The notes under the pieces: model-generated
Databases searched by the model: none
What the model saw: the letters and a program-made list of their open reading frames with translations, nothing else
What the model was told of the DNA's origin: nothing
DNA from: Nitrosopumilus sp.
Lineage (GTDB): Archaea; Thermoproteota; Nitrososphaeria; Nitrososphaerales; Nitrosopumilaceae
Direction: 5' to 3'
Length of the DNA: 64,000 bases
Assembly (NCBI GenBank): GCA_965219345.1
Contig: OZ244732.1
Span: 832,001-896,000 of the forward strand
Shown here: piece after piece, positions 1-64,000 of the stretch
How the letters are laid out: the number at the start of each line of letters is the position of its first letter
Numbering within the stretch: position 1 is the stretch's first letter
Made by a program: the position numbers and the translations under genes

Positions 1-2
1 CT

Positions 3-293
3 GGCATTCAGAAAATCCTAAACACCGCTGTTTTTGATTCTCTAAAATTTATTGTTGTATATCCTGTGGAAGATGAAACAAAACTAACCAACAAAGATGG
101 CGTTATTTTACCTGACACAAAATTACTTCCACAAGATTCTACTGCAAAAGATTTAGCGGGTTTAATCCATGCAGATATTGCCAAGGGATTTTTACATGCA
201 ATTGATTGCAAAACCAAACAAAGAATCAGTGGTGAACAGAGACTAAAAAGCGGCGATGTAATCAAAATTATATCCACATTAAGTAGAGGATAG
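3..293 (+). CDS. ychF: YchF/Ola1-family translation-associated GTPase, C-terminal part with TGS domain (5'-truncated by the window edge)
   Basis: Frame is open from position 3 (GIQKILNTAVFDSLKFIVVYPVEDE...). TGS-like C-terminus STAKDLAGLIHADIAKGFLHAID...LKSGDVIKI is typical of archaeal YchF. Confidence 0.85.
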   Translation, partial: GIQKILNTAVFDSLKFIVVYPVEDETKLTNKDGVILPDTKLLPQDSTAKDLAGLIHADIAKGFLHAIDCKTKQRISGEQRLKSGDVIKIISTLSRG

Positions 294-294
294 C

Positions 295-1278
295 ATGCTA
301 GGTTTGGGAATTGAAAGCACAGCTCATACATTTTCTTGTGCCATAATTGAAAAAAAAGGAAAGAAAGGAAGGATTCTTTCTGATATCCGAAAAATTTATC
401 GTCCTGCAGAGGGAGAAGGAATTCATCCAAGAGAAGCATCACGTCATCATATTGAAAATAGTTCTTCAGTATTGTCTGAATGTCTTATAGAGGCAAATAC
501 TGCAATCAAAGATCTAGATCTTATTTCTTATGCCGCAGGTCCAGGATTAGGTCCATGCTTACGCGTTGGCGCAGTTGTTGCAAGATCTTTGGCTTCTTTT
601 TATAAAATTCCAATTTATCCTGTCAATCACGCAATTGGTCACATTGAATTAGGAAAACTACTAACAGGTGCTACCAATCCTTTGGTACTTTTGGTATCTG
701 GAGGACATACTATGCTTTTGGCATTTCTTAACAAGCAGTGGAGAGTTTTTGGTGAGACTTTAGATATTACACTAGGCCAACTGCTTGATCAATTTGGAAG
801 ATCCATTGGATTTGCTTCTCCATGCGGAAAAAGTATAGAAGAGTTAGCATCTGCGTCTTCAAACTATATCATGCTACCATATTCAGTAAAAGGAAATGAT
901 GTTTCTTTTTCAGGTTTATTGTCTGCCACAAAATCTGTTGTAAAGCAAAGTAAAGCTGATGCATGCTATTCACTTCAAGAAACCGCTTTTGCAATGATTA
1001 GTGAAGTTGTAGAGCGTGCTTTGTCATTTACCTGCAAAAAAGAATTGATGATAGTAGGTGGTGTTGCAGCTAACAAAAGATTATCTGAAATGCTTCAAGC
1101 TGTATGTAAACGACACGAATGTAAATTCTTTGTAGTTCCAATACAATATGCTGGAGATTGTGGAAGTCAAATATGTTGGACTGGACTTTTAGAATCACAA
1201 GTCAAGCAGGGTACTTTACTAAAAGATACTTTGGTTACACAATCTTGGAGATTAGATTCAGTTAAAGTAGATTATTGA
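295..1278 (+). CDS. kae1: KEOPS t6A synthase Kae1
   Basis: LGIESTAHT, GPGLGPCLRVG, VNHAIGHIE and LLVSGGHT motifs. Confidence 0.97.
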   Translation: MLGLGIESTAHTFSCAIIEKKGKKGRILSDIRKIYRPAEGEGIHPREASRHHIENSSSVLSECLIEANTAIKDLDLISYAAGPGLGPCLRVGAVVARSLASFYKIPIYPVNHAIGHIELGKLLTGATNPLVLLVSGGHTMLLAFLNKQWRVFGETLDITLGQLLDQFGRSIGFASPCGKSIEELASASSNYIMLPYSVKGNDVSFSGLLSATKSVVKQSKADACYSLQETAFAMISEVVERALSFTCKKELMIVGGVAANKRLSEMLQAVCKRHECKFFVVPIQYAGDCGSQICWTGLLESQVKQGTLLKDTLVTQSWRLDSVKVDY

Positions 1279-1598
1279 TTTTTGTTATTATTAATTGCCT
1301 CATCAATACTTTTAAGCCAACTTTTTGTATTGAAAACTCCAAACTTGTAAGTCTGTTCATCATTATTTGTCTTTGCCGTAAAACATACTTTTTTTATTAG
1401 CAATCCCTCCTTCCATGTTTTGGTCACATCATTTAATGAAACATCTAGTACTGTATCACCCATACGTTTGGAAAAATCCATCATTCTTGCCCTAGTTTTG
1501 TCAAATGCTAATCTCTTGTTAGTTAATGTCATAATTCCTGAACCTAAACTATCTTCACTACAATCTTCTTGTTTTATTTTCTTTTCTCCTTCTTCCAT
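1272..1598 (-). CDS. small PH/GRAM-like fold hypothetical protein
   Basis: GIMTLTNKRLAF motif and a C-terminal 'SWLKSI' helix resemble GRAM/PH domains. Confidence 0.55.
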   Translation of the reverse strand: MEEGEKKIKQEDCSEDSLGSGIMTLTNKRLAFDKTRARMMDFSKRMGDTVLDVSLNDVTKTWKEGLLIKKVCFTAKTNNDEQTYKFGVFNTKSWLKSIDEAINNNKNQ

Positions 1599-1629
1599 GA
1601 ATAATTTTTATTGAATTACTTTAGATATA

Positions 1630-2256
1630 ATGTTAATGAAATTAAGAAAAAAAGGAGCAGAAGCTGACATATATCAATCCAAATGGCAAAATTCTAAGGC
1701 AATTATCAAAATTAGAAAAACAAAAAATTATCGTAATTCTTCTCTTGACTTAAAAATACGTAGACATAGAACAATAAAAGAATCTCAAATGATATCTCAG
1801 GTAAAGTCATTTGGAATCCCCACACCTCTTGTTTACTTTGTAAACTTGGAAAAGGCCTTAATTATAATGCAAGAAATTCCCGGAAAACCAGTTCATGATT
1901 TACCTGAATTAAAAATTATTGATTTATCAAAAGAAATCGGAAAATTGGTTGGAACGATGCATAAAAATGGAGTAATGCACGGAGATTTGACAACATCAAA
2001 CTTCATCTTATTTCAAAATACTGTTTTTGTCATTGATTTTGGGCTGTCTCAAAATACAATAAAACCTGAAGATCATGCAGTTGATTTGAGATTAATCAAA
2101 GAAATTCTTAACAGTGCTCATACAAAAATCATGGAGCCTGCTTGGAAAAACTTCCTAATTGGTTATAGATCTGTTGCTGGAAATGCAAATTACATCAAAA
2201 TTACAAAACTAGTTTTGGACATAGAAAGTCGTGGTAGGTATGCTGCAGTCGTTTGA
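1630..2256 (+). CDS. bud32: KEOPS kinase Bud32
   Basis: KGAEADIY, HGDLTTSN and IDFGLS motifs; C-terminal RGRY. Confidence 0.95.
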   Translation: MLMKLRKKGAEADIYQSKWQNSKAIIKIRKTKNYRNSSLDLKIRRHRTIKESQMISQVKSFGIPTPLVYFVNLEKALIIMQEIPGKPVHDLPELKIIDLSKEIGKLVGTMHKNGVMHGDLTTSNFILFQNTVFVIDFGLSQNTIKPEDHAVDLRLIKEILNSAHTKIMEPAWKNFLIGYRSVAGNANYIKITKLVLDIESRGRYAAVV

Positions 2257-2806
2257 TCTTTTTTTTGTATCCTCAAATAGGCACAAATACCAAGAGGCAA
2301 AAAAGATTCTGGATTCCTATGGAATAAAACTTGGTTTTTTCAAATTTGATTTAGAAGAGATTCAATCAAATTCACTTAAAGACATTGCATCAAAAAAAGC
2401 AAAAGATGCGTTTTCCAAATGTAAAAAACCTGTAATAATTGAAGATGATGGTCTATTCATTAACTCACTTGGTGGATTTCCAGGCCCTTACTCATCATAT
2501 GTTTTCAAAACAATTGGAAACACAGGAATTCTTAATCTCTTGAAAAATAATAGAAAGGCAAAGTTTGTTTCTGTTATTAGTTATTGCGATAAAAAAATTC
2601 TTCAGTCCTTTGATTCAAAACTTGATGGTACTATATCACACTCACAAAAAGGAAAAGGTTGGGGATATGACCCAATCTTTATACCCAAAAATACTAGGAA
2701 AACGTTTGCTGAAATGTACAACAAAAATGAATTGTCACATAGATACAAAGCGCTAAAAAAATTTTCTAATTGGTATTTACATATGCAGGAATCAAACGAT
2801 CAATAA
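2240..2806 (+). CDS. rdgB: non-canonical purine NTP pyrophosphatase (RdgB/HAM1)
   Basis: SSNRHK, EDDGLFI..LGGFPGPYS, GWGYDPIF and SHR motifs. ATG at 2240 preferred as start. Confidence 0.93.
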   Translation: MLQSFDLFFVSSNRHKYQEAKKILDSYGIKLGFFKFDLEEIQSNSLKDIASKKAKDAFSKCKKPVIIEDDGLFINSLGGFPGPYSSYVFKTIGNTGILNLLKNNRKAKFVSVISYCDKKILQSFDSKLDGTISHSQKGKGWGYDPIFIPKNTRKTFAEMYNKNELSHRYKALKKFSNWYLHMQESNDQ

Positions 2807-3794
2807 ATCTTTCATTATTCTGTAAAACTACAATTCTTGAAACAAAACTTTCATCCATTATTGAAAATATCTTACTTTGTTTAACTATCTGTTCACTAAA
2901 ATTTTTTATCTCTTCCATTTCTAACATGTTAGAATATTCTAATCTGTTAGTTGAACGACCAATATGCATGTATGATTTTATTTCAATAAAGTGCGGACTT
3001 GCTTTTCTAATCATTTCTGCAAATGCTGGAACCATCTCTTTTATGTCATTATAGTCTCTAATCAGAGTAATTCTAAGAACTGTTCTTGTTTTCAAATGTT
3101 TCAACATGGCAAGAGTTCTGTTCCATCTTTCCCACGAATCATCATATTTTGGCTTGTTTATTCTCATAAATGAATCATGGTCTGAGGCATTAGTTGACAA
3201 GTACAACTGTGTTGGTAATGCATCTTCATCCTGTAGTCTTTGTATCATATCTGGCTCTTGCCCATTAGTTACAAGAAAAGTTGATTTTGTTGCCTTAAGT
3301 GAGCGTAGATATTTAATTAGTTCTGGTAACTTTGGATACATTGTTGGTTCACCAGAAAGTGAAATTGCATAATGACTAGGTAATAACGACTCATCTAATC
3401 TTTGTTTATCGTTTCTTGAATCCCCAAAATATCCATTGATCAGTTCTTTTCTTTCAGCCATCAATTTTGTTAAAATCTGTTCAGGTTCAGCAACTTGTTT
3501 TGGATCCATTTTTAATGAATTATAAAATTCCATTGGTCTCCAACAGTATACACAACGATTTTCACAATGCATTCCAGCTGGGGAAAATTCCATGCATCTA
3601 TGAGTTGAAATTCCATAAAACTTGTGTTTATAGCAATTTCCTTCATGTTTGAATGATTTTTTTGTCCAATGACATAGTGCTACTGTAGAATGATCAGCAA
3701 CTCCATACTTTGCTTTTTTTAACTGCTTAACTATTACAGGTTTGATCTGAAGTAACCGATCATCTTCTTCGATTGTTTCGCCAGAACAACTCAT
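2766..3794 (-). CDS. taw1: 4-demethylwyosine synthase Tyw1/Taw1 (radical SAM)
   Basis: CHWTKKS..CYKHKFYGI.THRC, CENRCVYCWR and ISLSGEPT motifs. Confidence 0.95.
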   Translation of the reverse strand: MSCSGETIEEDDRLLQIKPVIVKQLKKAKYGVADHSTVALCHWTKKSFKHEGNCYKHKFYGISTHRCMEFSPAGMHCENRCVYCWRPMEFYNSLKMDPKQVAEPEQILTKLMAERKELINGYFGDSRNDKQRLDESLLPSHYAISLSGEPTMYPKLPELIKYLRSLKATKSTFLVTNGQEPDMIQRLQDEDALPTQLYLSTNASDHDSFMRINKPKYDDSWERWNRTLAMLKHLKTRTVLRITLIRDYNDIKEMVPAFAEMIRKASPHFIEIKSYMHIGRSTNRLEYSNMLEMEEIKNFSEQIVKQSKIFSIMDESFVSRIVVLQNNERFIDRLIPAYVNTN

Positions 3795-3891
3795 GATTTC
3801 AAATCTTGTTTTGTTTACTTAAATTGATCGAGTTATTTCCCCAAGGTGGAAATTTTTCTTAAATCTGTTATGACTTTGAGTCGATTCTAGA

Positions 3892-6297
3892 GTGAGGTTT
3901 AATAACTGGATCCCCGAGGTAATTTTAGCATTGAAAAATATACATATTTTGCCATTCCTAGTATTGCTGTTAACTACCTTAACTAGTGTGCCTGTTAACT
4001 ACACTCTTGCTGCTACTGACTTGGATGAAGACGGTGTGGATGATGTTATAGATGCGTGTCCAAATTTACAAGAAGATTATATGGATATTGCTGATGGTTG
4101 CCCATCAAACTTTGTTCCATGGTATGATGAAGACTATGACGGAATACAAGATCATAATGATGCTTGCCCAAATTTCAAAGAAAATTACAATAGATTCCAA
4201 GACGATGACGGCTGTCCTGATGTATCTCCTGGAAGTGGAGAAGGTGGATTGCCTGATTCTGATGGTGATGGTTTTGCTGACACGAGAGACTTGTGTCCAA
4301 CGCAACCAGAGACATTCAATGGCATACTTGATAGAGACGGCTGCCCTGATTCATTTGGTTTTGCTGACAGAGATAGAGATGGAGTCCAAGATAATGTAGA
4401 CACATGTCCGCTAAGTCCAGAAAATTACAATAGATTCCAAGACGATGACGGCTGCCCTGATTCTATAATGGAATCATCTGTAGTTGATTCTGATGATGAC
4501 AATACAGATGTTTCGTTAGCCCCCTCGTTTGATGATACTGATGGTGATGGAATAGCAGACCCATTTGACGTTTGTCCTAATTACCCCGAAACTTTCAATG
4601 GGTTTGCTGATTATGACGGCTGTCCAGATTCAACCCCATCATTTACTGGTTCATTAAATGATAAAGATGGTGATGGAATACCAGATACTATTGATGCTTG
4701 TCCTTTAGATCTTGAAAGATACAACGGCTTCCAAGATGAAGACGGCTGTCCAGATATTCCTCCATATACTAGTGATTCTGATTCAGACCTTGATGGAATT
4801 CTAGATAGTGTTGATCAGTGTCCACAAGAAAAAGAAACCTACAACAAATTCCAAGACGATGACGGTTGCCCTGACTCTGTAGCAGATAATAAAGAAATAT
4901 CAGATACTGATGGTGATGGAATCAATGATTATGTAGACTTGTGTCCAACGCAACCAGAGACATTCAATGGCATACTTGATAGAGACGGCTGTCCAGATGG
5001 TTATCTCTCAACTAGTGATCGTGACAGTGATGGACTACCAGATAATCTTGATAAATGTCCAACCGCTAAAGAAACCTGGAACAAATTCCAAGACGAAGAC
5101 GGTTGCCCTGACTATGTCTCTAATTTATCAGCATTAGACTTTGATGGTGACGGATTTTTTGACTTGAATGACAAGTGTCCTCTTGAACCAGAAGTGTATA
5201 ATGGTTATGAAGATACAGACGGCTGTCCAGATGTTACAGTTTTAGATTCTGATAGTGACGGAATTAGAGATACATTAGATCAATGTCCTACGACTGCAGA
5301 AACCTGGAATAGATATCAAGATAATGACGGCTGTCCAGACAACCCATCAGAAACTGATTCAGACTTTGATGGTATTTTAGATTCCATAGATGAATGTCCT
5401 CTTGACAGAGAACGTTACAACGGTTTCCAAGATGAAGACGGCTGTCCAGATTACCCTGATTATATTTCTAGCATGGACTCAGACTTTGATGGAATCATCG
5501 ATGGATTAGATCAATGCCCACTAGTTCCTGAAACCTACAACAAATTCCAAGACGATGACGGTTGCCCTGACTCTGTAGCAGATAATAAAGGAGCTCCAGA
5601 TTCAGACAATGATGGAATTAATGATTACAAAGATCATTGTCCAACTCAACAAGAGACCTATAATGGAATTCTTGATTTAGATGGATGTCCAGATAACTAT
5701 ATCCCAACAAGTGATCGTGACTTAGACGGAATACCTGACGATATTGATACATGTCCAACTGCTAAAGAAACCTACAACAAATTCCAAGACGATGATGGCT
5801 GTCCGGATTCTATAACGGAATCGTTTGTTGTTGATTCTGATAATGATGGTATTGATGATATTAATGATGATTGTCCTTTGGTTGCTGAAAATTATAATGG
5901 GTTTAAAGATACAGACGGTTGCCCAGATCTTGATGATACACAACCTGATTCTGATGATGACGGTGTTCCAGATGTGATGGATTTATGTCCAGAGCAAAGC
6001 GAAGTTTGGAATAGATATATTGACTATGACGGCTGTCCAGATGTCTTACCAACTGGACCCAATACAATTGATAGTGATGAAGACGGCATAAGTGATGTTA
6101 TTGATTCATGTCCAAACCAAAAAGAAACTTACAACAAGTACAACGACAAAGACGGCTGTCCAGATATTGCTCCAGAACAATCAAGATACAAACATGATGC
6201 TGATTTAGATGGTATTATCGATGACAATGACTTGTGTCCTCTAGAACTAGAGGACTATGACGGTGATAGAGATACTGACGGATGTCCTGATCAATAG
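3892..6297 (+). CDS. secreted thrombospondin type-3-like calcium-binding repeat protein 1
   Basis: Hydrophobic N-terminal signal followed by repeated DxDxDGxxDxxDxCPxxxExxNxxxDxDGCPD modules. True start may be slightly downstream. Confidence 0.9.
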   Translation: MRFNNWIPEVILALKNIHILPFLVLLLTTLTSVPVNYTLAATDLDEDGVDDVIDACPNLQEDYMDIADGCPSNFVPWYDEDYDGIQDHNDACPNFKENYNRFQDDDGCPDVSPGSGEGGLPDSDGDGFADTRDLCPTQPETFNGILDRDGCPDSFGFADRDRDGVQDNVDTCPLSPENYNRFQDDDGCPDSIMESSVVDSDDDNTDVSLAPSFDDTDGDGIADPFDVCPNYPETFNGFADYDGCPDSTPSFTGSLNDKDGDGIPDTIDACPLDLERYNGFQDEDGCPDIPPYTSDSDSDLDGILDSVDQCPQEKETYNKFQDDDGCPDSVADNKEISDTDGDGINDYVDLCPTQPETFNGILDRDGCPDGYLSTSDRDSDGLPDNLDKCPTAKETWNKFQDEDGCPDYVSNLSALDFDGDGFFDLNDKCPLEPEVYNGYEDTDGCPDVTVLDSDSDGIRDTLDQCPTTAETWNRYQDNDGCPDNPSETDSDFDGILDSIDECPLDRERYNGFQDEDGCPDYPDYISSMDSDFDGIIDGLDQCPLVPETYNKFQDDDGCPDSVADNKGAPDSDNDGINDYKDHCPTQQETYNGILDLDGCPDNYIPTSDRDLDGIPDDIDTCPTAKETYNKFQDDDGCPDSITESFVVDSDNDGIDDINDDCPLVAENYNGFKDTDGCPDLDDTQPDSDDDGVPDVMDLCPEQSEVWNRYIDYDGCPDVLPTGPNTIDSDEDGISDVIDSCPNQKETYNKYNDKDGCPDIAPEQSRYKHDADLDGIIDDNDLCPLELEDYDGDRDTDGCPDQ

Positions 6298-6309
6298 TAG
6301 AATCTTAAA

Positions 6310-9300
6310 ATGAAAAAACAACATCTTCTAGGATTTTTGCTTTTACTTACATCTACCATTGCAATGTTACCAAGCAGTGTTTATGCTATTGAAGCAATTG
6401 ATTCTGATGGGGATGGCATCTCTAATGATGTGGATTCCTGTCCTTCTCTTTTAGAAGACTATGAGGGTACTATTGATGGCTGCCCATCAAACTTTGTTCC
6501 ATGGTATGATGCTGACAGTGATGGACTACAAGATCATCTTGATAATTGTCCAACTGTAAAGGAAAATTACAACAAATTCCAAGACGAAGACGGATGTCCT
6601 GACTTGTCACCTGATGGCGGCAACGGTATTCATGATACTGACAGTGACGGTTTTCCAGATGTTTTAGACTTGTGTCCAACCCAACCAGAGACATTCAATG
6701 GTATTGATGACAAGGACGGCTGCCCTGATGATATCTTTTCTTTACTAGATAGTGATCAAGATGGAATTTCTGATTCTTTGGATACATGTCCATTAAAACC
6801 CGAAACTTACAATAGATTCCAAGATAATGACGGCTGCCCCGATTCAGTTGATACAGTAGACCCAACCTATACTTTCTCAGATGCTGACGGTGATGGAATT
6901 GATGACAGATGGGATCAATGTCTAAACGAACCAGAAAACTTTAATGGATACTTGGATTGGGACGGCTGCCCAGATGTTAAGGGTACAACTGCAGGTGATA
7001 TGCCTGATGCTGATTATGACGGAATTCCAGATCATGATGATGCTTGTCCATTAGAACGTGAGAATTATAATAGATTCCAAGACGATGACGGCTGTCCTGA
7101 CAGTATTGATTTCCAAACGGTTGGTGATTCTGACGGTGATAGCATTTATGATGATGTAGATCAATGTCCTTATGCTAAAGAAACATACAACTTTTACTTA
7201 GACGATGACGGCTGTCCTGATTTTATAGCAGACAACAAATTAACCGCTGATACTGACGGTGACAGTATTCCAGATCAATTGGACTTGTGTCCAACCCAAC
7301 CAGAGACATACAATGGGTTCCAGGATGGTGACGGCTGCCCCGATCGTTTTGATTCCAAACTTGATTCTGATATGGATGGAATTATGGACATCTCTGATGC
7401 TTGTCCATTAGAACGTGAGAATTATAACAAATTCCAAGATAATGACGGCTGCCCCGATTCAGTTGATACAGTAGACTCAACCTATACTTTCTCAGATGCT
7501 GACGGTGATGGAGTTGATGACAGATGGGATCAATGTCTAAACGAACCAGAAAACTTTAATGGATACTTGGATTGGGACGGCTGCCCAGATGTTAAGGGTA
7601 CAACTGCAGGTGATATACCTGATGCTGATTATGACGGAATTCCAGATCATTTAGACAAATGCCCAACATTAGCTGAAAGATACAACAAATTCCAAGACGA
7701 TGACGGCTGTCCTGACAGTATTGATTTCCAAACGGTTGGCGATTCTGACGGTGATGCTATCTATGATGATGTAGATCAATGTCCTTATGCTAAAGAAACA
7801 TACAACTTTTACTTAGACGATGACGGCTGTCCTGATTTTATAGCAGACAACAAATTAACCGCTGATACTGACGGTGACAGTATTCCAGATCAATTAGACT
7901 TGTGTCCAACCCAACCAGAGACATACAATGGGTTCCAGGATGGTGACGGCTGCCCCGATCGTTTTGATTCCAAACTTGATTCTGATATGGATGGAATTAT
8001 GGACATCTCTGATGCTTGTCCATTAGAACGTGAGAATTATAACAAATTCCAAGATAATGACGGCTGCCCCGATTCAGTTGATACAGTAGACTCAACCTAT
8101 ACTTTCTCAGATGCTGACGGTGATGGAATTGATGACAGATGGGATCAATGTCTAAACGAACCAGAAAACTTTAATGGATACTTGGATTGGGACGGCTGCC
8201 CAGATGTTAAGGGTACAACTGCAGGTGATATGCCTGATGCTGATTATGACGGAATTCCAGATCATGATGATGCTTGTCCATTAGAACGTGAGAATTATAA
8301 TAGATTCCAAGACGATGACGGCTGTCCTGACAGTATTGATTTCCAAACGGTTGGCGATTCTGACGGTGATAGCATTTATGATGATGTAGATCAATGTCCT
8401 TATGCTAAAGAAACATACAACTTTTACTTAGACGATGACGGCTGTCCTGATTTTATAGCAGACAACAAATTAACCGCTGATACTGACGGTGACAGTATTC
8501 CAGATCAATTAGACTTGTGTCCAACCCAACCAGAGACATACAATGGGTTCCAAGATGGTGACGGCTGCCCCGATCGTTTTGATTCCAAACTTGATTCTGA
8601 TATGGATGGCATTGTAGATGTATTCGATACATGTCCACTAGAACCTGAAACATACAACTTTTACTTAGACGATGACGGCTGTCCTGATCCTATTAATGAA
8701 GTAGACTCAACCTATACTTTCTCAGATGCTGACGGTGATGGAGTTGATGACAGATGGGATCAATGTATTGATGAGCAAGAGAACTTTAATGGATACTTGG
8801 ATTGGGACGGCTGCCCAGATGTTAAGGGTACAACTGCAGGTGATATACCTGATGCTGATTATGACGGAATTCCAGATCATTTAGACAAATGCCCAACATT
8901 AGCTGAAAGATACAACAAATTCCAAGACGATGACGGCTGTCCTGACAGTATTGATTTCCAAACGGTTGGTGATTCTGACGGTGATGCTATCTATGATGAT
9001 GTAGATCAATGTCCAACATTAGCTGAAACATACAACTTTTACTTAGACGATGACGGCTGTCCTGATTTTATAGCAGACAACAAATTAACCGCTGATACTG
9101 ACGGTGACAGTATTCCAGATCAATTGGACTTGTGTCCAACCCAACCAGAGACATACAATGGGTTCCAGGATGGTGACGGCTGCCCCGATCGTTTTGATTC
9201 CAAACTTGATTCTGATATGGATGGAATTATGGACATCTCTGATGCTTGTCCATTAGAACGTGAGAATTATAACAAATTCCAAGATAATGACGGCTGCCCC

Positions 9301-9699
9301 GATTCAGTTGATACAGTAGACTCAACCTATACTTTCCCAGATGCTGACGGTGATGGAGTTGATGACAGATGGGATCAATGTATTGATGAGCAAGAGAACT
9401 TTAATGGATACTTGGATTGGGACGGCTGCCCAGATGTACTTGGGGCAGAATCATCTATTCCTAAATATGCAGATTCTGACGGAGATGGATACCAAGATGC
9501 TAATGATTCTTGTCCAACAAACCCAGAAACTTGGAATAAATATCTAGATTGGGATGGCTGCCCAGATATTGTTCCAGAACAACAGAGATTTGTTCATGAT
9601 GATGATCTAGACAGTATCGTTAATGATCAAGATTCATGTCCTTTAGAACCCGAAGATTATGATGGCGATAGAGATACAGACGGCTGCCCGGATCCATAA
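6310..9699 (+). CDS. secreted thrombospondin type-3-like repeat protein 2 (1129 aa)
   Basis: Signal peptide MKKQHLLGFLLLL...VYA and the same modules, with 205-aa internal periodicity. Confidence 0.92.
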   Translation: MKKQHLLGFLLLLTSTIAMLPSSVYAIEAIDSDGDGISNDVDSCPSLLEDYEGTIDGCPSNFVPWYDADSDGLQDHLDNCPTVKENYNKFQDEDGCPDLSPDGGNGIHDTDSDGFPDVLDLCPTQPETFNGIDDKDGCPDDIFSLLDSDQDGISDSLDTCPLKPETYNRFQDNDGCPDSVDTVDPTYTFSDADGDGIDDRWDQCLNEPENFNGYLDWDGCPDVKGTTAGDMPDADYDGIPDHDDACPLERENYNRFQDDDGCPDSIDFQTVGDSDGDSIYDDVDQCPYAKETYNFYLDDDGCPDFIADNKLTADTDGDSIPDQLDLCPTQPETYNGFQDGDGCPDRFDSKLDSDMDGIMDISDACPLERENYNKFQDNDGCPDSVDTVDSTYTFSDADGDGVDDRWDQCLNEPENFNGYLDWDGCPDVKGTTAGDIPDADYDGIPDHLDKCPTLAERYNKFQDDDGCPDSIDFQTVGDSDGDAIYDDVDQCPYAKETYNFYLDDDGCPDFIADNKLTADTDGDSIPDQLDLCPTQPETYNGFQDGDGCPDRFDSKLDSDMDGIMDISDACPLERENYNKFQDNDGCPDSVDTVDSTYTFSDADGDGIDDRWDQCLNEPENFNGYLDWDGCPDVKGTTAGDMPDADYDGIPDHDDACPLERENYNRFQDDDGCPDSIDFQTVGDSDGDSIYDDVDQCPYAKETYNFYLDDDGCPDFIADNKLTADTDGDSIPDQLDLCPTQPETYNGFQDGDGCPDRFDSKLDSDMDGIVDVFDTCPLEPETYNFYLDDDGCPDPINEVDSTYTFSDADGDGVDDRWDQCIDEQENFNGYLDWDGCPDVKGTTAGDIPDADYDGIPDHLDKCPTLAERYNKFQDDDGCPDSIDFQTVGDSDGDAIYDDVDQCPTLAETYNFYLDDDGCPDFIADNKLTADTDGDSIPDQLDLCPTQPETYNGFQDGDGCPDRFDSKLDSDMDGIMDISDACPLERENYNKFQDNDGCPDSVDTVDSTYTFPDADGDGVDDRWDQCIDEQENFNGYLDWDGCPDVLGAESSIPKYADSDGDGYQDANDSCPTNPETWNKYLDWDGCPDIVPEQQRFVHDDDLDSIVNDQDSCPLEPEDYDGDRDTDGCPDP
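6841..9440 (+). repeat. 615-bp tandem repeat (about 4.2 copies) with alternating A/B variants giving a 1230-bp super-period
   Basis: Equivalent positions at 6841, 7456, 8071, 8686 and 9301. Confidence 0.9.
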
Positions 9700-9784
9700 A
9701 CATTATTTTCTTAATTTCAAAATTATAGAAGAATCTATTTAACGTGAGACTTAATAAATACTTGATAATAGCGATGTCAGGAGA

Positions 9785-11941
9785 ATGAAAAAACATTATA
9801 TTTTAGGATTTTTGCTTTTACTTACATCTACCATTGCAATGTTACCAAGCAGTGTTTATGCTATTGAAGCAATTGATTCTGATGGGGATGGCGTCTCTAA
9901 TGATGTGGATTTCTGTCCTTCTCTTTTAGAAGACTATGAGGGTACTATTGATGGCTGCCCATCAAACTTTGTTCCATGGTATGATGCTGACAGTGATGGA
10001 CTACAAGATCATCTTGATAATTGTCCAACTGTAAAGGAAAATTACAATAGATTCCAAGACGAAGACGGATGTCCTGACTTGTCACCCGATGACACAAAAG
10101 ATATTGCTGATTCTGATGATGATGGGTATCCTGATTACGTAGACTTGTGTCCGACCCAACCAGAGACATTCAATGGTATTGATGACAAGGACGGCTGCCC
10201 TGATGATATCTTTTCTTTACTAGATAGTGATCAAGATGGAATTTCTGATTCTTTGGATACATGTCCATTAAAACCCGAAACTTACAATAGGTTCCAAGAT
10301 AATGACGGCTGTCCTGATCCTATTAATGAAGTAGACTCAACCTATACTTTTCCAGATTCTGACGGTGATGGAGTTGATGATAGATGGGATCAATGTATTG
10401 ATGAGCCAGAAAACTATAACAGTTATCTAGATAGCGACGGCTGCCCAGATGTATCTGGTGTAACCTCTGGTTTAATTGATTCTGATTTTGATACTATTCA
10501 AGATGAAAATGATGCTTGTCCATTGGAACGTGAGAATTTTAACAAATTCCAAGACGAAGACGGATGTCCTGATATGCTTGAACTTCCAATTGTAGATGAT
10601 CTTGATCATGATGGAATTCCAAATAGTATTGATCAGTGTCCAAATTTTAAAGAAAAATATAACAAATTCCAAGACGAAGACGGCTGCCCTGATTTTATAA
10701 CAGACAATAGATATACTGCTGATACTGACGGTGACAGTATTCCAGATCAATTGGACTTGTGTCCAACCCAACCAGAGACATACAATGGGTTCCAGGATGG
10801 TGACGGCTGCCCCGATCGTTTTGATTCCAAACTTGATTCTGATATGGATGGCATTGTAGATGTATTCGATACATGTCCACTAGAACCTGAAACATACAAC
10901 TTTTACTTGGACGATGACGGCTGTCCCGATTCAGTTGATACAGTAGACTCAACCTACGCTTTCTCAGATGCTGACGGTGATGGAGTTGATGACAGATGGG
11001 ATCAATGTATTGATGAGCAAGAGAACTTTAATGGATACTTGGATTGGGACGGCTGCCCAGATGTTAAGGGTACAATCTCTGAAAGTTTGATTGATTCCGA
11101 TTATGATTATATTCCAGATCATTTAGACAATTGTCCAACATTAGCTGAAAGATACAATGGACTACAAGACGAAGACGGCTGTCCTGACAGTATTGATTTC
11201 CAAATAGTTGGTGATTCTGACGGTGATGCTATTCATGATGATGTAGATGAATGTCCTCTTGCTAAAGAAACCTACAACAAATTCCAAGACGAAGACGGAT
11301 GTCCTGATCCTATACCAAACTACTGGTTTGGCGCTGATACTGACGGTGACAATATTCAAGATCAATTAGACTTGTGTCCAACACAGCCAGAGACATACAA
11401 TGGGTTCCTAGATAGCGACGGTTGCCCAGATAAACAATCATCTATACTTGATTCTGATATGGATGGGATTGTAGATGTCTTAGATACATGCCCACTAGAA
11501 TCTGAAACCTACAACAAATTCCAAGACGAAGACGGATGTCCTGATTCAACTGGCTCTGCTGTGTCATTTTATAGCTTCACAGATGCTGACGGTGATGGAA
11601 TTGATGACAGATGGGATACATGTCTTGATGAGCAAGAGAACTTTAATGGATACTTGGATTGGGACGGCTGCCCAGATGTGTTAGCAGCTGAATCTACAAT
11701 ACCAACAATACTTGATGCTGATGATGATGGATTCAGTGATGCTTTTGATTTATGTCCAACAAGCCCTGAAACATGGAACAAGTACAATGATCATGACGGT
11801 TGCCCAGATATTGCTCCAGAGCAACAGAGATTTGTTCATGATGATGATCTAGACGGCATTATCAACAACGAAGATTTGTGTCCTCTAGAACCTGAGGATT
11901 ATGATGGTGACAGAGACGAAGATGGCTGTAGAGATAATTAG
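9785..11941 (+). CDS. secreted thrombospondin type-3-like repeat protein 3
   Basis: 5' end is near-identical to gene 2; same modules and C-terminal cap. Confidence 0.92.
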   Translation: MKKHYILGFLLLLTSTIAMLPSSVYAIEAIDSDGDGVSNDVDFCPSLLEDYEGTIDGCPSNFVPWYDADSDGLQDHLDNCPTVKENYNRFQDEDGCPDLSPDDTKDIADSDDDGYPDYVDLCPTQPETFNGIDDKDGCPDDIFSLLDSDQDGISDSLDTCPLKPETYNRFQDNDGCPDPINEVDSTYTFPDSDGDGVDDRWDQCIDEPENYNSYLDSDGCPDVSGVTSGLIDSDFDTIQDENDACPLERENFNKFQDEDGCPDMLELPIVDDLDHDGIPNSIDQCPNFKEKYNKFQDEDGCPDFITDNRYTADTDGDSIPDQLDLCPTQPETYNGFQDGDGCPDRFDSKLDSDMDGIVDVFDTCPLEPETYNFYLDDDGCPDSVDTVDSTYAFSDADGDGVDDRWDQCIDEQENFNGYLDWDGCPDVKGTISESLIDSDYDYIPDHLDNCPTLAERYNGLQDEDGCPDSIDFQIVGDSDGDAIHDDVDECPLAKETYNKFQDEDGCPDPIPNYWFGADTDGDNIQDQLDLCPTQPETYNGFLDSDGCPDKQSSILDSDMDGIVDVLDTCPLESETYNKFQDEDGCPDSTGSAVSFYSFTDADGDGIDDRWDTCLDEQENFNGYLDWDGCPDVLAAESTIPTILDADDDGFSDAFDLCPTSPETWNKYNDHDGCPDIAPEQQRFVHDDDLDGIINNEDLCPLEPEDYDGDRDEDGCRDN

Positions 11942-12002
11942 AGCAAACTTTTTTGCACAAATTTTTGCCACAGTAAATATATTTAAATCATAAAATTACC
12001 TC

Positions 12003-12965
12003 ATGCTTCCAAAATTCTCTAGTAGGGCATTTTTAGCTCCTATGGCAGGAGTAAGTAATCCTGCACTTCGATTACAATGTAAACAAAAGGGAGCTGGTCT
12101 CGTTGTTACTGAATTTACTAACATTCATAGTATTATTGCAAAAGAAAAACAACTTAAAAAAAATACTAAAACAATACAAGAATTTATTGAATATTCGGAA
12201 CAAGAACGTCCTATTTCAGTTCAGTTATTTGGTTCTGATCTTCTTGCGTTAGAAAAAGCTGCAAAGATTGTAGAACCTTATTTTGATATTATTGACTATA
12301 ACATGGGATGCCCTGCGCCACATATTACTCAACAAATGGCGGGTGGCGCGCTTCTACAAGAAATAAATCTAACCCAACAAATTTTCAGCACTCTTGTTAA
12401 TGCTGTAAAAAAACCTGTAACACTAAAAATTCGTTCTGGAGTGACAGATGCTAGCAAATTTCTATTTAGGGAAATTGCTGAAATTGCAGAAGATGAAGGA
12501 ATTCAGATGATAACTCTTCACCCCAGAACTGTTAGTCAAGGTTATTCTGGAAGTTCAGATTGGAAGATGATTAAAGAACTTAAAGAAATATCCAACATTC
12601 CAATTGTTGGAAATGGGGATATTGTAACCCCTGAAGATGCTAAAACTATGATTGATGAGACTAGTTGTGATTATGTAATGATTGGCCGTGGTGCAATGGG
12701 AAATCCATTCTTGTTTGAACAAATAAATGATTATCTCAAAACCAACTCTTACAATGAATACTCTTTCAAGGACAGATTGGACTCATTTTTTGATTATTTG
12801 CATCTTACCAATCAATACAAAATCAAATTTGCCAATATCAAAAGTCAAGCAATGAGATTTACAAAAGGCATGAAAGGAGGTTCTAAATTACGTTCAAAAA
12901 TTACTTTTACGAAAAATATTAAAGAACTTGAGAAAATTATGAATAACGCATACACATCATCTTAG
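12003..12965 (+). CDS. dus: tRNA-dihydrouridine synthase family protein
   Basis: LAPMAGV, QLFGSD, NMGCP, LHPRT, GNGDI and VMIGRGA motifs. Confidence 0.93.
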   Translation: MLPKFSSRAFLAPMAGVSNPALRLQCKQKGAGLVVTEFTNIHSIIAKEKQLKKNTKTIQEFIEYSEQERPISVQLFGSDLLALEKAAKIVEPYFDIIDYNMGCPAPHITQQMAGGALLQEINLTQQIFSTLVNAVKKPVTLKIRSGVTDASKFLFREIAEIAEDEGIQMITLHPRTVSQGYSGSSDWKMIKELKEISNIPIVGNGDIVTPEDAKTMIDETSCDYVMIGRGAMGNPFLFEQINDYLKTNSYNEYSFKDRLDSFFDYLHLTNQYKIKFANIKSQAMRFTKGMKGGSKLRSKITFTKNIKELEKIMNNAYTSS

Positions 12966-13105
12966 AAATTCATTAATTTGTTGTATATTACTTTACATTT
13001 GTTTATGATTTAACCTAAATTGATATTGGATTTTTAGGCAAACTAGACCATTCTTATATATTTCAAGATGGCATTTTATGTATGAAAATAGGAATTGAAT
13101 CATAA

Positions 13106-13345
13106 TTGGCAACAGCTTATGTTCTCATAAACTGTGAGCTCGGTTCTGAAGAAGCAGTAATATCAGAACTAAAATCAATTGAAGGAGTTGTTGAAGTACA
13201 TGGTACATTTGGTGCATATGATATCTTGGCTAAAGTAAAATCCGACCAGGTAGAAGCACTACGTGAGACTATTACTTGGAAGATAAGAAAAATTCCTAAA
13301 ATCAGATCAACTCTGACATTAATGGGGATTGAAGGACAAGAATAA
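13106..13345 (+). CDS. stand-alone Lrp/AsnC ligand-binding (RAM) domain protein
   Basis: AYVLINCELGSE...EVHGTFGAYDILAKV pattern; no HTH. Confidence 0.88.
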   Translation: MATAYVLINCELGSEEAVISELKSIEGVVEVHGTFGAYDILAKVKSDQVEALRETITWKIRKIPKIRSTLTLMGIEGQE

Positions 13346-13565
13346 TCCTTCAAAATCCTTTGCTTTTATACTTAGATTGTAATACATACTATCCCTTCAA
13401 AAAACACGTCCCCCAAAGGGATACCACACTGAGAGAACGGAGTTATTCTCTCAGCAGAATTATAACAAATGAAATGATTATGTGGTTTTATTCAAATTTT
13501 ATGATAAAATTAATTGGTTATTGCATTATCCTCTGACCTTTTTAGTATAGAAAAAAGGGAAAATT

Positions 13566-13742
13566 ATGAAAAGTGATGAAAAAAGATCTCATAGGCTAAA
13601 CTATCTTTTGAAGTACTATTTGATTAATCCAAAAGAAAATGATCTCTATCAAAGAGCCAAACAAATGGGAGTATCAGATTCTACTGCAAAGGATTACATC
13701 AGAACAGTCATTATTCAAGCCCAAAAAATCTATTCAAAATAG
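13566..13742 (+). CDS. 58-aa hypothetical protein (below the ORF-track cut-off), HTH-like
   Basis: Hand translation MKSDEKRSHRLNYLLKYYLINPKENDLYQRAKQMGVSDSTAKDYIRTVIIQAQKIYSK*. Confidence 0.65.
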   Translation: MKSDEKRSHRLNYLLKYYLINPKENDLYQRAKQMGVSDSTAKDYIRTVIIQAQKIYSK

Positions 13743-13850
13743 ATTTATGGATTATTTAAAAAATTGAATTAAACCTATTTTTTCTCATGAAGGAATCATT
13801 AGTAATCTTAAACAAGGTATTCATAAATAATCAAAGAAGAGAAAATACAC

Positions 13851-14537
13851 ATGGCTGATTCATTACTTGATGATGTAAAGGCTCTTTTGGACAAGGACTT
13901 GGGAGATGACCGAATTTTAAAGCAAATTTGTAGGGCTTGTGAAAATGATGAAGCCATTAGCAATTATGAAAAAAATTATGTTAGAGAATTAGCAGAAAAG
14001 CATCTAGGAAGAAGACCAGAAGTTGTTCAAACCCAATTATCTGTTGAAGAAACTCCAATAATTCCAGATGTTGTTATCCCAGAAACTCCACCTGTTCAAA
14101 AAATTCAGACATTTCAACCTTCTCCGCCAAGAATATTATCCTCTTTTTCAAAAAATTCAAAATTAATGTTAGGTTTTGGTGGTGTTGCTTTGGTAATAAT
14201 TGTTGCAATTGCTGCTTCATTTAATGGCGTTTCTGATGTAATACCAACTGACTCAATTTCAGATACTTTATCAATTCAAACTGATTTATCATCCTATAAT
14301 GAAAAAGACATTATTTCAATTAGTGGCATATCTGATACCTCAGGAACTGTGAACCTTTCAATTGAAAATAAAAATAATGAACTTGTATGGGCAGAACAAG
14401 TTTCTCTAAAAAGTGATGGAAAATATTCAACATTAGCTATTGCTGGAGGCCCAGGATGGGAAAGTTCTGGTACTTATACAATCTACATAGACAATGGCAA
14501 AGAAGCAAAATCCAATACATTTTCATTTACTGTATAA
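13851..14537 (+). CDS. single-pass membrane protein with C-terminal beta-sandwich-like domain
   Basis: Pro-rich linker, TM segment LMLGFGGVALVIIVAIAA, and GTYTI strand. Confidence 0.75.
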   Translation: MADSLLDDVKALLDKDLGDDRILKQICRACENDEAISNYEKNYVRELAEKHLGRRPEVVQTQLSVEETPIIPDVVIPETPPVQKIQTFQPSPPRILSSFSKNSKLMLGFGGVALVIIVAIAASFNGVSDVIPTDSISDTLSIQTDLSSYNEKDIISISGISDTSGTVNLSIENKNNELVWAEQVSLKSDGKYSTLAIAGGPGWESSGTYTIYIDNGKEAKSNTFSFTV

Positions 14538-15114
14538 TTCTTTCAAATTCCTTCCAATGAAAATCAACCATATCTCTAAGCTTCTCTACACTAATTTCTT
14601 CCATATATTCACGATAAACTATGAATTTGTTTTGTCTACCTGAACCTTTACCATAAGTATCATTGGTGTTTTTTGGAATTGCCCCCGATTTCCATTGAGT
14701 CATCTCAAAAACCCATATTGTTGAGTCTGGATTTGAAAAATCAATGTCATCACATCCAACAACATAAAGAAAACATTTTGTTGATAGGTTTAACTTTTCA
14801 TGTAATTTTTCATATGCTATCATTTGACCTTTAGGAATATTGATCTTATCATTATGGAATCCTTTGAATTCCAAGATTACAAAACTTCCTTTGTGTTCAA
14901 TAAGCCAATCTATATCGGTTCCCCCTGAAGCTATCATTCCATGAACAATTAGATTACCCAAAACTTCTCTTCCACGAGTAAATTCTGATTCGTTAAAAAT
15001 CTGATATTTTGCCTTTGGGCTTTTACGAATAATTTGTTTAGAATTATGTTTAGAATGGATTGGATTTTCCTTTTCGTATATAGTATCAATCAATTCGTTC
15101 GTATCATTTACCAT
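14527..15114 (-). CDS. hypothetical protein with PD-(D/E)XK nuclease-like motif
   Basis: TDID...VILEFK followed by a GQ..AYE helix. Confidence 0.55.
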   Translation of the reverse strand: MVNDTNELIDTIYEKENPIHSKHNSKQIIRKSPKAKYQIFNESEFTRGREVLGNLIVHGMIASGGTDIDWLIEHKGSFVILEFKGFHNDKINIPKGQMIAYEKLHEKLNLSTKCFLYVVGCDDIDFSNPDSTIWVFEMTQWKSGAIPKNTNDTYGKGSGRQNKFIVYREYMEEISVEKLRDMVDFHWKEFERIIQ

Positions 15115-15184
15115 AATGCTGAAATTTTTAACTTGATGATAAGAGAGTTTGTAAAATTTAGTAAAGTTAAACTATTTTTCTGAT

Positions 15185-15406
15185 TTATCTACAGCAAAAT
15201 TCTCCTCCTGCCCCCTTATATAAAACAAAATATTCATTCTGATTCTTTCTGTCTTTTTTACTATTCAAAGCATCTTGATACATTTCAAAATGCTCAACTA
15301 GATACAATTGATTTTCAGAATCTGCAAAATAGTCTATTCCAACTAAATCAAATCCAGATTCAGGAGTCAGTTTGATCTTTTCTTTTTCGAAGATGTCTTT
15401 AGTCAA
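15185..15406 (-). CDS. small hypothetical protein
   Basis: 73-aa ORF co-oriented downstream of tbp. Confidence 0.65.
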   Translation of the reverse strand: MTKDIFEKEKIKLTPESGFDLVGIDYFADSENQLYLVEHFEMYQDALNSKKDRKNQNEYFVLYKGAGGEFCCR

Positions 15407-15441
15407 TTTTTAATTTTTTGAAATATTTGAATTTAGAAAAA

Positions 15442-16005
15442 TTATTGATCATAAATCATTAGTTTCTTTTCTTCTAATAACGCATGCAAGTTATGAATAG
15501 AACGATAAACATCAGATTCTTTTTTAGCACCGGTACATACCAATTTTCCTGATGCAAATAATAATATCACAGTTTTTGGATCAAGCATTCTATGTATAAG
15601 TCCCGGAAATTGCTCTGGTTCATACATACTTCTTGGTAATGTTCTTGCTGCTTGTTCTAAGTGAATTTTACCACCAAGATTAATTGCAGCTACAATATTT
15701 TGTACCGTAATTACCGCATCTTTTTTTACTTTTACTTTTCCCCTTCTTAGTTTTTGAACAACTGTGTTTACAGCTTTGATTGCCATATCTTCAGATTTAG
15801 CACCGGTACACACCATCTTTCCTGTTCTAAAAATTAAGGTTGCAGTTCTAGGGCTCTTTAATCTAAAAACAAGTCCAGGAAATTGTTCAGGATGATATTC
15901 AGTATCTGGAAATTTTTTTGTAATTTCAATTAGATCAAGTTTTTGGTCAACCGATGCAGATGCAACTACATTTTCAACACTAACAATTGGCTTTGTTTGA
16001 GGCAT
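15442..16005 (-). CDS. tbp: TATA-box-binding protein
   Basis: Two repeats of YxPEQFPGL..R...P....L.F.(T/S)GK.VCTGAK. Confidence 0.98.
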   Translation of the reverse strand: MPQTKPIVSVENVVASASVDQKLDLIEITKKFPDTEYHPEQFPGLVFRLKSPRTATLIFRTGKMVCTGAKSEDMAIKAVNTVVQKLRRGKVKVKKDAVITVQNIVAAINLGGKIHLEQAARTLPRSMYEPEQFPGLIHRMLDPKTVILLFASGKLVCTGAKKESDVYRSIHNLHALLEEKKLMIYDQ

Positions 16006-16070
16006 AACACCGGACTTTAAATAGACCTTTATATATACTAGTGAGACTTTGCTTGAAACCTTGAGTTAAT

Positions 16071-16526
16071 CTAATGGTGTCCTATCCATTGATAACGATA
16101 TTCTTCATCAATGATATCTGCAACTATCTCCTTGTTTTTGATTTTTATTTTAGGAAAATCTATCTCAAAAAATCCCAATTTACCTTTACATGGAACTGGA
16201 ATTCTAAATGATTTTATATTTTTTAACATAAATCCAAAAGTTCTATCATGAAAATTTTTTGAAGCTAAATGAAATTTTTGATCTGCTTTTACTTCCTTAA
16301 TTGAGTTATATTTTTTTACTTCATAAAGTTCTGCTTTGCCAATTATTGCGCCTGTAACTAATTTCTTATTTATTTTTAATCTCTTACAATCTTCTGTTCT
16401 AATTTTAACTGGAGCATGGATCAAAAATTCTCCACGGAAATTTGTACTCCATTTTCTCAATTCAATAATTTTTTTACCAGAAATTATTAAATCTGCAAAT
16501 GGTTGAGATACTGATAGACATTTCAA
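16071..16526 (-). CDS. ASCH domain protein
   Basis: LSVSQPFADLIISGKKIIELR...RGEFLIHA and GKLGFF. TTG at 16526 lies just after the upstream stop. Confidence 0.88.
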   Translation of the reverse strand: MKCLSVSQPFADLIISGKKIIELRKWSTNFRGEFLIHAPVKIRTEDCKRLKINKKLVTGAIIGKAELYEVKKYNSIKEVKADQKFHLASKNFHDRTFGFMLKNIKSFRIPVPCKGKLGFFEIDFPKIKIKNKEIVADIIDEEYRYQWIGHH

Positions 16527-16530
16527 AATA

Positions 16531-18081
16531 TCATTCAGTAGCTGCTTTAATAAATTCCCCAGGATTTTTACCAATTCCTTCGGGCAAATTAGTTATTCCA
16601 CCATTCAAGCTTTCAGTTACTATGCCTTTACTTGCAAGAACTTGAGCAGTCGTTAATGATGTGTTTCCAGCCATGCAAATTAACAATGATTTACCTTTAG
16701 AGCCGTCTAGTTCTTTGCCAAGCTCTTCTGGAATTTGCTGTGTTGATAATAATTCATTGATAGTGCTTGCTTTTGGGATTGCAATTTTTTCTTTAGCTAT
16801 TCCTAAAGATTTAGCAATCATTTCAATCCCTGCTTCTTTTGGAGTATATTGAGGATGGACCCAAATTATTTTATCATAATCTTGAACACTAGATACTGCT
16901 TCATCCAATGAAACTTGAATACGCTGACTAGTTGACATTGCTTCTAGATTTTTTCTATATTTCTCTATACCGTCAGCAACTACAACTACATATTTTCCTT
17001 TATCTCCATCACTCACCATTTCTAATATGGTATATAGTGCAAGTGCTGTGCTTTCACCAATGTTGTGACCTTTATCTACAAAGAATTTTAGTAAATGTTT
17101 TGCCTGCCCAAAATCAATCTCATGCTCTGCGGCATATGCATCTGGATTGTACAACTTTAGCCCGTCTGCTTTGGCCTTCGTTCTAATTCCTGCAACGTCT
17201 TGGCCTGCGGGCGGAAATACCACATGTACAGATTTCTTTCCGTATTTTTCATTCATGTATTTACTTAATCCGCCGGATGTACCACCTGTTCCAAAAGAAC
17301 AAAGTATCCTATAATCTTCTAATGAATCTCCATTTTCATGTAATTGCTGATCAATTTCTACTGCGGTAATTGTTCTATGAGCTTCAATGTTTAATTCATT
17401 ATCGTATTGTTCCGGACAGAAACAACCATAAATTTTTGAAATTAGTTTTGCTAGATTAATAATATCTTCTGCAGCCAATAGTTTTTCAATTTCCTCAATG
17501 GACTCATCAAATTTTGTAGGATCAAAACCCAATTCGGCTAATTGAGAGCGTATGTTTCCGGCAGTTGCTTTTGCTTTTAACGCATCAGCATCAGCATCTT
17601 TCATTCCGGGAGCAGGACAAATATCCATGTCTAGATCCATTATGCGAATATTTTCATTTCTTAATTCCTTAAAGACCCCTTCTTGTAATTTTCTTGAAAC
17701 AAGAGAAACAACAGTCAATCCTAGTTTTGACATTTGACCAAGAGCAATTCCAAAATTTCCTGATGTTGCCTCAATTATTGTTTGATTACCATTCAGCTTT
17801 CCTGTTTTAATTGCATCATGCATGATGTAAATGGCGGGTCTGATTTTGATTGAACCCGATACCAAGTTAGAATCAAATTTTCCATATACTTTCAAGTCCA
17901 AATCTGAAATATCCAATTTGTAAAGGTTTTTTGCACATTCCTTAAGATCACTAGTAAGATCAACTAATGGTGTGGCATTGATTACTTTGCCTTCTTCTAA
18001 ATGTGGAATTTTATTCCATATCTCTTGTTCAAAGCGTTCAAGAAGTACGTTATCAGTATTGATTCCTTTGATTTCTTCCAA
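16531..18081 (-). CDS. PLP-dependent cysteine-synthase-like protein fused to a C-terminal rhodanese domain
   Basis: SGSIKIR (PLP lysine), EATSGNFG and GTGGT; C-terminal LICMAGNTS...SLNGGI rhodanese pattern. Confidence 0.85.
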   Translation of the reverse strand: MEEIKGINTDNVLLERFEQEIWNKIPHLEEGKVINATPLVDLTSDLKECAKNLYKLDISDLDLKVYGKFDSNLVSGSIKIRPAIYIMHDAIKTGKLNGNQTIIEATSGNFGIALGQMSKLGLTVVSLVSRKLQEGVFKELRNENIRIMDLDMDICPAPGMKDADADALKAKATAGNIRSQLAELGFDPTKFDESIEEIEKLLAAEDIINLAKLISKIYGCFCPEQYDNELNIEAHRTITAVEIDQQLHENGDSLEDYRILCSFGTGGTSGGLSKYMNEKYGKKSVHVVFPPAGQDVAGIRTKAKADGLKLYNPDAYAAEHEIDFGQAKHLLKFFVDKGHNIGESTALALYTILEMVSDGDKGKYVVVVADGIEKYRKNLEAMSTSQRIQVSLDEAVSSVQDYDKIIWVHPQYTPKEAGIEMIAKSLGIAKEKIAIPKASTINELLSTQQIPEELGKELDGSKGKSLLICMAGNTSLTTAQVLASKGIVTESLNGGITNLPEGIGKNPGEFIKAATE

Positions 18082-18109
18082 AAGTCTTTCTCCTAAAAAT
18101 TCTAATGAA

Positions 18110-19672
18110 TTATCCTTCTAAAATACTAATCACTTTACTTGGAATATCGTTTAGTCTACTAACTGCCACAGTTTTTTCATATCCTAAATGTTTTAGATTA
18201 TTTGCTATGGTAGTAGCCCTTATCGTATTTGGGCCCAAGCCTAAAGCCACCATATTGATGCCTAATCTTTTGAAAGATTTTGTCATATTTCTTACTGCAT
18301 TAGGATCTGATGGTTCACCATCAGTTAGTGTCAAAAAAATATCTGGTCTTTTTGATTGTAACATTGGAAACATTTTATCATAAACTTCTGCTAGAGGAGT
18401 TGATCCATTGGCAACGATCTGTGCTAATCGTTTTGCCGTAATATTATTCCATTTAACATTATCTTTTTTTATAGACCAGCAAACCACAGATCTGTTTTGA
18501 GTACTAAATGCATATACTGCAAATTTTACCTTAAGAAAAGCTAAAACTTCACAAAGTGCCAGAGTTGCCTTTTTGTATTCTAGAGCATCTGATGCAATAC
18601 TTGATGAGTGATCCAACAAAATTACAATTTTGGTTTTAATGGATTTTTTTATATCTGTAAAAAATGGTTCATGGCCCTCAATGTAATTTTCTTCATCAAG
18701 CTCATCTCCTGATCTTTGATGTTGTTCTTTCCATCCATATTTCCATTCCTTAAATTTAATTTTTAATCGATTAATCAAATTCATATCATATATGGTAGTT
18801 TCATTAACATTCTTTGTAGACGGAATTTGAATTCCTATTGCTTCCGGACTTAATCCTTTATTTTCCATTTTTTTGTTTTCATCAAGTAATACTTTATACT
18901 CATCATAGACATTTTTTCCTCTTAATATAGATGCTGAATTAGCTGAACCAAAATCCCCTTCTCTGTTTTTAGAAATTATTTTTAGAATCTTCAATAATTC
19001 TTCTTCTGATAATGCCATCCCTGCTTTCATAAAAGGTAAGGATACCGGTATTGTAAGAAGTGAATCAATATCTAAAATCTTGATTATCTCACTTACATTT
19101 TTTTCAAGCCAATCTGTATCATACTTCTCCTCAATCGCTTTGTTAACATTTTTTTTTGCAAATACAGTTGCTTTTTTTATTTTTTCGAAATGACTAGATT
19201 GAATTTCTCCTTTAATTGCCCCAAACATGAAATATTGATAAAATGCCTCTACAATCCTTGCTTTTCCATAAACTGTGTTTAGTTGAGGTCTTGCTACTAG
19301 CATATAGGCATAGTTGAAGATAATCTCACCATCCATTCCTTTCCAAATTTTCCTGCCTAATCGTTCAATTCTTTGTGTTTCCATTGTATTAAGAATAAAT
19401 CCAAATGCATGATCATTGCTAAGAATCTTTTTACAAAATTTTACTCTCATTGCTTCATACCATAATGACGTTCGGAATTGACGATATTTTTGAAAATCAC
19501 TCCCAATTCTTTTTTCAAGTGGTGTTATGATTACTTTTTTTTCATTAAGCCTTGTTCTGGTTTCCATCTTATCTGAGATTTCTACAATCATTTTATCTTC
19601 TTCAGACCATCTTCTTACAAGAAAGGTAGCAATCTCTACTATTGATTCGTTTTGAAGTTGAATTGCTTGCAT
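18110..19672 (-). CDS. von Willebrand factor A domain protein (NorD/CobT-like partner of MoxR ATPases)
   Basis: MIDAS motif LLDHSSSI, GSTPL and LTDGEP. Confidence 0.9.
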   Translation of the reverse strand: MQAIQLQNESIVEIATFLVRRWSEEDKMIVEISDKMETRTRLNEKKVIITPLEKRIGSDFQKYRQFRTSLWYEAMRVKFCKKILSNDHAFGFILNTMETQRIERLGRKIWKGMDGEIIFNYAYMLVARPQLNTVYGKARIVEAFYQYFMFGAIKGEIQSSHFEKIKKATVFAKKNVNKAIEEKYDTDWLEKNVSEIIKILDIDSLLTIPVSLPFMKAGMALSEEELLKILKIISKNREGDFGSANSASILRGKNVYDEYKVLLDENKKMENKGLSPEAIGIQIPSTKNVNETTIYDMNLINRLKIKFKEWKYGWKEQHQRSGDELDEENYIEGHEPFFTDIKKSIKTKIVILLDHSSSIASDALEYKKATLALCEVLAFLKVKFAVYAFSTQNRSVVCWSIKKDNVKWNNITAKRLAQIVANGSTPLAEVYDKMFPMLQSKRPDIFLTLTDGEPSDPNAVRNMTKSFKRLGINMVALGLGPNTIRATTIANNLKHLGYEKTVAVSRLNDIPSKVISILEG

Positions 19673-20464
19673 TTAATTACCAAACATTGAAGTAATGATG
19701 TCACTTACTTTTTGGTATTCTATATTTCCCCACTGTGTGTATACATTTCCAAAAACAAAATTTGCTGCGTCTTTTGGAGACATTCCTTTGTCTAACATTT
19801 TTCCAAAAGCAATAGTTTCTCTCAAGCTAGGAGAATAAAATAATTCTTCAACAGCAGCAGCTTGTCTTAAAATGTTTGCTAGTTTAATTGCTTGAATGAT
19901 TTCTGATTCATGTTCTCCAGAAACATGTTTTTTTATAATTTCTAATTCAATGTTCTCTGGCGGATATTCTAATCTAATTCGTACTGGAAATCTACTTAGT
20001 ATCTGTGGTGGGAGTTCCTTTGTTCCACTATGTGTTAATGGATTTATAGTTGCGACTACAAACCAATTTTCTTTTGCTTTGATTACTTCTCCTGTTGATT
20101 CTTTTAATACAATTTGTTTTCTATCATCTAACGCTTCATCAAGTCTGAGTAAAACATCAGCTTCAGCTGAATTAATTTCATCCAGGTAAAGTATGTCTCC
20201 CTCTTTCATTGATTTTATCAAAATTCCTTCATCAAAGCTTACAGTTCCATCTGTGAGCGTTTTTGTGCCAACAAGATGACTCTCTCTGGTTCTGAGGCTA
20301 AAATTAATGGATTCTAGATTTACATTCTTGTTTTTTGCAAAATCTCTAACTAAGGATGTCTTTCCAGTTCCCTTTGGCCCTATAATGAGCACAAAAAGAC
20401 CAGCTTCATGCGCCTTATTCAGAATTTGAATTGAGTTATTCCAATCTAGATATTGTATTTCCAA
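19673..20464 (-). CDS. MoxR-class (CbbQ/NirQ/NorQ/GvpN) AAA+ ATPase
   Basis: GPKGTGKT, LYLDEIN, ATINP, LSRF and SLRE motifs. Confidence 0.92.
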   Translation of the reverse strand: MEIQYLDWNNSIQILNKAHEAGLFVLIIGPKGTGKTSLVRDFAKNKNVNLESINFSLRTRESHLVGTKTLTDGTVSFDEGILIKSMKEGDILYLDEINSAEADVLLRLDEALDDRKQIVLKESTGEVIKAKENWFVVATINPLTHSGTKELPPQILSRFPVRIRLEYPPENIELEIIKKHVSGEHESEIIQAIKLANILRQAAAVEELFYSPSLRETIAFGKMLDKGMSPKDAANFVFGNVYTQWGNIEYQKVSDIITSMFGN

Positions 20465-20556
20465 AGTATGTTTTCATTGATTTAAACAATATTTAATATT
20501 AGATCTAATTTCCAAATGCTTCTCTTTTGACATACGATTGATACCTTTTTGTACAT

Positions 20557-20803
20557 TTGAAATTATACTGTATCGTGCGAAAAGTAGACCCAATATCCAA
20601 AGATGAGGCATGGGATAACTTTGTTTCAGCAATTAACAACGAAAAGACTCTGGAAAACTATGTTAGATCACTAAATGAATTCATGGCATTTCATAATCTT
20701 AGAAGCTATGATAAATTCATCAAAGTATCTGTACCTCAAATCCAAAACTTTCTAAAAGAATGGATTAATCATTTAAAATCAAAGAATCTACAGGGAAATA
20801 CAA
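20557..20803 (+). pseudogene. N-terminal (core-binding/SAM-like) fragment of a tyrosine recombinase
   Basis: NEKTLENYVRSLNEFM...IQNFLKEWINHLKSKNLQGNTI is typical of integrase N-termini; the catalytic domain is absent. Confidence 0.6.
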
Positions 20804-20925
20804 TCATGTTCAAAATAACGAAAAACTTCCCAAAGCATGATAGCACCAAAAACTATTCTAAAATAGATCAGTATTGCAATATCGTTTGGTTCAAAAAGTT
20901 TTTTCAAAACAGTGTTTTCAGACAA
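20788..20925 (-). pseudogene. 5' fragment of an HTTM-domain (vitamin-K-dependent carboxylase-like) membrane protein
   Basis: Hand translation MSENTVLKKLFEPNDIAILIYFRIVFGAIMLWEVFRYFEHD matches the HTTM N-terminal pattern, then terminates. Confidence 0.65.
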
Positions 20926-21100
20926 TGAGTATATTGTAAAAAATAGTTTCTAAACTCTTTTTGTTTTACTAAAATTTAACATAAATTAGAATCTTTTAGT
21001 AAACAAAAACTAACAACATTTCTTTGAATTTTAGAATCTTGAACTAAAACATAAAGACCCTTTGACGGACTAAATTTTCATGGGTTTGAGACTATTTTCT

Positions 21101-21152
21101 TTACCCCTACATTTTCTTTAAAAATGATAATTTTATAAATATGTAGGGGTAA
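21101..21152. promoter_or_regulatory. 12-bp perfect inverted repeat bracketing the TATA box of the Fic gene
   Basis: TTACCCCTACAT (21101-21112) and ATGTAGGGGTAA (21141-21152), with TTTATAAA between them. Confidence 0.65.
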
Positions 21153-21161
21153 CTAAATACC

Positions 21162-22049
21162 ATGGTGAGAATAAAGAAAAAATTGCTAAAGGGAAAATTA
21201 TACTATTATCTTGAACACAGTATACGAGAAGGCAAAAAAGTGCAAAAAAAGGAAAAGTACCTAGGAGGAAAGATACCTTCTAACATAGACAAAATCAAAA
21301 AAGAATTCGTTGACGAGATACGCAATAAAATATGGTATGCAGACATAGGCAAAATCAAGAAGAATTTCTCAAAAGAAGAAAAAACCTTACCAAAATCAAT
21401 CAAAGAAAAGAATCTACAAAACTTTGCTATCAGATTCACATATGATACACAACGAATCGAAGGCTCAACTCTAACCAGAAGAGAGACTGCTGACCTACTG
21501 GAAAAAGGAATCACCCCAAAAAGTAAACCTATGGGAGATGTTCAAGAAGCAGAAGCACACAGAGATCTGTTCTACGACATTCTGAAATTCAAAAAAAACT
21601 TTACACTACAAGCGATGCTTGATTGGCACTGGACTCTTTTCAATAAAACAAATCCTGATGTCGCTGGTAGTATAAGAAAATATCAAGTTGGAATAGGTGG
21701 AAGCAAGTTTATGCCACCTTCTCCTGTAGAGGTGTATCCAAAGCTTACAGAGTTTTTCAAATGGTATAAAAAAAATAAAGATAATCTTCATCCTGTAGAA
21801 ATTGCGGCACTTGTACATCTGAAACTTGTGACTATACATCCTTTTGGAGATGGAAACGGTCGTATCACAAGACTCGTAATGAACTTTGTACTGAACAGAA
21901 AAAAATATCCTCTGTTTGATATTCCGTATGAGAATAGGAACAGCTACTATAACGCTCTGGAAAGATCACAGGTAAAAAAAGACGATAAGATATTTCTTCA
22001 GTGGTTTGTAAAGCGATATACAAAGGAATACAAGCGATACCTAAAGTAA
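21162..22049 (+). CDS. Fic family protein (AMPylase-type motif, intrinsic inhibitory helix)
   Basis: HPFGDGNGRITR catalytic motif and N-terminal TQRIEG (S/T)xxxE(G/N) motif. Confidence 0.95.
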   Translation: MVRIKKKLLKGKLYYYLEHSIREGKKVQKKEKYLGGKIPSNIDKIKKEFVDEIRNKIWYADIGKIKKNFSKEEKTLPKSIKEKNLQNFAIRFTYDTQRIEGSTLTRRETADLLEKGITPKSKPMGDVQEAEAHRDLFYDILKFKKNFTLQAMLDWHWTLFNKTNPDVAGSIRKYQVGIGGSKFMPPSPVEVYPKLTEFFKWYKKNKDNLHPVEIAALVHLKLVTIHPFGDGNGRITRLVMNFVLNRKKYPLFDIPYENRNSYYNALERSQVKKDDKIFLQWFVKRYTKEYKRYLK

Positions 22050-22265
22050 TTTTTTGTATGGAATTAAACAATAAAATGTAGTCCTAAACTAAATTACTGG
22101 GGCTCTTTTGAGGGTTAATCATTCCCCATAATTGGCTCAAATCTAAGAAATTGAATACGAATTAGCTCTAAATTTCATTTAGTTTTATGGTATATACTGT
22201 CGAGCAAAAGTTCATGAGATCAAACTTATCCGACAGAAACACATTTTGATCACGCCGCACCACGC

Positions 22266-22394
22266 ATGACAATGTCAGCCGTAAAACCAAGGGATCTCAA
22301 AAAAGCGTACAAGAGGGAAAAGGATCCGAGGGTGCGTGCAAGAATGCTTGCAGTAAACATGGTCTGCATGAACAGCCAAAGCATCCAGCATGCA
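22266..22394 (+). mobile_element. IS630-like transposase N-terminal fragment
   Basis: LKKAYKREKDPRVRARMLAVNMV pattern; GC-rich relative to flanks; truncated. Confidence 0.6.
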
Positions 22395-22728
22395 GTTTTC
22401 CGGCCTGCCCATGGGTGCGGGATGCGATATGTCCCGTGCAACGCGGTTTTTGTGCCTAACCCACAGCCTCCGGACCCACCGCACCGTCACGCCCATGGAT
22501 TCTGCAATCTGGGCGTTTGTGAGGACGTCCTTTCTCTTCTCCCGCACTATCCATCGTATCCCTGATTCGGTTAGCTTCATGTTGTTTGGGTGTTCCAGGC
22601 TCACGCATCTTCCTAGCCTTTTGCGCCATACCCACACGCCCTTGTTTCCCGTGATGGTAAGGCTGGTGCACCTGCTTCTGGCCGACTCCACATACTTGGA
22701 GAAGAGGTGAACGACTTTCCGTACAACA
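22395..22728 (-). mobile_element. IS481-like element fragment (one end plus N-terminal HTH of the transposase)
   Basis: MKLTESGIRWIVREKRKDVLTNAQIAESMGVTVRWVRRLW from ATG 22580. Minus-strand terminus TGTTGTACGG at 22728 coincides with the GC boundary. Confidence 0.6.
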
Positions 22729-22844
22729 TAAAGATGACTCGGATGATGAATAACTAGTGAATCTCATAGATTGAGCCTAGAATTTGATTTAATTAGTAAT
22801 TTTTCAACGATTTCATTAATTTCAAAAGTGGGTTTTTGTATCAA

Positions 22845-24302
22845 TCATGTACCAAAAGCTTCTACTTTTGTAACTGCTTCATCAAATCTCTGATGTAGCG
22901 TCTTATTCCATTCATCAAAACCTGAAGGATCTTTTGGATAATTGTGGTAATGTTCAACTAGCCATTGATTTTGTTCTGATGTGTATTTTAGCGCTTTTGC
23001 AACTGTCTTATTCATCGCACCTCTAATGATCATCCCAATCTTTCCTAATCCCGAAAAGTCTGGATGCTCACCTTTGCTAATTGATTCAACATCAAGATTT
23101 CCCAAAAAGTGTTTCATTCCATAACTGATTTGATCATTAGTCATTTGTTGTACTAATCCTCTAAAAAGTTCAAGACCTGCAGTCTTGTATCCATATTCTT
23201 TGATAAAGTCAAGATTGTATTGCCAAAGACTTGCTTCTGAAACATCCTTTCCTTCTATTGCTTGAACTACATTATTTCCAATAATTGCTCCTGCAATTAA
23301 TGCAGGCCCTATTCCACCCGCATCAATTGCTTTTGGCATCCATGCAGAATCTCCAACTAACATGAATCCTCCAGATACCATACAATCATTTTGTCTTCTA
23401 ACTGAAACTTGGAAAACCCCCGAATTATTGTTAATATCCTCAGGATCTTCTGATAATCTTGAATTTTTGATTGCTTTATTCCTTTCAAGATATTCTTTCA
23501 TTAATGATGCTACGTTGTCTTTCTTACCAAGTCTTTGGTTTCTTTTATCTAAAAATGATTTTTCAACTCCTAAACCAATGTTAACTTTGTTATCTGCTTT
23601 AGGAAACACCCATCCATATCCGCCAGGCGCAATATCTTGATCTAAATGAATTATACAATAATCAGGATCAAATTCTGTAAGATCTTTTTGTCCTTGATCA
23701 AAATACATAATGTATCTACCTGTAGATTCCAAATCTCGTCTATCAATTCTTTTTTCTACTTTTGTTGAGTTTTGAAGTCCATTTCTAAGCGTAGATGTAA
23801 CTCCAGTTGCATCAACTACAATTTTTGATGTTTTCTTAAATGGTTGTTTTGTTTTGTTATCTATTCCTTGAATCCCTATTACTTGTTGACCATCGTAAAT
23901 TAGGCCAGTGAGGTTAATCTCATACTCAAACTCAATTCCTATTTTTCTACATCTTTCATTTTGAATTTCAGGTAGCTTTTGGCGATTTAACATGAATCCA
24001 GCTCCATCAAATGGAATTGCAGTTTCTCTGTCTGGCGAAAATGCCATTACACCTTTTACATCATGTTCAATTTCTGGTTTGGTCCATTCAACTTTAATTC
24101 TATCTGACATGAAATCTACAGCCTCCTTGGAACATGCATCTCCACATACCCAACCAGCCAATGATTTTCTACCAGGTAAAAATTCTGTATTTCTATCAAT
24201 AACCAAAATCTTTAGGTTTTGATTAGAATAATGAGAAATAGACTGTGCTGTAATTGTACCTGCAAGGCCCCCACCAGCAACTATAACATCGTAATCTGCC
24301 AC
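22845..24302 (-). CDS. geranylgeranyl reductase family FAD oxidoreductase
   Basis: GGGLAG Rossmann motif, VCGDA, PGGYGWVFPK and VGDSA. Confidence 0.88.
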   Translation of the reverse strand: MADYDVIVAGGGLAGTITAQSISHYSNQNLKILVIDRNTEFLPGRKSLAGWVCGDACSKEAVDFMSDRIKVEWTKPEIEHDVKGVMAFSPDRETAIPFDGAGFMLNRQKLPEIQNERCRKIGIEFEYEINLTGLIYDGQQVIGIQGIDNKTKQPFKKTSKIVVDATGVTSTLRNGLQNSTKVEKRIDRRDLESTGRYIMYFDQGQKDLTEFDPDYCIIHLDQDIAPGGYGWVFPKADNKVNIGLGVEKSFLDKRNQRLGKKDNVASLMKEYLERNKAIKNSRLSEDPEDINNNSGVFQVSVRRQNDCMVSGGFMLVGDSAWMPKAIDAGGIGPALIAGAIIGNNVVQAIEGKDVSEASLWQYNLDFIKEYGYKTAGLELFRGLVQQMTNDQISYGMKHFLGNLDVESISKGEHPDFSGLGKIGMIIRGAMNKTVAKALKYTSEQNQWLVEHYHNYPKDPSGFDEWNKTLHQRFDEAVTKVEAFGT

Positions 24303-24391
24303 GATAATGAAATTTGTCTATCCGTATTTAAAATAATACCATGATAAAATGTAAGGAATTCTTACAACAAATTCCCATGATCGATTAAAAA

Positions 24392-24462
24392 TGGGGTCGG
24401 TTCGTCGCGGCGTCTTCAAGGCTTTCGCTCAGACTGGAGCGGCTATTATTTCCTCATTCCCA
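24392..24462 (-). ncRNA. box C/D sRNA
   Basis: UGGG-A-AUGAGGA(C)-18 nt-CUGA(D')-GC GAAA GC-C-UUGAAGA(C')-12 nt-CCGA(D)-C-CCCA followed by a U-run; TTAAATA box about 25-30 nt upstream. Confidence 0.75.
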
Positions 24463-24492
24463 AATTTAATAATTCTATTATTCTTATTTAAT

Positions 24493-24921
24493 CTAGTTGG
24501 CAATTTGAAAAATTTCTGTGAATGTTTTGACAGTATTTTTTTTGTTGTAAATAGGAGTGTGAATTTTTATTTTTATTGTATCTTTCTCTCCAAATGCAAG
24601 GTTTCCTTTGACTAGTTCTTGTTTGTCTAATCTCATATGAAATCTAGAATCAATTGTTCTTTCTTCAATTTCTTCAATTAATTCATTGATTTGCTCAATA
24701 GATAACAATTCCAAAAATTTTCTCATAAAATTTTGAGCCTCTTTTTTTACTATTTTTGAATTTAGCACAATTATTGGATTATCAAAGTGTCCTGCGGTCT
24801 CATGAATTGTAAAATTTTCTTCTTTTAGGTCTAACAATTCTTCAAAAGATTGGTACATTTTTGAAATGTCTTCAGTTGCATGAATAATTACATCAATTGT
24901 CACTTCTATCTTATCAATCAT
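24493..24921 (-). CDS. archaeal RNA-binding protein (DUF54-like, exosome-associated family)
   Basis: HATED, GHFDNPI and MRLDKQ motifs. Confidence 0.82.
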   Translation of the reverse strand: MIDKIEVTIDVIIHATEDISKMYQSFEELLDLKEENFTIHETAGHFDNPIIVLNSKIVKKEAQNFMRKFLELLSIEQINELIEEIEERTIDSRFHMRLDKQELVKGNLAFGEKDTIKIKIHTPIYNKKNTVKTFTEIFQIAN

Positions 24922-24947
24922 GATTGTAAAAGAATAATGCTAGTTTA

Positions 24948-25559
24948 TTATGCTTCAAGTAAGATTGTTTCTTTGTCTGCAGTTCTAATGAGTTTCACTT
25001 TCTCAAGACCTACGTGTCTCACTCTGATAACTTTCTTGAATGCTGCCATAATATCTGAATTTATCTTACTATAACAAGTGGCCTGGACAAATTGTTCAAC
25101 TGTCATTTCTGGAACTGTCTTGTTAATTACGTCTTTTGCAATTAATCTAAGAGCATGTTTTCTAGATGTGTTTAGTTGTCTATGGGTTAGAGCAATTACT
25201 TTGACTCTAAAGATGTATCCATCTTTTGTTTTGATATCAATGATAAAATTAATTTTTGATGAACCACGTCTAACTAAACTACGCAAAAATTCTTTTGAAT
25301 ATTCAAATCTCTTAAAAATTGTTGATGCTTTATCTCCATCAACCTTGTCAATCTGAAAATACATTTTGTACTGATGTTGTGAAGGATCTCCCTTTAGAAT
25401 ATCATAAAGTGTTACTTCTAAAACTCTACCTATTGTGTTTTCATCGCTTGTAATTGGAACATAAGCAATTGGGACAACATTAAATGATTCTGGAGCATTT
25501 ACTGTAACCCAGCGTTTTTCCCTCCACTTGTCTTTTACTCGACCTTTTCTACGTGCCAA
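24948..25559 (-). CDS. rps3ae: 30S ribosomal protein S3Ae (eS1)
   Basis: KDKWREKRW, GRVLEVTL and RSLVRRGSSKI. Confidence 0.97.
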   Translation of the reverse strand: MARRKGRVKDKWREKRWVTVNAPESFNVVPIAYVPITSDENTIGRVLEVTLYDILKGDPSQHQYKMYFQIDKVDGDKASTIFKRFEYSKEFLRSLVRRGSSKINFIIDIKTKDGYIFRVKVIALTHRQLNTSRKHALRLIAKDVINKTVPEMTVEQFVQATCYSKINSDIMAAFKKVIRVRHVGLEKVKLIRTADKETILLEA

Positions 25560-25596
25560 TTATTATCGACCTTTAAATCCAAAATATAAGGGTATG

Positions 25597-26865
25597 TTAC
25601 CAGATCTCTTTCTGATTTCCCATGTAACTTTGTAAAACCTTGGGAATTGTAAAATGTCCATCCTTTGTTTGATTATTTTCCATTATTGAAACCAAAACTC
25701 TGGTTGTGGCAACAAGGGTACTGTTAAGCGTGTGTAAATATTGCGTATCTTCATTTGTTTTATCTCTAAATCTGATTTTCAATCTTCTTGCCTGATAATC
25801 CAAACAGTTTGAGCAAGAAACAATTTCTCTATAAGCATTTTGTCCTGCCATCCATGCTTCAATATCATATGTCTTTGCTGAAACTTTTCCCATATCTCCA
25901 GTTGATAGTAACATCACTTTATGTGGAATTTCTAATTTCTGATAAAATTCTTCGGCCAATGTCAACATTTTTTCATGCTCGTTCCAAGAATCTTCTGGTC
26001 TTGAAAATACAAATTGCTCAATTTTGTCAAACTGATGCACTCTGAAAATTCCTTTTTGATCTCTTCCATGTGCACCAGCCTCTTTTCTAAAACATGGACT
26101 AACGCCAGCATATCTTATAGGCAGATCTTTTCCCTCAATGATTTCCTTTGAGTGCATTGCTGCTATGGCATGTTCAGATGTTCCAATCATGTATAGATCT
26201 TCTTCTTCCACCTTGTAGATTACTTCTTCAAAATCATTTGCAATTACTGCACCTTCCATTGATTCTCGATTAATCATATATGGTGGCTGAACAAGAACAT
26301 ACTCTTTTTTTGCAAGAAAATCTAATGCGTAGTGAATTAGTGATTGGTTTAATCTTACCAAGTCATTTTTTAGATAATAGAATCTGGCTCCCGCAACCTT
26401 TGCAGCTCTTTCCAAGTCTACCAAATCCAAATTTTCAGAAATATCAATATGATCCTTTATTTTAAAATCAAAATTTGGAATTTCTCCCCATTTTCTAAGC
26501 TCTTTATTTGCACTTTCATCTGCTCCAATAGGAATTGATTCATGAACAAGGTTTGGAATTGTAAGTGCCAAATTAGAATAGGCGTTTTCAATAGTTTCTT
26601 GCTCTGATTCTAATTTTGCAAGTTCATCTGAGACTTGAACCATTTCATTTAAAATCTTGGTTGTATCTTCTCCTGCTTTTTTCTTTTGAGATATTTGAAT
26701 CCCCACCTCGTTTTTCTTTTTTCGAAGATTATCAGTTTCTATGATAAATTCACGCCTTTTTTGATCAAATTCTATTAATTCATCTAAATCAAAATCTACA
26801 GACCTTGCTTTGAGCATGTCTCGAATAATCTGTGGTTTTTCTTTAATTAATTTAGGATCTAACAT
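25597..26865 (-). CDS. serS: serine--tRNA ligase
   Basis: GTSEH, FRKEAG, GIFRVHQF, EIVSCSNCLDYQARR and HTLN. Confidence 0.98.
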   Translation of the reverse strand: MLDPKLIKEKPQIIRDMLKARSVDFDLDELIEFDQKRREFIIETDNLRKKKNEVGIQISQKKKAGEDTTKILNEMVQVSDELAKLESEQETIENAYSNLALTIPNLVHESIPIGADESANKELRKWGEIPNFDFKIKDHIDISENLDLVDLERAAKVAGARFYYLKNDLVRLNQSLIHYALDFLAKKEYVLVQPPYMINRESMEGAVIANDFEEVIYKVEEEDLYMIGTSEHAIAAMHSKEIIEGKDLPIRYAGVSPCFRKEAGAHGRDQKGIFRVHQFDKIEQFVFSRPEDSWNEHEKMLTLAEEFYQKLEIPHKVMLLSTGDMGKVSAKTYDIEAWMAGQNAYREIVSCSNCLDYQARRLKIRFRDKTNEDTQYLHTLNSTLVATTRVLVSIMENNQTKDGHFTIPKVLQSYMGNQKEIW

Positions 26866-27107
26866 TATTCAATCACCTTTAATGCAATCTGAACATGCTC
26901 TAACACTTCATCAATCGTTCCAATAAGTTGTTTCATGTTATCCTTACTTTCAAAATTAAAAACTAGTTTGTTATCAATATTTTCAACATAAAGACTCAAT
27001 CCTTCTGGAAAATTTACATTATCGGGTTCAAGCGCATTTTTGACAGTTTCTGCCTTTTCTTTTGATATATTATTGAGAACTATCTGAATCTGACACTTTA
27101 ACGACAT
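26865..27107 (-). CDS. pcc1: KEOPS subunit Pcc1-like
   Basis: 80 aa with ALEPDN motif; context between the DHH gene and serS. Confidence 0.75.
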   Translation of the reverse strand: MSLKCQIQIVLNNISKEKAETVKNALEPDNVNFPEGLSLYVENIDNKLVFNFESKDNMKQLIGTIDEVLEHVQIALKVIE

Positions 27108-28491
27108 TTACTTCTAAATAATTAAGAAATTCATCTAATTTGTCTTTAGTTATTTTTGCCCCTGCTGCTGCATTATGACCCCCTCCAATACCGTCAAATT
27201 TCTCAGCACCTGTTCTCATTAGTTCGCTTAGATTGATATCTGATTTACAACTAAAGGATTTTCTAGATGAAAACTTGATTGTATTTTCTTCGCCCTTGGT
27301 TCTCAAAATTACAATTTTTCCTGCATTTTTCGGCGATCCTGCAATCAATGATGAAATTGTTCCAGTCATTGTCTCTGGTACTATATCTTCACCATTTACC
27401 ATAACACAAGTTTTGCTTTCTGAGATTCTCCATCTTTCATTTGATAAAATATTCATGTATTCTCTAATCTTCTTCCTGTACTCCGTAAGAATTGTTTCCC
27501 CCACTCTTAGAATCTTATTCCTATCCCCCATACAAATTGCCATTCCGACACCCGAATGATTAATTCTTCCACATGAGTTTAACATGGTTGAAAACTCCCT
27601 TCCATCTCGCAAGAAGCTTCTCTTGTCCTCTCTTGGAAATGTGTATGTGTATCCAATTAATTCTGACATGATTTCAGTGGCGTTTTTTCCAGAAGTAAAT
27701 TTAGTAATTGATTCAATTACTAGCCTTTTTTCTCCCTCATTTAGTTCTGCTGAAACTCTCCATCTTCCTTCATCCTTTAACTGAATTCCTGATGAATTAA
27801 GAAGAGAAAGACATGCATCTCTGTTCCATGTTAAACCTTCGATAAATGGCTGTGAAGTAAATGCTAGGGCATCAGGAAGAGGTCTAGTTTCTCTTCCGAC
27901 CAATAACAAATCCAAATCAATATCTAACAAACCCTGTTCTTTGGCAGTATTGGCAATCTCAAAATTCTTACCTGTAAATGATTTTCTTTCTCCTTGATCT
28001 TGTCTGTCTCCCAATGCAGAAACAACTGCAATAGCAGACAAATCTGAATTTTTTTCATCAAGTGCCATTGATGCAAGATATGCCATTCCGCCTGCACAAA
28101 TCTCAACCCCTCCATCAATTCCATATTTCCAAGCATTGATGACATTTTCATTATCCAACTCTTCTTCTGGAATCTGGTGATGGTCTAAAACAATCCAGTT
28201 ATCACCTAAGGTTTCATTTAGATCCTTTGCAAAGCCTCCTCCTAGATCTGTAACTATATGGAAATCCCGAGAATCTGTTTTGAAAGATTCTGCTACTTTT
28301 TTATTAAATTCTTTTGATGTTCTGACAGTGCATTTGGCACCTGCTCTGATTAGAGCTTTGGTGATAATACTTCCAGATGAAAGTCCATCACAATCAATAT
28401 GGGTCGTGACAAAAATTGATTTTCTAGATTTTATGCAATCTGAAATTTTGTCTTTGAAAAATGAAAGTGACTCATCAAGTGATTTTGTCAT
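27070..28491 (-). CDS. RecJ/GAN-like DHH-DHHA1 phosphoesterase
   Basis: HIDCDG, TDLG, LDHH and GGGHNAAAG; translationally coupled to rps15. Confidence 0.92.
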   Translation of the reverse strand: MTKSLDESLSFFKDKISDCIKSRKSIFVTTHIDCDGLSSGSIITKALIRAGAKCTVRTSKEFNKKVAESFKTDSRDFHIVTDLGGGFAKDLNETLGDNWIVLDHHQIPEEELDNENVINAWKYGIDGGVEICAGGMAYLASMALDEKNSDLSAIAVVSALGDRQDQGERKSFTGKNFEIANTAKEQGLLDIDLDLLLVGRETRPLPDALAFTSQPFIEGLTWNRDACLSLLNSSGIQLKDEGRWRVSAELNEGEKRLVIESITKFTSGKNATEIMSELIGYTYTFPREDKRSFLRDGREFSTMLNSCGRINHSGVGMAICMGDRNKILRVGETILTEYRKKIREYMNILSNERWRISESKTCVMVNGEDIVPETMTGTISSLIAGSPKNAGKIVILRTKGEENTIKFSSRKSFSCKSDINLSELMRTGAEKFDGIGGGHNAAAGAKITKDKLDEFLNYLEVNVVKVSDSDSSQ

Positions 28492-28940
28492 TACTCTAGT
28501 TGAGCAACTACGGATTTATATTTCCAAGTTTTGGGAATTCTTTCTATTTTTTTGTAGTAAACAGATAGTCTATGAACTTTGGCTTCAATTAATTCCAAAG
28601 ATCTAACATTTCTGTTATCCCCTTTGTTTGCTTTAAGGTGCTTTTGAAGACCTACTGCTTTTTTGACAATATTTTCAAGATCTTCAGGCATTTCTGCTTT
28701 CAAATCATTTTCTTCTAGAATCTCACCAATGCTTTTTTTGGTAATTGGTTTGATTAGAGGAATTGCGTGTTGATCTCTTAATTTATTTCCAATTTGACTA
28801 GGCGTAAATCCATCTTTTGTGTATTTTACCACCAACTCTTCAATTTCTTTGGAACCAAGTGTTACCCAAGAAGGTACACTCAATGTTACTGGTCTAATAG
28901 AGTGTGATTTTCCATGTCTATGTGTGTGCATTCGTCCCAT
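28491..28940 (-). CDS. rps15: 30S ribosomal protein S15 (uS15)
   Basis: MGRMHT..GKSHS, PSQIG.LRD and PEDL. Confidence 0.97.
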   Translation of the reverse strand: MGRMHTHRHGKSHSIRPVTLSVPSWVTLGSKEIEELVVKYTKDGFTPSQIGNKLRDQHAIPLIKPITKKSIGEILEENDLKAEMPEDLENIVKKAVGLQKHLKANKGDNRNVRSLELIEAKVHRLSVYYKKIERIPKTWKYKSVVAQLE

Positions 28941-29065
28941 GATTCGGCTGATTTAAGAACAGAATTAAACGTTACTTATACTGATCTCGTACATTATATC
29001 AAAAATTGGAGTTCAGAATAAAAGTTAAATATGTACTTGACTTCAAAACGAACAGGTAAATCGAT

Positions 29066-29398
29066 ATGAATACAAAAATACTTTTCGCAGCAATGTTGGT
29101 TGCTGTATTCACCATGGGCTATTATGCAGATAATACAGTAGCATTTGCACAATACATGGGTAACGTTGGTGGCCAAGGAGAAACAGGTTCTTACACATTA
29201 GAGGAAGCACTTGAGCTTCAACGTCGAAGAATTGAATCCGCCGAAGCAAATCCAGCATCTGGTTCAGGAACTCCATATCTTAGTGCAGATGGTGTTTTCG
29301 GAGCAGCAGCTATTTCAGCCGCAATCTTTGGTGGTATGGCAGGAGCCTTATTCCTTAGAGGAAGATCTGGCAAATACGCAGCAATGGGCAGAGGATAA
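29066..29398 (+). CDS. amoZ: probable ammonia monooxygenase subunit AmoZ
   Basis: Signal peptide, short soluble helical part and a C-terminal TM; located between rps15 and the amo genes, as reported for amoYZ in AOA. Confidence 0.65.
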   Translation: MNTKILFAAMLVAVFTMGYYADNTVAFAQYMGNVGGQGETGSYTLEEALELQRRRIESAEANPASGSGTPYLSADGVFGAAAISAAIFGGMAGALFLRGRSGKYAAMGRG

Positions 29399-29505
29399 AA
29401 ACTTCATTTTTCTCTTATTTTATTAGTCATCTTTAGTGAATACTGATCTCGTTTTTTCCGAAAATAAAAGAAATGTATATATCGCACAAATAGAGCTGAA
29501 ATATC

Positions 29506-29775
29506 ATGATTCCTATCGTAGGTATTTTCCTAAACATCCTGTCAGCAATAACAGGACAACTAGGACCAAACTATGATCCATTATTCTACGATGTAATGAT
29601 TTACATCTTCGGAACCATTATGTTCACTGTATTCCTTCTTGGGATTATCTCATTCTGGTTACGTGTACACGGATGGGCTTACAAAGACAATCGTGAGAGA
29701 TGGGTTGACGAATTGGACAGACACTTTGAAAGAGAAGGTATTGGTCTGATTCCAGACAACGGTAAATACTGGTAA
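29506..29775 (+). CDS. amoY: probable ammonia monooxygenase subunit AmoY
   Basis: 89-aa membrane protein directly after the amoZ candidate; synteny. Confidence 0.65.
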   Translation: MIPIVGIFLNILSAITGQLGPNYDPLFYDVMIYIFGTIMFTVFLLGIISFWLRVHGWAYKDNRERWVDELDRHFEREGIGLIPDNGKYW

Positions 29776-29869
29776 ACTCCCTTTCTTCTTTTCATTATTT
29801 TTAAAAATACCAAGTTGATTATTTGATAATTTAATTTTTTGAAAAACTTGATTTTTTAGTCCGAAATGT

Positions 29870-30400
29870 CTAATTTTCAGGTGGAAGGAAATCGGTATCT
29901 TTGGATTCATCATATGCCTTTGTGGTAAATACTCCCTTGTAGTGATATCCGTCCTGTAATGGATGATTGATGAAATGAGGTGATTCTTTATCATTGACAT
30001 ACATAGTTGATTTGTCCTGATCCATATCTCTTAGAGGAAAGTCCCACATCCACAAAAAGTGACCTATCTCCCATGGATATTCTTCTTCCCATTCTGCATA
30101 AATTGTTCCATCGTCAGTTAATGTGTACATGGCTCTTTGGCATTCCCCATCATTTAGTCCTAAGTTTATGTTGGCAGGAATTGGTGTGGAGAGACCATCA
30201 ATTACGATCTCTAATGTTGCCTTAATTTTGAATGGTGTTTCTCTATCTTCAATACAAGCTTTAAGAGGATCATTTTGGCTAAATTGGCCCTGAATTAGAC
30301 TACTTCCTGCACCTACTGATACCGCAATTATTGCAGTTATTGCTAGAAATTTTAGTATTTTTTTCCTTTTGTAGGGATCACCCATTCCAGGCCAAATCAT
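29870..30400 (-). CDS. membrane-anchored hypothetical protein in the amo cluster
   Basis: N-terminal TM and two Cys in the external domain; downstream of amoB. Confidence 0.75.
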   Translation of the reverse strand: MIWPGMGDPYKRKKILKFLAITAIIAVSVGAGSSLIQGQFSQNDPLKACIEDRETPFKIKATLEIVIDGLSTPIPANINLGLNDGECQRAMYTLTDDGTIYAEWEEEYPWEIGHFLWMWDFPLRDMDQDKSTMYVNDKESPHFINHPLQDGYHYKGVFTTKAYDESKDTDFLPPEN

Positions 30401-30553
30401 AGTGATGACTTTAGATGGATTCCTTAAAGTCCTTTCTCTTATTCATACATAATATTGATTATACTAATTGATCCTGATTTTCTTCAAAAAAATGATTTGA
30501 GAAATTATGATAATCATAATTGATTATAAAATGAAAAGGAAAAGTTGGGTTGT

Positions 30554-31123
30554 TTATATTACTTGCCAGGGTCGTGTTGCAAACGTGATTACATATCCAA
30601 CGCCAATTATGATTGATTGGTATGCAATGTTGGTATATGGAATTGGCTTGATTATCGGATCTCCTTCAACGACAACTGTTTGACCTGGACCAAGTCCTGG
30701 ACCTACATTAGCTACATTGAGTTGAGTGTGTACGTGGTAAACACCTGCTTCAAGTGCTTTTGCAGATAGTGAATATTCGATGACAGCATTTCCTTGAATA
30801 TCAAAGACATTTCCTGGTGGATCTCTTGCTAACATCTCCCATCTGTTTCCAGCATTAGTAGATTCTGAGAAAATGGATAGCCATCCTCTCAAGTCTCTCT
30901 CTACAAGACTGACTAAAGTTCCTTGAAGTGTCAAGGTTTCGCCAGTTTGAAGGGATTGTCTGTTAAAGGTTTCATCTTCAATTCTGATGAAACGACTCTG
31001 GAGTTGTGCTTGGACACCGTGTGCATCTGCAGTTGGAAGAATGGATTCAACCCAGTTGAAACCTAAAGTACCTAATACAAGTACAGCGGCTAGCCCGAAT
31101 ACGAAAATCTTTTTTTCGACCAT
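30554..31123 (-). CDS. amoB: ammonia monooxygenase subunit B
   Basis: MVEKK signal, mature N-terminus HGVQAQLQSRF, YHVHTQ His-brace motif and C-terminal ATRPWQVI. Confidence 0.97.
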   Translation of the reverse strand: MVEKKIFVFGLAAVLVLGTLGFNWVESILPTADAHGVQAQLQSRFIRIEDETFNRQSLQTGETLTLQGTLVSLVERDLRGWLSIFSESTNAGNRWEMLARDPPGNVFDIQGNAVIEYSLSAKALEAGVYHVHTQLNVANVGPGLGPGQTVVVEGDPIIKPIPYTNIAYQSIIIGVGYVITFATRPWQVI

Positions 31124-31198
31124 AGTCCTAATATTCTGAAACATAATACACAGCGTTATATGTTTTACCTTCACAACGAGGATCGATACTTAATGTAA

Positions 31199-31220
31199 TG
31201 TTAATCATTGATGATTAACA
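31199..31220. promoter_or_regulatory. 10-bp perfect inverted repeat in the divergent amoB/amoC spacer
   Basis: TGTTAATCAT-TG-ATGATTAACA. Confidence 0.5.
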
Positions 31221-31362
31221 ATGAAAATGGTAAAAAAATGTTAAAATTATTTCATTTTTAACCATTCAAAATTAATTATTTTTAGAATTTTCCACGAATC
31301 TTATGAATAATTTGATAAAAATTCGTTACTCCAAAAACTCTTACTTTATATTCTGAATTTAC

Positions 31363-31938
31363 ATGATTAATACTATGGCACAGATGCCCGCATTAATCCC
31401 AAAAGAAGTTGAGATTCAAAGACTAAAGAAAGTCTGGCTCATCGTTATTGCTATGGGATCCACTGCAGCATCAGTCGAAGTAGATAACTTCGTTGATGGT
31501 TCTCTACATCAGACTTCTATCAGAGATAGTGCATTTACTCCAGCACATTGGTGGTTGTATTCACACTTCATTACATTACCACTTGGATGGGGAGCAGCAG
31601 CAATCTATGATAGAAAAATACCAATTCTCAGAGGTCCAAATAATTCAATGAACACAGGTTTGAAGATGACCATCCTTGGTTACCTAGCAACTATGTTTAC
31701 AATTGGAGTTAATGAGATGTGGCATTTCTGGTTTGTAGAAGAAATATTTGCGGTTCCAAATCACTGGATGTTTAACATGGGTGTAGTAGTTGCATTCATG
31801 GGCGCACTTGCATACGTAGTCAGAGTATATGCCCGACTCGTAGAACTGGGTGCAGAGACTCCAGGTGAGAATCCGTATGTTGCAGAGATGTACAAGATGG
31901 CCCTAGAAGGCAAATTGTACAGCAGATCAATTCCATAG
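31363..31938 (+). CDS. amoC: ammonia monooxygenase subunit C
   Basis: MAQMPALIPKE, DGSLHQTSIRDSAFTPAH and NEMWHFWFVEEIF. Confidence 0.98.
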   Translation: MINTMAQMPALIPKEVEIQRLKKVWLIVIAMGSTAASVEVDNFVDGSLHQTSIRDSAFTPAHWWLYSHFITLPLGWGAAAIYDRKIPILRGPNNSMNTGLKMTILGYLATMFTIGVNEMWHFWFVEEIFAVPNHWMFNMGVVVAFMGALAYVVRVYARLVELGAETPGENPYVAEMYKMALEGKLYSRSIP

Positions 31939-31940
31939 AC

Positions 31941-31975
31941 AAAAAGTGCAATAGCACACTTTTTTCTCTTTTATT
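31941..31975 (+). terminator. hairpin plus T-tract after amoC
   Basis: AAAAAGTG...CACTTTTT followed by a T-rich run. Confidence 0.55.
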
Positions 31976-32056
31976 ATTTTTAATGTAATCTAGATCGTAT
32001 TACAACCGGCAGCCTAAGAAAGACTTAAAAGGATTCTGCATTAGAATAAATCCATA

Positions 32057-32419
32057 ATGACTCTTCCTAAAGGATTCGGTTCTGGCGGTGGCGGTGGATC
32101 ATCAAGCGCTGACGTAGAACGAATGATTGGACGACGCGTTGAAAATATGACTGGCATGATAACTATTTCATACTGGGCAGCTTTGTTGGCAACTTTTGGT
32201 GGTACTGCAGCTGGATACTTCTATTATCCATGGGCATATCCAACGGCAAGTGGTCACTTTGCATTCATCGTACTTGCAATCATTGAGGCAATAGGTTACA
32301 TCTTCTGTGTTAAAGTCATGGAAGAAGGTTCCAACAAGAATAGTAATGGTATAGTTAGCGGTAGTATTGCTGCTTCAGTAGTATTCGTAATCTTCGTATC
32401 AATGTATGTTGGTTGGTAA
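32057..32419 (+). CDS. amoX: ammonia monooxygenase subunit X
   Basis: MTLPKGFG Gly-rich start and three TM segments; lies between amoC and amoA. Confidence 0.92.
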   Translation: MTLPKGFGSGGGGGSSSADVERMIGRRVENMTGMITISYWAALLATFGGTAAGYFYYPWAYPTASGHFAFIVLAIIEAIGYIFCVKVMEEGSNKNSNGIVSGSIAASVVFVIFVSMYVGW

Positions 32420-32528
32420 CTAGAGGGAAATATCCTCAGACACACCTCTTTTCATTTTAATTTAGGTTCAAAAAACGATCTATATTCCACTCTAAAATTT
32501 TATATACTGACTGCTTATTCTATTCGAT

Positions 32529-33179
32529 ATGGTCTGGTTAAGACGATGTACTCACTATTTGTTCATAGTAGTAGTTGCAGTAAACTCAACACTGTTAACA
32601 ATTAATGCAGGAGATTACATTTTCTATACCGACTGGGCTTGGACTTCATTTACGGTATTCTCAATATCGCAAACGTTGATGCTTGTAGTAGGTGCATGTT
32701 ATTACCTAACATTTACAGGTGTTCCAGGTACAGCGACGTACTACGCTCTGATTATGACAGTATACACATGGATAGCTAAAGGTGCATGGTTTTCACTAGG
32801 ATATCCATATGACTTCATTGTAACTCCAGTTTGGCTACCATCAGCGATGCTGTTGGACTTGGTTTACTGGGCAACAAAGAAGAACAAGCACTCCTTGATA
32901 CTGTTCGGCGGTGTACTAGTAGGAATGTCATTACCATTATTCAATATGGTAAACCTGATAACAGTAGCAGACCCGCTTGAAACGGCATTCAAATATCCGA
33001 GACCGACATTACCACCATACATGACACCGATAGAACCGCAGGTAGGTAAGTTCTATAACAGTCCAGTAGCGCTGGGTGCGGGTGCTGGTGCGGTATTGTC
33101 AGTCACTATGGCTGCGTTGGGTGTTAAACTTAACACTTGGACGTACCGATGGATGGCTGCTTGGTCAAAGTGGGACTAA
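32529..33179 (+). CDS. amoA: ammonia monooxygenase subunit A
   Basis: 216 aa, MVWLRRCTHY...GDYIFYTDWAW...WSKWD. Confidence 0.99.
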   Translation: MVWLRRCTHYLFIVVVAVNSTLLTINAGDYIFYTDWAWTSFTVFSISQTLMLVVGACYYLTFTGVPGTATYYALIMTVYTWIAKGAWFSLGYPYDFIVTPVWLPSAMLLDLVYWATKKNKHSLILFGGVLVGMSLPLFNMVNLITVADPLETAFKYPRPTLPPYMTPIEPQVGKFYNSPVALGAGAGAVLSVTMAALGVKLNTWTYRWMAAWSKWD

Positions 33180-33350
33180 AAATCCAACCTTTTCATTTTA
33201 TTATTTTTCTTTAGAGTAATCTCTAAACGATCAGAACTTTTCCAAATTTACGAAGTTTGTATTTAAGCCATTTTGTGACTAGGAAAAAATTAGTTCAAGA
33301 TCAATTTATTTTATCTAAAGCAGGGATAACGAATTTTACAATATTCGTTA

Positions 33351-34211
33351 TTGAAACAAACCTACAGCCAAATTCTTGGAACACCAAAACCATTTGTAAA
33401 ATGGGCTGGAGGAAAACGCCAATTAATTCCAATTCTTAATGAAAATTTACCTAAAACTTTTGGAACCTATTATGAGCCATTTCTAGGCGGAGGTGCATTA
33501 TTGTTCCATATCTTAACTGAGAGAAATGGACCAAAATGTAGTATCTCTGATCTTAACTCCGATTTGGTATTGGCATATACCACAATTCGGGACAGAGTTG
33601 ATGAACTAATTTCTTCTCTCAAAAGCCATGAAAAAAATTATCAAAAAGATTCAAAATCTTACTATTATTCTGTTAGAGATACCAATCCTAGAAGCGAAAT
33701 TGAAAAGACATCTAGATTGCTCTTTTTGAACAGGACTTGTTTTAATGGATTGTATCGTGTTAACGGCAAAGGAAAATTCAATGTACCTTTAGGAAAATAT
33801 ACAAATCCAAATATTGTAAATGAGGAGAATCTACGTTCTGTTAGTAACATCTTGCAATCAAGCAGAGTTTCAATAAAATGCCGTGATTTTGAGGCAGTTC
33901 TGAGAGATGCCAAAAAAGGAGATCTTGTTTATTTTGATCCTCCATACCAACCAGTTAGTGAAACTTCCAACTTTACCAGTTACACAAACAAGAATTTCAC
34001 ATTTGATGATTTGAGCAGACTTGCAGAACTGTGCATGAAATTAGACTCGAAGGGATGTAGGGTTCTTTTGTCAAATTCAGATTCTAAACAAGTTTCAGAT
34101 ATGTTTGCAAAGAAACCTTGGAAAGTAACCAAAATTCAGGCTAATCGTTCAATTAATTCCAACTCCAAAAAGAGAACTGGACACTTTGAACTATTGATTA
34201 AAAATTATTAG
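33351..34211 (+). CDS. dam: Dam-like (D12 class) N6-adenine DNA methyltransferase
   Basis: KWAGGK, EPFLGGG, FNGLYRVN..G.FNVP.G and DPPY. Confidence 0.93.
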   Translation: MKQTYSQILGTPKPFVKWAGGKRQLIPILNENLPKTFGTYYEPFLGGGALLFHILTERNGPKCSISDLNSDLVLAYTTIRDRVDELISSLKSHEKNYQKDSKSYYYSVRDTNPRSEIEKTSRLLFLNRTCFNGLYRVNGKGKFNVPLGKYTNPNIVNEENLRSVSNILQSSRVSIKCRDFEAVLRDAKKGDLVYFDPPYQPVSETSNFTSYTNKNFTFDDLSRLAELCMKLDSKGCRVLLSNSDSKQVSDMFAKKPWKVTKIQANRSINSNSKKRTGHFELLIKNY

Positions 34212-34249
34212 AAGCTTTGAACGGGATCTGAACCCGTGACCTTTACATT
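34212..34249. repeat. att site: duplicate of the tRNA-Thr 3' half
   Basis: AAGCTTTGAACGGGATCTGAACCCGTGACCTTTACATT versus AAGCTTCGAACGGG... at 37514. Confidence 0.93.
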
Positions 34250-35077
34250 GTCAAATCCTCAGACTCTTGACGATAAATTCTGGCAACGCTATAATCAGCA
34301 TCTACAAAATAATTACAAACATTCTACTATTCAAACTCACAAGTGCTATTCCAGAAAATACTTCCATATACTAAATGACGGCAATGCTCAGGAACTACTC
34401 ACTCTATCTAATCATAAGCGATTAATGGTAATGAGTGCATAGCGTCACTGTCCAAATTCATGGGATGTTATGATTCATGGGAATCTATCAAGAAACGCTA
34501 TCATCTGAAATGGTCACACAATGATGGACTCAGTTTCTTTAATGCAATTACAAATGGGGATAATCTTGATTCCATGTTAAAATGGCTTAAGGATACTATT
34601 TCCAAACTATCTGAATCTGATTCTAATATCTTGATTTATTGTACTGTTACAGGATTAAGGCCTACTGAGACCCGTCATAGTATCGAACTAATCCATACAG
34701 ATCTTGATAACTATCTAAACAAGGACTCTATGATGTTAGAGCACTTCAAATATCCTCGCCAGTTCATTAGAAAAACTAAACATGCCTTTGTCAGTATAGT
34801 AGATGACTCAATAATTGATCTAGCTCAGAATACCTCTCAACGTAGTTACAATTCTACTAGGATGCTCTTACGTAAACAAAGTATTGAAATGCATATGGCT
34901 TTCTGTAGAAAGATCTTTGCTACTTATCTTAGAAATAATGGAATACAACCAGAAATCATTGATCTCTTACAAGGACGTGTTCCAAAGTCAGTCTTCTTGA
35001 GACATTACTATAAGCCAGATCTTGGATGTGGTACTAGAGTAATAACTGAGAAGCTACTTGACGAAATCACGGTTTAA
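34236..35077 (+). pseudogene. C-terminal portion of the tyrosine integrase (intC) with a 1-nt frameshift near 34440
   Basis: TGLRPTE, CRKIFAT, LQGR and RHYY catalytic boxes. Inserting one T (gca t[t]a gcg) joins both ORFs as MSALASLSKFMGCYD. Confidence 0.85.
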
Positions 35078-35827
35078 CACTTATTCTATTCTTACTTAGC
35101 AGCTATAGCTAGATCATGTTCTTTCTATGACGTGTCTTGCTCTAGATTGTGTTTGAAAAATTTGCTGTATGTTGGTATTTTAGAGAGATCTAATATTAAA
35201 GCAGTATTGTGCTCTCACTAATCTGTCGAGGAGATTTCGATCCATTAATTGTAGGAAATAAAGTACTTTCGTTCCAAAGAAAATTCAATAAAAACAACAA
35301 ATTCTAGGTTGATACTCCCTATGAAGATAGAATGTGATGACTGCTGTAAATCTCCACGTCATAAGAATAAACTAACATCCCTAGATCACTAGGTGTGTAG
35401 ATGGAATTGAAGAAATTATTAAAACATACGAAAAATAAAATTTGAATAGAAAATTCTGTTGGTAAATTATGAATTTTTGTTATCTAGATCAAAATCAGGA
35501 TCGGATAATAGGGAAAAGTATTATTACTTATTCATTTTTACAGAGGTTGATTAGATTGGTAGAGGTGTCTGAAAATGGTAATTTTAGTTTATTGTGTAAA
35601 TCCACTTTAATGGGAAACTTTCTCAATTCTGGTACAATTTGGTAGAAATGGCTTATAGTCAGAAATTCATAAAAATTACACACAACATGTTATACGATTC
35701 AAAGGAATTGAGTTATTCATGAATAAGCCTAAACCATGCCGATCTATTTTTAAAGATTGCTATACAAATAGAGAGATCCAAGTGAGAAAAATGATAGGTA
35801 TTAATTCGAGAAACATGGATTTAGGGG

Positions 35828-36082
35828 ATGGTACAAATGTCTTTGCTTAAAGCCAAAGGATTGGTTATACGTAGTGGACAAGCTTCTCCAGTTACTGGAT
35901 ATTTTGTCTATAATGGTAATCCAGAATATGGACAAATCCCATGTTATCCAGAACAAAAAGAAAGAGCGATTGTTTTAGAAAAAGGCCAGATAGCTCCACG
36001 TATATCTTCATGTCAAAATCATGAGGCATTATGGAGATTTGTTGTAGAGAAAAAATCTACTGGTCCAGCACATACTCACTAA
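35828..36082 (+). CDS. small YjzC-like protein (element cargo)
   Basis: SGQASPVTGYF...LEKGQIAP...WRFV repeat pattern typical of the YjzC-like family. Confidence 0.55.
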   Translation: MVQMSLLKAKGLVIRSGQASPVTGYFVYNGNPEYGQIPCYPEQKERAIVLEKGQIAPRISSCQNHEALWRFVVEKKSTGPAHTH

Positions 36083-36605
36083 ATTCTTTTAACTTATGAT
36101 CAGATGCGTAGTCTGAAAGAACAGTTCTAAAGAAATCCTGGAAGCTATCTAATAATTCATCATCATTGGGATTATTACGTAAAGCAGGAATAAAAAAATC
36201 AAGTATCGTGGATTTTTGAGCAATGAAATTATCAAGTTCAAGTGCACTTAGCAAATGGGCTTGTGATCTAACTCTATCAATTATACGATCATAATTATGC
36301 AAAATATTGTCAGTTAATTCTACAATATCAGTACGACTAGTTGGCTCCGAAACTAAAACACCAGAAATGGCAACACAATTCAGATATTCCGTTGCAGTTC
36401 TATTACGTATGTATTTTCTATTTTGACGATCCCGACTAGTAGTTAGAAACCAAACACTCACACCGACTAAAAGAGCAATTTGGATATTGATTAAAATCTG
36501 AAAGAATATTCCATCTTGTACAATAGATTGATTATAGATGCCAATAACAACAAAAGCTACTAATAGAAATACTGACGTAATTCCGACTTGAGATTCTATT
36601 CCCAT
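36057..36605 (-). CDS. hypothetical protein with two N-terminal TM helices (element cargo)
   Basis: Two hydrophobic segments followed by a helical soluble domain. Confidence 0.65.
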   Translation of the reverse strand: MGIESQVGITSVFLLVAFVVIGIYNQSIVQDGIFFQILINIQIALLVGVSVWFLTTSRDRQNRKYIRNRTATEYLNCVAISGVLVSEPTSRTDIVELTDNILHNYDRIIDRVRSQAHLLSALELDNFIAQKSTILDFFIPALRNNPNDDELLDSFQDFFRTVLSDYASDHKLKEFSEYVLDQ

Positions 36606-36738
36606 ATCATAACATCCTCTGTAATCGTTGACTTAGATCTAAGTAATTAAGACTTATGACCAGATCAATAATTGTAATGAATGTTTAGATCATAAAACAC
36701 AATGTTTATAACACTATACCTATTAGGTAAGTATAGAA

Positions 36739-36930
36739 ATGGCAAAAATAACTATTGAGGGTTATCAATGTGAAAGATGTGAACATGAATGGGTTCCACG
36801 TTCTACAACCAAAGGAGAACCAACAATATGTCCTGACTGTAAATCACCATATTGGAACAAACCTAGATTAACTTCAGTAAAACGTAAAACAATAATTCGT
36901 CATTTTAAGAGAAAAGGTACGCAAAAATGA
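36739..36930 (+). CDS. small zinc-ribbon protein
   Basis: CERCEHEW...CPDCKSPYWN and a basic tail; TATA box upstream. Confidence 0.75.
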   Translation: MAKITIEGYQCERCEHEWVPRSTTKGEPTICPDCKSPYWNKPRLTSVKRKTIIRHFKRKGTQK

Positions 36931-37334
36931 TGGATGATATTTTAGAATCTGAATGTGCATAATATCATCATTGACGGAAATCATTCGGAAATGAACGTAC
37001 CAATATACCTTATGCCGCAACTTTTGAATGTCCGAGTTGTAAGGCCATTGGAGATTTTGAGTGGTTGGATGAAGAAACTAGAAAACTAAAGGCACAAAAA
37101 AATCTAGGTTTATTAAATAATGATGAGTCAATTAAAAAAATCCAGGATTTGGAATACAAATTAGAATTATTAACTAAAGAAGTAGAATTAGAGAAGAAGA
37201 AGCGAGAGTTATCTGATGCTGAACTAGAAAAAATTATTTTTTGGGCTAACGATAGAGAAGAGGACTTTCGACATACTGAAGTACTAGCAGAGGAATTAGA
37301 TGATGAATCTAAATTTCGAGAAAACAACAAATAA
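36927..37334 (+). pseudogene. zinc-finger/coiled-coil protein with two in-frame stops
   Basis: ATGA overlap with the previous gene. MMDDILESECA*YHH*RKSFG...FECPSCKAIGDFEWLDEE is in frame with ORF 37065-37334. Confidence 0.6.
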
Positions 37335-37335
37335 C

Positions 37336-37551
37336 ATGTTTAGTAAAGCAAAACGAAATTATCTACAAAATAATGGTCATTTTTCAAAGTTATACAGTTA
37401 CGTACTTGAACATAGAATTAAAGAAAAACTTAAGCAGTTTTACAGATTGGAACTCCCATTAATTGAAGAGTCAAAATCTTACAGAATTTCATAAGAAACT
37501 TACAGAAAATAATAAGCTTCGAACGGGATCTGAACCCGTGACCTTTACATT
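37336..37551 (+). pseudogene. N-terminal portion of the split integrase (intN)
   Basis: MFSKAKRNYLQ...; removing one A near 37473-37476 gives NLTEFHKKLTENNKLRTGSEPVTFT, reading through the att core in the same frame as intC. Confidence 0.65.
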
Positions 37552-37588
37552 ACCAATGTAACGCTCTACCAGACTGAGCTACCGAAGC
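37515..37588 (-). tRNA. tRNA-Thr(GGT)
   Basis: GCTTCGG TAGCTCAGTCTGGTAGAGCG TTACA TT GGT AA TGTAA ... TTCAGAT ... TCGAAGC cloverleaf. Confidence 0.95.
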
Positions 37589-37601
37589 ACAAATTCACCC
37601 T

Positions 37602-37709
37602 GTAGGAAATCCTTATAATTCTTCATCATCTCACAGCCTGACTTTGCGGATGCTGCCCAGGACACAACCGAGCAGGTAGGAAATCCTTATAATTCTTCAT
37701 CATTTCACA
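37602..37709. repeat. 34-bp direct repeat (1 mismatch) flanking a 40-bp GC-rich insert; the repeat contains the tRNA-Thr TATA box
   Basis: GTAGGAAATCCTTATAATTCTTCATCAT(C/T)TCACA at 37602-37635 and 37676-37709. Confidence 0.9.
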
Positions 37710-37753
37710 CCACCCTCTAAACTGTTAAATTTCACACAGATTTTTACTCCTTT

Positions 37754-37875
37754 GGAGGAGTAATCAAGCCTGGCCAAAGTAAGCACTTTGTGCTTTTGGA
37801 CATGCAGGACTTAAGATCAAATAATGGGTGATCCTGTCTTTCAGGAGTTCGTGGGTTCAAATCCCACCTCCTCCA
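37754..37875 (+). tRNA. tRNA-Leu(TAA) with two introns
   Basis: GGAGGAG/CTCCTCC acceptor stem; CAGGA CT TAA G[15-nt intron]A TCCTG; extra ~22 nt in the D-arm; long variable arm. Confidence 0.88.
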
Positions 37876-37880
37876 CTAAT

Positions 37881-38267
37881 CTATTTTGGATGTTTGATTC
37901 CTCTGGCGTTTAGAACTTCGTAAACATCTGGCAGTGAAAACACAAAACCAACATGTACACAATCTTTCTCATCACAGAGCTGGCAAAACAGTTCTCCTTT
38001 CTGAACTGCAACTTCTGCAATTCTATTTTTGATGTTATCTTTTAGTATTACACGATCATCATCGACAGAAATCTTTTCAATCTTTGGAGCATATCTTGCA
38101 AAGGTCTTGTCCTTTTGCATCATCTCCTCTAACATGTAAGTTACATAACCTGAAAAGCTATTGACACCTTTCATTGCAAGGTCGTCTTTGCTCTTTAGAA
38201 AAACATCATGGAATTTATCATAAACGTTCTCTGAAACGGTAATTGATTTGAATCCTGCTTTTGGCAA
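37881..38267 (-). CDS. ribbon-helix-helix-like protein with C-terminal CxxC-x4-CxH zinc finger
   Basis: FKSITVSENVYDKF N-terminus; CQLCDEKDCVH. Confidence 0.7.
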   Translation of the reverse strand: MPKAGFKSITVSENVYDKFHDVFLKSKDDLAMKGVNSFSGYVTYMLEEMMQKDKTFARYAPKIEKISVDDDRVILKDNIKNRIAEVAVQKGELFCQLCDEKDCVHVGFVFSLPDVYEVLNARGIKHPK

Positions 38268-38386
38268 TTTACTTTTCCCTTACCGTACATTAAGGTACCC
38301 AACTATATAATGTTTTATTTTAAAAATAGACCATTCACGTAGAGATAGAAATTAGTCTTTATACCATACCTCAATTCAAAAGCACT

Positions 38387-39280
38387 ATGGGTCGAGGCTA
38401 TTCAACTGAGGAGATGAGGCAAAAACTGATCTCAACTTTGGAGGATTCAGAGACTGGAATGTCTGGAGTCGAGGTTTCCGAAAAAATTGGTGTCAACCGA
38501 ATAACCATGGCAAAGTATCTCAAAGTTTTTGCGGCTGAAGGATTGTTACGACAAAAAAATATTGGAAATGTTACACTATGGTTTTTAGAGCCAGGACAAG
38601 AATCTTACAACTTTCCTGATGATTATTTCAAAATAGCACCGCAGTATCTTGATCATTTAGTAAAAGGTCATGAAGGCCAGGTTTATTCCCTTGTTCATAA
38701 TTGTCTACATTCTGGGGCAACAGTAAATCGTTTGATATTTGAAGTAATTTTGCCTGCCATCAATTCCGTTAAGAATTTGTATGATGATGGCAAGATTGGG
38801 ACTGCCGAACAAAATCTCCTTAGAACCACAATTTCGAAATCTCTTCAAATCTTTTATCAGCTTCAGGTTGTTTCAGATCCAAAAAAGAATGTAGTTGTAA
38901 TAGCAGCTGATGCACAAAGTCTATTGTTTTCTGAAGCTGCATCGTCCGCATATCATTCTGACGGTTGGAAGGTTTCTCATTTAGGTGATATGTCTTCGGT
39001 AATCAATGTCTTGTTTGATCTTGATTTTCAAAAATTGATTGGAAAAATTTGGAAACAAAAACCAGGAATTTTGATGGTAGCTGTATTCTCACAGACTGAT
39101 GAGGGTCTGAACTTTTTTGCCGACTCTATCAATCCTATAAAAGAAAAATCTGGAAAACAAATGAAATTAATACTTTGTGGAAAAATATCCAAAAAAACTA
39201 AAATTGATTCTGATCTATTATCTGAAAAACTTGAGGATATCTTACAGTGGTCTCAAACAGTATTTGAAAATATGAAATAG
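38387..39280 (+). CDS. HTH transcriptional regulator with degenerate B12-binding cap and Rossmann domains
   Basis: wHTH SGVEVSEKIGVNRITMAKYL, EVILPA...LYDDGKIGTAEQ cap and GWKVSHLG. Confidence 0.75.
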   Translation: MGRGYSTEEMRQKLISTLEDSETGMSGVEVSEKIGVNRITMAKYLKVFAAEGLLRQKNIGNVTLWFLEPGQESYNFPDDYFKIAPQYLDHLVKGHEGQVYSLVHNCLHSGATVNRLIFEVILPAINSVKNLYDDGKIGTAEQNLLRTTISKSLQIFYQLQVVSDPKKNVVVIAADAQSLLFSEAASSAYHSDGWKVSHLGDMSSVINVLFDLDFQKLIGKIWKQKPGILMVAVFSQTDEGLNFFADSINPIKEKSGKQMKLILCGKISKKTKIDSDLLSEKLEDILQWSQTVFENMK

Positions 39281-39288
39281 TGAAAGAA

Positions 39289-39363
39289 TGGGCCCGATGT
39301 GATTCGAACACATGACCTTTCGATTATCAGTCGAACGCTCCAGCCAAGCTGAGCTACGAGCCC
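39289..39363 (-). tRNA. tRNA-Ile(GAT)
   Basis: GGGCTCG...TTCGA CT GAT AA TCGAA...TTCGAAT...CGGGCCCA. Confidence 0.96.
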
Positions 39364-39396
39364 ACGAACAATTCTCTAGGCTGGAGTCATTTAAGT

Positions 39397-39951
39397 TTAA
39401 TTTTCTTTCCACTTGATTGAACAGCCAATTGACGGATCAAAATACTTTTCAATTTTTTCACCGGACAATAATTTTTGCATGTTGTTAATCATTGTCTTTT
39501 CTGTAACTGTATCATCTGGTTTCATGGCATTGTCAATTCTTCCATGAAAAACTAACTGCTTTTGGTTATTGAACAAGAATGGATCTGGGGTACACATCGC
39601 ACCATATTTCTTGGCAACCTCTTGTGTCTCATCTACCAGGTAATCAAACCCAAATCCTTTCTCTTTTGCTGTTTGTTTCATAGCATCAAAACTATCCTCA
39701 GGATAATCAACAGAATCATTACTGTTAATTCCTATAATGGCAATCTCTTTCCCAAATTTTTCATGGAGCTCGTTTAATGCATCCACTTTAGCTTTAACAT
39801 ATGGACAATGATTACACATGAAAATTACTAGAATTCCTTTGTAATTGCTGTAATCATTTAGCAGATGTTTTTTGTCATCAATTCCCAATAATTCAAAATC
39901 TGGTGCAATATCTCCTGCTTTCAGTTTTACTTGTGATTCTAAAAGTACCAT
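39397..39951 (-). CDS. AhpC/TSA thioredoxin-family protein
   Basis: APDFEL, CNHCPYV, CTPD and SIGCSIKW. Confidence 0.92.
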   Translation of the reverse strand: MVLLESQVKLKAGDIAPDFELLGIDDKKHLLNDYSNYKGILVIFMCNHCPYVKAKVDALNELHEKFGKEIAIIGINSNDSVDYPEDSFDAMKQTAKEKGFGFDYLVDETQEVAKKYGAMCTPDPFLFNNQKQLVFHGRIDNAMKPDDTVTEKTMINNMQKLLSGEKIEKYFDPSIGCSIKWKEN

Positions 39952-40031
39952 GGAAAAACCATCCTGTTTTCAAATAAAATCCTTGTCAAGAAGACAACAA
40001 TTAAAATCCACACGTTAACCATCCATCATAT

Positions 40032-40105
40032 GGGCCGGTAGTATAGCCTGGTAGTATACCCGCCTTGCACGCGGGGGGTCACGGATTCGAATTCCGTCCG
40101 GTCCA
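40032..40105 (+). tRNA. tRNA-Ala(TGC)
   Basis: GGGCCGG...CCCGC CT TGC AC GCGGG...TTCGAAT...CCGGTCCA. Confidence 0.95.
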
Positions 40106-40181
40106 CTTTTTACTATCCCGATCTATGCTGAATTTCAGACTGCTGGATGGATTTAAATAGGATAAGTTCCGGTTTTTTCTT

Positions 40182-40283
40182 ATGACAAGTGTAGCAGATG
40201 GATGGCCTGTATGGATTCCACTCATTGTTGGTCTAGCTCCAGGTTTAATTTACTGGATTGCACTTACCGCAAAGAGAAAATAA
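40182..40283 (+). CDS. 33-aa single-TM small protein
   Basis: MTSVADGWPVWIPLIVGLAPGLIYWIALTAKRK*; TTTAAATA box about 25-30 nt upstream; T-rich tract downstream. Confidence 0.7.
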   Translation: MTSVADGWPVWIPLIVGLAPGLIYWIALTAKRK

Positions 40284-40413
40284 AACTTACATCTATTTTT
40301 AATCTCTTTTTGTTATGTTCAAATTAGTGTCAACTGGGTTAAACGTTGTTACCTTTCTTGTTCACTATATGATATGATACACGAAATTAAACTACTACTC
40401 CCTAGAAATCCAT

Positions 40414-41475
40414 ATGCAGAAACTTGTTCTAAGCGCATTTTTGATTTTACTCTTTATTTCATTTTCCCAGGCATTCTCTCAAGAATATTCGGATAATGTT
40501 CCAACACTTTCTGTATCTCTGATAAATGACACCCCTTTTGTCTATCAGGATTCTGAGGGATATACCGTTGTAGTTGGCGCAGTTGAAAACAACGATTCCC
40601 TAGCTCATATAACCAATGTTATGATTCAAGTAAGCTTTTTTGATGATTTTGATTCCAATCCATTGGAAGTTGTAAATGGACGTACAACCTTACAAGTAAT
40701 TCCTCCTAATGGGCAGTCTCCATTTGCTATACGTTCTGAAACCGCAAATCCCAACATTACTCAAGCATCAGTGTCTCTTTTACCATTTGATGTTTCAGAA
40801 GCAAAACAAAAAGAACTTAAGATATTTCCTGGTGGGGTCTTTTCAGGTTCTTTGTTACACTTTTCCGGAGTTTTGCAAAGTGAAATTCCTCCTATTTCCA
40901 ATGCTAATGTTTATCTTGCCTTCTATGATGATTTTGATCCTCCAAGAATTCTTAGGGTGTATACAGTTGAAATTGGTGATGTAGAGTCAAATGAAGTAGC
41001 CTTTGAGTTTGACGAGCCAATCGACTTGAGGTCTGTAGGTTTCCTGGTGTTTTCTGAATCTGAAAAATTTTACTCGGATTTTGTTGATATAAAAATTCCC
41101 AATCCTAGAATCCCTACAAAACTACTAACAATTTCTGATGTGTCCGTAAAGGACATGATGGGAAACAAGCTTTCTGAAATAAAATTAGGATCAACCGTAA
41201 ATATAGAAAGTGAAACTTTACAGTTTGTAGCGGATCAAAAATCTAACGAAACTGCATATACCTATTATGTACAAATCAAAGAGTCCGGAACATCTCCCTT
41301 TGTTGAGTATATTGGAAAATTTGATGGACAATTCGTTGGAACGGGAACTGAATCTCAAACCATAGATTGGATTCCAGAAAAAAAGGGATTATTTTTTATC
41401 GAGACATTTGTTTGGGATAGAAATAACGTTCCACTAGCTGATCAGGGCCCTTTTGTTCTAATTCTTGTAAACTAG
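40414..41475 (+). CDS. secreted/surface protein with FxLYD-like immunoglobulin-type domains
   Basis: Signal peptide ending AFS; VVGAVEN...VSFFD...IPPNGQSPF pattern. Confidence 0.7.
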   Translation: MQKLVLSAFLILLFISFSQAFSQEYSDNVPTLSVSLINDTPFVYQDSEGYTVVVGAVENNDSLAHITNVMIQVSFFDDFDSNPLEVVNGRTTLQVIPPNGQSPFAIRSETANPNITQASVSLLPFDVSEAKQKELKIFPGGVFSGSLLHFSGVLQSEIPPISNANVYLAFYDDFDPPRILRVYTVEIGDVESNEVAFEFDEPIDLRSVGFLVFSESEKFYSDFVDIKIPNPRIPTKLLTISDVSVKDMMGNKLSEIKLGSTVNIESETLQFVADQKSNETAYTYYVQIKESGTSPFVEYIGKFDGQFVGTGTESQTIDWIPEKKGLFFIETFVWDRNNVPLADQGPFVLILVN

Positions 41476-41508
41476 TAGATTTATTTTCAAAGAATTCTAT
41501 ACATCTGC

Positions 41509-41982
41509 ATGTCTGAATTCTCTCTCATTGCCACTGGTGGCACATTTGATATAATTCATAGAGGCCATCTAACTTTACTTTCAACTGCATTTACAATTTC
41601 TGACAAAGTTATCATTGGACTAACTAGTGATGAACTTGCCGAAAAAAAGGGAAAACTACCAATCAACAAGTATGAAAAACGATTTGAAACTTTAACAGAA
41701 GTTATTTCAAAAGAATTTCCAAACTCTTCATTCCAAATTAGTAAACTTGGGAATGATTTTGGACCTGCTGTTTTAGAGAAAGGAGTTGAAGCCTTGATAG
41801 TTAGCGATGAAACAAGTAGTCACGGTCCTGTTCTAAACCGACTTAGAGCAGAAAAGAAACTACCTCCTGTTAAAATTATAACAGTTCCAATGTTTTTGGC
41901 AAAAGACGGCACAAGAATATCTACAACTAGAATCAAAAACTCTGAAATTGATACAGAGGGAAACTTGCTATCAATTGACTAA
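41509..41982 (+). CDS. coaD: phosphopantetheine adenylyltransferase
   Basis: GGTFDIIHRGH, GLTSD, IVSDET and ISTTRI. Confidence 0.92.
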   Translation: MSEFSLIATGGTFDIIHRGHLTLLSTAFTISDKVIIGLTSDELAEKKGKLPINKYEKRFETLTEVISKEFPNSSFQISKLGNDFGPAVLEKGVEALIVSDETSSHGPVLNRLRAEKKLPPVKIITVPMFLAKDGTRISTTRIKNSEIDTEGNLLSID

Positions 41983-42037
41983 TAGCTTGTCTAACCTTGA
42001 GTAATCGGAATAAAACAAAATTCTAGAATTTAGTCTC

Positions 42038-42367
42038 ATGGCAATAATCAATCACATGATGGAAAAAATTGACACGGACGTCTCGAACATGAAACAAGGG
42101 TTACAACCCCAAAACCTCTCGTTCTGGCATGATAAAATTATCAAAGAAACAATTGAGATGGCACCTCCTTGGCTTCAAGATAAAATCAAAGTTCATCAAG
42201 ATCCTGTACTTACAATGAAATTTAATTTGGATATTTCAAAACGCGCGGTTAGATATTTTATGATTGTTGTTGACAATAATTTAGATGATATGCCATATTC
42301 AACAAAGCTCTATTTTCTCAAAGTTCAGGAGATAATGTCAACTGAAATGGATAAATCTCTAGTTTAA
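42038..42367 (+). CDS. hypothetical protein
   Basis: 109-aa ORF with host-like codon style and a T-tract after the stop. Confidence 0.7.
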   Translation: MAIINHMMEKIDTDVSNMKQGLQPQNLSFWHDKIIKETIEMAPPWLQDKIKVHQDPVLTMKFNLDISKRAVRYFMIVVDNNLDDMPYSTKLYFLKVQEIMSTEMDKSLV

Positions 42368-42439
42368 TGAGATTTTTTTGTTTTAGGCACAAATTAAAGT
42401 CAAGGTATCTATAACCAATCCGTTTGAAATTCTCCAGAT

Positions 42440-43234
42440 ATGGAACTTTACAAAAGATATTCTGATAGAAAGAAATCTGGAAGAAATTCTAATCGAAGCG
42501 AAAAATCATTTCGTTCTTTTAGAAATTCCAGAGATGATGGGGGCTCAAGATATTCCAGAGATGATAGAAGAGAAGAATCTACAACTGTAACTTGTGCTGA
42601 TTGTGGTACCGAATGTCAAGTTCCATTTGTTCCGAGAACTGACAAACCTGTATTCTGCAGTGATTGTTTCAGACAAAACAAACCACAAGATTCTAGAAAT
42701 GATAGATATTCCAGAGATGATAGGGGTTCAAGATATTCCAGAGATGATAGGGGTTCAAGATATTCCAGAGATGATAGGGGTTCAAGATATTCCAGAGATG
42801 ATAGGGGTTCAAGATATTCCAGAGATGACAGGGGTTCACGTTCAAGTAAAGATAATTCTAGACCTAGAAAATCAATAAATAATAAATTTTTAAAAAAACA
42901 GGAAAGCTTCTTTTCTGATGGTTCAGAAAAATTCTATGCAACTCTAAAAGAAAAATTATTTGAAATTTTAGGAGGAAAAGTTTGTTCTAGCTGTGGATTT
43001 AAAGATGAAAGGGCTTTAGGATTTAGTCATAAATTTGATGATCAAGCATTTGATGATATTGGACGTGGAGGAGTCGCATCTTCATGGGGAAAGTATATCT
43101 CAGAACCGGAACTTGCTAGAGAAGAACTTAATGTGATGTGCTTGAACTGTAACGAAATTAGACAACCCATGTCAAAATCAAAAGAATCCAGTTCAAAACC
43201 TAAACAGAAAAAGAGCAGACACTTTCCTAGATGA
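42440..43234 (+). CDS. CxxC-x17-CxxC zinc-ribbon protein with RYSRDDRGS repeats and a C-terminal HNH-like zinc module
   Basis: CADC...VPF.P..DKPVFCSDCF; CSSC...CLNC. Confidence 0.85.
   Translation: MELYKRYSDRKKSGRNSNRSEKSFRSFRNSRDDGGSRYSRDDRREESTTVTCADCGTECQVPFVPRTDKPVFCSDCFRQNKPQDSRNDRYSRDDRGSRYSRDDRGSRYSRDDRGSRYSRDDRGSRYSRDDRGSRSSKDNSRPRKSINNKFLKKQESFFSDGSEKFYATLKEKLFEILGGKVCSSCGFKDERALGFSHKFDDQAFDDIGRGGVASSWGKYISEPELAREELNVMCLNCNEIRQPMSKSKESSSKPKQKKSRHFPR
42704..42838 (+). repeat. 27-bp tandem repeat x5 (encodes RYSRDDRGS)
   Basis: AGATATTCCAGAGATGATAGGGGTTCA repeated; related copies near 42525-42567. Confidence 0.95.
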
Positions 43235-43296
43235 TCATTAAAATCATCTTTGAGAATTTATTAACACTTTAATAATAATAATTTGGAAATCAAATT

Positions 43297-43380
43297 ATGG
43301 ACGGCGACTCCAAGGCATTAACAATTTCTCTAGTAGCTATGGTTGTAATTGTAACACTATATGCTGTATTTACTCTGTAA
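43297..43380 (+). CDS. 27-aa single-TM small protein
   Basis: MDGDSKALTISLVAMVVIVTLYAVFTL*; TTTAATA box about 25-30 nt upstream. Confidence 0.55.
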   Translation: MDGDSKALTISLVAMVVIVTLYAVFTL

Positions 43381-43382
43381 AT

Positions 43383-43664
43383 TCACTCTTTCACAATTTC
43401 TATACTGTGCTCTAAAATTTTAGTGGAAACTAGCTTGTGTTCTTTGTCAATTACTGATTGAATAAAATCCGCAAATTTCTCAACATTTACTTTATCCTTT
43501 AGTACAATACTGTGAGCGGATTTATCTTTCAATGAAATCACTAGCTCATTTTCAATCACATTTAGGATTGATGTAATGTAGGTTTCTTTACCATCCTTTA
43601 TGAAAATTAAACTAGCAAATTTCTGAGCCTCATATTTGCTGTCACATACAATACTAATTTTCAT
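43383..43664 (-). CDS. hypothetical protein
   Basis: ATGA overlap with the trpS stop codon. Confidence 0.7.
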   Translation of the reverse strand: MKISIVCDSKYEAQKFASLIFIKDGKETYITSILNVIENELVISLKDKSAHSIVLKDKVNVEKFADFIQSVIDKEHKLVSTKILEHSIEIVKE

Positions 43665-44773
43665 TTATTCTCAAAAAGGAATTGTTCTATCTGGTTTTTT
43701 GCCTTTTCTCTTTTTTCCTGATGAATGACAAGAAAATCGTTAATTTTTTCAATTAAAATTGCTTTTAATTCTCCAGTAAGTAATTTTCCAGATTTGTAAT
43801 CTTCATGGATTGACTTTAACTTGTTGTCATTTGGTTCAAAAAATATTCTGAGATATTGATATGATACATCTATGTCTGGATTTCCTCCAAGTTTTCTATG
43901 TTGTTCAATATCTGGCTGTCCACCTGAAAATGCATATTTGTTAATTTTCTTTTTTACTACATTTGGCGCATCAGTTGTGTAAACTGTACTATTTTCATCA
44001 GAAGCTGACATCTTTCCACCTGGCCCTTCCAAGCTTGGAATCATTATGTTGTGAATTAATGCGGGTTTTGGTTTTCCAACCTTTGATGCAATGTCTCTTG
44101 TTAATCTAAAGTGAGGGTCTTGGTCTACCCCTAACGGAATCAAGACCGGTTTATCTTCAATAAAACATGGTGCAGACTGTAATGATGTGTAAAAAATCAT
44201 GCCAATATTTGTCTCATTTGTAAAACCAAATGTTGCTTTTGTATTTGAAAAATTAATTTTCTTTGCTACTTGAGCTGCAATTGGATAGAGAGTTTGAATA
44301 TTTTTTGTATTGATAATAATTTTTGTTTTTTCTGGTTTGAAACCTAATGCAATAAAGTCTAATGCATTTTCATATGCAAATTTACTGGTTTCTTCTAAAG
44401 TAAGATTAGGTTTTGCGTAAAATTTTTCATCATCTGTTAATTGAAAATACATGTTAACATCAAACTTTTCTTGTAGCCATTTTGCAAAAACCCATGGTAC
44501 CAAATGTCCAATATGAGTATGACCAGAAGGCCCTCTTCCAGTATATAGAAAGAATTTGTTACCCTTTTCATAATCATCAAGAATTCTGTTCATTTCTCTA
44601 TGGGAGAAGAAAATACCTCTTCTGAGCATGAAATGGTCCTCGCCAGTATTCTTCTTGATCCTCTCTTGTAATTCTGAAGAAATCTTCTCAGTACCAAACC
44701 TCTTGATTAATTTATCATAATCAATATCTCCTTCAACATGCCAAGGAGTTACAATAAAGTCATCAGCTGACAT
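43661..44773 (-). CDS. trpS: tryptophan--tRNA ligase
   Basis: LYTGRGPS, HIGH, DQDPHFR and KMSAS. Confidence 0.98.
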   Translation of the reverse strand: MSADDFIVTPWHVEGDIDYDKLIKRFGTEKISSELQERIKKNTGEDHFMLRRGIFFSHREMNRILDDYEKGNKFFLYTGRGPSGHTHIGHLVPWVFAKWLQEKFDVNMYFQLTDDEKFYAKPNLTLEETSKFAYENALDFIALGFKPEKTKIIINTKNIQTLYPIAAQVAKKINFSNTKATFGFTNETNIGMIFYTSLQSAPCFIEDKPVLIPLGVDQDPHFRLTRDIASKVGKPKPALIHNIMIPSLEGPGGKMSASDENSTVYTTDAPNVVKKKINKYAFSGGQPDIEQHRKLGGNPDIDVSYQYLRIFFEPNDNKLKSIHEDYKSGKLLTGELKAILIEKINDFLVIHQEKREKAKNQIEQFLFENK

Positions 44774-44821
44774 TCAATCTGACTTAGGTTAAGGTTTAAA
44801 AAGTCTTTTTCGATCTTTCTG

Positions 44822-46252
44822 ATGTTGTCACAAGTTTTTCATGATATTGAAAAAAAAATCATTCATTCTTTGCAGCCTGATCAAATTCTAACAATATCTG
44901 AAATTGAAAAACAAACTGGTTTACAATCTGATCAAGTTAGAAGGGGCATTGAATGGTTAAAATTGAAAAATCTTACACATGTGAAAGAATCAACTGATGT
45001 TCATTATCATTTTGGAAAGAAAGGTGATGAAGCTATTGAAAATGGTTTACCTGAAAGAAGATTAGTAAATGAAATTGAAAAAGGAAATACGACTTTTGAT
45101 AGGTTAAAACCCATTTTAGGTTTAGATTTTAATGCAGCTATAGCATATGCAAAAAAGAATAATTGGATCTCTATTTCAAAAAATGAAACATCAACAGAAC
45201 TTTCTTTAAATGAGGTTCATCAAGAATCATTAGAAGAAAAATTTATCCTCGCCAATAAATCTCTTGAAAAAGATAAAACTAATGAAATTAAAGTATCTGC
45301 AGACTCTCTTTTTGCAGTAGCGTCGCTTAAAAAACGTCCTGATTTTATTGTTGAATCGTCATCCATCATCAAAAAAATTTCATTAACTGTTGAAGGCAAA
45401 AAAATCAATTTAGATGGTTTATCTCATTCAAGTGGCGCAATTGATGTTGAAGCAAATGTACCTGAAGTTTTTGCTTCAAGAACCCATCCATTAAAAGACA
45501 CTATTGATGAAATTCGTGAAATTTTTGTTACATTGGGTTTTTCAGAAATTCTTGGAAGTATGACCCAGCCAAGCTTTTGGAACTTTGATGCTCTATTTAC
45601 CCCACAAGATCATCCTGCAAGAGAATTACAGGATACATTTTATCTAGATGGCGTTTCTGCCAAAAAAATTGCAACTCCTGAACAAATTAGAAAAGTCTCT
45701 GAATCCCACAAAAAGAATTGGGGATATCATTGGGATATCAATGAAGCAAGAAAAATGGTTTTAAGAACTCACACCACCTGTGTTACAATTAAACATCTAG
45801 CTGAAACCAAACCTGATGAAGCTAGAGTTTTCTCATTAGGTCGTGTATTTAGAAATGAAAAAGTAAGTTACAAACATCTTGTAGAATTTAATCAAATTGA
45901 AGGAGTTGTTGTAGGAAAGGATGCTAATCTGAGAAATTTAATGGGAATTCAAAGAGAATTCTACAAACGAATTGGAATTACAAAGATAAAATTCTGGCCA
46001 ACATTTTTTCCGTATACAGAACCGTCACTGCAAACTATGGTGTATAATGAAAGATTAGGAAAATGGGTTGAACTATTTGGAATGGGAATTTTCAGACCAG
46101 AAGTAACTAAACCTCTTGGAATTACTAAACCTGTTTTGGCATGGGGTGGCGGTATTGAACGAATTGCAATGCTAAAGTATGGTCTTGATGATGTTAGGGA
46201 ATTTTACAATAACAACTTGAGTTGGCTAAGGAGTGCTAGAAAATGCCAGTAG
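44822..46252 (+). CDS. pheS: phenylalanine--tRNA ligase alpha subunit
   Basis: WNFDALF.PQDHPAR, LRTHTT and FPYTEPS. Confidence 0.98.
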   Translation: MLSQVFHDIEKKIIHSLQPDQILTISEIEKQTGLQSDQVRRGIEWLKLKNLTHVKESTDVHYHFGKKGDEAIENGLPERRLVNEIEKGNTTFDRLKPILGLDFNAAIAYAKKNNWISISKNETSTELSLNEVHQESLEEKFILANKSLEKDKTNEIKVSADSLFAVASLKKRPDFIVESSSIIKKISLTVEGKKINLDGLSHSSGAIDVEANVPEVFASRTHPLKDTIDEIREIFVTLGFSEILGSMTQPSFWNFDALFTPQDHPARELQDTFYLDGVSAKKIATPEQIRKVSESHKKNWGYHWDINEARKMVLRTHTTCVTIKHLAETKPDEARVFSLGRVFRNEKVSYKHLVEFNQIEGVVVGKDANLRNLMGIQREFYKRIGITKIKFWPTFFPYTEPSLQTMVYNERLGKWVELFGMGIFRPEVTKPLGITKPVLAWGGGIERIAMLKYGLDDVREFYNNNLSWLRSARKCQ

Positions 46253-47868
46253 TTGAACTATCCTATACGCGTCTCCAAAAATTGGTTGGCAAAGTAACAA
46301 AAAAGCAAATTTCTGATTCCTTACCGTTTCTTGGATTGGATATTGAATCAGAAAACAAAGATCTAATCCGAATTGAATACAGCCCAAATAGACCTGATTA
46401 TTCAACCGATTTTGGAATTGCGCTTGGATTGCAAGGGTTGCTTGGAATCAAGACTGGAGCAATTAAACTGAAAGTCAAAAAATCAAACAAATATTGTATT
46501 ACTGTAAAATCTCAAGTATCGAAAATCCGTCCTTTTGTAACTGGTATTGTTGCAACAAAGGGAAAAATTGACGATAAAACAATTAAACAGTTCATTACCC
46601 TACAAGAAGATCTTCATTTTGGAATAGGAAGAAAGAGAAAGAAATCATCCATAGGAATTCACGACTTGGATAAGATCACTTTTCCCTTAGTTTACAAAAC
46701 CGCTAATAGAAATCATAAATTCATTCCATTAAACTCTGAAAAAGAACTTTCAATTTCTGAAATCTTTGAAAGCACTGATGTAGGAAAAGATTATGGTTCC
46801 ATACTTGGAAATTCCCCACAAGTACCTCTAATTTTAGACGCAAATCAAAAAACAGTTTCTTTTCCTCCAATAATTAACGCAGCAATAACTACTGTATCAA
46901 CTAAAACAAAAAATCTATTTGTTGAAGTAACTGGAATCAATAAAGAAGATGCTGAAGACATGCTTTCAGTTGTTGCAACCATTTTACAAAGTGCAGGTTT
47001 TACTTTGGAATCAGTTCAAATTTCTGGAGCAAAAAACTCTTCACCAAAACTTGAACAAAAGAAAATGTTTGCAAGTCCTTCCTTGATAAACCAAACACTT
47101 GGTTTGAATCTTAACACTTCAAAGATTATTTCATCATTGAAAAAATCTAGGTTAGATGCATCAACTAAAGGCAAGAGTATTATCTGTACAATTCCTGCAC
47201 ATAGATTTGATATTTTTGGATCAATGGATTTAGTAGAAGAAGTTGCTTTAGGGTATGGAATTCAGAATCTTGAACCTATACTGTCACCTTCTCGAACGTT
47301 GGGCCAAAAACATCCTAGCTCAACTAGTTTACAATCAATTTCTTGTATTATGACCGGATTAGGGTATATGGAAGCCCTAAATTCTAGCTTATCAAGTAAA
47401 AGAATTCTTTATCATAATACAAAAAGAGATTCATCAAAAACCATCTCAGTTTTAGATTCTAAAAGTCTTGAACACACCATTCTTAGAGATTCATTACTTC
47501 CAGGATTAATTGACAGTCTGGCAAAAAACATTCATGAATCATACCCTCAAAAATTATTTGAGATGGGAACTATTTTTAATAAAACAAGTTCTGTAACTGA
47601 AGAAATTCATCTTTGTGCAGTAAGCTCCCATAAAGATGCAAACTTTAGCGAACTAAAATCTGTTTTACAATCTGTTATTCAATCAATATTTGGAAAGACT
47701 TGTGAAACTAAAACCGCCACTTATCCAACTTTTGAAGAAGGACATGTTGCAAATATCACTGTAAATGGGAAAATTATTGGAATCATCGGTGAAATTAGCA
47801 AACCTACTAAAGATAACTTTAGGCTTAGAGAGCCAATAGTTTCCTTTGAAGTAAAACTACCTGGTTAA
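46243..47868 (+). CDS. pheT: phenylalanine--tRNA ligase beta subunit
   Basis: PNRPD, SFPPII, DLVEEVA and LRDSLLPGL. Confidence 0.97.
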   Translation: MPVVELSYTRLQKLVGKVTKKQISDSLPFLGLDIESENKDLIRIEYSPNRPDYSTDFGIALGLQGLLGIKTGAIKLKVKKSNKYCITVKSQVSKIRPFVTGIVATKGKIDDKTIKQFITLQEDLHFGIGRKRKKSSIGIHDLDKITFPLVYKTANRNHKFIPLNSEKELSISEIFESTDVGKDYGSILGNSPQVPLILDANQKTVSFPPIINAAITTVSTKTKNLFVEVTGINKEDAEDMLSVVATILQSAGFTLESVQISGAKNSSPKLEQKKMFASPSLINQTLGLNLNTSKIISSLKKSRLDASTKGKSIICTIPAHRFDIFGSMDLVEEVALGYGIQNLEPILSPSRTLGQKHPSSTSLQSISCIMTGLGYMEALNSSLSSKRILYHNTKRDSSKTISVLDSKSLEHTILRDSLLPGLIDSLAKNIHESYPQKLFEMGTIFNKTSSVTEEIHLCAVSSHKDANFSELKSVLQSVIQSIFGKTCETKTATYPTFEEGHVANITVNGKIIGIIGEISKPTKDNFRLREPIVSFEVKLPG

Positions 47869-47892
47869 TATTTGACTTGGTAGACTATTGTA

Positions 47893-48060
47893 TGCCCTAA
47901 GAGCAACCATGCAGACGGATTGGGATGATGTCGATCGTAATGATGCCAATGATTTCTAATTCACCCAGGCATGGCACATGAGGGCACCCCGGTTTCAGAA
48001 CCCGAAGGAGGTTTTGGCTAAATACCAATGATCTTGTGCGAGTCAGAACCGGGGGACAAT
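47893..48060 (+). ncRNA. candidate structured RNA, two hairpins each followed by ACA (H/ACA-like)
   Basis: Stems TGCCCT/AGGGCA, CCATGC/GCATGG, ATTGG/CCAAT and CCCCGGTT/AACCGGGG; ACA at 47976 and 48056; K-turn-like GGA-GGT...ACC-AAT-GAT; T-tract after. Confidence 0.55.
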
Positions 48061-48118
48061 TTTATTTCCCAAAAATTGAAAAACCATAAAACATCCATCG
48101 ATGATACAAAAAACTGAA

Positions 48119-48187
48119 ATGGTAAATTATTGGTTGGCTAAACAAGAACCCAGTGGACCATGGCAGAGTCTACAAATGAATCAGTGA
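48119..48187 (+). pseudogene. 5' remnant of an EVE-domain protein
   Basis: MVNYWLAKQEPSGP matches the EVE N-terminal YWLxKxEP motif, then diverges and stops. Confidence 0.7.
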
Positions 48188-48545
48188 TATTCTTTGGAGT
48201 ATCAACTATGGGGCTGCCTTAATCCAGACATAATGAAATGCATCAAGGGAAAAGCGGCGGATTGCAGCTATTTATGATCCGAGGTATACTGATTCTGCCC
48301 AGCCACGTTCTATCAATGGTTCCTAATCTTTTTTGTTTTCATATTTCAGAATTAGTTATGTGTCAGAATTATCGTTAAAAGTTTCTCTGTGTAGATTCTG
48401 CCTTTGTCTGTATTTTATCCTCAAAACTTTTCCGATCACGGGCTTTACCTAAAATAGTAACATTTTACTAATATCTGCCAAAAAAGGTTATAAGCATACC
48501 TAAAATGCTCGGTTTATTGATATAGTCGATTTGTTTTATAAATTC

Positions 48546-48785
48546 ATGGCAACAGCTTATGTTTTAATAAACTGTGAACTAGGTTCAGAAGAAGCTATTA
48601 TTCAGCAACTAAAGGGTTTAGAGGATGTTAAGGAAGTTCATGGAACTTTTGGTGCATACGATATTTTGGCCAAGATTGAATCAGACACTGTGGAAAAACT
48701 TAGAGAAACCATTACTTGGAAGATCAGAAAAATTGAAAAGATTCGTTCAACTCTTACCCTGATGGGTATTGAAGGTCAAACATAA
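48546..48785 (+). CDS. second stand-alone Lrp/AsnC ligand-binding domain protein
   Basis: Close paralog of 13106-13345. Confidence 0.88.
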   Translation: MATAYVLINCELGSEEAIIQQLKGLEDVKEVHGTFGAYDILAKIESDTVEKLRETITWKIRKIEKIRSTLTLMGIEGQT

Positions 48786-48804
48786 ACCCCCTCTTTTTCT
48801 TAGT

Positions 48805-49392
48805 ATGATTTTACATTTTATTTTCGTTGTAAAAGAAGAAGATCGTGAAAAACGACAATTTGAATTTGAATATATTCAAAAAATGAGCCAGTTTTACAGG
48901 GTTTGGATTAAAGAAAAATTTGGAAAAGATTGTGAAATCCAATGTGATGAAATGATTACAAAACCCAGAAGTTTTTTTCAGAGACTTGATACACACACTC
49001 TTGTAAAAGATCATGAACAAAGGGGAAGAGACGTTTACCATTTCTATCTAACTCATTTCAGACCATTCTGGACTGATTGTGCTGGTTGTGAAGGCTATCA
49101 CGCTGAAAATTTTGGAATGGTATTTTGGCAACCCCTTAAAGAATCGAATGATACATTATTTCTTGCAGAAAAAAACTGTACTGCCGTATCTCATGAATTA
49201 CTTCATGAGTTATTACGAATTTCTAAACGTAAAAAATTCATTCAAGAGGTTCATGACATTTGGACAAAGCATCTCTTCGAACAATTAGAATTTGAACAAT
49301 ATAGCGAAGATTTTCAAAAAACTGATGATAAGCCTATGTTTCTAACAATGGACACTTCCGAACTAAATCTAAAAAATAACCTTTCACATTAA
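48805..49392 (+). CDS. hypothetical protein with HExxH zincin-like motif
   Basis: SHELLHE; ATG at 48805 preferred as start. Confidence 0.65.
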   Translation: MILHFIFVVKEEDREKRQFEFEYIQKMSQFYRVWIKEKFGKDCEIQCDEMITKPRSFFQRLDTHTLVKDHEQRGRDVYHFYLTHFRPFWTDCAGCEGYHAENFGMVFWQPLKESNDTLFLAEKNCTAVSHELLHELLRISKRKKFIQEVHDIWTKHLFEQLEFEQYSEDFQKTDDKPMFLTMDTSELNLKNNLSH

Positions 49393-50021
49393 CACTTTGT
49401 AACAGAATAGATATTGTTTTCAAAATTTGCTGTTTTGAAATCTAACTTATTTTCAAGATCATTTGGTCTTGATTTACTCAGGTTTTCAAGTTCTACTAAC
49501 GCATCGCCCCTAAAACCTACCGAAGAGCCATAAATTGCGTCAGTCAGCATTGTGCCATGTTCCCCTTTCTTAATATCATCCACCATTTTATAAAATCTTA
49601 AAGTTTCTTTTTTGTTAACAGGATTTCCAGTTGCTTTGTTATATGCAACTGCAATATACATTCCATTATTTTTTACTGCAACAGGAATTTTGTGATTTTT
49701 ACCCGTTGCACCGGGAATTGTTTCGTCAACTAGAACTTCACATTTGTGATACATACTTGAAACATATGCAAAGAATCTATACTGTGCATACCTTCCAGCA
49801 TCATCTTCCTTACAACCAACAAAAACTTGGTGCAGTAGTTCCAAAGCCTCATCATTCATGCTTTGTAATCTGTCATCAATTCTGCCTCTTTCAAGAAGAT
49901 CTGATTTGCATTCTTTTGCAACCATAACTAAAATGAAATCAGGTAAATTGTAATTTTTTAGAGCAGCAACAAATGCTCCTGCTTGTGACATGCCAAATTT
50001 TGGAAAACCTTTATTGACCAT
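49389..50021 (-). CDS. conserved hypothetical protein
   Basis: 210-aa ORF; GATGKNHKIPV resembles the archaeal 'G.SG..H' restriction-fold family, degenerate. Confidence 0.7.
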   Translation of the reverse strand: MVNKGFPKFGMSQAGAFVAALKNYNLPDFILVMVAKECKSDLLERGRIDDRLQSMNDEALELLHQVFVGCKEDDAGRYAQYRFFAYVSSMYHKCEVLVDETIPGATGKNHKIPVAVKNNGMYIAVAYNKATGNPVNKKETLRFYKMVDDIKKGEHGTMLTDAIYGSSVGFRGDALVELENLSKSRPNDLENKLDFKTANFENNIYSVTKC

Positions 50022-50167
50022 ACTTACACCTCACTTTAGAAAATTTGCAACTTCCCAACATTCAATTATAAAGTTGCTTTTCGTTTATAATTGTTGAGAA
50101 TTTACATGCCTACTGGATTAATTTTTCTAATCTTTAAATTGCAAAAATTAAATTCAGGATAAATTAA

Positions 50168-52441
50168 TTGTACCATATGGAAGTCCATGACGCTGAACTT
50201 GTTTCACGTGTTTATCTGAAATTAAAAGAAAATATTGCAAAATATAGTAACATAGTTGGAAGACCACTTTCACTTAGTGAGAAAATTTTATCTGGTCATC
50301 TTAATAAAATTGATGACAAAAGTTTTGCTGGCGGAAAAGATTATGTTCTTCTAAAACCTGACAGAGTCGCATTACAAGATGTTACAGGACAAATGGTAAT
50401 GCTTCAATTTATGCAAGCTGGACTTAAACAAACATCTTTGCCGACAACCGTACATTGTGATCATCTCATTAGAGCTGAAGTTCAAGGTGATGTTGACATG
50501 AAAGTTTCCCTTGATGAAAATAGTGAAGTTTTCAAATTCTTACAATCCGGTGCTGCAAAATTTGGATGTGGTTTTTGGAAACCTGGTGCCGGAATAATTC
50601 ATCAGGTAGTTCTTGAAAATTATGCATTTCCTGGTGGTTTGATGATTGGCACAGATTCTCATACTCCGAATGCTGGTGGTCTTGGAATGATTGCTATTGG
50701 AGTAGGTGGATTGGATGCAGCAGAGACTATGGCAGACATGCCTTGGGAATTACTCTACCCTAAACTAATTGGAATTAAACTAACTGGAGAATTAAATGGA
50801 TGGACAGCCCCTAAGGATATCATACTAAAAGTTGCTGAGGAATTGACAGTTTCCGGAGGCACTAATTCAATAATTGAATACTTTGGACCTGGAACAAAAT
50901 CTATCAGTTGTACTGGCAAAGCTACAATTACAAATATGGGGGCTGAAATTGGTGCAACCTGCTCAATTTTTCCATATGATGAAAGAATGGAAACTTATCT
51001 GAAACATACCAACCGAGGTGATATAGCTGGATTAGCAAATCAAAATAAAGAATTACTTGTTGCAGATCCTGAAGTTGAAGCAAATCCAGAAAACTTTTTT
51101 GATAAAGTAATTGAAATCAATCTATCGACATTAGAACCCCATATTGTTGGACCTCACACTCCTGATTTGGCAAGAACAATTTCTAAACTATCTGATGATG
51201 TGAAATCCAATGACTATGTTGATCCAATTTCTGTTGCATTGATTGGTAGTTGCACAAATTCATCTTATGAGGATATGTCAAGAGCAGCAAGCTTGGCTGA
51301 TCAAGCAAAAGCAAAAGGAATCAAAGCTAAAATTCCATTATTAGTTACTCCTGGTTCTGAACAAATTCGAGGAACCATTGAAAGAGATGGGCTAATGGAT
51401 TCTCTTAAAGAGATTGGCGCAACTGTTTTAGCAAATGCTTGTGGTCCTTGTATTGGACAATGGAATAGACCTGAATTAGAAAAAGATCAAAAAAATACTA
51501 TTGTTACAACATTTAACAGAAATTTTCCCGGAAGAAATGATGGTCGTAGAAGTACTCTGAACTTCATCGGCAGTCCTGAAATGATTATTGCCTTAGCTTT
51601 AGGAGGAAAACTTTCCTTTAATCCATTAAAAGATGAGTTAACCGCAGCTGATGGAACAAAATTCAAACTTGAACCGCCCAAATCTGCACCTGAAGTTCCT
51701 GAAGAAGGTTTTATGAGGCCCGAGGGAATCTTTGTTGCACCTTCTAAAAATTCTGATAATGTTCAAGTCATAATTGATCCCAACAGTAAGAGACTACAAC
51801 GTTTGGAACCTTTTCCAAAATGGAATGGAAAAGATTTTGAAGAAATTTCAATATTGGTAAAGGCCAAGGGTAAATGTACCACCGACCATATCTCTCCCGC
51901 TGGTGTATGGTTATCACTTAGAGGACATTTGGATAACCTCAGCGATAATATGCTATTGGGAGCAGCTAATGCATTTAATGATGAGGCAGGTCAAGGTAAG
52001 AATATTCTTAACAATCAGCTTGAACCATTTTCAAAAATTGCAAGACAGTATAAAGAAAAACAAATGAACTGGGTGATAATTGGTGATAATAATTATGGTG
52101 AAGGTAGCAGCCGAGAGCATGCTGCAATGACTCCAAGATATTTGGGATGTGTCGCGGTTATCGCCAAAAGTTTAGCTAGAATACATGAAACTAATCTGAA
52201 AAAACAAGGAATCTTAGCACTGACCTTTGATAATCCTGATGATTACGACAAGATTCTTGAGGATGACAAAATTAGTCTGGTAGATTTAAATGATTTAGAA
52301 CCACACAAACAAGTTACTTGTATTATTTCACATAGTGATGGACGCAAGGAAGAAATTTTGTTAAATCACTCATACAACAAATCTCAAATTGAATGGTTCA
52401 AAGCTGGTTCTGCACTAAACGTTTTAAAAAATAATCGATAG
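50168..52441 (+). CDS. acnA: aconitate hydratase (mitochondrial-type)
   Basis: HCDH, GTDSHT, IGSCTNSS, ACGPCIG, TTDHIS and GSSREHAA. Confidence 0.96.
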   Translation: MYHMEVHDAELVSRVYLKLKENIAKYSNIVGRPLSLSEKILSGHLNKIDDKSFAGGKDYVLLKPDRVALQDVTGQMVMLQFMQAGLKQTSLPTTVHCDHLIRAEVQGDVDMKVSLDENSEVFKFLQSGAAKFGCGFWKPGAGIIHQVVLENYAFPGGLMIGTDSHTPNAGGLGMIAIGVGGLDAAETMADMPWELLYPKLIGIKLTGELNGWTAPKDIILKVAEELTVSGGTNSIIEYFGPGTKSISCTGKATITNMGAEIGATCSIFPYDERMETYLKHTNRGDIAGLANQNKELLVADPEVEANPENFFDKVIEINLSTLEPHIVGPHTPDLARTISKLSDDVKSNDYVDPISVALIGSCTNSSYEDMSRAASLADQAKAKGIKAKIPLLVTPGSEQIRGTIERDGLMDSLKEIGATVLANACGPCIGQWNRPELEKDQKNTIVTTFNRNFPGRNDGRRSTLNFIGSPEMIIALALGGKLSFNPLKDELTAADGTKFKLEPPKSAPEVPEEGFMRPEGIFVAPSKNSDNVQVIIDPNSKRLQRLEPFPKWNGKDFEEISILVKAKGKCTTDHISPAGVWLSLRGHLDNLSDNMLLGAANAFNDEAGQGKNILNNQLEPFSKIARQYKEKQMNWVIIGDNNYGEGSSREHAAMTPRYLGCVAVIAKSLARIHETNLKKQGILALTFDNPDDYDKILEDDKISLVDLNDLEPHKQVTCIISHSDGRKEEILLNHSYNKSQIEWFKAGSALNVLKNNR

Positions 52442-52452
52442 AATTTTTAACG

Positions 52453-52605
52453 TGGGGCCGACCGGAATCGAACCGGCGACCTACGGGTCACTACAGCTCC
52501 AAACTTACATCATCCCTGAGTCAGTTTAGCTTAGTTTACCTCTGGAGCCCTTAGCGGTGATCTAATCGTAGACACTGTCGCCCTACCAGGCTAGGCTACG
52601 ACCCC
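52453..52605 (-). tRNA. tRNA-Trp(CCA) with two introns (52551-52576 at 28/29; 52489-52541 at 37/38)
   Basis: Removing the 26-nt and 53-nt introns gives a 74-nt cloverleaf with ACGGG CT CCA GA CCCGT; BHB-like junctions. Confidence 0.9.
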
Positions 52606-52695
52606 ACGAACAAGAATGAAATAAACTTGAATTTTAAGTTATTTTTAACTAAGATTTATTTGCGATTAACGTGAATTTGGTGTTGTTCAACAATC

Positions 52696-53229
52696 ATGGT
52701 AAAACCAATTCATTATGCATTAGGCGCCATTCCAGTAATTGTGGCACTTTTAATTTCAGTTCCATTACTTACAAAAAATGAAATTCCAATTTCTGCAGCT
52801 AATTCTTTTGATGTAATTGAAATTGAATATGTTAAACATCAGCTAAAGAAAATTTCTTATGGTATTACAGAAAGAGTTGGGGCACAAAAAACTGAAATTC
52901 TTTACATTAAGAATGATGGTGATCTCAAATACTCTGTAACTGAACTTGGATCTCTTCAACCCGATGTTCGTTCTAAATTAGACGAAAAAAGACTTGACAA
53001 AATAAAAGCGCTGATAAAAGAAACTGGTTTCATAGCAATTCCATCAGAATCATTTTCAATTCTAGAAAATGTAACTGAATATCAAAAATCAAGTGTTAAA
53101 GTTACTCTTAATGGACAAATCAATCAAATCCATTGGCCTGAACAAAATGCTACGAAACAATTCGTTCCTCCAATAATTACTATGGTTGAATCTGAACTGG
53201 ATTATATTATATCTGAAATTCGTGAATAG
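52696..53229 (+). CDS. membrane-anchored hypothetical protein
   Basis: N-terminal hydrophobic helix. Confidence 0.7.
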   Translation: MVKPIHYALGAIPVIVALLISVPLLTKNEIPISAANSFDVIEIEYVKHQLKKISYGITERVGAQKTEILYIKNDGDLKYSVTELGSLQPDVRSKLDEKRLDKIKALIKETGFIAIPSESFSILENVTEYQKSSVKVTLNGQINQIHWPEQNATKQFVPPIITMVESELDYIISEIRE

Positions 53230-53259
53230 GTACAAATAGGCTTCAGTAAAAATTAGAAT

Positions 53260-54228
53260 ATGCTCCCACTATCCGGTGAACGACATGACGCTAAAGGTAT
53301 AATTTCTGAAAAAACAAACTCTGTTGATATTTTACGTGGTTCATCTGTTCTTAAACGAGGTTTTGCTCACATGTTGAAGAATGGAGTTGTAATGGATGTC
53401 ACAACAGTGGAACAGGCTCTAATTGCTGAAGAAGCTGGAGCAGTTTCTGTAATGGTTTTAGACAAACTCCCGTCTGAAGTTAGAAAAGCGGGAGGAGTTG
53501 CGCGAACTGCAAGCATTAGAATTATTGAAGACATTATGGATTCAGTTACAATTCCAGTAATGGCAAAATGTAGAATCGGTCATGTCAATGAAGCATTAGT
53601 TCTACAGGAAACTGATGTAGATATGATTGATGAATCTGAAGTTCTAACTCCTGCTGATGAGTTTCATCATATTTGGAAATGGGATTTTACAACACCAGTT
53701 GTAAACGGTGCAAGATCCTTGGCTGAAGCTTTAAGAAGAATTGAAGAAGGTGCAGCAATGATTAGAACAAAAGGTGAGCCTGGAACTGGAAATGTTGCAG
53801 AAGCTATTACTCATATTAAAAAAGTTAATGACGAATTAAGAACAATTAAGGCAATTTATGATTCTGGAGATAATCAAGATTTAGTAAGAATGGCAAGAGA
53901 ATTCAAAGTATCATATGATATTGTTGAACAAACTGCAAAACTTGGAAGATTACCTGTTGTAAATTTTGCTGCAGGTGGAATAGCCACTCCTGCTGATGCG
54001 GCATATCTTATGTCTCTTGGTTGTGATGGAATCTTTGTTGGTTCTGGAATTTTTAATGCAGATGACGCAAAAGAAAGAGCAAGAGCAATAGTTTTGGCTA
54101 CTACTTTTTGGAATGAATCTGATAAGGTCAAAGAAGCCCAAAAAATGATTGACGAAAGACAATCCATGTTGGGATTAGATGTAAATACACTAGAATTACG
54201 TATGCAAGAACGTGGTGGTTCCTCATGA
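53260..54228 (+). CDS. pdxS: pyridoxal 5'-phosphate synthase lyase subunit
   Basis: [24 protein letters not shown] and [12 protein letters not shown]. Confidence 0.98.
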
Positions 54229-54842
54229 GTCTTAATTTTGGAATATTATCCATACAAGGCGATGTTCAAGAAAATCTCTTGTCTACCAAAGCTGCCCTCA
54301 ATGAATTGGACATTGATGGAAACGTAACTGATGTAAAAACACCTGAAGAAATTTCTAAGTTGGATGGTTTGATAATACCTGGTGGTGAAAGTACTACTAT
54401 TGGACAACTTTCTTTGGTAAATGGTTCCCTGAAGGTCTTAAAAGAAAAAATTGAAAATGGAATGCCCGTATTAGGAATTTGTGCTGGCATGATTATGCTG
54501 TCAAAGACAGCTGATGATCGTGTTGTTGGGAAAACTGATCAACCCCTTTTAGACATTCTTGATATTAAATTAGAAAGAAATTCTTTTGGACGACAACAAG
54601 AATCCTTTGAAGCTGATATATCTATGGATTCTATTAATATTCCAAAATTTAATGGAGTCTTTATCAGAGCACCATCTGTCTCAGATGTTGGTTCTGATAT
54701 AGAAGTTATATCAAAATTTAATGAGCGAATAGTTGCAGTTAAAAAAGGGAATGTAATTGCTGCTGCGTTTCATCCTGAACTAACTGAAGATATTTCGTTG
54801 CACAAGTATTTTGTCAACCTTGTTAATACTTCTAAGAATTAA
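54225..54842 (+). CDS. pdxT: pyridoxal 5'-phosphate synthase glutaminase subunit
   Basis: PGGESTT, GICAG, RNSFGRQ and FHPE. Confidence 0.98.
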
Positions 54843-57157
54843 TCTGCCAAATTGTGCATAGATTTCAAGTCTTTCTGAAATGATTTTAAAATTTCAGGAA
54901 TTTCCATTTTTATTGAGTCTTTTAATGATAAACTCTGAGATTTTTTCTCACTCCACACCTTGGAATTAAATTCAGTAATTTCTTTTGTAATGTCACTTAA
55001 CACTTCAATATTTTCAGGCTCAGCTTGTGCTTGTTTGTGTATACTTTCTTCTGAATACAAAATCTTCCAGAGATGTTCTGTAATAAATGGAGTAATTGGT
55101 GCTAATAATTTTAAAATTGTTGATAATGTTTTGTGTAATGTAAATATTGCTCCGTCTCTTTCCTCATCTGAAAAACCAATTCCATAGGCTCTTGCTTTGA
55201 CCATTTCAATATAGTGCGCTGCAAATAAATTCCATGTGAATTCTCTAATTGCAACTGCAGGAATGAAAAAGTTGTATTCCTCATATCCTTTCTTGCATTC
55301 TTTTACCAAATTATCTAATTCTGACAAAACCCATTTGTCGGATGCATTAAGTGTCCCTGATTCAATTACTGGGAAACTAGACAAGAATCTTGACACATTC
55401 CATAACTTGCTAAGGAATTTTTTAGTTGATTCAATTTTTTGTTCGTTACATCTAAAATCAGATCCATGATTAGTCTCACTTGCACTCCAAAATCTAAAAG
55501 TGTCCGCACCTAATTTTTCAATGACTGGTAAAGGATCAATTGCATTTCCTTTACTTTTACTCATCTTCATTCCTTTTTCATCAAGACCATATCCCATTAT
55601 CCAAGCTTCAGACCATGGTTTTTCCCCTGTAAGCTGTTCACATCTTAGTAGTGTATAGTATAACCATGTTCTAACAATATCTTTTGCTTGAGGTCGTATT
55701 GAAGCGGGATATACCTTGCCAAAAAATTCCTCATCTTTCCTGAATTTGCTTACAAAAAGGGGTGATATGCTAGAATCCATCCATGTATCAAAAGTTCGTT
55801 CTTCTCCTACAAATTCTGTAGATTGACATTTTGGACATTGATTAATTGGACAATCTTCCTTCCATGGTTTATAGTACTTTCCAGGCTCAGGAACGTAAGA
55901 TTCCGAGCATTTTTTACAATACCAAATTGGGATTTCAGTACCATAATATCTTCTTCTTGAAATTGGCCAATCTATGTTGATGGATTCAAGCCAATTCATT
56001 AAGATTTGTTTGTGCATTGCGGGGTGAAATATAATCTCTTGTCCTAACTTCTTCATTTTTTCAACTGATTCTTTTTGTTTTAAATAATATTCTTCCATTG
56101 GAATTATTTCAATAGGAATTTTACTCCTCTCAGATACTGGCGTTCTGTGGATAATATCTTCAATTTTCTCTACAAATCCTTTAGATTCCAAGTCTTCTAT
56201 GATTTTTGTTCTTGCTTGTTTTGGTTTTAGTCCAACATATTCTCCTGCTACTTCAGTCATTCTCCCATCTAGATCAATTGCAACAATCTCTTCTAATCCT
56301 AATTCTCTAAACAACGCTACATCGCTTTGATCACCATAACTACATACCATTACCGCGCCTGAACCAAATTCTTGTTGAGCAGAATGATGTGTTCGTAATT
56401 CAACTTCTGCATTAGTTATCGGAACAATTATTTTCTTCCCAATGTACTGCGTGTATCTTTCGTCTTCTGGATTTACAATAATTGTTTTGCATGCACAGAC
56501 TAATTCTGGTCTTGTGCTTGCTATAACTATCTCCTTGCCTGTATCCTTTATTTTGAATTTCATGTAAACTAGTTTAGTTGGCAAATCTTCGTATATGATT
56601 TCTGCATCTGCAATGGTCGTTCCTGAAACCCAATCATAGTTGTTAGGTCTGTTTGCTAGATACACTTGATCTTTTTTCCATAACTCAATGAATGTTGATT
56701 GTGTAAGTGCTCTATATTCTTCTGAATCCGTTCTATAGTAGTTTGAAAAATCTCCACTAATTCCCATATTTTTCATAATTAGAATCATCTCAGCTTCTAA
56801 ATCGCCAAGTGCATTTTTACAAAGATTCAGAAATTCGTTCCTATCAGTTTCTCTCATTCTAATTTTGTGCTTTTTTTCAGTGTACAGTTCTACTGGAAGT
56901 CCATTTCTATCAATTCCTATGGGAAAGTAGACATTTTTTCCTGCCATTCTTGCAGTACGTGCAATCATGTCAATTTGTGAATAATGTGCCGCTGCTCCAA
57001 TATGCCATGGCCTACCTGATGGATATGGTGGAGGAGTATCTATGGTATAATTTTTTTCTTGCGGAACAAAATCATAAATTTTTTCTTCTTCCCATTGTTT
57101 GAGAATTTTTTTTTCTAACTCTGGATTCCATGCTTTTTCTGTTATTTTTGGTTCCAT
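54839..57157 (-). CDS. valS: valine--tRNA ligase
   Basis: IDTPPPYPSG, STRPE, DWPISR, FDTWMDS and KMSKS; ATG at 57157 (MEPK). Confidence 0.95.
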   Translation of the reverse strand: MEPKITEKAWNPELEKKILKQWEEEKIYDFVPQEKNYTIDTPPPYPSGRPWHIGAAAHYSQIDMIARTARMAGKNVYFPIGIDRNGLPVELYTEKKHKIRMRETDRNEFLNLCKNALGDLEAEMILIMKNMGISGDFSNYYRTDSEEYRALTQSTFIELWKKDQVYLANRPNNYDWVSGTTIADAEIIYEDLPTKLVYMKFKIKDTGKEIVIASTRPELVCACKTIIVNPEDERYTQYIGKKIIVPITNAEVELRTHHSAQQEFGSGAVMVCSYGDQSDVALFRELGLEEIVAIDLDGRMTEVAGEYVGLKPKQARTKIIEDLESKGFVEKIEDIIHRTPVSERSKIPIEIIPMEEYYLKQKESVEKMKKLGQEIIFHPAMHKQILMNWLESINIDWPISRRRYYGTEIPIWYCKKCSESYVPEPGKYYKPWKEDCPINQCPKCQSTEFVGEERTFDTWMDSSISPLFVSKFRKDEEFFGKVYPASIRPQAKDIVRTWLYYTLLRCEQLTGEKPWSEAWIMGYGLDEKGMKMSKSKGNAIDPLPVIEKLGADTFRFWSASETNHGSDFRCNEQKIESTKKFLSKLWNVSRFLSSFPVIESGTLNASDKWVLSELDNLVKECKKGYEEYNFFIPAVAIREFTWNLFAAHYIEMVKARAYGIGFSDEERDGAIFTLHKTLSTILKLLAPITPFITEHLWKILYSEESIHKQAQAEPENIEVLSDITKEITEFNSKVWSEKKSQSLSLKDSIKMEIPEILKSFQKDLKSMHNLAD

Positions 57158-57164
57158 TTCTTTA

Positions 57165-57980
57165 CTATCTAGAGATATTTGAGATGATGTGAGAACCTTT
57201 GTTATACCCTTCATAGATGTATACACCCACTGCTTCTACATTTGATGGCATTTTTGGTGCTAATAGTTTTATAATTTCGCTTGAAAGATTTTCAACAGTA
57301 GCTTCTCCTTCTAAAAGATATGTAGTGTTTTTTGGAACTTGTAATTCAAACATTCCTTTAGGACCTTCAAATTGAATTAGATAATGTGAATCATCCTCAC
57401 TCTTTAGATATTTCTTGTTAATGAAAAATTTATGATCAAATATGTTAACAACTTCTTTGATAATTTTTTTTGCTACACCAAAATCTAAAAGTAGATTATC
57501 TTTCATTTGTCCTATAAGCTCTACCATTACAGAAGATGTGTGTCCATGTAGGATAGAACATTTTTCAACTAATGGAAGTATATGTGCATAATCAAATGAG
57601 AATGATCCATCTTCTAAAAATATAGAACCTGTCTGTGGTGTCTTGTCATAAAATACTATATCTTGTAACTCTTTAATTTGTGCAACATATTTTGCATGTC
57701 CAATTGCCATTACTTTGTCTTGAGGAAAATCTTCTTTGATTTGTTTGTATTTTTTAATGTCTTCGTCATTATCAATTACTTCAATCAATCCTTTCTTTGT
57801 TTTAAAATCAATTGTGACATCATTCCCGTTCTTTAAGGTGAGTTTGTAATTGTATTGGTATTCTTCATCAAGAAAAGTAAGCATTTGCGCGACTGTTAAC
57901 TCGGTTCTTGTTCTAAGTAAATTTCCCTTTTTATCGATATATCTAAAGTCTGAATCTAGAATTGTAGGACTTGAAGCCAT
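57165..57980 (-). CDS. queD: QueD/6-pyruvoyl-tetrahydropterin synthase family protein with an extra N-terminal domain
   Basis: FDYAH, CSILHGH, FDH and ATVENL in the C-terminal half. Confidence 0.8.
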   Translation of the reverse strand: MASSPTILDSDFRYIDKKGNLLRTRTELTVAQMLTFLDEEYQYNYKLTLKNGNDVTIDFKTKKGLIEVIDNDEDIKKYKQIKEDFPQDKVMAIGHAKYVAQIKELQDIVFYDKTPQTGSIFLEDGSFSFDYAHILPLVEKCSILHGHTSSVMVELIGQMKDNLLLDFGVAKKIIKEVVNIFDHKFFINKKYLKSEDDSHYLIQFEGPKGMFELQVPKNTTYLLEGEATVENLSSEIIKLLAPKMPSNVEAVGVYIYEGYNKGSHIISNISR

Positions 57981-58050
57981 GTAAAGTCATCTGACTTTGG
58001 ATATAATATAAATTCTGTAACGATGGTACCTGAAAATTCATCTTTTACAA

Positions 58051-58341
58051 TTATACCAAAGAATTTAGAATTTTGGCTAGATTGACATCATTTTTTGTAA
58101 TGCCTCCAGCATCATGAGTTGTTAATTCTATAGTGATTTTGTTGTACACGTTAAACCATTCTGGGTGATGATTCATTTTTTCAATTTCCATAGCTGCTCT
58201 AGTCATAAAACCAAATGCTTGGTTAAAGTTATCAAGCTGAAATTCTTTGTGAAGTTTCTCATTTACAACACTCCAGCCTGGCAGATTCTTTAGTTCTTCA
58301 TCAATGTCTGTTTGTGATAACCTCATCATATCGTATTGCAC
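58051..58341 (-). CDS. pterin-4-alpha-carbinolamine dehydratase
   Basis: [12 protein letters not shown] and TTHDAGG. Confidence 0.93.
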
Positions 58342-58405
58342 AGAACGCTAAATTAATAGTTAAGGGATTTGATTCATTACCATTCTTATGGAATCTAACA
58401 TGTGA

Positions 58406-59167
58406 GTGATTGTGGAATCTATGGAAAAAGAATTATTTGAAAATATTAAAAATTCAATTTCTGAGACTGTTAAAGAAAAAAAAATTGGAATTGCTTTTTC
58501 TGGTGGTGTTGATAGTACATTAATCTCAAAAATTTGTTCAGATATGGATTATGATGTTACATTACTGACAATTGGTTTTCCAGAATCACATGATATTTTA
58601 TTTGCAAAACAAGTTAATGAGTGTCTGAACTACTCTCATCATATTTTGGAAATTGACTCAAAAACTTTTCCTGCTATTTCATCAAAAATTCACCAGACAA
58701 TTAACACAGATAATCTATCATGGAATGAAAATTGTATTGCATTTCATTATGTGTCTAAACTAGCAAAAAGCTTAGAACTTGAGAGTGTGGTTACTGCAAA
58801 TGGAATGGATGAATTGTTTTGTGGTTATAATGCCTATAGAGAAGCATTTTCCGGAGGCGAATCTAAAATTCATCAAGTTATGATCTCTAAATTAAACAAC
58901 GAACTAAAAATGATGAAGGCCGTAAATCTAATTGCATCAGAGTTTAAAGTAAAAATTATTCAACCCCTACTCTCTTCTAAATTCATAGATTATGCTAAAA
59001 CCATTCCTTTATCTGAGAAAATTCATGATTCTGAGGACTTGTATCGTAAACATATCATAAGAAAATTAGCTAGTCAAATCGATGTTCCAGAAATTTCTTG
59101 TACAAAAAGAAAGAAAGCCTTACAATATGGCTCTAAAATCCATAAGGCATTATTAAAAACTAGATGA
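58406..59167 (+). CDS. asparagine-synthase C-terminal (ATP pyrophosphatase) domain protein without glutaminase domain
   Basis: SGGVDS PP-loop, G.DELFCGY and RKKALQYGS. Confidence 0.85.
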   Translation: MIVESMEKELFENIKNSISETVKEKKIGIAFSGGVDSTLISKICSDMDYDVTLLTIGFPESHDILFAKQVNECLNYSHHILEIDSKTFPAISSKIHQTINTDNLSWNENCIAFHYVSKLAKSLELESVVTANGMDELFCGYNAYREAFSGGESKIHQVMISKLNNELKMMKAVNLIASEFKVKIIQPLLSSKFIDYAKTIPLSEKIHDSEDLYRKHIIRKLASQIDVPEISCTKRKKALQYGSKIHKALLKTR

Positions 59168-60524
59168 ATTTTTTAACTGCCTTTTGAACTGATTTTTTTA
59201 CATTACTGATAATTGCAGGTGATGCCCCAAGATGTTTCTCTGGTAAAAATATTGCATCAATTTCTTTGTCAGTTAATTTTGAAGAAAATGCTTTATCGTT
59301 TTTGATAGCGTCTATGAATTGCATTCCCTTGTCATTTGCCTTGAATGCAACTCTTTGAACATCTTTGTATGCCACAAATCTTGGAACGCCTTTTTTGATT
59401 AGTGCTTCTAAAACAAATTCTGCAAATATTTGCCCTTTTGTGATGTAAAGATTCTCTACAATTCTTTTCTCATTCACCATCAAGTTTGAAATAATTCTAG
59501 TCATAGTTTCTAACATTTCATCAACTAGGATAGATACTGTTGGAATTACAAACCTCTCATTAGCTGAATTTGAAAGATCTCGCTCATGCCATAATGGAAT
59601 GTTTTCAAAGGAAATTCCTACTTGACTACGTACCATTTTAGATAATGATGATACTCTCTCACTTTTGATTGGATTTCTTTTAACGGGAACTGCACTGCTG
59701 CCCATTTGTCCCTTCTTGAATTGTTCAGAAACCTCTCCAATCTCTGTTCTTTGCAAGTTTCTAATTTCTACTGCAATTTTTTCTAGAGTTGCACCAATCA
59801 ATGCTAATTCAAACACATATTCTGCATATCTCTCTCTTGGAACAACCTGAGTGGTAACTTCTGCTGGGTAAAGTTTCAGACGCTTTGCAACTCTTTTTTG
59901 CACTTCAAGTGATTTTGCACCCATTAAAGAACCAGTACCTACAACACCAAGTGTCTTACAAATCAGAATTCTTTTCTTCATCTCTTCAATTCTTTCTACA
60001 TGTTTTGCCATCTCTGCGGCCCAATTTGCAAATTTTAATCCAAATGAAATGATGCTTGCATGTTGTCCATGAGTTCTACCTACAGCTGGAATTTTTCCAT
60101 GTTTAACGGCTTTTTGCGCTAGAATTGATGCCATCTTTGCAACTTTTGGTTCAATAATTTTTAATGAATCATGAATCTGCATAGAATTACTGGTGTCTAC
60201 CAAATCATTACTTGTTAATCCATAATGAATCCATGGTCTAGCATCCTTTGTACACTTCTCACTTAATGATTCCACTAGCGCCGCAGTATCGTGATCACTT
60301 TTTGCTTCAAGCTGTTTGATTCTTTTTGCAGTAATCTTTCCTGACATTGCTGCTTTTAGAATTTTTTTCCCAACAGTTTTCGGAATAATTCCTATTTCAC
60401 TTTGTGAAATAGCAGCTGCACCTTCAATCTCTAATTGATAATTGATTTTCTTTTGTTCACTGAAAATTTCTATCATTTCCTTAGTGCCATAACGGCCACT
60501 GTCTATAGGTAAAATTGCCAACAT
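59160..60524 (-). CDS. purB: adenylosuccinate lyase
   Basis: HYGLTSND, GRTHGQHA and GSSAVPVKRNP. Confidence 0.96.
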   Translation of the reverse strand: MLAILPIDSGRYGTKEMIEIFSEQKKINYQLEIEGAAAISQSEIGIIPKTVGKKILKAAMSGKITAKRIKQLEAKSDHDTAALVESLSEKCTKDARPWIHYGLTSNDLVDTSNSMQIHDSLKIIEPKVAKMASILAQKAVKHGKIPAVGRTHGQHASIISFGLKFANWAAEMAKHVERIEEMKKRILICKTLGVVGTGSLMGAKSLEVQKRVAKRLKLYPAEVTTQVVPRERYAEYVFELALIGATLEKIAVEIRNLQRTEIGEVSEQFKKGQMGSSAVPVKRNPIKSERVSSLSKMVRSQVGISFENIPLWHERDLSNSANERFVIPTVSILVDEMLETMTRIISNLMVNEKRIVENLYITKGQIFAEFVLEALIKKGVPRFVAYKDVQRVAFKANDKGMQFIDAIKNDKAFSSKLTDKEIDAIFLPEKHLGASPAIISNVKKSVQKAVKKFI

Positions 60525-60645
60525 TATGACTTCAATTTATTGGAAAATAAATCTACTTCTTTATCCTACTTTTGTGCGTAGTTTAAACCAAAAGTTCTTT
60601 GATTGATGGTTTAAATTGGATTGAAAGAAAAATTCACCGATACTA

Positions 60646-62094
60646 ATGCCTGCTACAACTCCAAAAAAAATTGGAGAAAATCAATATCAAATTGATGCTG
60701 ATTCTAATCTTGGAATGAAAGTTCCTGTAAGGATCTATGCTGATGAACCCTTACTGCAGAAAATGTTATCCGATAGAACAATTATGCAGGCACAAAATGT
60801 TTCTTGTATTCCTGGAATACTTGGCCAAAGTATTGTTTTACCAGACGGTCATGAGGGTTACGGATTTCCAGTAGGCGGTGTTGCAGCCATGGATGCTGAA
60901 GAAGGAATGATCAGTCCAGGCGGTGTTGGATATGATATCAATTGTGGAGTTAGATTACTTCGTTCAAATTTAACTGAACAAACAGTTCGTTCAAAACTAA
61001 AAGAACTTGTAACTGATCTTTTTAGCTCTATTCCTTCGGGAGTTGGTTCTAAAGGCGCAATTAGACTTAGTCCTTCAGAACTTGATGAAGTTTTGGTAAG
61101 AGGAGTTAGTTGGGCAATTGATCATGGTTATGGTTCATCAGATGATTCTGATGTTTGTGAAGAGAATGGTCAAATTCCAAATGCTGATCCAAACAAAGTT
61201 TCTGACAAGGCAAGAAAAAGAGGAGCTCCTCAACTCGGAAGTTTAGGTTCTGGAAATCATTTTCTTGAAGTGCAGAAAGTTGCAGAAATTCATGATGAAG
61301 AAGCTGCAAACAGAATGGGAATTAAAGAAGGAACTATTACAATTTTGGTTCATTGTGGATCTAGAGGATTTGGTCATCAAGTGTGTAGTGACTATCTTAG
61401 AGTTGCAGAACAGGCAATGGGAAAATATGATATCAATTTACCAGACAGAGAACTTGCATGTGTTCCAAATAATTCTGAGGAAGGTGAATCTTACAGAAAA
61501 GCAATGTTTGCAGCGTTAAATTTTGCGTGGAGTAATAGACAAATGATAACTCATTGGACTAGGAAATCTTTTGAACGTGTATTTAATCAAACAGAATCTG
61601 ATCTTGATATGAAATTAGTTTATGATGTTGCTCATAACATTGCAAAAGTGGAAAAACACAAAGTTGACGGAAAAGAACGGAATGTAGTTGTTCATAGAAA
61701 AGGAGCAACACGAGCTTTTCCTGCAAACCGTGATGAAATACCTTCAAGATATCGTGATTTGGGACAGCCTGTTTTGGTTCCAGGCTCTATGGGGACTGCA
61801 AGCTGGATTTTGCTTGGACAACCCAATTCTATGGATTTGAGTTTTGGTTCAACTGCACATGGCGCTGGAAGAACAATGTCTAGAACAAAGGCTAGGAGAA
61901 ATTACACAGAGGATGACGTCAAAAAATCTCTTAATGATAAGGGCATATTTATCAAGGCGTTAACCAGAGATGGGATTGTGGAAGAGACTCCTCAAGCATA
62001 CAAGGATGTTGATGCTGTAGTGAATGTATCTCACAATCTAGGAATTGCCACAAAAGTAGCAAAATTAGTGCCTATAGGTGTGATTAAGGGTTGA
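60646..62094 (+). CDS. rtcB: RNA-splicing ligase RtcB
   Basis: PDGHEGYG, GYDINCG, GSGNHF, HRKGAT and HGAGR. Confidence 0.98.
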   Translation: MPATTPKKIGENQYQIDADSNLGMKVPVRIYADEPLLQKMLSDRTIMQAQNVSCIPGILGQSIVLPDGHEGYGFPVGGVAAMDAEEGMISPGGVGYDINCGVRLLRSNLTEQTVRSKLKELVTDLFSSIPSGVGSKGAIRLSPSELDEVLVRGVSWAIDHGYGSSDDSDVCEENGQIPNADPNKVSDKARKRGAPQLGSLGSGNHFLEVQKVAEIHDEEAANRMGIKEGTITILVHCGSRGFGHQVCSDYLRVAEQAMGKYDINLPDRELACVPNNSEEGESYRKAMFAALNFAWSNRQMITHWTRKSFERVFNQTESDLDMKLVYDVAHNIAKVEKHKVDGKERNVVVHRKGATRAFPANRDEIPSRYRDLGQPVLVPGSMGTASWILLGQPNSMDLSFGSTAHGAGRTMSRTKARRNYTEDDVKKSLNDKGIFIKALTRDGIVEETPQAYKDVDAVVNVSHNLGIATKVAKLVPIGVIKG

Positions 62095-62507
62095 GCAAAG
62101 AAGATTCTGAACTTGAAAGACTAAAGGCAAAACGACTCGCTGAAATGCAAAAAAATATCTCCTCAAAACAAGAAATTGAAAAAACTCAAGGATTCAACCA
62201 AGAAAAACCTGTAGAAAATCCACGAGATTTACTCGTTAACATATTGGGATTTCGAGGATTAGAAGTTTTAGAAAACGCGGAATCTCAATTTCCCAATGAA
62301 ACCAAAATTATTGTAGAAAAATTATCTGAATTGCTTCAAACAGGTGAAATTAATGAAATTATTGACGGAGGAAAATTATTGACATTATTTAGATCAGCTG
62401 GACTAAGTATTAGAATGGCAACAAAAATCAATGTTGAACAAGATGGAAAATTTGTCTCTTTAAGTGACAAACTTAGTACCAAGTCATCTAATGACAGTGA
62501 CGAATAA
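62091..62507 (+). CDS. PDCD5-like double-stranded DNA-binding domain protein
   Basis: DSELERLKAKRLAEMQ N-terminus typical of the family. Confidence 0.7.
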   Translation: MSKEDSELERLKAKRLAEMQKNISSKQEIEKTQGFNQEKPVENPRDLLVNILGFRGLEVLENAESQFPNETKIIVEKLSELLQTGEINEIIDGGKLLTLFRSAGLSIRMATKINVEQDGKFVSLSDKLSTKSSNDSDE

Positions 62508-62818
62508 TGAGTGTGGTTCTAGAAGTTGGAACAAAAAATTATGTCGATGATTTACTATCAATTAAAAAAGCGCTTTCACATATGGAAAGTCTTGTAGGAG
62601 GTTATAATGGATATGTTCTTAGTGAACCTTCATCAAAGTTTGGCTGGACATTTTTTAAATTGGCTTTTAAACCTAATTTACAAAATGGCATAGAAGAAAA
62701 ATTTTCTGACATGTTGGTAAAATATCAAACTAGTGATCAACCACAAAAATTTGTAAAATTTATGACAGATTATTTTCATTCTAAAGGCTGTGACGTAAGA
62801 ATAAAGATGGTTGACTAG
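62507..62818 (+). CDS. hypothetical protein
   Basis: Translationally coupled (TAATG) to the upstream gene. Confidence 0.7.
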
Positions 62819-63342
62819 ACTCTTCTTCCTCTTTTTCCACCTTTCTTTCTAGTGGTATCATGAGGAATGGGTGTTACATCATCAATTCTTCCAATCTTAA
62901 ATCCACCTCTTGCTAATGCTCTAATAGCAGCTTGCGCACCTGGACCAGGTACTCTAGAACCAACTCCCCCTACTGCACGAACTCTGATATGAAATCCATC
63001 GAATCCTTTGTTTCTTGCAGATTCAACTACTGAATTTGCAGCTTTCATTGCAGCAAATGGTGATGACTCATATCTGTCAGCATTAACATGTATTCCGCCA
63101 GAACTGATGGAGACAGTTTCTCCACCGGTAAGATCAGTCAGGTGAATAATTGTATTATTGTAACTACTGTAAATGTGAACAATTCCCCATTTTTCAGGAC
63201 CTTCTTTTTTTGCCTCTGGTTGAGATTTTACTTCTTCTTTAGCCTCAGATTTAACTTCCTCAACCGGTGTTTCAGTCTCCTCAACTACTGCTTCGGTCTC
63301 TTCTGTTGCCACTTCCTCAACTTTGACTTCAATTTCTGACAA
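62815..63342 (-). CDS. rps11: 30S ribosomal protein S11 with acidic N-terminal extension
   Basis: [21 protein letters not shown] and DVTPIPHD; TTG start at 63342. Confidence 0.96.
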
Positions 63343-63459
63343 TGAATACTCACATCTTAAAGGGTTTAAAAAACATTGATTTTCCAATCTTGACTAAATT
63401 TGGTCACTTGGCATGAAATTAATGATTATTCATATACTGTTTTTAATTGAATTTTCTTA

Positions 63460-63780
63460 ATGACACCAATTCTTCTTTTAGCTATTGGAATTGTTATTGC
63501 AACTGCTTTACTAGGATCTATGGCATTCCAGTTTCTAACACCGATCAATGATATGATTTTGTCTCCATTGGAACAAAAATGTCAACTAATTGCCAATGAA
63601 GGATATAAAATTCATACACTTTATCCTAATTCAAATCCTGATGAACTTCCTACAGCTGATATGAAACGATTGATATACCTAGATGAAAAATGGATTAAAG
63701 AATGTGTTTCTGTTCTTCCAGCTGATTCAATAATTAATATTGCAAATAATGTAGATCGAAATTTTTCTTCTGGAGAATAG
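63460..63780 (+). CDS. membrane-anchored hypothetical protein
   Basis: N-terminal TM and two Cys. Confidence 0.65.
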   Translation: MTPILLLAIGIVIATALLGSMAFQFLTPINDMILSPLEQKCQLIANEGYKIHTLYPNSNPDELPTADMKRLIYLDEKWIKECVSVLPADSIINIANNVDRNFSSGE

Positions 63781-64000
63781 TTATCTAAAATGTTTCCATC
63801 CTAAATCTTTCAAACGAACGTAACTGTTGTTCTCTTGAACAAAAACCCCTTTACCTGACGTGACATACCCAATTTCTATAATTGGCGTTTTAAGCAATCG
63901 TGCATTTTTTTTAATTATTTGTCTAAATTTGGGTGATACTGTAAATACAATCTCATATTCTTCCCCACCATGAAAAATTAATGTGTTCAAATCAAATTTT
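63781..64000 (-). CDS. thiL: thiamine-monophosphate kinase C-terminus (partial)
   Basis: GGEEYEIVFT and terminal GWKHF. Confidence 0.88.
   Translation of the reverse strand, partial: KFDLNTLIFHGGEEYEIVFTVSPKFRQIIKKNARLLKTPIIEIGYVTSGKGVFVQENNSYVRLKDLGWKHFR

Follow-up and report, generated by a model that had tools for sequence, protein, structure and literature searches.

The locus and its RNA gene

The window, by which we mean the whole 64,000-nucleotide stretch of DNA analyzed, contains a pheT open reading frame (positions 46243 to 47868) with Pfam matches to tRNA_synthFbeta, B5, and B3_4. An RNA gene conserved among 30 sequences of the genus begins 26 nt 3′ of the pheT stop codon and extends from 47894 to 48058 on the plus strand (~165 nt), its conservation being sharply bounded by GCCC on one side and ACA on the other. 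All features described below are on this strand. The GC content of 0.49 to 0.50 at positions 47900 to 48049, against about 0.27 to 0.36 in the flanks, bears out the GC-rich block that had been pointed out in an earlier note on this DNA. Its location right after pheT, also reported there, holds for this genome but is incidental, the pheT-type upstream flank being common to only 2 of 30 loci and the upstream neighbor differing among relatives. The same note described the block as free of open reading frames, which is not the case: the ORF list contains a minus-strand frame of 43 amino acids (47897 to 48028) that overlaps the element. Single-base indels among relatives, with a gap at one alignment column in 8 of 30 sequences, nevertheless indicate that the element is unlikely to be coding.

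The TATA-like box TTAATATTT (47865 to 47873), whose first letter is 29 nt upstream of the G of GCCC, shares nucleotides with the pheT stop codon. A box rich in A and T, reading TWTTTAG or TTAATATT, begins 28 to 30 nt upstream of GCCC in 29 of the 30 genus loci, a spacing that would correspond to the archaeal TATA-to-start distance. Directly 3′ of the RNA, after the second ACA, the T-rich tract TTTTATTT (48060 to 48067) is likely an archaeal termination signal. An EVE-domain gene follows in relatives; in this genome it is truncated to a 5′ remnant, while the RNA is intact. The words GGCUAAA and AACCCAG at 48130 to 48155 belong to this remnant and not to a second RNA. Searching the window against Rfam 15, as the earlier note had proposed, returned only three tRNA matches and left the element unannotated. 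For the region itself, extending the search to E values of up to 10 yielded chance microRNA and sRNA matches far below threshold, none of them on the plus strand of the element.

Structure, conservation, and RNA-library representation of the element

The element consists of two H/ACA hairpins, each comprising a lower stem, a pocket, an upper stem that contains a K-turn, and an ACA box, and of an outer helix that encloses hairpin 1. Covariation substantiates the proposal, made in the earlier note, of a two-hairpin RNA with K-turns and ACA tails (47976 to 47978 and 48056 to 48058). In the genus alignment (30 sequences), 96.8% of the cells were paired and double changes occurred at 11 pairs, values equaled by none of 500 shuffles. 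In the family alignment, 91.1% of the cells were paired and double changes occurred at 33 of 44 pairs, again equaled by 0 of 500 shuffles; sliding the structure along this alignment as a control produced at most 13 pairs with double changes. The folding energy was unremarkable, with z scores of −1.19 for the plus strand and −0.72 for the minus strand, neither of which is significant. The strand had been regarded as uncertain in view of a C-UUCG-G loop on the minus strand. That loop is present in 1 of 30 relatives, and the plus strand is fixed because many conserved G·U pairs, such as columns 27-71 and 33-65 in 30 of 30 genus sequences, would be A·C mismatches on the minus strand.

The outer helix P0 pairs GCCCU (47894 to 47898) with AGGGC (47981 to 47985), located in the hinge between the hairpins. 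Double changes affect 5 of its 5 pairs across the family, and the helix is longer in other families. The leader and internal-loop strand AAGAGCAA (47899 to 47906) follows the 5′ strand of P0, and its AGAGCA is kept in most of the family.

The lower stem P1 of hairpin 1 (47907 to 47912 paired with 47969 to 47974) shows double changes at 3 of 7 pairs in the genus and at 6 of 7 in the family. The 5′ guide strand of the pocket (PS1), AGACGGA (47913 to 47919), contains the motif RACGG in 76 of the 80 genomes tabulated. The pairs of the upper stem P2 (47920 to 47925 with 47954 to 47959) covary, for example from U-A to C-G. Above it, the non-bulged strand UGA (47926 to 47928) faces the bulged strand AAU-GA-U (47948 to 47953) of the K-turn in a U·U pair followed by G·A and A·G pairs of probable sheared geometry. 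The apical stem-loop distal to the K-turn (47929 to 47947) is dispensable, a short K-loop taking its place in relatives L064-L067 and L075, and the K-turn of hairpin 1 gives way to a K-loop in some genera. Within the 3′ guide strand (PS2), UUCACCCAG (47960 to 47968), ACCCA precedes ACA by 13 nt in every one of 75 rows, and by exactly 13 nt in 74 of the 80 genomes tabulated. The box itself (47976 to 47978) is ACA in all 75 rows that contain hairpin 1.

In hairpin 2, the 8-bp lower stem P1 (47987 to 47994 with 48047 to 48054) covaries, with double changes at 2 pairs in the family. Only AGA is conserved in its 5′ pocket strand, UCAGA (47995 to 47999). The upper stem P2 (48000 to 48007 with 48033 to 48039) shows double changes at 6 of 6 pairs in the family, but only 81% of its cells are paired. 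The K-turn opposes GA (48008 to 48009) to the bulged strand AAU-GA-U (48027 to 48032). Between them, the C-stem and apical stem-loop (48010 to 48026) expose the loop GGCUA (48016 to 48020), found in 59 of the 79 genomes having hairpin 2, within a stem that covaries. The 3′ guide strand (PS2), GAGUCAG (48040 to 48046), contains a GUCAG core that 78 of 79 genomes from across the order share and that precedes ANA by 14 nt in all 80 rows. Among 79 genomes, 54 have the full heptamer GAGUCAG, 16 have GGGUCAG, and 6 have CAGUCAG, whose C at position 48040 mismatches an unchanged 23S rRNA. Of 80 rows, 77 have ACA as the box at 48056 to 48058 and the other 3 have AUA.

The word CCAATGAT occurs in both hairpins (47946 to 47953 and 48025 to 48032), as the earlier note had observed. 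Each hairpin has a conserved GA opposite NNN-GA (NNUGA in hairpin 1), the sheared pairs being those expected from the K-turn consensus. With the base of the upper stem set where covariation starts, the distal G:A lies 9 positions from it in both hairpins. The rule for archaeal H/ACA RNAs, according to the available text of a study of Haloferax, is 9 to 10 positions (PMC7075261).

In the family Nitrosopumilaceae, a covariance model of the RNA matched 144 of the 150 genomes searched besides the present one (141 of 147 when three genomes flagged as unpublished were left out), covering 26 of 27 genera when its own was counted. It also matched 78 of 151 genomes, from many families, in a sample of the order and 3 of 47 genomes of the class's other orders, where the sensitivity of the model is limited. 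In those three, GUCAG or GUUAG is retained, and so are RACGG and ACCCAG wherever the match extended to hairpin 1. The genome carrying the element encodes TruB_N (Cbf5), Nop10p, Gar1, and L7Ae domains, all four Pfam families scoring above their cutoffs.

The element is represented in RNA libraries. In library X4, 29 of the 33 contigs compared were at least 95% identical to the element, and in library X9 a 181-nt contig spanned 47913 to 48058. Contigs of both libraries ended at 48058 to 48059, that is, at the second ACA; such contigs are silent on the strand, the ends, and the level of the RNA, and RNA libraries can contain DNA. Neither library had a contig on the pheT side (47700 to 47891), and X4 had none past 48059, although uncovered parts prove nothing. 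Library X5 contributed a single 4.1-kb contig across the whole left part, library X1 is probably DNA, and the remaining RNA runs contained small shares of the query words.

Predicted 23S rRNA target sites

The 23S words that the earlier note had named are all present in the 23S rRNA of this organism: CTGGGTTTAGACCGTC at 2672 to 2687, TCTGACTC at 2012 to 2019, and TAGCCAAA at 2028 to 2035. Chance alone should give complementary words somewhere in an RNA of 165 nt (by arithmetic estimate, about 2.7 nine-mers for 4.6 kb of rRNA), and only matches of the pocket strands therefore carry weight. An example is the leader AGAGCA, which was considered for pairing with UGCUCU at 16S 521, beside UAGCC. 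The 9-nt match seen in relatives is within the ~2.7 expected by chance, and the sequence studied here lacks the nine-mer.

The pocket strands of hairpin 1 match CUGGGU-UUAGA-CCGUC of the 23S rRNA through 6 plus 5 Watson-Crick pairs, with 5 target nucleotides unpaired. A two-part match of this size to the rRNAs was obtained for 379 of 200,000 random guides. ACCCAG (47963 to 47968) and GACGG (47914 to 47918) would pair with CUGGGU (2672 to 2677) and CCGUC (2683 to 2687), respectively, and UUAGA (2678 to 2682) would stay unpaired at the foot of the upper stem. For modification, U2679, which is the third U of GGGUUUAGA, is the likeliest candidate, although U2678 may be an alternative target. U2679 is equivalent to Ψ2605 of Haloferax, the site modified by stem-loop 1 of sR-h45. 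In E. coli numbering, U2679 would correspond to 2586; the E. coli number 1917 used below for helix 69 is likewise a tentative equivalence. The words GACGG, TCTAA, and ACCCAG start at 47914, 47955, and 47963, as the earlier note had reported, but its use of UCUAA as the middle word of the antisense is not supported: UCUAA (47955 to 47959) belongs to the 3′ strand of P2, and since it varies within the family in step with the strand it pairs with, its 23S match is not a conserved guide element. A canonical scan for sites with exactly 2 unpaired target nucleotides returned only 10-bp matches, located elsewhere. The best of these, GGUGAA-UA-CGUC at 16S 1317 and GCUCGC-UA-GUUC at 23S 915, were rejected, as they need guide positions (47960 to 47962 for the former, 48000 to 48001 and 48038 to 48039 for the latter) that are variable or covary within stems across the family.

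In hairpin 2, the guide GAGUCAG has a single perfect 7-mer complement in the rRNAs, CUGACUC at 23S 2013 to 2019, and the next nucleotide is a U. A 7-mer match followed by U was found for 11,246 of 200,000 random guides (about 0.06). GAGUCAG would pair with the 3′ strand of helix 69 as a 3′-only guide and present U2020, which lies six nucleotides after the second U of the UNU motif of the helix 69 loop. According to the available portion of a Sulfolobus study, Ψ2066 of Sulfolobus islandicus and Ψ2266 of yeast occupy this same position of helix 69 (PMC11077068). No conserved target pairing was found for the 5′ pocket strand, wobble-tolerant scans with the hairpin 2 core and AGA gave no canonical site in the rRNAs, and none of the 46 tRNAs offered a convincing target. 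The apical loop GGCUA is complementary to 23S 2028 to 2032; of 200,000 random guides, 6,859 had a 5-mer complement no more than 40 nt 3′ of the target.

The spacing between guide and box agrees roughly with the archaeal rule, which, as formulated in the available text, places the target uridine 15 ± 1 guide residues from ACA (PMC7075261). In hairpin 1, the last target-paired guide base (47963) is 13 nt from ACA, slightly short of this rule, or 14 nt if 47962, opposite U2678, is counted, and the spacing is 14 in relatives with A at position 47962. In hairpin 2, 16 residues separate 48040 from ACA, within the rule. With the distal G:A at 9 positions, the geometry thus roughly fits an H/ACA guide, contrary to what the earlier note had concluded.

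Both target regions were unchanged in 4 further genomes and the helix 69 site in 13 more, including 2 with an intron after CUCUC; in 15 genomes, helix 69 was identical together with the sequence 3′ of it, and helix 69 was also identical in G056, in G041, and, ahead of an intron, in G068. Since the sites are invariant in the genomes examined, there is no guide-target covariation to read. Genomes G068 and G126 have a 23S intron at GGUA^GCC, and in G056 and G041 an intron comes after CUCUC; the loop GGCUA is lost in G068 and kept in G126, showing no correlation with the intron.

Taken as a whole, these observations make it very likely that 47894 to 48058 encodes a stand-alone double-hairpin box H/ACA guide sRNA with two target uridines in 23S rRNA. 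The stem-pocket-stem hairpins, the K-turns or K-loops with G:A pairs, the ANA boxes, and the genes for the core proteins are those of the H/ACA class. L7Ae would bind the K-turn of each hairpin, Cbf5-Nop10-Gar1 would bind each lower stem and ACA box, and the RNA would thereby direct pseudouridine formation. Foreign guides are reported to be accepted by the proteins of Pyrococcus or Methanocaldococcus (PMC11077068, PMC7075261). It departs from canonical H/ACA RNAs in the 5, not 2, unpaired target nucleotides of hairpin 1 and in the lack of a conserved 5′ guide in hairpin 2. The latter hairpin is intermediate in form, with a guide that is 3′-only and a lower stem and ACA box that are classic.

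That the element is something other than an H/ACA RNA is extremely improbable, be it a small protein gene, an RNA read from the minus strand, a leader regulating the downstream gene in cis, or a C/D box sRNA. Some resemblance to C boxes is seen in UGAUG-like words, but the UGA motifs, which sit in the hairpin stems as K-turns, have no CUGA D box as a partner. The 43-amino-acid frame speaks for the minus strand, against which stand the G·U pairs that exclude that strand and the one-base indels that are incompatible with coding. As for a leader of the EVE-domain gene, which comes next in relatives, the RNA is intact here despite truncation of that gene, its upstream neighbor differs among relatives, and the RNA-library contigs end at ACA. 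The earlier note had offered an atypical guide or an rRNA chaperone; the guide part of that proposal is supported, and a chaperone role is less likely than that of an ordinary modification guide. Eukaryotic snR30/U17 is the model for an H/ACA-type RNP that chaperones rRNA. Here, such an RNP would assist assembly or folding of pre-23S rRNA without modifying it, at least via hairpin 2, by holding the 3′ strand of helix 69 and UAGCC. The absence of a 5′ guide, the conserved apical GGCUA with its complement 8 nt 3′ of U2020, and the competition that the guide would exert on formation of the helix 69 stem would suit this role. We nonetheless consider it unlikely, because the strict 14-nt spacing between GUCAG and ACA is important for placing a uridine in the active site of Cbf5, because the guide of hairpin 1 is two-part and directed at a site modified in Haloferax, and because a 3′-guide-only RNA is, in the available text of the Sulfolobus study, a proven modification guide at the equivalent S. 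islandicus site (PMC11077068).

Hairpin 1 could also be a true guide and the helix 69 match of hairpin 2 fortuitous, leaving hairpin 2 an orphan or directed at a tRNA, an mRNA, or another sRNA. The 7-mer match has a chance level of about 0.06, positions 48040 and 48041 vary (CA, CU, and GU) against an unchanged target, and S. islandicus H/ACA RNAs are described, in the available portion of the report, as targeting tRNAs and crRNAs as well (PMC11077068). Conservation of the GUCAG core in all but one of 79 genomes from across the order argues otherwise, as do the uniqueness of the perfect rRNA complement and the U that follows it, the coincidence with a pseudouridine position known in two other organisms, the lack of a comparable site among the 46 tRNAs, and the complement of the loop motif nearby in 23S rRNA. 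We judge a fortuitous match to be quite unlikely.

Within the preferred interpretation, that of a guide RNA with two 23S targets, a more elaborate version is conceivable although doubtful. Hairpin 2 might recognize 23S rRNA in a three-part, partly remote way, with the 3′ guide beside U2020, the apical GGCUA bound to 2028 to 2032 in place of a 5′ guide, and the outer helix, which encloses hairpin 1 with its ACA box, fixing the position of one RNP module to the other. If so, the RNA would dock helix 69 and the strand toward helix 70/71 during assembly of the large subunit, the joining of peptidyl-transferase-center and helix 69 guides in one RNA would be ancient and shared with Halobacteria, and recognition by a remote apical loop would be a feature not described for H/ACA guides.

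Comparison with known guide RNAs

The guide RNA very probably belongs to a known class and is new for Nitrososphaeria in the literature searched, where open-access text yielded no report of an H/ACA guide RNA from Thaumarchaeota or Nitrososphaeria. A survey from 2012 states, in its available part, that no archaeal H/ACA RNAs were known at that time outside Euryarchaeota, that Rfam contained none, and that its data with annotated snoRNA held no Thaumarchaeota sequence (PMC3486863). A Sulfolobus study from 2024 describes, in the available text, crenarchaeal H/ACA RNAs as single-hairpin and the other phyla as yet to be surveyed (PMC11077068). The present RNA provides a double-hairpin H/ACA example outside Euryarchaeota, and its family is class-wide and easily recognized by a covariance model that is fit for Rfam and for genome annotation. 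It predicts two pseudouridines in the 23S rRNA of globally abundant ammonia oxidizers, and the intermediate form of hairpin 2 bears on the evolution of atypical guides.

The Pyrococcus sRNAs Pab40/Pf7 and Pab35 share with each hairpin the lower stem, the pocket, the K-turn or K-loop, and the ACA box (PMC2377435). Pyrococcus H/ACA sRNAs contain one to three hairpins per RNA, and their targets concentrate in domains IV and V of 23S rRNA, as the available text reports (PMC2377435). They have no detectable sequence relation to the RNA described here, they use two-part guides with two unpaired target nucleotides, and an outer closing helix is not described for the multihairpin members in that text (PMC2377435). 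Unlike the atypical RNAs of the Pyrobaculum/Sulfolobus type, both hairpins here possess an ACA box and a lower stem that covaries; hairpin 2 shares with that type only the single 3′ guide.

S. islandicus sR148 uses a single 3′ guide for U2060 and U2066, with a duplex of only 6 bp at U2066, according to the available portion of the report (PMC11077068). Hairpin 2 resembles it in having a single 3′ guide, no 5′ guide, and a helix 69 target, in the length of the guide-target duplex (6 to 7 bp against 6 bp), and in the position of U2020, which, like U2066, is six nucleotides past the equivalent of E. coli 1917 (PMC11077068). What sets hairpin 2 apart from sR148 is its lower stem of 8 bp, its ACA box at a fixed distance, and the presence of a partner hairpin (PMC11077068). 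For a second target at the equivalent of E. coli 1917, pairing by hand gave only 4 contiguous pairs in the RNA studied here.

The closest likeness in target regions and hairpin order, and in these only, is to Haloferax sR-h45, as judged from the description in the available text of the paper (PMC7075261). In sR-h45, helix 69 is the target of stem-loop 2, and Ψ2605, the last U in a run of three, is made by stem-loop 1 (PMC7075261). Both RNAs combine two K-turn H/ACA hairpins in one molecule, with the 5′ hairpin aimed at the GGGUUUAGACCGUC stretch in domain V of 23S rRNA and the 3′ hairpin at helix 69 (PMC7075261). In contrast to sR-h45, the present RNA has a C opposite the second U, with the result that 5, not 2, target nucleotides remain unpaired; relatives L118 and L119 have the 3′ guide AACCCAG, which would pair with the first two U's as described for Haloferax (PMC7075261). 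Hairpin 2 would address the 3′ strand of helix 69 (U2020) without a 5′ guide, whereas the Haloferax RNA acts on the loop uridines 1940 and 1942 (PMC7075261). Finally, the hinge here is ~8 nt, with an outer helix around hairpin 1, compared with a 56-nt linker in sR-h45 (PMC7075261).

Structure and strand of a two-hairpin RNA gene

The element, a predicted box H/ACA guide sRNA at 47894-48058 on the + strand, is a real, conserved RNA gene and very probably an expressed one. The GC fraction is 0.49-0.50 across 47894-48058 versus ~0.27-0.36 in the surroundings, and Pfam places pheS (44822-46252) and pheT (46243-47868) 5' of it, which bears out the GC-rich block after pheT described in an earlier note. 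The ACA tails that the note ascribed to both hairpins, CCAATGAT in each of them, and its short words with their positions were all recovered from the window. The Rfam scan that it had proposed, run with Rfam 15, gave no known family on the element at gathering thresholds or at E up to 10. Thermodynamic folding was unremarkable on both strands (z = -1.19 and -0.72), and the single sequence by itself proves little.

The structure was derived by hand. An outer helix, P0, pairs 47894-98 with 47981-85. In hairpin 1, the lower stem (47907-12 with 47969-74) leads through a pocket to the upper stem (47920-25 with 47954-59), followed by a K-turn and an apical stem-loop; the ACA lies at 47976-78. Hairpin 2 has the same layout, with a lower stem at 47987-94 with 48047-54, an upper stem at 48000-07 with 48033-39, and its ACA at 48056-58. 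Across the 30 aligned genus sequences, 96.8% of the cells were in standard pairs and both partners had changed in 11 pairs (double changes), a result equalled by 0/500 shuffles; slid controls gave at most 4 double-change pairs. A family-wide alignment of 29 sequences, which was fitted to the model and is therefore biased towards the structure, had 91.1% of cells paired and double changes at 33 of 44 pairs (0/500 shuffles as good; at most 13 double-change pairs in slid controls). All five P0 pairs had double changes, and this helix reaches ~10 bp in other families. G.U pairs constant in all 30 genus sequences, such as columns 27-71 and 33-65, would be A.C on the minus strand, indicating that the + strand carries the RNA. 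This removes the uncertainty about the strand expressed in the earlier note; the minus-strand UUCG loop occurs in 1/30 sequences.

In the K-turns, a 5'-strand GA faces a three-nucleotide bulge and a GA on the 3' strand, with the canonical stem distal, the arrangement usual for archaeal H/ACA RNAs. The apical part of hairpin 1 is reduced to a K-loop in five family members. Covariation in hairpin 1 starts only at 47920/47959, and three potential pairs below (47917-19 with 47960-62) showed none in the 29-sequence family alignment. This onset puts the upper-stem base 9 positions from the distal G:A, in agreement with the H/ACA rule given in PMC7075261.

Gene signals, neighbors, and distribution

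Similarity in the genus alignment starts abruptly at GCCC and stops at the second ACA, and the flanks are unalignable. An A/T-rich box starts 28-30 nt 5' of GCCC in 29/30 loci; the window's own box, TTAATATTT, overlaps the pheT stop codon. The second ACA is followed by a T-tract. The upstream neighbor is pheT at only 2/30 loci, so the RNA gene does not belong to pheT as an appendage.

Metatranscriptomic contigs from relatives place the element in RNA libraries; they do not reveal strand, exact ends, or expression level. In library run X4, 33 contigs aligned to the stretch (29 with at least 95% identity), every covered bin fell within 47892-48059 with a summed word depth of up to ~2,470, and one contig had eight A's after 48059. 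The DNase-treated run X9 gave a 181-nt contig covering 47913-48058 plus 31 letters of a relative's 5' part. Contigs ended at 48058-48059 in these two studies; a 4.1-kb contig of run X5 continued past. The genome encodes the H/ACA protein domains TruB_N (343-aa frame), Nop10p, Gar1, and L7Ae, all above curated cut-offs.

Downstream, an ORF of 22 codons (MVNYWLAKQEPSGP...) at 48119-48187 (+) is what remains of the 5' part of an EVE-domain gene, which at full length (~146 aa) directly follows the sRNA in 28/30 aligned sequences (exceptions, L002 and L009) and has a Pfam EVE match of 3e-40 in the relative L004. Similarity to relatives ends at 48160, so that the EVE gene appears truncated here; the sRNA is intact. 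The ~370 nt at 48160-48530, devoid of ORFs of at least 60 aa and of similarity to the relatives' loci, may be a rearrangement scar; an Lrp/AsnC-type gene starts at 48531.

BLAST found the element in 33/36 other congeneric genomes but in 0/24 genomes from other families of the order. Covariance model R1, built from the 30 genus sequences, matched 144/150 other Nitrosopumilaceae genomes (141/147 without G137, G152, and G153, flagged as unpublished) and 26/27 genera, including the window's own. It matched 78/151 genomes sampled from the order, completely in families f4 (9/9), f9 (11/11), and f6 (2/2) and partially in f14, f15, f7, f12, f10, f8, f19, and f20, as well as 3/47 genomes from other orders of class Nitrososphaeria, all three keeping the diagnostic elements; misses in distant genomes do not equal absence, because the model is single-genus and the filters are strict. 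Pattern matches came from Nitrosopumilus, Nitrosarchaeum, Nitrosopumilaceae, Marine Group I, and one Nitrososphaeraceae MAG. Loci L121 and L137 (family f9, genus g9) have an A/U-rich spacer between the hairpins, or two adjacent matches, and in the Nitrososphaeraceae-like L122-L124, L126, and L127 hairpin 2 alone is recognizable, with either another 5' hairpin or no hairpin in front of it, which suggests that the two modules can evolve independently.

In relatives L004-L031, the leader plus lower stem (AGAGCAGGC) gives most genus members a 9-nt complement to 16S at GCCUGCUCU (own 16S 518-526, adjoining a UAGCC). In the window's own copy the complement is limited to 6 nt, and the match is, by estimate, within chance expectation.

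Predicted targets of the two hairpins

The 5' pocket strand of hairpin 1 reads RACGG in 76/80 genomes, and ACCCA lies exactly 13 nt 5' of ACA in 74/80. The complementary CUGGGU-UUAGA-CCGUC occurs at 23S 2672-2687 and nowhere else in the organism's own rRNAs, which locates the match to the peptidyl-transferase-centre region proposed in the earlier note; two-part matches of 6+5 Watson-Crick pairs (gap 2-6) arose for 379 of 200000 random guides. In Haloferax sR-h45 stem-loop 1, two 3'-guide A's pair with the first two of three U's and the third, U2605, is converted, according to PMC7075261. The guide of hairpin 1 differs in having C at the place of the second A; two family f9 relatives have A there. 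Spacing to ACA is 13 residues for the paired U2677, 14 for U2678, and 15 for U2679. An in vitro rule from Haloferax, under which modification falls on the 5'-most unpaired U in a run (PMC7075261), leaves U2678 as a possible target. Homology and spacing together favor U2679 as the predicted target.

Among 79 genomes, the 3' pocket strand of hairpin 2 most often reads GAGUCAG (54), followed by GGGUCAG (16) and CAGUCAG (6); GUCAG lies 14 nt 5' of ANA in 80/80 rows. Its complement, CUGACUC, is present at 23S 2013-2019, in the 3' strand of helix 69, followed by U2020, so the antisense match to the helix 69-71 region put forward earlier also holds in the organism's own 23S. The paired 48040 is spaced 16 from ACA; C at this position in six genomes is a true mismatch to 23S. 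Because a 7-mer plus U was matched somewhere in the rRNAs in 11246/200000 trials, the case for hairpin 2 rests on conservation, fixed spacing, and a documented site. Guide-target covariation gives no information, since the target region is identical among genomes: helix 69 is invariant in the order (18/18 genomes compared, G000 among them), and the stretch 3' of it in the 15 genomes without an interrupting intron. From the E. coli helix 69 sequence, we take the second U of the loop UNU motif to be E. coli 1917. As described in PMC11077068, Sulfolobus islandicus sR148 has a single 3' guide and two targets: U2060, given there as the equivalent of E. coli 1917 and yeast 2260, and U2066, given as that of yeast 2266 and bound by a duplex of only 6 bp; deletion of sR148 led to loss of both pseudouridines. 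As with U2066 and U2060, U2020 lies six nucleotides past the second U of the UNU motif.

Of the 5' pocket strand of hairpin 2 only AGA is kept, and a conserved complement 3' of U2020 was not found. The apical loop, above a covarying stem, carries GGCUA in 59/79 genomes (30/30 in the genus, 21/24 in other genera of the family, 6/6 in f15, 0/6 in f4, and 0/3 in f14), and its complement occurs at 23S 2028-2032, 8 nt past U2020. Random 5-mers found a complement within 40 nt in 6859/200000 trials. That this loop is a remote stand-in for the absent 5' guide is conceivable but unlikely. A natural test with 23S introns splitting the UAGCC site revealed no correlation, GGCUA being lost in G068 and kept in G126. 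Intron-like insertions beside helix 69 were seen in the 23S of L087/L088 (G068), G126:C8:398982-399423, L269 (G056), and L270 (G041). They lie between GGUA and GCCAAA in G068 (~675 nt) and G126 (~270 nt), and, in G056 and G041 (~700-740 nt), directly after CUGACUCUC, 1 nt beyond the U predicted as target. The organism's own 23S has no insertion beside helix 69.

Comparison with known guides

In the main texts of searchable open-access papers, no thaumarchaeal H/ACA RNA was found described; the element provides two concrete, testable pseudouridine predictions. Judged by its sequence, it is predicted to work like a classic archaeal H/ACA guide, whose structural features it displays. An atypical RNA of the Sulfolobus/Pyrobaculum type is ruled out by the lower stems and ACA boxes. 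It departs from the classic guide in the number of unpaired target nucleotides at hairpin 1 and in the 3'-only guide of hairpin 2. In its predicted targets it resembles Haloferax sR-h45, which also combines a peptidyl-transferase-centre guide and a helix 69 guide in one RNA.
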